From NCBI GenBank assembly GCA_965649115.1, contig CBFGJN010000059.1, positions 1 through 11,499 on the forward strand: 11,499 bases of DNA, given 5' to 3'. The notes beneath the pieces are model-generated. The model had not been told where the DNA came from. It was given only the letters and a program-made list of their open reading frames with translations, and searched no databases. Source of the DNA: a candidate division WOR-3 bacterium (GTDB lineage: Bacteria; Hydrothermota; Hydrothermia; LBFQ01; DSFT01). Below, piece after piece: positions 1-11,499 of the stretch. Each line of letters opens with the position of its first letter. Position 1 is the first letter of the stretch. A program made the translations under genes and the position numbers.

Positions 1-4
1 TTTT

Positions 5-210
5 TGCCTTGTCCAATAATTCTAAAATTATTTATTTTACTATATTTTCCCACCCACCCTATAATTAAGCCTTCGGCTTATAAATACCCGTTTTTTGCCT
101 TTGGGGGGCGAAGCCCCCCCTAATAATCCCCCCAATAAATCAACAATTTCCTTAAAAATTTTATAAATTATTGATTATCAATCGCTTAACAATAATTATT
201 GGACAAAGCA
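5..210 (-). mobile_element. MITE/REP-like non-coding repeat element, copy 1 (complete, with terminal inverted repeats)
   Basis: TGCCTTGTCCAATAATT (5-21) and AATTATTGGACAAAGCA (194-210) form a 16/17 inverted repeat. Internal hairpins are TAAGCC-TTC-GGCTTA (66-80) and GGGGGGC-GAA-GCCCCCC (103-119). The reverse complement aligns collinearly with ~4049-4221. No ORF inside. Strand is given as the G-rich strand. Mobility is inferred, not shown. Confidence 0.7.
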
Positions 211-289
211 GAAGTAAATCGCTTTAATTTCCCAAAGCAAAAAATGGGAATTTTCTTTGGACACATCTAATTTTTTTATATTTTTACTT

Positions 290-295
290 TAAAAT
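290..295 (+). promoter_or_regulatory. Putative -10 box (TAAAAT), probable leaderless/short-leader promoter of the 307 ORF
   Basis: TAAAAT lies 11 nt upstream of ATG 307 and there is no SD. TTTAAAATTATC (288-299) recurs exactly at 4232-4243. Confidence 0.4.
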
Positions 296-306
296 TATCT
301 CGTTAT

Positions 307-1947
307 ATGAGAATTCTTGTTTTAGGTGGAGCAGGTCAAGTAGGATTAGCAGTTTGTAGGAAATTTTTAAAAGAAGGTTTTAATAACATTATTATATCTG
401 GTCTTACAAAAGATGAAGTTTTAAATGCCATAAATATCTTAAAAAGTGATTTTCCCAATTCAAACCTGGAATATGATTATGGAAATATATTTGCAAGGGA
501 AGTTTCAAAAGACAAGTCAAAAGAAGCTATATTAAAGGAAATTGTTGAAGATTGTTTGGAGGAATTTAATGAGGAAATTTTAAAGAATTCTCATTTATAT
601 AATGTTGTAAGTAAATTCAAGCCTCAAATTATTATTGATACAATAAATACTGCTACTGCTCTTGCTTATCAAGATATATTTACCGCATCAAAAGAAATTT
701 TAAAATCAAAAGAGAATTTGGAATTTAAAATTTACAATTTAATAGCATCTTCATCACTTCCCTTATTAATTAGACATATTCAAATTCTTTGGGAAACACT
801 TGTGGAAAATGATGTTAAAATTTATATAAAAGTAGGAACTACGGGAACAGGAGGAATGGGATTAAATATCCCTTATACTCATGGTGAAGAAAGACCTTCA
901 AGAGTTCTATTATCAAAAACTGCATTAGCAGGAGCACATACCTTATTATTATTTCTCCTTTCAAAAACACCAAATTTTTCAATTCTTTCAAAGCCAATAA
1001 AAAATAGACCAATAATAAAAGAAATAAAACCTGCTGCCTTAATAGCATTTAAAAATGTAGCCTATGGTAAAATTCAGAAGAAAGGAAAATTTTTAAAACT
1101 ATATGATGAAAAAAGAATTTACAAGCTTGAAAAGAATAAAATTTTCAAAATAGATGAGCTAAACTATGGAATTGAAAAAGGAATTATGGAAGATCTATAT
1201 ATTGATACTGGGGAAAATGGTTTATTTTCAATTGAAGAATTTAGAGCAATTACAAGTTTAAATCAAATGGAGGCAATAACACCAGAAGAAATAGCTAATG
1301 TAGTATTTTTAGAAACAATTGGCGATAGTTCATCATATGACATTTTAAGTGCTATATCATCTGCTATAATGCATCCAACATATAGAGCAGGTTTCTTAAG
1401 ATATAGAGCTTTAAAAATTCTTGAAGAATTAAAACAAAAATTCAATGCCAAGAGTTGGGCCTTTGAAATTCTTGGTCCTCCAAGATTGAGCAAATTAATA
1501 ATGGAAGTGGAACTTATAAAACATAACTTTTCAATTGAAGCATTTTTAAACGAAAAAACAGAAGAAATTTTTATTAAACTTAAACAATTTATTATGGAGA
1601 ATGAAAATTTTAGAACAACTGCATTGTCAATTGGTATTCCAATTTTTATTGAACCTGATAATTTAATTTTTGCCAGAAGAGAAATAAGAGATAAGAATTG
1701 GGAAGGCACTTGGGAAATAAATGAAAATAACATAAAATTCTTTTTGAATAATGAATGGATTGAAATTTCAAAAGAAAACATTCAAAAATGGAAAGAAAGA
1801 TTTAAGAAGATATTAAAAGAACTTGAATTTTCTGATTATTCATCAAAGCTAAACAGGAGTTTATATGATTTTAATTTTGATAGTGGGGATATTGTCGCTT
1901 GGATTTTTGAAAATGAAGATTTGGGTTATAGATTTAAAATAAGATGA
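307..1947 (+). CDS. Uncharacterised large NAD(P)-binding Rossmann-fold protein (SDR/oxidoreductase-like), 546 aa
   Basis: N-terminal MRILVLGGAGQVG dinucleotide-binding motif, plus a Gly-rich block KVGTTGTGGMGLNIPYTHGEERPSRVLLSK. Long ORF with host-like composition. Substrate unknown. Confidence 0.7.
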   Translation: MRILVLGGAGQVGLAVCRKFLKEGFNNIIISGLTKDEVLNAINILKSDFPNSNLEYDYGNIFAREVSKDKSKEAILKEIVEDCLEEFNEEILKNSHLYNVVSKFKPQIIIDTINTATALAYQDIFTASKEILKSKENLEFKIYNLIASSSLPLLIRHIQILWETLVENDVKIYIKVGTTGTGGMGLNIPYTHGEERPSRVLLSKTALAGAHTLLLFLLSKTPNFSILSKPIKNRPIIKEIKPAALIAFKNVAYGKIQKKGKFLKLYDEKRIYKLEKNKIFKIDELNYGIEKGIMEDLYIDTGENGLFSIEEFRAITSLNQMEAITPEEIANVVFLETIGDSSSYDILSAISSAIMHPTYRAGFLRYRALKILEELKQKFNAKSWAFEILGPPRLSKLIMEVELIKHNFSIEAFLNEKTEEIFIKLKQFIMENENFRTTALSIGIPIFIEPDNLIFARREIRDKNWEGTWEINENNIKFFLNNEWIEISKENIQKWKERFKKILKELEFSDYSSKLNRSLYDFNFDSGDIVAWIFENEDLGYRFKIR

Positions 1948-4019
1948 AGTTCAACGTTAAAAAATTTTTATGGGGTATTAAATGGGCATTTATAACATAT
2001 CTTGTAATTATTATCATTTCAATTCCTATTATAATTTATCTTTCAATTGGACTTCCATCATTAGAAGAAATTGAGAGGTACAAAGCACCAAATTCAACAA
2101 AAGTTTATGATATAAATGGTAAGTTAATTTATGAATTTCACGAAGAAAGAAGAGTTCCTATAAAAATTAAGGAGCTTCCAAAACATGTTGTTATGGCTTT
2201 TGTTCTTCTTGAAGATAGAAAATTCTATAATCATTGGGGTGTTGATATAGATAGAATTATAAAATCAGCGATAAAAAACATCCTCACTTTAAGTATAAAG
2301 GAGGGAGCAAGTACAATAACCCAACAATTGGCAAGAAATATGTTTTTAACGCAAGAAAGAACAATCACAAGAAAAATAAGAGAAATTTTACTTGCTATTA
2401 AAATTGAAAGAACATTTTCAAAAGAAGAAATTCTTGAAAGATATTTAAATCAAATTTACATGGGAGGTGGGTTATATGGCATTCAAAGTGCAGCTGAATA
2501 CTACTTTGGTAAAACTGCGAAAGATTTAAATCCATTAGAAGCGTCAATTTTAGCAGGAATTCCAAAAGATCCGAGCAGATATTCACCTGCTAAAAACTAC
2601 GAATTATCATTACAAAGAGGAAAATTTATATTAAAATTACTATATGATAATAAAATTATAAGCAAAGATGAATATGAAAAATTTAAAAATTACAAGCCTG
2701 AAATTGTTTATTTTAAAGCACCTTTAAGTTATGGAGGGATAGCACCTTACTTCATAGATGAAGTAAGGAAGTACGTGGTTTCAAAATATGGAGAATATTT
2801 TTTGTTTAGAGGTGGTGGAAAAATTTGGACAACACTTGATAGTAGAATTCAAGAAATATGTAATAGAATTGTTGATAGTATGCTTGATGTTTATGACAAA
2901 AAATTCCCTACAAAACCTAAATACAAGGATTATAATCCTAAAACAAAAAAGCCTCCTAAATATCTACAAGTTGCACTTGTTGCTATTGATAATAATACTG
3001 GATATGTATTGGCTCTCATAGGTGGAAGGAATTATTATCATAGTCAATTTAATAGGGCAACGCAAGCTTATAGGCAAGCGGGATCAGCATTTAAGGTTTT
3101 CACTTACGCATCTGCTATGGAAAAAGGTTTCAATGCCACTGATATTGTCTATGATTTACCAATATCTATAAAACTTCCTGATACTATTTGGCAACCTGAG
3201 AACTTTGATAGGGAATATCTTGGACCAATTCCAATATGGAAAGCAATTGCATTGTCAAAGAACTTAGCAACTGTTAGATTACTTTTGGAAATAGGACCAG
3301 CTTCTGCTAGTGAAATGGCAAAAAGACTTGGTATTGAAACCAGTGTTCCTCCCTATTATTCAGTAGCACTTGGTGCAATTGATGTTAGACCAATAGAGCT
3401 CATAAACGCTTTTAGCACTATTGCAAGTTATGGAAATAGAAAAAAACCTATATTTATTATTAAAATTGAAGATGTTAACGGTGTTATTTTGGAGGAAAAT
3501 AAACCTCAATCAACAATTGTTATGGATTCAATAACTGCTTATTTAACAATTAATTTACTAAGACATGTCGTTGATGCTGGAACTGCTATTGATGCAAGGT
3601 TAGTTTATAAATTTGAACATCCCGCAGCTGGTAAGACAGGAACTACTGATGATTATAGAGATGCATGGTTTATTGGATTTACCCCTGAAATAACATTAGG
3701 TGTGTGGTTTGGTTATGATAGTACAAGAACAATTTTTCCAAATGCTACGGGAACACAATTAGCAGTTCCTGTTTGGTCATTAATTATGAAAGAAATTTAC
3801 AAAGATAAACCAAAAAAAAATTTTTATATTCCTTATGGAGTTAAATTTGTGGAAGTTTGTAGAATTTCAGGTAAGCTTCCAACAAAAAACTGCCCAAGAA
3901 TATATGAACCTTTTAGAGAAGGTAAAGAACCGAAAGAATATTGTCCTATCCATACCTCTGCAAAAGAAATTTCAGATACAACAATTGAGAAGAACTTTTT
4001 GAAAGACTTTTTAAGATAA
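1944..4019 (+). CDS. mrcA: Class A penicillin-binding protein, PBP1A family (transglycosylase + transpeptidase)
   Basis: N-terminal TM anchor. GT51 motifs EDRKFYNHWGVD, GASTITQQLARN and RKIREILLA. Transpeptidase motifs SxxK (GSAFK), SxN (SKN) and KTG (GKTGTT). C-terminal Cys/His tail CRISG..CP..CPIH. ATGA overlap with the upstream gene. Confidence 0.95.
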   Translation: MKFNVKKFLWGIKWAFITYLVIIIISIPIIIYLSIGLPSLEEIERYKAPNSTKVYDINGKLIYEFHEERRVPIKIKELPKHVVMAFVLLEDRKFYNHWGVDIDRIIKSAIKNILTLSIKEGASTITQQLARNMFLTQERTITRKIREILLAIKIERTFSKEEILERYLNQIYMGGGLYGIQSAAEYYFGKTAKDLNPLEASILAGIPKDPSRYSPAKNYELSLQRGKFILKLLYDNKIISKDEYEKFKNYKPEIVYFKAPLSYGGIAPYFIDEVRKYVVSKYGEYFLFRGGGKIWTTLDSRIQEICNRIVDSMLDVYDKKFPTKPKYKDYNPKTKKPPKYLQVALVAIDNNTGYVLALIGGRNYYHSQFNRATQAYRQAGSAFKVFTYASAMEKGFNATDIVYDLPISIKLPDTIWQPENFDREYLGPIPIWKAIALSKNLATVRLLLEIGPASASEMAKRLGIETSVPPYYSVALGAIDVRPIELINAFSTIASYGNRKKPIFIIKIEDVNGVILEENKPQSTIVMDSITAYLTINLLRHVVDAGTAIDARLVYKFEHPAAGKTGTTDDYRDAWFIGFTPEITLGVWFGYDSTRTIFPNATGTQLAVPVWSLIMKEIYKDKPKKNFYIPYGVKFVEVCRISGKLPTKNCPRIYEPFREGKEPKEYCPIHTSAKEISDTTIEKNFLKDFLR

Positions 4020-4026
4020 GACCTAG

Positions 4027-4221
4027 AAATAATTATATTTTTGGACACAATTGATTATCAAAGACTTATTAAAAATTCATTAAAATGCTTGAAATCATAG
4101 GGGGAATTAATGGGGGCTTCGCCTCCATTGCCGAAATATGGGCAATTAGAGCCGAAGGCTCAATTATAGGGTGGGTGGGAAAAATATAAAAATAATTATA
4201 TTTTTAGAATTTTTGGACACA
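4027..4221 (+). mobile_element. MITE/REP-like repeat element, copy 2 (inverted relative to copy 1)
   Basis: 22-bp exact match AATTATAGGGTGGGTGGGAAAA (4162-4183 = revcomp of 45-66) and 12-bp GGGGGCTTCGCC (4112-4123 = revcomp of 107-118). Hairpins at 4109-4129 and 4149-4161. Ends in TTTTTGGACACA, similar to the copy 1 terminus. Confidence 0.75.
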
Positions 4222-4222
4222 T

Positions 4223-4252
4223 TAGACACATTTTAAAATTATCCTTTAAAAT
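4223..4252 (+). promoter_or_regulatory. Putative sigma70 promoter of the small lipoprotein gene (TAGACA-N18-TAAAAT)
   Basis: TAGACA at 4223-4228 and TAAAAT at 4247-4252, inside the TTAAAATTTTCAAA motif shared with the ahcY and fabD upstream regions. Confidence 0.4.
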
Positions 4253-4268
4253 TTTCAAACTTACCGAA

Positions 4269-4275
4269 AAGGAGG
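4269..4275 (+). promoter_or_regulatory. Shine-Dalgarno site
   Basis: AAGGAGG ending 8 nt before ATG 4284. Confidence 0.75.
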
Positions 4276-4283
4276 GAAAGAAG

Positions 4284-4478
4284 ATGAGAAACCTTTTACT
4301 TGCCCTAAGCATAGCGCTAGCTCTTGGAGCATGCGGTGGTGGTCAAAAGGCAGAAGAACAGAAACCAGCTGAACAAACTCAACAACAAACTACAACTACT
4401 ACTGATACTACACAAAAGACTACTACTGATACTACTAAAAAGACAGAGCAAACCCAGACCTCTGGTGAGAAGAAGTAA
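4284..4478 (+). CDS. Small Thr/Gln-rich lipoprotein (64 aa, low complexity)
   Basis: Signal peptide with lipobox LGA|C, strong SD, polar disordered mature part ending in GEKK, and a downstream hairpin. Confidence 0.85.
   Translation: MRNLLLALSIALALGACGGGQKAEEQKPAEQTQQQTTTTTDTTQKTTTDTTKKTEQTQTSGEKK
4395..4442 (+). repeat. 24-bp in-frame tandem duplication (TTTDTTQK / TTTDTTKK)
   Basis: ACTACTACTGATACTACACAAAAG (4395-4418) versus ACTACTACTGATACTACTAAAAAG (4419-4442), 22/24 identical. Confidence 0.85.
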
Positions 4479-4487
4479 CCTAAATTT

Positions 4488-4504
4488 GGGGTCCAAAGGA
4501 CCCC
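4488..4504 (+). terminator. GC-rich stem-loop after the lipoprotein gene (terminator or mRNA-stabilising hairpin)
   Basis: Perfect 7-bp stem GGGGTCC-AAA-GGACCCC starting 10 nt after the stop. It lacks a clear U-tract. Confidence 0.55.
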
Positions 4505-4512
4505 TCGCATAA

Positions 4513-4932
4513 ATGTTATTTCTTTTATCACTTGGGAATAATCCAAAAGAAATAAAATTTGAAATTATAAAAAATTTTCAATTAGTTTATCAAGATGAAG
4601 GGATAAAAATCTTTAAAAATTATAATGAATTTGAAAAGTTTTATAAATCCCAAACGAACTTAATTTCCGATAGTATTCCAAAATTAAATGTAAATTTTGA
4701 AAATGAACTTTTAATAGGAGTTTTTTTGGGACAAAGACCAACTAGTGGATATTCAATAAATGTTGATAAAGTTATTTTGGAAAATAAAAAAATTTGGGTT
4801 TATGCAAGTGAAATTTGTCCCAAAAAAGACCAAGCTGTTTTAATGGTTATTACATATCCTTCCGTTTTTATAAAAATTCCCAAATATAATTATCCTATTG
4901 AGTTAAAATTAAATAAATGTCAAAGAAAATAG
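4513..4932 (+). CDS. Protease complex subunit PrcB family (PrcB_C domain) protein
   Basis: Characteristic pattern VNFENELLIGVFLGQRPTSGYSINV...CP...MVITYPSVFIKIP. Short hydrophobic N-terminus. Confidence 0.8.
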   Translation: MLFLLSLGNNPKEIKFEIIKNFQLVYQDEGIKIFKNYNEFEKFYKSQTNLISDSIPKLNVNFENELLIGVFLGQRPTSGYSINVDKVILENKKIWVYASEICPKKDQAVLMVITYPSVFIKIPKYNYPIELKLNKCQRK

Positions 4933-5348
4933 AATTAGCAACTGAATTTTTAAAAAATAGATTTGGAATTGAAAACTTAAACGAAAATTTTGTCCTTATT
5001 GATAGAGGTGATATATGGATAACGAATAAAGATGCTTTAAAAGTTAAAGAAAATTTAAAATTTAATAGAATTGGTATAAGGCTTATTAGAGTTTTCAAAA
5101 ATAACCTTAAACTAACAACATCTGGTTCTCAAATTATTGGTCATTTAGCAAAGAAAAATGTTTTAGTTCTTGAAGATGAAAATTTGGCATTAAGTTATAT
5201 AAAAGGTAATGATATTTATGGTAATTTTGAAAACTTACAAAAAGGACAGGTTATTGTGAAATTTAAAAATGATACTTTGGGAATTGGATTATATGATGGT
5301 GATAAGATAAAAAACCAAATTCCAATTCCAAAACGAATATATGATTAA
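4917..5348 (+). CDS. Stand-alone RsmF C-terminal/PUA-like RNA-binding domain protein (NOL1/NOP2/fmu-associated, Nip7-like architecture)
   Basis: Pattern RIGIRL..LKLTT..SQIIG..AKKNVLVL..ALSYIKGNDI..GQVIVKF..DTLGIG..IKNQIP resembles the C-terminal PUA-like module of RsmF/YebU and its free-standing archaeal homologues. No methyltransferase motifs. Confidence 0.7.
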   Translation: MSKKIELATEFLKNRFGIENLNENFVLIDRGDIWITNKDALKVKENLKFNRIGIRLIRVFKNNLKLTTSGSQIIGHLAKKNVLVLEDENLALSYIKGNDIYGNFENLQKGQVIVKFKNDTLGIGLYDGDKIKNQIPIPKRIYD

Positions 5349-6094
5349 CCAAAAACAATAACACCAATAATATAATCCAAAAATAAAATCATAAATGCAC
5401 ATACAACTACACTTATTGTAGTCGCCTTACCAACACCAATAGCACCACCAGTTGTATTAAAACCAAAGTAGCAACTAATAATTCCAATACTTAAACCAAA
5501 GAAAAATGCTTTTAATAGTCCTCCAAAAATATCTTTAAAATTATAAAATGTTTTCATTCCATTTATTAAATCTGAAACATTCATAGAAAATAAAAAATAG
5601 CTTAAAAGGATAGCAGAAGATATTGATATTAACATTGAAAGAATAACAAGTATAGGTGTTGAAATTGTTATTGCTAAAATTCTAGGAAGTAATAGAAATC
5701 TATAAGGATTTATTGACATAACTTCAAGAGCATCAATTTGTTCAGAAATCCTCATAGTTCCAAGTTCAGCAGCAAAACCAGCTCCAACTCTCCCTGCTAA
5801 AACAATTGCTGTAAATACAGGAGCCATTTCAATTGAAACTGCTTTCCATATTCCAGCACCAATTAAGTCTTCTGGAACATAATCTTTTAATTGATAAGCG
5901 GTTTGAAGAGCAGCAACCATGCCTGTAAATGCAGAGGTTAAAGCAACTATTGGAATTGAATTTATTCCTGCATTTATAATTTGATATACAATTTGTGGAA
6001 TTGATTTATTTATTTCACGAATTGATAAAGTTATTCTAAAAATCATAAAGCTTATTGCCCCAATATGATAAAAGAAATTAACTAAAATTTTCAT
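5345..6094 (-). CDS. mlaE: MlaE-family ABC transporter permease
   Basis: EMAPVFTAIVLAGRVGAGFAAELGTMRISEQIDALEVMSINPYRFLLLPRILA and GGAIGVGKATT signatures. Start set at MKILV (6094); the ORF track extends to 6115. Confidence 0.92.
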   Translation of the reverse strand: MKILVNFFYHIGAISFMIFRITLSIREINKSIPQIVYQIINAGINSIPIVALTSAFTGMVAALQTAYQLKDYVPEDLIGAGIWKAVSIEMAPVFTAIVLAGRVGAGFAAELGTMRISEQIDALEVMSINPYRFLLLPRILAITISTPILVILSMLISISSAILLSYFLFSMNVSDLINGMKTFYNFKDIFGGLLKAFFFGLSIGIISCYFGFNTTGGAIGVGKATTISVVVCAFMILFLDYIIGVIVFG

Positions 6095-6791
6095 ATATGA
6101 AATTCCTAATAGCATTATTAAAATTTTCAGGATATTCTAAATTACTTAAATGGGCGCAATTTTCAAAAATAAGGAGTTTTGAATTTTTTATATATCTATT
6201 CATTAATTTTGCATCTTCTATTGTGCTTAAAATATCACTATCACCAGAAATTATAAGTGTTGGGACTTCAATTTCTTTTAGGATTTCACTGCTATCTTCC
6301 CTATTAGCAAGTGCTTTTAATAAGGCAATTAAGCTTTCTTTTTTTGCTTCCATTATCATGCCTTTTATTAATTCTTCTTTTTCCTTAGTTCTATTTTTTA
6401 AAAATTTTGGAAGATATTCATCAACCAAAAATTCAATTCCTTCATTTTCTATTCTTTTAATAAGTTCAAGTCTTTTATTTTTTAATTCCAAACTATCAGC
6501 AGTTGCTTTTGTATTAGCCAAAACTATTCCTTCAATAAAATTTTTATAATATCTAAGCATTTGGAAAATAATATAGCCACCCATACTTAAACCAACAAAA
6601 ATCGCTTTATTGATTTTATTTTCAATTAAAAATTGATAAACGAAATCTGCATAATCCTTTAAATTTTCTTTTGATAAATTCTGATAGTCAATTAAATGAA
6701 TTTTGAATTCTTTTAAATTTTCAGCTTGATATTTCCACATTTTAGAATTTAAAGGAAAAGCATGTAAGAAAACGATATTTTTACGCTCCAT
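6078..6791 (-). CDS. Alpha/beta-fold hydrolase (3-oxoadipate enol-lactonase/PcaD-like)
   Basis: FLHAFPL oxyanion motif, GLSMGG nucleophile elbow, GDSD acid and AHLSN catalytic His. Start set at MERKN (6791), overlapping the apgM stop. Confidence 0.9.
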   Translation of the reverse strand: MERKNIVFLHAFPLNSKMWKYQAENLKEFKIHLIDYQNLSKENLKDYADFVYQFLIENKINKAIFVGLSMGGYIIFQMLRYYKNFIEGIVLANTKATADSLELKNKRLELIKRIENEGIEFLVDEYLPKFLKNRTKEKEELIKGMIMEAKKESLIALLKALANREDSSEILKEIEVPTLIISGDSDILSTIEDAKLMNRYIKNSKLLIFENCAHLSNLEYPENFNNAIRNFIYENFS

Positions 6792-7983
6792 ATTTTTCAA
6801 GTTTGTTAGCAAGAGCTAATATAATTTGGAATACTTCATAACTTTTTCTAATTCCAAGATAACCTCTTAGACAATCTCTTTCAGTAAATTTAGCATTTTC
6901 GTCATAAAATGAGCCTTCTTTTGAATAAATTAGTATTGGAACGGGATGCCAAGAATGTCCTTTTAAGGCAGAGGGTGTTGAATGATCACCTGTAAAAACG
7001 AAAATATCAGGCTCTTTTTTTAGAATTCTTGGAATATAGCTATCTAATTTTTCAATTTCTTTTACTTTACCATAAAAATCTCCATCTTCTCCTTTTTTAT
7101 CAGTCCATTTATAGTGTATATAAATAAAATCGTAATTTTCAAAATTTTCTTCATAAAATTTTATTAAATTTTCAAATTCCATACCAAGTTCAAATGTTTC
7201 CATACCAATTAATTTACAGAGTCCCTTATACATTGGATAATTTGCAAGTGAAAGAGCTTTCATTTTGTATCTTTCTTGAAAATTTGGTATTTTAGGTTTT
7301 TTTGATATTCCTCTTAATAATATATAATTTGCTTTTTTTTCATTTTTTAGTAATTCTCTTGAAATATCAATAATTTTATTTAAAATCCTGGCAGTTTTTT
7401 TTGATTGTTCATCTATTGCTTCTAATTTTAGTGGTTCTAAGTTTTCTTTTTGTGGATCAGTATCATTTAAGTTATCTCCAAGTCCTTCACCTCTTAATAT
7501 AATAACAAATCTATGTTCTATACCTTTACCCCATATGACTTCAACATCCTCAATTTTTTTAATGTTTTGAGATAATAAATCAATAAGTTTATGACTTTCT
7601 TCTGTACTAATTCTTCCCGCTCTTCTGTCAATTATTTTATTGTTTTCAATTGTAGCAAAATTTCCTCTTATTGCTATATCATTTTCTTGTAGTTCTATTC
7701 CTATTCCAAGGGCTTCAAGAACTCCCCTTTTAATTTCAAATTCAATGGGATTATAACCAAATAAACTTAAGTGTGCAGGACCACTACCTGGACTTATTCC
7801 AGGACTTACAGGTTCAATCAAACCTAACAAACTTTTTTTAGCAAGATTATCTAAATTCTCTTTTTTAGCAAATTCAAGTTCAGTTTTATTGTTAATATAA
7901 GGAATGCCTCCAAGTCCATCTGCAATAAGCATTACAATTTTCTTTTTATTTTTTACTATTAAGTTTTTTTCAACTGCTATCAT
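6781..7983 (-). CDS. apgM: 2,3-bisphosphoglycerate-independent phosphoglycerate mutase, archaeal-type (ApgM)
   Basis: ADGLGG, PGSGPAHLSLFGY, RGNFAT, DRRAGRI, GDHSTP and HSWHPVP motifs. Start set at 7983 by ATGA coupling with the ahcY stop. Confidence 0.92.
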   Translation of the reverse strand: MIAVEKNLIVKNKKKIVMLIADGLGGIPYINNKTELEFAKKENLDNLAKKSLLGLIEPVSPGISPGSGPAHLSLFGYNPIEFEIKRGVLEALGIGIELQENDIAIRGNFATIENNKIIDRRAGRISTEESHKLIDLLSQNIKKIEDVEVIWGKGIEHRFVIILRGEGLGDNLNDTDPQKENLEPLKLEAIDEQSKKTARILNKIIDISRELLKNEKKANYILLRGISKKPKIPNFQERYKMKALSLANYPMYKGLCKLIGMETFELGMEFENLIKFYEENFENYDFIYIHYKWTDKKGEDGDFYGKVKEIEKLDSYIPRILKKEPDIFVFTGDHSTPSALKGHSWHPVPILIYSKEGSFYDENAKFTERDCLRGYLGIRKSYEVFQIILALANKLEKYGA

Positions 7984-9224
7984 GTTCCTTCTTTCCAACT
8001 TTTTAGATATTCTTCTTGCTCTTTCGTTAAGCTATCAATTTCTATACCTAAAACTTTAAGCTTCATTCTTGCAATTTTTTCATCTATTTCATAAGGAAGC
8101 GTATAAACTTTATTTTCTAACTTATTTTTGTTTTCTAATAAATATAAAACTGAATAAAATTGATTTGAAAAACTCATATCCATTACTTCTGCTGGATGCC
8201 CTTCTGCACTTGCTAAATTAACAAGCCTACCTTCTGCTAAAAGAAAAACCTTTTTTCCATTTTTTAAATTAAATTGAACAACATTTTCTCTTATGTTTTC
8301 ATAACTTTCAGAAAGCTCATATAAGGCATTTTTATTAATTTCAACATCAAAATGACCACTATTTGCTAATATGACACCATCCTTTGCATTCAAAATTGCT
8401 TCTTTATCAATTACATTCTTATTTCCTGTTAATGTTATTACTAAATCTGCTTTACTAATAGCTGAATTTATAGGCATAACATCAAATCCATCATAAAATG
8501 CTTCAAGGGCTTTAATTGGGTCTATTTCAGTAATAATAACTTTTGCTCCCATTCCTCTTGCTCTCATAGCAACACCTTTTCCACAATATCCATACCCACA
8601 AACAACAACAGTTTTACCTGCTAATAGTATATTCGTAGCTCTTAAAATGCCATCAATAGTTGATTGACCAGTTCCATATCTATTGTCAAAAAGATGTTTT
8701 GTTTTACTATCATTAACTGCTATTATAGGATATTTTAAACTTCCTTCTCTTTCCATAGCTCTAAACCTAATAACACCCGTTGTTGTTTCCTCTGTCCCTC
8801 CAATTATTTCATATATCATATTATTTGAATGAGCATAAGTTGTTAAATCTGCACCATCATCAAGTGTAATATGAGGTCTAAATTCTAAACATTTATGAAT
8901 ATGCTCATAATATGTTTCTCTACTTTCTCCTCTAATGGCAAATACTTCAATATCGTAATACTTTACAAGAGCACTTGCAACATCGTCTTGCGTTGATAAA
9001 GGATTACTTGCGCATAATCTAATACTTGCTCCTGCTTTTTTAAGGGCAATTAATAAATTAGCTGTTTCAGTTGTAACATGAAGACAAGCGGATATTCTAA
9101 CACCTTTTAATTTATCTTTATTTTCATCAGAAAGGAGTTTTAAAACCTTCATAAAATTTCCAGCCCATTCTATTCTTTTAATACCTTTTTCTGCCAAACT
9201 AATATCTTTTATGTGATATTCCAT
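7980..9224 (-). CDS. ahcY: Adenosylhomocysteinase (SAH hydrolase), short form
   Basis: ACLHVTTETA, SNPLSTQDDVA, EETTTGV, VNDSKTKHLFDNRYGTGQS, GYGYCGKG, LAEGRLVNL and GHPAEVMDMSF motifs. Confidence 0.98.
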   Translation of the reverse strand: MEYHIKDISLAEKGIKRIEWAGNFMKVLKLLSDENKDKLKGVRISACLHVTTETANLLIALKKAGASIRLCASNPLSTQDDVASALVKYYDIEVFAIRGESRETYYEHIHKCLEFRPHITLDDGADLTTYAHSNNMIYEIIGGTEETTTGVIRFRAMEREGSLKYPIIAVNDSKTKHLFDNRYGTGQSTIDGILRATNILLAGKTVVVCGYGYCGKGVAMRARGMGAKVIITEIDPIKALEAFYDGFDVMPINSAISKADLVITLTGNKNVIDKEAILNAKDGVILANSGHFDVEINKNALYELSESYENIRENVVQFNLKNGKKVFLLAEGRLVNLASAEGHPAEVMDMSFSNQFYSVLYLLENKNKLENKVYTLPYEIDEKIARMKLKVLGIEIDSLTKEQEEYLKSWKEGT

Positions 9225-9240
9225 ACTTTGAAAATTTTAA
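9225..9240 (-). promoter_or_regulatory. Putative -10 box/leaderless promoter motif of ahcY
   Basis: Minus strand reads TTAAAATTTTCAAAGT-ATG. TAAAAT is 9 nt before the start and there is no SD. Confidence 0.55.
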
Positions 9241-9260
9241 GGCATATTTATAGGGTAGTT

Positions 9261-9351
9261 AGGCAAAATTGGGCTTTGAACAAGGCTTATTTTCAGGGCG
9301 GGTAGGAAAAATATATTAAAATATATGTTTTTGGAATTATTGGATACAGCA
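9261..9351 (+). repeat. Decayed partial copy 3 of the intergenic repeat element
   Basis: AGGCAAAATTGGG...AAGGCTTATTTTCAGGGCGGGTAGGAAAAATATATTAAAATA...GAATTATTGGATACAGCA is collinear with the minus strand of copy 1 (AGGCAAAAAACGGG...AAGGCTTAATTATAGGGTGGGTGGGAAAATATAGTAAAATA...GAATTATTGGACAAGGCA). Confidence 0.7.
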
Positions 9352-9382
9352 TTTTCTTCTGCAATCATGTTATGTAAAAGCA

Positions 9383-9398
9383 TTAAAATTTTCAACTT
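9383..9398 (+). promoter_or_regulatory. Putative -10 box/leaderless promoter motif of fabD
   Basis: TTAAAATTTTCAACTT-ATG. TAAAAT (9384-9389) is 9 nt before the start, there is no SD, and the motif is 14/16 identical to the ahcY motif. Confidence 0.55.
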
Positions 9399-10280
9399 AT
9401 GAAAACTGCCTTTATGTTTCCCGGCCAAGGCTCACAGTATGTAGGAATGGGTAAAGAATTATTTGATAATTACGAAATAGCAAAGGAAGTTTTTAATAGA
9501 GTTAAAAGCGTTTTAGGAAAGGATTTTTTAGAATTAGTTTTTTATGGAAGTGAAGAAGATTTAAGGAAAACAGAAAATGCTCAACCTGCAATTTATTCAG
9601 TTTCAGTAGCATCATTAGAAGTAATAAAAGAAAAAAATTTATATAGTGCTGATATTTGTTTTGGTCATAGTCTTGGGGAATTTACTGCTTTATATTGTGC
9701 CAGTGTTTTTAGTTTTGAGTATGGACTTAAAATTACGCGAATAAGAGGAGAAATAATGTCAAAGGCAAGTAAAGGTTCTATGGCAGCAGTTATTGGATTA
9801 AGTGAAGAAAAACTAAATGAAGTTTTGAAAAAATATAAAACTTTGGTTATAGCTAATTATAATTCACCAGAACAACTTGTAATATCAGGTGATATAGAAG
9901 AAATAAAAAAAGCTATTGAAGAATTAAGAGGATTAGCAAAGAGGGTTATTGAATTAAATGTTTCAGGTGCTTTCCATTCCCCACTTATGGAAGAAGCAAG
10001 TATTGAATTCTCAAAGTACTTAAAAAAAGATGAGCTTAAAGAACCCAAAATTCCTGTTATAATGAACTCAACAGGAGAAATTGCTTATAATTTAGACCAA
10101 ATTTATAATGCATTATTAAAACAATTAAGAAGTTCAGTTTTATTTACAAAAATGGTAAATAATGCTTATAATTATGGAGTTAGAAAATTTGTAGAAATTG
10201 GACCTTCAAAAGTTTTATCAGGTCTTGTAAAAAGAATAATAAAAGATGAAAACATTGAGATATTTAATTTTGGTTCTTAG
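9399..10280 (+). CDS. fabD: Malonyl-CoA:ACP transacylase
   Basis: FPGQGSQ, TENAQPAI, GHSLGE (catalytic Ser), ANYNSPEQLVISG, VSGAFHS and EIGP motifs. Confidence 0.97.
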   Translation: MKTAFMFPGQGSQYVGMGKELFDNYEIAKEVFNRVKSVLGKDFLELVFYGSEEDLRKTENAQPAIYSVSVASLEVIKEKNLYSADICFGHSLGEFTALYCASVFSFEYGLKITRIRGEIMSKASKGSMAAVIGLSEEKLNEVLKKYKTLVIANYNSPEQLVISGDIEEIKKAIEELRGLAKRVIELNVSGAFHSPLMEEASIEFSKYLKKDELKEPKIPVIMNSTGEIAYNLDQIYNALLKQLRSSVLFTKMVNNAYNYGVRKFVEIGPSKVLSGLVKRIIKDENIEIFNFGS

Positions 10281-11238
10281 TATTCTTTCTTGTAAGAAAG
10301 ATATTCAAGTTCCTGAAATTGTTCAAGGAAGGAAAATTTTATTAGCATTTCAAAATTCAAAAAAAGTTCATTATTTTTTGGTTGATAGTCAAAAATTGTT
10401 CTTTCTATTTAATAGTGGAGATGTTCCTAATGCATTCATTAAAATAAATGAAAATGAGTTTTATTTAATAAATTCGGGAGGTTTTACTGGCTCACCATCA
10501 ATTCAAAAATTTAATTTTTTAAATGGTGAGGTTATAACATATCCCTTAAACAATAATTATAATCCAATGTTTGGAGTTTATTTTAACGGAAAATTGTTCA
10601 TTACAGATTTTGGAAAGTCCTATTCTGAAAATGTTTTAGTATTTAAAGATGGTCAAATTATAGATAGTGTAAAGACATCAAACAGACCAATTGATATTCA
10701 AATTGTAGATAGTTTTCTCGTTGTTTCTACAAACGGGATGAAGTCTGACTATAGTTATGACACAATTTCAAAAATTTTCAAAATTTCTATAAATTCTCTT
10801 AAAAAATTGGATAGTTTAAACTTGTTTTTAGGGGCATCAAATATCGGTATTTATAAAGATACAATTTTCGTAATATCAACGGGCATTTACAATCAAACGC
10901 CTTCAAGAATTTACAAAATTAACAAGAACTTTCAAAAATTAGATAGTTTAACTATATCAAAAAATATATATTCTTTTGGTTTAAATAGTGATTATTTAAT
11001 TCTTGGTAGTTGGGACGGATGGATCTATGTTCTAAACCATAATTTACAAAAGCTTGATAGTTTAAAAATTTCAAATAGTATAAACTTTATTTGTTCGTTT
11101 GAGGATAAATTTTTCATTACTACAAATGGATTTTCTTATAGTCCAAATTATTTAATTATTTTTAAACCTTTTTTAAAAGCGGATAGTATAAAACTATCAG
11201 ATGAGGATTTAGGTATTGGTCCTTGTCTTGTGTTCTAA
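10246..11238 (+). CDS. Lipoprotein with probable beta-propeller fold (YncE-like)
   Basis: Signal peptide with lipobox ILS|C. Roughly 40-45 aa beta-rich repeats ending in (K)LDSL/IDSV/ADSI. Overlaps the fabD 3' end by 35 nt. Family assignment is tentative. Confidence 0.65.
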   Translation: MKTLRYLILVLSILSCKKDIQVPEIVQGRKILLAFQNSKKVHYFLVDSQKLFFLFNSGDVPNAFIKINENEFYLINSGGFTGSPSIQKFNFLNGEVITYPLNNNYNPMFGVYFNGKLFITDFGKSYSENVLVFKDGQIIDSVKTSNRPIDIQIVDSFLVVSTNGMKSDYSYDTISKIFKISINSLKKLDSLNLFLGASNIGIYKDTIFVISTGIYNQTPSRIYKINKNFQKLDSLTISKNIYSFGLNSDYLILGSWDGWIYVLNHNLQKLDSLKISNSINFICSFEDKFFITTNGFSYSPNYLIIFKPFLKADSIKLSDEDLGIGPCLVF

Positions 11239-11242
11239 TATC

Positions 11243-11264
11243 TTTAATTTGATTTTAATTTGAT
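11243..11264. repeat. 11-bp tandem direct repeat
   Basis: TTTAATTTGAT at 11243-11253 and 11254-11264. Confidence 0.7.
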
Positions 11265-11499
11265 TAACTCCCCAATAGTTTTTTAAAATTGGGTAGGGAA
11301 AATTGTAAGTAACACCAAGCCAAAACTCCATTTAATTCATCAAATTCAATTTATCAAATTAAGTTTAATAAATTATTCATTATCAATAATTTAAAATTTT
11401 AATAGCTTTACCTCTATCGCTTTCTCAATAAAAATTCAATTTTTTGAAGTTTTAATTTGTCATTTTAATCTCATTTAAGTTGCTTATTTCCAATAACTT

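Follow-up and report, generated by a model that had tools for sequence, protein, structure and literature searches.

The repeat described here is a real and active-looking MITE family that belongs to an IS903-like insertion sequence (IS) and homes, in a fixed orientation, to the edges of promoter-like sites; it is neither a REP/RAYT repeat nor a known RNA family. It was encountered in a stretch of 11,499 nt (the window, meaning the whole stretch of DNA that was analyzed), whose contig is C59 of the genome of a small hot-spring bacterium (1.848 Mb in 99 contigs, 27.6% G+C, 94.5% complete). Very probably, the family is a non-coding MITE of the IS903 group that is mobilized in trans, carries 9-bp target duplications, is placed in one orientation upstream of a putative promoter box, and builds arrays by hitting the same promoter again.

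Three copies of the element were found in the window (Table 1). Direct reading of copy A confirmed that positions 5–21 and the reverse complement of 194–210 share 16 of 17 bases around a G+C-rich core, as stated in the original prediction. Two G+C-rich hairpins (67–79 and 103–119) lie between these termini in a very AT-rich setting. A repeat search and a three-way alignment matched 5–78 with 4150–4219 and 9305–9351 on the opposite strand. A profile of the element was built from 159 full-length copies of the same genome, and with it three window copies were significant: 5–210, 4221–4048, and 9351–9265. The latter two agree with the homologs previously placed at ∼4027–4221 (opposite orientation) and ∼9261–9351 (decayed). 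A further profile match, at 11,359–11,395, was not significant (E 0.13). Identity between copy A and other copies in the genome reaches 97%. Because the contig starts 4 nt before copy A, neither the flank on its left nor its target duplication can be seen. The eroded right end of copy B abuts the stop codon (4017–4019) of a PBP1A-like gene, and the right-hand target duplication is lost. In profile coordinates, the left end of copy B is 19 nt from the box at 4244–4254. The end of copy C is 29 nt from the box of the fabD-like gene, which is not the canonical spacing described below. If the weak match at 213–268 is a remnant of the element, its TIR-like end (∼255–268) would face the box of the gene at 307, about 18 nt away.

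Table 1. Copies of the element, their parts, and neighboring promoter-like boxes in the window
Feature	Position	Strand	Basis
Copy A, complete MITE, 206 bp	5..210	+	Profile 1–206, 186.8 bits, E 4e-55
Copy A left TIR, counterpart of the right end of the parent IS	5..21	+	Pairing over 237 copies; comparison with IS-R
Hairpin H1, 5-bp stem, TTC loop	67..79	+	Pairing over 237 copies; present in centroid fold
Hairpin H2, 7-bp G/C stem, 3-nt loop (GAA in copy A)	103..119	+	Stem pairing; present in centroid fold
Copy A right TIR, counterpart of the left (transposase-start) end of the parent IS	194..210	+	Pairing over 237 copies; IS-L end
Possible short decayed remnant, weak	213..268	-	nhmmer E 0.014 over 164–253, plus reading by eye
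Promoter-like box that differs from CTTTAAAATTT at one position; an ATG follows after 9 nt, at 307	287..297	+	Read from sequence
Copy B	4022..4224	-	Profile 4–180 at 4221–4048, E 4.5e-36; right end eroded to ∼4022
Promoter-like box CTTTAAAATTT of the small gene 4284–4478	4244..4254	+	Likewise found in the sister species, where the site is empty
Older fragment of the same left segment (C-tract and half of H1), adjoining copy C	9239..9269	-	77% to the copy B segment
Copy C, left 92 profile positions (1–92)	9265..9351	-	Profile E 1.5e-11
Promoter-like box CATTAAAATTT; the FabD-like gene begins with an ATG after 7 nt, at 9399	9381..9391	+	Pfam Acyl_transf_1 for the gene

The original prediction had also held that the window encodes no transposase or HUH protein, and a Pfam scan of its 11 larger open reading frames (ORFs) detected neither; these ORFs are housekeeping genes or have no Pfam family. 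There is no ORF of at least 60 aa inside 5–210, and no tRNAs were found in the window. A scan of 1–330 for promoter and terminator consensus sequences gave nothing above shuffled sequences. The Rfam check that had been proposed was run as a permissive cmscan of the whole window; it returned one unrelated chance match (E 0.13) and no Rfam family for the element.

The family is large, well above anything that chance would give. A profile search of the genome returned 724 matches, of which 237 are full length; together the matches occupy 97,650 bases or 5.3% of the genome. Moreover, blastn with copy A gave 744 segments, 182 of which cover at least 180 of 215 bases. The original prediction of a high-copy, TIR-bounded, non-autonomous element mobilized in trans had been staked on further copies in the genome; these number in the hundreds, and the parent IS resides in the same genome. 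Both the copy number and the genome share are unusually high for a 1.85-Mb genome. A copy lies within 300 nt of 105 of the 198 contig ends, and it is because of the element that genomes of this lineage assemble badly. The consensus is 205–206 bp long, and size classes of ∼200, 180, 160, and 140 bp are internal-deletion derivatives. A twin at ≥98% identity exists for 43 of the 237 full copies, and the median nearest-neighbor identity is 91.6%.

The boundaries of the element are well defined. TIR columns 1–17 pair with 206–190 in most of the 237 full copies, and aligned copies stop sharply at the 17-nt inverted repeat, where 9-bp direct repeats of varied sequence flank them. Perfect 9-bp flanking repeats were found for 126 of 1190 inverted TIR pairs (pairs no more than 6 kb apart), which answers the suggestion that target-site duplications be sought. 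These 126 comprise 106 single elements of 80–220 bp and 20 longer ones, mostly dimers and trimers. The only long target-duplicated pair (1426 bp, contig C11) encloses two genes without Pfam matches and no transposase, and it was set aside. The family thus shows the properties by which prokaryotic MITEs are recognized: TIRs, a target duplication of fixed length, and short, non-coding sequence in many copies. An autonomous element with the same ends was also found, the middle of which is represented by a proxy protein, P0002.

Evidence for this parent came from TIRs that do not belong to the MITE. There are 1246 TIR matches in the genome, and 259 of them have no MITE sequence after them; among these, two interiors recur at contig ends. 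One (IS-L) occurs at 10 places, 8 of which are contig ends, and consists of the TIR, a host-type box, an ATG 5 nt further on, and an open frame, the longest piece of which encodes 56 residues. The other (IS-R) occurs at 16 contig ends, shares the inverted repeat of the MITE, and is 100% identical between copies. P0002, a 300-aa database protein, is 92% identical to the 56-residue N-terminal fragment. In tblastn searches, its first 18–56 residues are encoded at 10 places in the genome (90%–100% identity) and its last 10–14 residues at 13 contig ends (100% identity). The search that had been proposed for a transposase gene bounded by the same termini therefore recovered both the ends of the parent IS and the termini of its coding sequence. 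Comparison of the subterminal sequences equates the left end of the MITE with IS-R and its right end with IS-L. The length of the parent is estimated at ∼1.05 kb (67 nt + 903 nt + ∼75 nt); the IS is unassembled in this genome, and its middle is known through P0002 and related metagenome loci only.

P0002 scores 245.5 bits against NF033579 ("IS5 family transposase"; cut-off 140), and its Pfam domains (PF01609, 88.9 bits; PF13737, 73.5 bits) span residues 15–290 of 300. It is an IS5-type DDE transposase, of which the genome's own copy is visible at its termini only. The parent resembles IS903 and IS903B in having a single ∼300-aa transposase with PF13737 and PF01609 that scores above the NF033579 cut-off. 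Residues 4–290 of P0002 align colinearly with the IS903B transposases, although protein identity is only 26%–27%. The IS-L end of the parent equals the IS903B end (taken from a plasmid record) at 14 of 18 bases, and the 9-bp target duplication together with these IS903-like 18-bp ends places the element in the IS903 group. Judged by these sequence comparisons, the parent is an IS903-group element of the IS5 family, present in many identical copies (at least 10–16), and because of these many identical copies it has collapsed out of the assembly. The earlier statement that the repeat could not be assigned to a named family has been overtaken by these matches.

Conventional domain searches did not reveal the parent. 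A six-frame search with PF01609 found nothing in the genome and was negative in all five genomes of the genus (20 relatives were searched), and PF00665, PF13737, and PF01797 were likewise negative in the five genomes of the genus. The latter three were negative because the assembly contains no more of the parent IS coding sequence than a few codons at either end. PF01609 matches in other genera (e.g., locus L040) were considered as the parent and rejected as unrelated in sequence. A 33-nt stretch of the IS interior had 0 matches in metagenome contigs, and the IS left end gave only TIR-length matches in four congeners and one family member. A related but broken IS copy spans ∼374–1296 of locus L112, a metagenome contig.

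The elements are positioned with respect to a host sequence. Of 262 left ends with no other copy ahead of them, 203 have AAATTTTAAAG upstream, allowing at most one mismatch. It starts at −30 before 111 of these array-first ends, at −29 before 41, and at −22 or −23 before 34. On the other strand, AAATTTTAAAG reads CTTTAAAATTT, a box that occurs 2108 times in the genome and is followed within 45 nt by an ORF of at least 60 aa in 810 cases. The start codon is 4–9 nt after the box at 565 of these 810 sites, which is why we refer to it as a promoter box, and CTTTAAAATTT lies within 60 nt upstream of 451 of the 1404 ORFs of at least 150 aa. Upstream of the box, 346 unoccupied sites conserve zero information, so there is no conserved −35 signal. 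We infer that the box is a putative −10 region of promoters that lack a conserved −35, and many of the box-bearing promoters would serve leaderless or near-leaderless mRNAs.

An element end was found upstream at 314 of the 810 ORF-associated boxes (39%). Where boxes are occupied, the spacing is 19 nt in 144 cases, 18 nt in 50, 11 nt in 38, and 12 nt in 14, and the flanking spacings are rare (20 nt in 5, 17 nt in 3). Only 33 of the 1298 boxes without a downstream ORF are occupied, a low figure that would be seen if active promoters are recognized and also if insertions within genes are lost. The orientation is constrained as well. Complete left ends face a box in 225 cases, with 162 at 18–19 nt and 44 at 10–12 nt; right ends do so in 23, with 2 at 18–19 nt and 3 at 11–12 nt. 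The parent follows the same rule: 11 of the 16 IS-R ends have a box at the same spacing, one more has a box with two mismatches, and 3 come after a MITE end, whereas a box is found at that place in 0 of the 10 IS-L flanks. The canonical spacing holds for 30 of the 35 youngest MITEs (those with a twin at ≥98%) and for 33 of 36 and 55 of 71 in older groups. Since the pattern is as strong in the youngest MITEs as in older ones, it points to target choice rather than slow selection. A box at the canonical distance is missing from about 20%–30% of the array-first left ends.

The same arrangement extends to relatives. Two related metagenome ISs, with transposases at 75% and 61% identity, end exactly 19 nt from a box, which is CTTTATACTTT before an EF-Tu-like gene in one case and CTTTAAAATTT in the other. 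Of 15 non-tandem left ends at loci of sister species, 10 have canonical spacings. The family therefore displays insertion in one orientation and at a set distance upstream of a promoter-like box, as do Mutator-like homing elements. Insertion of this kind, the main point here, was not mentioned in the original prediction.

Many loci carry more than one copy. The 455 loci include 273 singles, 116 doubles, 51 triples, and 15 larger groups, and in 154 of the 182 multi-copy loci all copies are on one strand. When copies are ranked outward from the promoter, 60%, 31%, and 8% are full length at ranks 1 to 3, and the corresponding profile scores are 0.73, 0.58, and 0.50 bits per position. Between adjacent full copies, identity is 77.7% (n = 40, maximum 84%), compared with 78.3% between random pairs. 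Because neighbors are no more alike than random pairs, the arrays come from separate insertions and not from local duplication. At 77 of 90 junctions, a complete right end is separated from the following left end by a 9-nt spacer. In 30 of the 61 nine-nt junctions that are testable, the spacer repeats the 9 nt found upstream of the proximal copy, and in the other 31 it differs. The matching half is consistent with re-insertion into the target duplicate nearer the promoter. The differing spacers speak against a simple re-insertion model, which does not predict them, and may be explained by dimers that move as units. Dimers flanked by one duplication were seen, and one spacer is common to two loci on contig C5; both hint that multimers are also mobile.

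Hairpins H1 and H2 are the best-conserved features of the interior. Over 237 copies, their stem pairs are 89%–100% complementary (94%–100% for H1, 89%–99% for H2). Profile pair 67–73 of H1 is C-G in 148 copies and G-C in 67. The loops of H2 occur as reverse-complement pairs: in 102 copies with a perfect stem, we counted TTC 26/GAA 14, AGA 15/TCT 3, TTT 11/AAA 10, and TCC 8/GGA 8. The H2 loop differs in 16 of 25 near-identical copy pairs (≥97% identity), and we infer that it is inverted by hairpin- or cruciform-mediated template switching in DNA. Neither H1 nor H2 occurs in the ends of the parent IS as assembled. In the MITE, these structures may be kept for promoter insulation or as an aid to transposition.

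These results can be accommodated in a simple mechanism. The MITE would be an internal-deletion-type derivative of the IS5-family, IS903-group IS in the same genome. The ∼300-aa DDE transposase would bind the 17–18-bp TIRs that the two elements share, move the MITE in trans, and join it to staggered cuts 9 bp apart to yield 9-bp target duplications. The IS-right-type end would be placed 18–19 nt (10–12 nt in a minor class) upstream of the host box CTTTAAAATTT, with the transposase, alone or via RNA polymerase bound there, probably reading the box. Because the proximal target duplicate keeps its distance to the box, the same promoter would stay open to repeat insertion; this would produce head-to-tail arrays in which the promoter-adjacent copy is the youngest. 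The interior hairpins would presumably matter for propagation. The narrower proposal, that a one-gene IS903-type transposase without a targeting domain recognizes "−10-only" promoters, directly or via docked RNA polymerase, and integrates with single-base precision and fixed polarity, stands in our estimate at an even chance.

We considered whether the box might instead be a motif dedicated to targeting or attachment, or be bound by some other DNA-binding protein, and lie before genes by coincidence, with the element homing to the sequence itself and not to a promoter. The box is an unusually uniform 11-mer, and the lack of an accompanying −35-like signal would suit such a motif. Its location argues otherwise, since it ends 4–9 nt before a start codon at 565 of 810 sites and, for 451 of 1404 long ORFs, falls in the 60 nt upstream. 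Moreover, the core of the box, TAAAAT, is −10-like, the ATG of the parent's own transposase follows the same box after 5 nt, and the variant CTTTATACTTT, 19 nt from a related IS, precedes an EF-Tu-like gene with a normal Shine-Dalgarno leader. We therefore regard a non-promoter role of the box as unlikely. Quite unlikely, too, is an ordinary MITE that inserts at random or with a mere AT bias and is left at promoter edges by purifying selection, the positions just upstream of core promoters being the only harmless ones in a gene-dense genome. Such selection also predicts that boxes in presumed coding sequence are nearly empty (33 of 1298), and a compact genome offers few neutral sites. It does not, however, generate single-base spacing (144 ends at 19 nt and 50 at 18 nt, versus 5 at 20 nt and 3 at 17 nt) or a left-to-right ratio of 162 to 2 at 18–19 nt, and the youngest cohorts are already patterned (30 of 35 MITEs with a ≥98% twin; 11 of 16 identical IS copies).

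The hairpins bear on two other explanations, both of which were raised by the original prediction. It had seen the hallmarks of MITEs and of REP repeats combined in the element. The MITE part stands, on the TIRs and 9-bp duplications; the part that concerns REP, REPIN, and HUH enzymes does not. Like REP/BIME and REPIN sequences, the copies are abundant intergenic repeats with G+C-rich hairpins, two of them conserved in an AT-rich genome, and the occurrence of the H2 loop in both orientations points to hairpin extrusion in DNA. Yet HUH elements make neither 9-bp target duplications nor 17-bp TIRs, and the TIRs here are those of a DDE insertion sequence. The Y1 domain (PF01797, Y1_Tnp) was detected in 0 of 5 genomes of the genus, whereas a control search detected it in 6 of 14 reference genomes. 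Spread by a RAYT or IS200/IS605-type HUH enzyme is thus extremely improbable. The other suggestion was a structured RNA; for copies that are small RNA genes or cis-regulatory RNAs resembling transposons, we see very little likelihood. The single-strand DNA fold is better than that of shuffled sequences (z = −3.06), and one H1 stem pair is compensated. Most of the fold energy, however, comes from the TIRs pairing with each other, and the centroid keeps only the TIR stem, H1, and H2. RNAalifold on 120 copies returned almost no consensus structure beyond H1; mutual information came mainly from columns that are linked to subfamilies and do not pair, and from a subfamily with an internal deletion. 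Contigs resembling the element were seen in RNA libraries and are uninformative given DNA carry-over and summing over copies; all four public runs consist of contigs rather than reads and so give neither transcript ends nor strand. There is no Rfam match, and the target duplications, the deletion derivatives, and the decay along arrays are the behavior of a transposon. The hairpins are real and conserved, and a structured non-coding RNA as the identity of the element is without support.

Oriented placement by a trans-acting IS903-like transposase can be compared with known systems for target selection. Tn7 uses dedicated target-selector proteins and one chromosomal site. The present element resembles it in oriented insertion at a set distance from a recognized feature, and not into that feature, and differs in that a one-gene IS without an extra domain is used at hundreds of sites. 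We found no report of promoter homing in the IS903 group or the IS5 family in the open-access full-text literature. The closest parallel is offered by TnGBS, ISLre2, and ISKra4, which have Mutator-like DDE transposases. At sigma-A promoters, they insert 15–17 bp upstream of the −35 and keep one orientation, in which the right repeat adjoins the promoter, a behavior that the authors of the report call unusual among prokaryotic transposases (PMC3942029). The fixed distance, the conserved orientation, and the right inverted repeat at the promoter are common to both systems, and in both the asymmetry of the ends is the likely basis of orientation. The parallel is functional and not one of membership: the present transposase is of the IS5/IS4 DDE type, a superfamily unrelated to the Mutator-like (p-MULT) enzymes. 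In addition, the junction here falls at the expected start of a −35 hexamer, 18–19 nt from a −10-type box, compared with the 15–17 bp before the −35 given in that report. A high-copy MITE partner and age-ordered arrays characterize the present system and are absent from that account of TnGBS, ISLre2, and ISKra4, in the part available (PMC3942029).

Bacterial transposons that home to promoter edges are rare, and the one documented case involves another transposase superfamily (PMC3942029). If the present interpretation is correct, promoter homing has a second, independent origin among bacterial transposases, and this safe-haven strategy evolved more than once. About two fifths of the promoter-like sites of the lineage would have been colonized, with age-ordered arrays as a record of successive insertions. 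It would also offer a compact, single-protein system in which to study, and perhaps use, oriented promoter-adjacent insertion at high temperature. Foreign DNA directly upstream of the core promoter at ∼39% of promoter-like sites may shape gene regulation in this lineage.

The comparison of orthologous empty sites that had been proposed was informative at the locus of copy B, which lacks the element in all four congeners (G001, G002, G003, and G004). G002, which is 90%–91% identical at this locus, keeps the box and the surrounding sequence, and contigs of a relative from two RNA-library runs join 4000 to 4221 with the same 19 letters as the G002 empty site. The two genes that flank copy C are split between contigs in G001, G003, and G004, and in G002 the contig stops at this point. 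Clear matches to the element, in a set of 41 genomes (G000 and 40 relatives), are confined to the genus, in G000, G002 (33 matches), and G003 (3 matches); G004 and G014 each have a single weak match, and G001 has none. A pattern scan of public genome contigs listed 49 stretches. Twenty of these are single matches in unrelated organisms, about the chance expectation for the pattern, and the other 29 lie in one MAG titled Candidatus Hydrothermia bacterium.

Across the source genome, the promoter-like CTTTAAAATTT box is uniform in sequence and often stands just ahead of start codons: in 565 of 810 sites that combine a box with an ORF, 4–9 nt separate the end of the box from the start codon. No conserved −35 element was found upstream of the box in the genome-wide set. 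These observations point to "−10-only" promoters and leaderless or near-leaderless mRNAs for a large fraction of the genes. The boxes in the window are listed in the table together with the other features discussed here.

Coordinates of the features in the window and the source genome
Feature	Position	Size	Remarks
CTTTAAAATTT-type box	window 287–297, 4244–4254, 9381–9391		
H2 loop	MITE profile columns 107–109; window 110–112 in copy A	3 nt	
Palindrome TTGAT-N-ATCAA	MITE profile columns 167–177; window 171–181	11 nt	well conserved
L038	source genome contig C11, 31359–32784	1426 bp	ends are MITE-family TIRs with a perfect 9-bp duplication
Small ORF	window 4284–4478	64 aa	start resembles a signal peptide; the Pfam matches are weak and of a mucin-like, low-complexity kind

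In the MITE interior, the loop of H2, the central G/C hairpin, occurs across copies as reverse-complement pairs of triplets (TTC/GAA, TTT/AAA, TCC/GGA, and TCT/AGA), and the triplet differs even among copies sharing 97% identity or more, a pattern that looks like recurrent inversion of the loop. The palindrome is located 30–40 nt inward of the right end and has no counterpart at the matching end of the parent IS, the IS903-like element that shares the TIRs of the MITE. The palindrome may be a protein-binding site. An internal deletion (profile columns ∼90–105) that removes the 5′ half of H2 is common to about 58 of the 237 "full" copies; this subfamily has spread nonetheless.

The TIR-bounded unit L038 contains the truncated left part of a MITE copy, a pair of genes that run in the same direction (242 aa and 65 aa; no Pfam match was found for either), and a full copy. 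Such an arrangement may represent a composite carrying cargo. On contig C5 of the same genome, an identical 9-nt spacer separates two adjoining copies at two loci (near 25,630 and 39,670), which would reflect either MITE dimers transposing as units or duplication of a segment.

Elsewhere in the window, positions 11359–11395 resemble the right subterminal part of the MITE (82% over 34 nt); the profile search returned a match there that was not significant (E = 0.13). For two sizeable ORFs, 307–1947 (546 aa) and 10246–11238 (330 aa), the Pfam search gave no family with an E-value of 0.001 or below. Contig depth, which is a poor measure of expression, was by far the highest at the small ORF in both of two runs from RNA libraries of a relative (18,925 and 456, versus tens for its neighbors).

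Follow-up and report, generated by a model that had tools for sequence, protein, structure and literature searches.

The window, by which we mean the whole stretch of 11,499 nucleotides that was analyzed, is from a candidate division WOR-3 bacterium. This uncultured hot-spring bacterium has a 1.85-Mb genome (94.5% complete) with a GC content of just 27.6%; we will refer to this genome as the host genome. The window contains two members of a repeat family in opposite orientation (copies 1 and 2), each of which carries two short GC-rich palindromes (hairpins A and B), along with truncated fragments of the same repeat. As explained below, the repeat is a non-autonomous transposon of the cut-and-paste type (a MITE). 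The features are:

5..210, + strand: MITE copy 1, full length, with TG..CA ends (nhmmer match at 3-213, E = 5.8e-63)
~5-21 (left) and ~194-210 (right), + strand: inverted repeats of copy 1; the left flank is truncated by the start of the contig
50..60, + strand: CCCACCCACCC block of copy 1 (GGGTGGGTGGG on the opposite strand), conserved and unpaired
66..80, + strand: hairpin B of copy 1, TAAGCC-TTC-GGCTTA, with GAA on the minus strand
103..119, + strand: hairpin A of copy 1, GGGGGGC-GAA-GCCCCCC (direct reading and fold)
171..181, + strand: conserved internal palindrome TTGATTATCAA of copy 1 (nearest-neighbor difference of 1.4-2.9% per site)
~4047..4224, - strand: MITE copy 2, limits approximate (nhmmer match at 4221-4047, E = 1.5e-35)
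4109..4129, + strand: hairpin A of copy 2, AATGGGGGC-TTC-GCCTCCATT, with one G.T (direct reading and fold)
4127..4146, + strand: a third hairpin, ATTGCC-GAAATATG-GGCAAT, between A and B (minimum-energy fold of copy 2)
4149..4161, + strand: hairpin B of copy 2, GAGCC-GAA-GGCTC, whose outer pair is the G:C variant (read directly)
4169..4179, + strand: GGGTGGGTGGG block of copy 2 (read directly)
4244..4252, + strand: host promoter motif CTTTAAAAT for the gene that starts at 4284 (from genome-wide motif counts)
9239..9351, - strand: two truncated left-end fragments of the MITE, at 9239-9269 and 9282-9351 (nhmmer match at 9351-9265, E = 5.2e-12)

We use the C-rich strand of the MITE as the reference; this is the + strand in copy 1 and the minus strand in copy 2. 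Copy 2 is missing ~27 nt of the right end, including the right inverted repeat, and its left end points toward the promoter at 4244-4252. The fragments at 9239-9269 and 9282-9351 have no hairpin A and just half of hairpin B. A first-pass annotation, made from the letters of the window, had described hairpins A and B in copies 1 and 2, and we could read all four of them directly at the positions listed above. It was also correct that hairpin A of copy 2 has a single substitution, which leaves one G.T on the + strand. The third hairpin is specific to copy 2 and is not general among the aligned members of the family.

The hairpins lie within a MITE

The family has 690 nhmmer matches in the host genome, including both copies and fragments, which cover 97,222 bases or 5.3% of the genome; 240 of the matches are near full length. 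The "two copies" of the first-pass annotation are therefore real, but they are drawn from ~690 copies and fragments and are not isolated. The unit is ~205 bp long, with TG..CA ends and terminal inverted repeats (TIRs) of ~17 bp. In the consensus and in individual copies, the TIRs read TGCyTTGTCCAATAATT ... AATTATTGGACAAAGCA. An exact 9-bp target duplication flanks 80 of the 187 full copies with flanking sequence, as compared to 0.7 for shuffled flanks; 10 more have an 8-bp duplication, and none has a longer one. We found no open reading frames of at least 60 amino acids that lie entirely within copy 1 (5-210) or copy 2 (4047-4224). In other words, the element that bears both hairpins has TIRs, a target duplication of fixed length, both filled and empty orthologous sites (see below), and is small, non-coding, and multi-copy: it is a MITE. 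Across hundreds of copies, neighboring polymorphisms are almost unlinked.

Copy 2 is a lineage-specific insertion. The inserted sequence (~4047-4224) is missing at the orthologous site in all four of the congeneric genomes (G001-G004), where the flanks abut. The empty site is also present in a 1205-nt contig from an RNA-library run (X18), which joins position 4000 to 4221. The contigs from the RNA-library runs cover small shares of the window, and the cover of 4098-4211 in X18 is inseparable from the repeat or from DNA carry-over. The missing cover over 4041-4097 carries no weight, and contigs cannot reveal the ends of transcripts.

Insertions of the MITE are usually found upstream of the host promoter motif CTTTAAAAT, at a distance of 18-19 nt and in a single orientation. 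Across the genome, 135 of 573 occurrences of this motif have the left end of a MITE at a distance of 18-19 nt, and another 30 have one at 11-12 nt. Between genes that are in tandem, the G-rich strand of the MITE is the sense strand for 234 of 249 matches. (Promoter targeting is a property of the MITE as a whole and not of the hairpins. Separately, the host is an organism with leaderless mRNAs.)

The arms of the stems are coupled

The minimum-energy fold of copy 1 includes both hairpin A and hairpin B for either strand, whether the sequence is folded as DNA or as RNA. Relative to dinucleotide shuffles, the Z scores of the fold energies were -2.0, -1.1, -2.7, and -3.5 for DNA and -1.5, +0.55, -1.4, and -2.9 for RNA. 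By itself, the fold energy is only weakly above chance, which is too weak to argue for structure.

We also compared each copy to its nearest neighbor. Stem A had 0.013 differences per site, and the A/T sites of stem B had 0.004, as compared to 0.072-0.078 for the linkers; both post-insertion decay and differences among the source elements contribute to these rates, and some of the AT-rich linker sequence may be misaligned. The first-pass annotation had proposed asking whether stems mutate as freely as the sequence around them: across copies, they are ~5-fold less variable than the linkers. At the G/C sites of hairpin B, including the swap pair described below, nearest-neighbor copies differ by 5.1%. 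The unpaired GC-rich blocks are conserved as well as the stems are: in the CCCACCCACCC block, the rates were 0.009 for the C positions and 0.097 for the A positions, and the CCC block had 0.011 differences per site.

The arms of the stems keep their complementarity far better than the sequence around them is conserved. In the alignment of the family, 89.3% of stem cells were paired, as compared to 82.8% in shuffles, and 74 cells had changes on both sides, as compared to 22.6 expected (0 of 500 shuffles were as high). Similarly, the covariation score for the stems was 0.125, as compared to 0.060 in shuffles, and none of 500 shuffles reached the observed value.

In one pair of hairpin B, both sides switch together between C:G (30% of copies) and G:C (70%). 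The linkage between the two sides (r2 = 0.93) is the highest among 88 pairs of columns that are 4-8 nt apart (median 0.045), and the linkage of this swap pair to all other common polymorphisms is at most 0.19. Because the two sides are tightly linked to each other and not to other polymorphisms, the arms must truly be coupled. In a set of 147 copies, just ~5 were mismatched at this pair, versus 50 that were swapped. On a tree of these 147 copies that was built without the hairpins, the swap pair has 34 changes (shuffled labels gave a mean of 41.2 and a minimum of 35); since the linkage analysis implies that the copies are mosaics, such tree-based counts of events are not meaningful.

The first-pass annotation had instead noticed the outer pair of hairpin B, which is A:T in copy 1 and G:C in copy 2. 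This difference is real, but it reflects a minor variant: across the family, the outer pair is A:T in 364 copies, G:C in 10, G.T in 4, and A.C in 4, so that the G:C variant is found in 10 of 383 intact copies of hairpin B. The annotation took the difference as a sign of selection on the fold. Our results support a constraint on the fold, or at least on its dyad symmetry; however, selection is not the only route to coupled arms.

Loops invert and mismatches are symmetric

The first-pass annotation had suggested that the balance between G.T and A.C mismatches would identify a functional strand. Across the family, we counted 35 G.T/T.G mismatches and 37 A.C/C.A mismatches in the stems. Because the two types are equally common, no RNA strand is indicated. 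A functional RNA strand is likewise not supported by the flipping of the loop of hairpin A (see below) or by Rfam: a scan of the entire window by E-value found nothing at the hairpins and one chance-level match to a snoRNA (2446-2552). Finally, a scan of both strands of the window with a terminator consensus identified three sites, and neither hairpin was among them. The hairpins are not called as terminator-like because there are too few Ts in the tail (3-4 in the 8 nucleotides that follow hairpin B on the G-rich strand).

The loop of hairpin A inverts back and forth. The intact loops include reverse-complement pairs such as TTC (48) and GAA (31), TTT (29) and AAA (17), TCC (11) and GGA (13), and TCT (7) and AGA (40), with nearly equal totals for pyrimidine (95) and purine (101) loops. 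The first and third positions of this loop are coupled (r2 = 0.94). Furthermore, within 10 clusters of copies that are at least 96% identical outside of the loop, 12 of 30 loop positions were variable, versus 77 of 2080 other columns, so the loop is ~10 times more variable than the remainder; TTT and AAA loops coexist in one cluster. This implies that DNA-level events do occur in this family. (The evidence for flips is from comparisons between paralogous copies.)

Because the loop of hairpin A flips freely and is so variable, the C-GAA-G motif, which the first-pass annotation described as conserved, is not conserved in hairpin A, where 79 of 211 intact loops are GAA or TTC. The description does hold for hairpin B, where the C-rich strand reads TTC in the loop of 259 of the 364 intact copies. 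GAA was never seen on that strand, and purine loops of any kind account for 13 of the 364. The near absence of flips in hairpin B could reflect a strand-specific constraint or, equally well, its short stem.

The hairpins are dispensable for transposition

We identified 84 units that extend from TIR to TIR and have an exact 9-bp duplication. In 39 of these, hairpin A is not intact, and in 10, hairpin B is not; "intact" refers to a strict pattern, and some of the 39 are decayed instead of being deletion forms. Thus, the hairpins are dispensable for transposition, and hairpin A is frequently absent from freshly duplicated insertions.

Search for a parent element

The host genome (G000) does not contain any open reading frames of 200-600 amino acids that are flanked by inverted repeats and a 9-bp duplication, and where MITE ends face each other across a long distance, the cargo is ordinary genes that are unrelated to each other. 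When we searched genome contigs for the right-end pattern, many of the matches listed were in one related MAG only and the single matches elsewhere were unpaired; the genome-contig matches listed include no paired MITE ends outside of the lineage. Viral contigs had 46 single matches to an end and none that fit the MITE model. (Recurrent spacings of 726 and 1624 nt in the viral contigs are due to related phage contigs and not to an insertion sequence.)

As for transposase families, we found no matches to DDE_Tnp_1 (PF01609) in the host genome or in any of its four congeners, all of these being incomplete genomes, and the DDE_Tnp_1 matches in other genera do not have similar ends. PF13737 likewise had no matches in the incomplete genomes. 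The transposases of ISLre2 and ISKra4 (NF033529 and NF033572) had no matches in 13 genomes, and the control for NF033529 matched none either. We considered and set aside a multi-copy protein with DUF3782 and PDDEXK_10 domains and the two cargo proteins of a composite element, which have no Pfam match; the remaining multi-copy proteins are not transposase-like by eye. The 9-bp duplication would fit an origin from the IS903 group of the IS5 family, as IS903B is reported to have a 9-bp target duplication (PMC13618097), but we did not find DDE_Tnp_1 with matching ends in these incomplete genomes.

Explanations for the hairpins

We favor, with some confidence, the explanation that the hairpins are palindromes in the DNA of the MITE that are kept symmetric by template switching and/or by selection. 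The palindromes might extrude as DNA hairpins or cruciforms, or they might act as templates within a strand during replication. Template switching from one arm to the other would copy a change across the arms and would flip the loop, and near-perfect stems could thereby be kept without any RNA product or hairpin-specific enzyme. Template switching is reported to be able to fix the pairing of stems and to invert loops, which is the same pattern of coupled arms (PMC8794818). Selection probably also acts to some extent on the GC-rich blocks in their entirety, because the C-tracts that do not pair show the same conservation as the stems, an observation that the mechanics of palindromes cannot explain.

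Alternatively, the hairpins could be selected for an effect on transcripts, with the MITE acting as a terminator, insulator, or 3'-end stabilizer just upstream of the next promoter. We consider this unlikely. In the usual orientation, the G-rich strand runs in the sense of the neighboring genes, with hairpin A first, then hairpin B with its GAA loop and a short run of Ts, and then GGGTGGGTGGG. The preference for the G-rich strand as the sense strand between tandem genes is consistent with this idea, but it is already accounted for by oriented insertion at promoters. The nearly-fixed orientation of the loop of hairpin B, the specific coupling of the pairing, and the 5-8 fold stronger conservation of stems and GC-rich blocks than of linkers would also fit; on the other hand, G.T and A.C mismatches are symmetric, the loop of hairpin A has no strand preference, and hairpin A is missing from many of the insertions with target duplications. 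In favor of this idea, the interval from the stop codon of PBP1a to the next promoter is free of hairpins in G002, where the site is empty. Stable stem-loops are described as common in the transcripts of MITEs, and terminator-like MITEs (SPRITE) have been described (PMC10969869); here, the terminator scan calls neither hairpin, as the tail is T-poor, and the RNA-library contigs are not able to show transcript ends.

A more doubtful idea is that the GC-rich blocks form one selected, strand-specific module, in which the GGG tract, hairpin B, and GGGTGGGTGGG could make up a G-quadruplex beside the very stable hairpin A. Hairpin B, with its fixed GAA loop, would sit in the long loop of the quadruplex. 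The C-tract positions differ ~10-fold less often than the single bases that separate them (0.009 versus 0.097), which along with the fixed orientation of the loop of hairpin B and the specific coupling of its pairing would be expected for such a module. If this is correct, then the MITE places a ready-made barrier to transcription, or an insulator, at the upstream side of about one quarter of promoters, and the host keeps the MITE.

It seems slightly less probable again that the palindromes are double-stranded sites for a dimeric protein, serving either as accessory sites for the transposase or as sites for a nucleoid or regulatory protein of the host, with selection on both half-sites. Symmetric changes in the half-sites preserve the dyad, the MITE contains another conserved palindrome (TTGATTATCAA) as well as conserved C-tracts, and IHF sites have been documented inside Correia elements (PMC10969869). 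However, one would not expect both C:G (30% of copies) and G:C (70%) at a position that is contacted by a base-reading protein, MITEs without hairpin A still transpose, and we did not find a candidate protein.

Finally, the recognition by an HUH nuclease that the first-pass annotation gave as an example, which would make the hairpins recognition structures of a single-strand (HUH/Y1) system like those of IS200/IS605 derivatives or REP/RAYT, can be set aside almost entirely: stable GC-rich hairpins with C-GAA-G loops do exist here, but they are internal and not subterminal, derivatives without hairpins carry fresh duplications, and the host genome (94.5% complete) has no matches to Y1_Tnp (PF01797), while control genomes were positive. 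HUH elements have subterminal hairpins and have neither terminal inverted repeats nor target duplications, so the TIRs and the sharp 9-bp duplications of this MITE exclude an HUH nuclease.

Comparison to known systems

We return to our favored explanation, the maintenance of palindromes in DNA, to which the flipping of loops and the strand-symmetric mismatches point. In palindromic repeats with many copies, compensatory changes or significant covariation do not, on their own, prove that there is either an RNA or a site for an enzyme. This family is also a large natural data set that could serve to measure the rates of arm conversion and loop inversion in a thermophile. The wider element is of more interest than the hairpins, as this promoter-seeking MITE makes up 5% of a small genome.

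The hairpins resemble those that Monttinen and Loytynoja (2022) attributed to template switching, with joint changes in the arms, inverted loops, and perfect stems that persist with no stepwise compensation (PMC8794818). As presented there, those cases are from rRNA and other RNA genes on species trees, whereas ours are paralogous copies of mobile DNA with loop orientations at a ratio of ~1:1. The extra stability of DNA mini-hairpins of the d(GCGAAGC) type has been published (PMC13037366). This heptamer occurs in copy 1, inside hairpin A, and the G-rich strand of hairpin B reads C-GAA-G; the family does not conserve the GAA loop of hairpin A (of 211 loops, 31 are GAA and 48 are TTC).

As an element, the MITE is similar to MITEAba12 of Acinetobacter, which is related to ISAba12 and is described as non-coding and AT-rich, with 9-bp duplications and many copies (PMC6382973). 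The TIRs are of similar length (16 bp for MITEAba12 and ~17 bp here), and both elements have deletion subgroups and can form composite transposons (PMC6382973). On the other hand, MITEAba12 is given as 113 bp (PMC6382973), while our MITE is ~205 bp, and ~690 copies and fragments of it are found in a single genome of 1.85 Mb. Compared to that description, our MITE also differs in carrying perfect GC-rich palindromes and in that we found no co-resident parent element. Furthermore, MITEAba12 is reported to insert simply into AT-rich DNA (PMC6382973), whereas insertions of our MITE keep a fixed distance to a promoter motif and a fixed orientation relative to it. In this respect it is similar to TnGBS, ISLre2, and the ISKra4 group, which are described (PMC3942029) as inserting upstream of the -35 box at a distance of 15-17 bp; our MITE ends 18-19 nt before an extended -10 motif, or roughly where the -35 box would be expected.

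Lastly, like Correia, SPRITE, and other structured MITEs (PMC10969869), this is a small mobile repeat that lies beside genes and contains both regulatory motifs and stable stem-loops. In the account given there, the terminal repeats of the Correia element pair to form its stem, which RNase III cleaves (PMC10969869), whereas the palindromes in our MITE are short, internal, and GC-rich.

The hairpins belong to a mobile MITE family

The two copies in the window are the same repeat, inverted relative to each other. Its TG start and CA end, imperfect terminal inverted repeats of about 17 bp and 9-bp direct repeats identify it as a MITE. In the source genome (G000; 1.85 Mb in 99 contigs, 27.6% GC, 94.5% complete, with the window as one whole contig, C59), iterated nhmmer found 690 copies and fragments, which account for 97,222 bases or 5.3% of the genome; 240 of these approach full length, about 205 bp each. 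Both flanks were available for 187 full copies: 80 sit between exact 9-bp direct repeats, 10 between 8-bp repeats, and none between longer ones; when flanks from different copies were paired, the count of 9-bp repeats was 0.7. Copies are often arranged head to tail, with the duplicated 9-mer in common.

MITE copies and fragments in the window
5-210, C-rich reference strand on plus: copy 1, full length
about 4047-4224, minus: copy 2, right end short by about 27 nt
9239-9351: two truncated left-end fragments (nhmmer)

Of 41 genomes searched, only G000 and its congener G002 have many scored matches to the repeat (31 and 33). There are 3 matches in G003 and one marginal match each in G004 and G014, and the search of these genomes found none in G001 or in the other families. 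The repeat is also abundant in a related Candidatus Hydrothermia bacterium MAG.

The MITE is mobile. On one side of copy 2 is the gene for a class A penicillin-binding protein and on the other a small lipoprotein-like ORF, both of which are conserved in the four congeneric genomes G001-G004 (70-90% DNA identity). At the orthologous site in all four, the matches to the two flanks abut and the ~200-nt element is absent; in G002, the empty site reads GACACCTTT where G000 carries copy 2. Furthermore, a 1205-nt contig from the RNA-library run X18 joins window position 4000 to 4221 via 19 letters (AAGAGGGTTATTTAGATAG) that are also present at the G002 empty site. This contig is evidence of an empty-site relative in nature, not of transcription. 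(The lipoprotein-like ORF directly downstream of copy 2, at 4284-4478, is Thr/Gln-rich, and in one hot-spring RNA-library run its summed contig depth reached ~35,000, versus 63 for the adjoining PBP1a gene, contig depth being a poor measure of expression.)

Insertion beside a promoter motif

Nearly all left flanks of the MITE contain ATTTTAAAG at a fixed distance, which is CTTTAAAATTT on the opposite strand. CTTTAAAATTT occurs 573 times in the genome (about 20 expected from base composition), in 361 cases TAAAAT is followed 6-11 nt later by an ORF-opening start codon, and tRNA genes also have the motif directly before them. From these features, CTTTAAAATTT seems to be the main promoter -10 element, an extended -10, in an organism with mostly leaderless messages. 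For 135 occurrences of the motif, a MITE left end is located 18-19 nt upstream; for 30 the distance is 11-12 nt. The family has a single insertion orientation at the motif, head-to-tail stacks re-duplicate the identical 9-mer, and, between tandem gene pairs, the G-rich strand is the sense strand for 234 of 249 hits. Promoter-proximal targeting is a property of the whole element, not of the hairpins.

In the window, the arrangement of MITE left end and motif spans 4224-4252, with the motif at 4244-4252, and the motif is also present at 287-295. The second instance precedes a 546-aa ORF, and a short remnant resembling the MITE left end (..TTTGGACACA; 247-268, absent from the nhmmer output) lies ~18-21 nt upstream of it, in the canonical position and orientation. 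This ORF (307-1947) and another long one of 330 aa (10246-11238) have no Pfam match at E 0.001. In a crude genome-wide survey, 42 of the 90 'convergent' intergenic regions also contained MITE hits, although an element that only seeks promoters would not be expected there; the gene set was ORFs of at least 100 aa, so small genes or RNA genes with promoters may be missed in these regions.

The hairpins are dispensable for transposition

We collected 84 units with facing terminal repeats and an exact 9-bp duplication. Intact hairpin A is missing from 39 of these, including 20 of the 28 units of 150-189 bp, and intact hairpin B is missing from 10; recurrent deletion forms are visible in the MITE alignment. 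In addition, a 1.4-kb segment of G000 (C11:31359-32784, locus L164) has a MITE at each end, one partial and one full, with two minus-strand genes between them, and is flanked by the identical 9-mer TATATCTTT, adjoining a promoter motif. This looks like a MITE-bounded composite transposon; its cargo genes (65 and 242 aa) have their own promoter motif and no Pfam match. The hairpins are thus dispensable for transposition. The composite moved as well. Only the MITE ends matter for movement, as expected for a DDE-type enzyme.

Single-strand transposition, with an HUH nuclease recognizing the folded hairpins as the first-pass annotation had suggested, is contradicted by the inverted repeats and the target duplication, and a search of G000 for a Y1 transposase gene found none. 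The DDE_Tnp_1, DDE_Tnp_1_5 and ISKra4 models had no match in the genus, nor did the ISLre2 model, in a search without a positive control. There was no candidate parent element in G000, in viral_contigs, or among the matches listed for genome_contigs. Elements of the ISLre2 and ISKra4 groups also produce 9-bp duplications.

Two other families in G000 caught our attention. C4:53074-54030, with paralogues on C28 and C32, encodes a protein in which DUF3782 and a PDDEXK_10 nuclease domain come after long coiled-coil repeats, and a short 157-aa family has at least 6 copies (C22, C13, C61, C50, C71, C7).

The arms of hairpin B are specifically coupled

The four hairpins in the window, palindromes internal to the MITE, read exactly as first annotated.

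Hairpins in the window (sequence as read)
66-80, copy 1: hairpin B, TAAGCC-TTC-GGCTTA
103-119, copy 1: hairpin A, GGGGGGC-GAA-GCCCCCC
4109-4129, copy 2: hairpin A, AATGGGGGC-TTC-GCCTCCATT, with a single G.T on the plus strand
4149-4161, copy 2: hairpin B, GAGCC-GAA-GGCTC

In copy 1, both hairpins form on either strand, with DNA or RNA folding; in copy 2, a longer alternative fold is also possible, which brings in a third hairpin (4127-4146) specific to this copy. Folding energies gain modestly over dinucleotide shuffles (z of -1.1 to -3.5 for DNA and +0.55 to -2.9 for RNA) and by themselves say little about the hairpins.

Covariation, which the first-pass annotation had suspected from two copies, holds up across the family. 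We aligned 146 copies with MAFFT: the two in the window and 144 drawn from the 421 that cover both hairpins. Over both stems, 89.3% of cells are paired (82.8% in shuffles) and 74 are changed on both sides (22.6 in shuffles). The covariation score is 0.125 versus 0.060, a value that none of 500 shuffles reached, and slid controls all scored far lower. The bulk of the covariation comes from one pair in hairpin B (C:G in 87 copies, G:C in 37, unpaired in 8), and the stems of hairpin A hardly vary. The compensatory A:T to G:C change first noticed in hairpin B is real, but it is a minor variant (A:T 128, G:C 5, G.T 2 in this alignment; A:T 364, G:C 10, G.T 4, A.C 4, A.A 1 over all hits).

Linkage shows that this coupling is not mere subfamily descent. 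Across 278 copies, and over the 65 columns in which a second allele is common, the median r2 is 0.045 at 4-8 nt, 0.017 at 9-15 nt and 0.006 beyond 60 nt. Because linkage collapses within a few bases inside a 205-bp element, the copies are mosaics, formed by frequent exchange between copies, or the same sites mutate recurrently. Against this background, the two sides of the C:G/G:C pair, 6 nt apart, have r2 = 0.93, the highest of the 88 column pairs at 4-8 nt, while each side has r2 of at most 0.19 with all other columns, including its nearest polymorphic neighbours. Thus, the arms of hairpin B are specifically coupled. When the hairpins are left out of the tree, 34 changes of the C:G/G:C state are needed (41 with shuffled labels), in agreement with a lack of linkage between this state and other parts of the element.

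Constraint on GC-rich blocks

Differences per site in 117 nearest-neighbour pairs (divergence at most 12%)
Linkers: 0.072-0.078
Stem A: 0.013
Stem B, A/T sites: 0.004
Stem B, G/C sites (mostly the swap): 0.051
Loop B: 0.04-0.10
Loop A: 0.22
CCCACCCACCC, C positions: 0.009
CCCACCCACCC, two A positions: 0.097
CCC in spacer: 0.011
Palindrome TTGATTATCAA: 0.014-0.029

The proposal of selection on the folded structure would have been undercut by stems as variable as loops and flanks; stem A (0.013) instead varies far less than the linkers (0.072-0.078). The constraint is not specific to pairing, however, as unpaired GC blocks are conserved equally with the stems. In the CCCACCCACCC block, which occupies 50-60 and 4169-4179 of the window (columns 46-56 of the family alignment) and reads GGGTGGGTGGG on the sense strand, differences are ~10-fold rarer at the C positions than at the two single A positions. 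Quadruplex G-tracts and loops would be expected to give this pattern, and a fourth GGG lies 27 nt from the GGGTGGGTGGG block, with hairpin B between.

DNA-level symmetry or a role in transcripts

Mismatches in both stems of 240 copies do not favor either strand: there are 35 G.T/T.G and 37 A.C/C.A, so G-U-like pairs are not preferentially tolerated on either, and the count that was to reveal a functional RNA strand points to neither. The loop of hairpin A is similarly symmetric. Among 211 intact copies we found TTC 48/GAA 31, TTT 29/AAA 17, TCC 11/GGA 13 and TCT 7/AGA 40, or 95 pyrimidine and 101 purine loops. We also grouped copies whose sequence outside the loop is 96% identical or more. In the 10 resulting clusters, variation affects 12 of 30 loop positions but 77 of 2080 other columns; one cluster contains both TTT and AAA loops, and loop positions 1 and 3 are coupled (r2 = 0.94). 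A 3-base loop that becomes its own reverse complement, with the remainder left identical, has been inverted between the arms, a DNA event. The set of loops (T or C after the first T, and the complements) would fit C-to-T transitions in an exposed loop.

We consider the near-perfect symmetry of the hairpins to be best explained by a combination of descent, template switching and some selection on GC-rich blocks. The hairpins are palindromes carried by the MITE, and descent from a few source elements would contribute to their symmetry. During replication, template switching from arm to arm can copy a change between arms and can invert the loop (PMC8794818), and this is probably the cause of the symmetry; some selection may also act on the GC-rich blocks taken together.

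The main rival is that the hairpins might act in transcripts, on the G-rich sense strand, as a terminator, insulator or 3'-end stabilizer. The conserved unpaired G-tracts favor such a role, as does the fixed loop of hairpin B (of 364 intact, TTC 259, TTT 41, TAC 31, purine loops 13, GAA 0). Neither hairpin passes a simple terminator consensus, and no Rfam family matches them. The public RNA runs consist of contigs, which cannot show transcript ends at hairpins A or B.

Comparison with known elements

The 9-bp duplication of the MITE fits the IS903 group, for which duplications of this length are reported (PMC13618097), as they are for MITEAba12/ISAba12 (PMC6382973). TnGBS, ISLre2 and ISKra4 elements are described as inserting 15-17 bp upstream of the -35 box (PMC3942029). 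They resemble our MITE in oriented, promoter-proximal insertion and differ from it in the geometry reported there, and no such transposase was found in the genus. Literature searches under the lineage names returned no title on mobile elements among the matches listed. Bacterial MITEs with internal stem-loops are already known (PMC10969869), as is the behavior of their palindromes; the family in G000 would be a new example.
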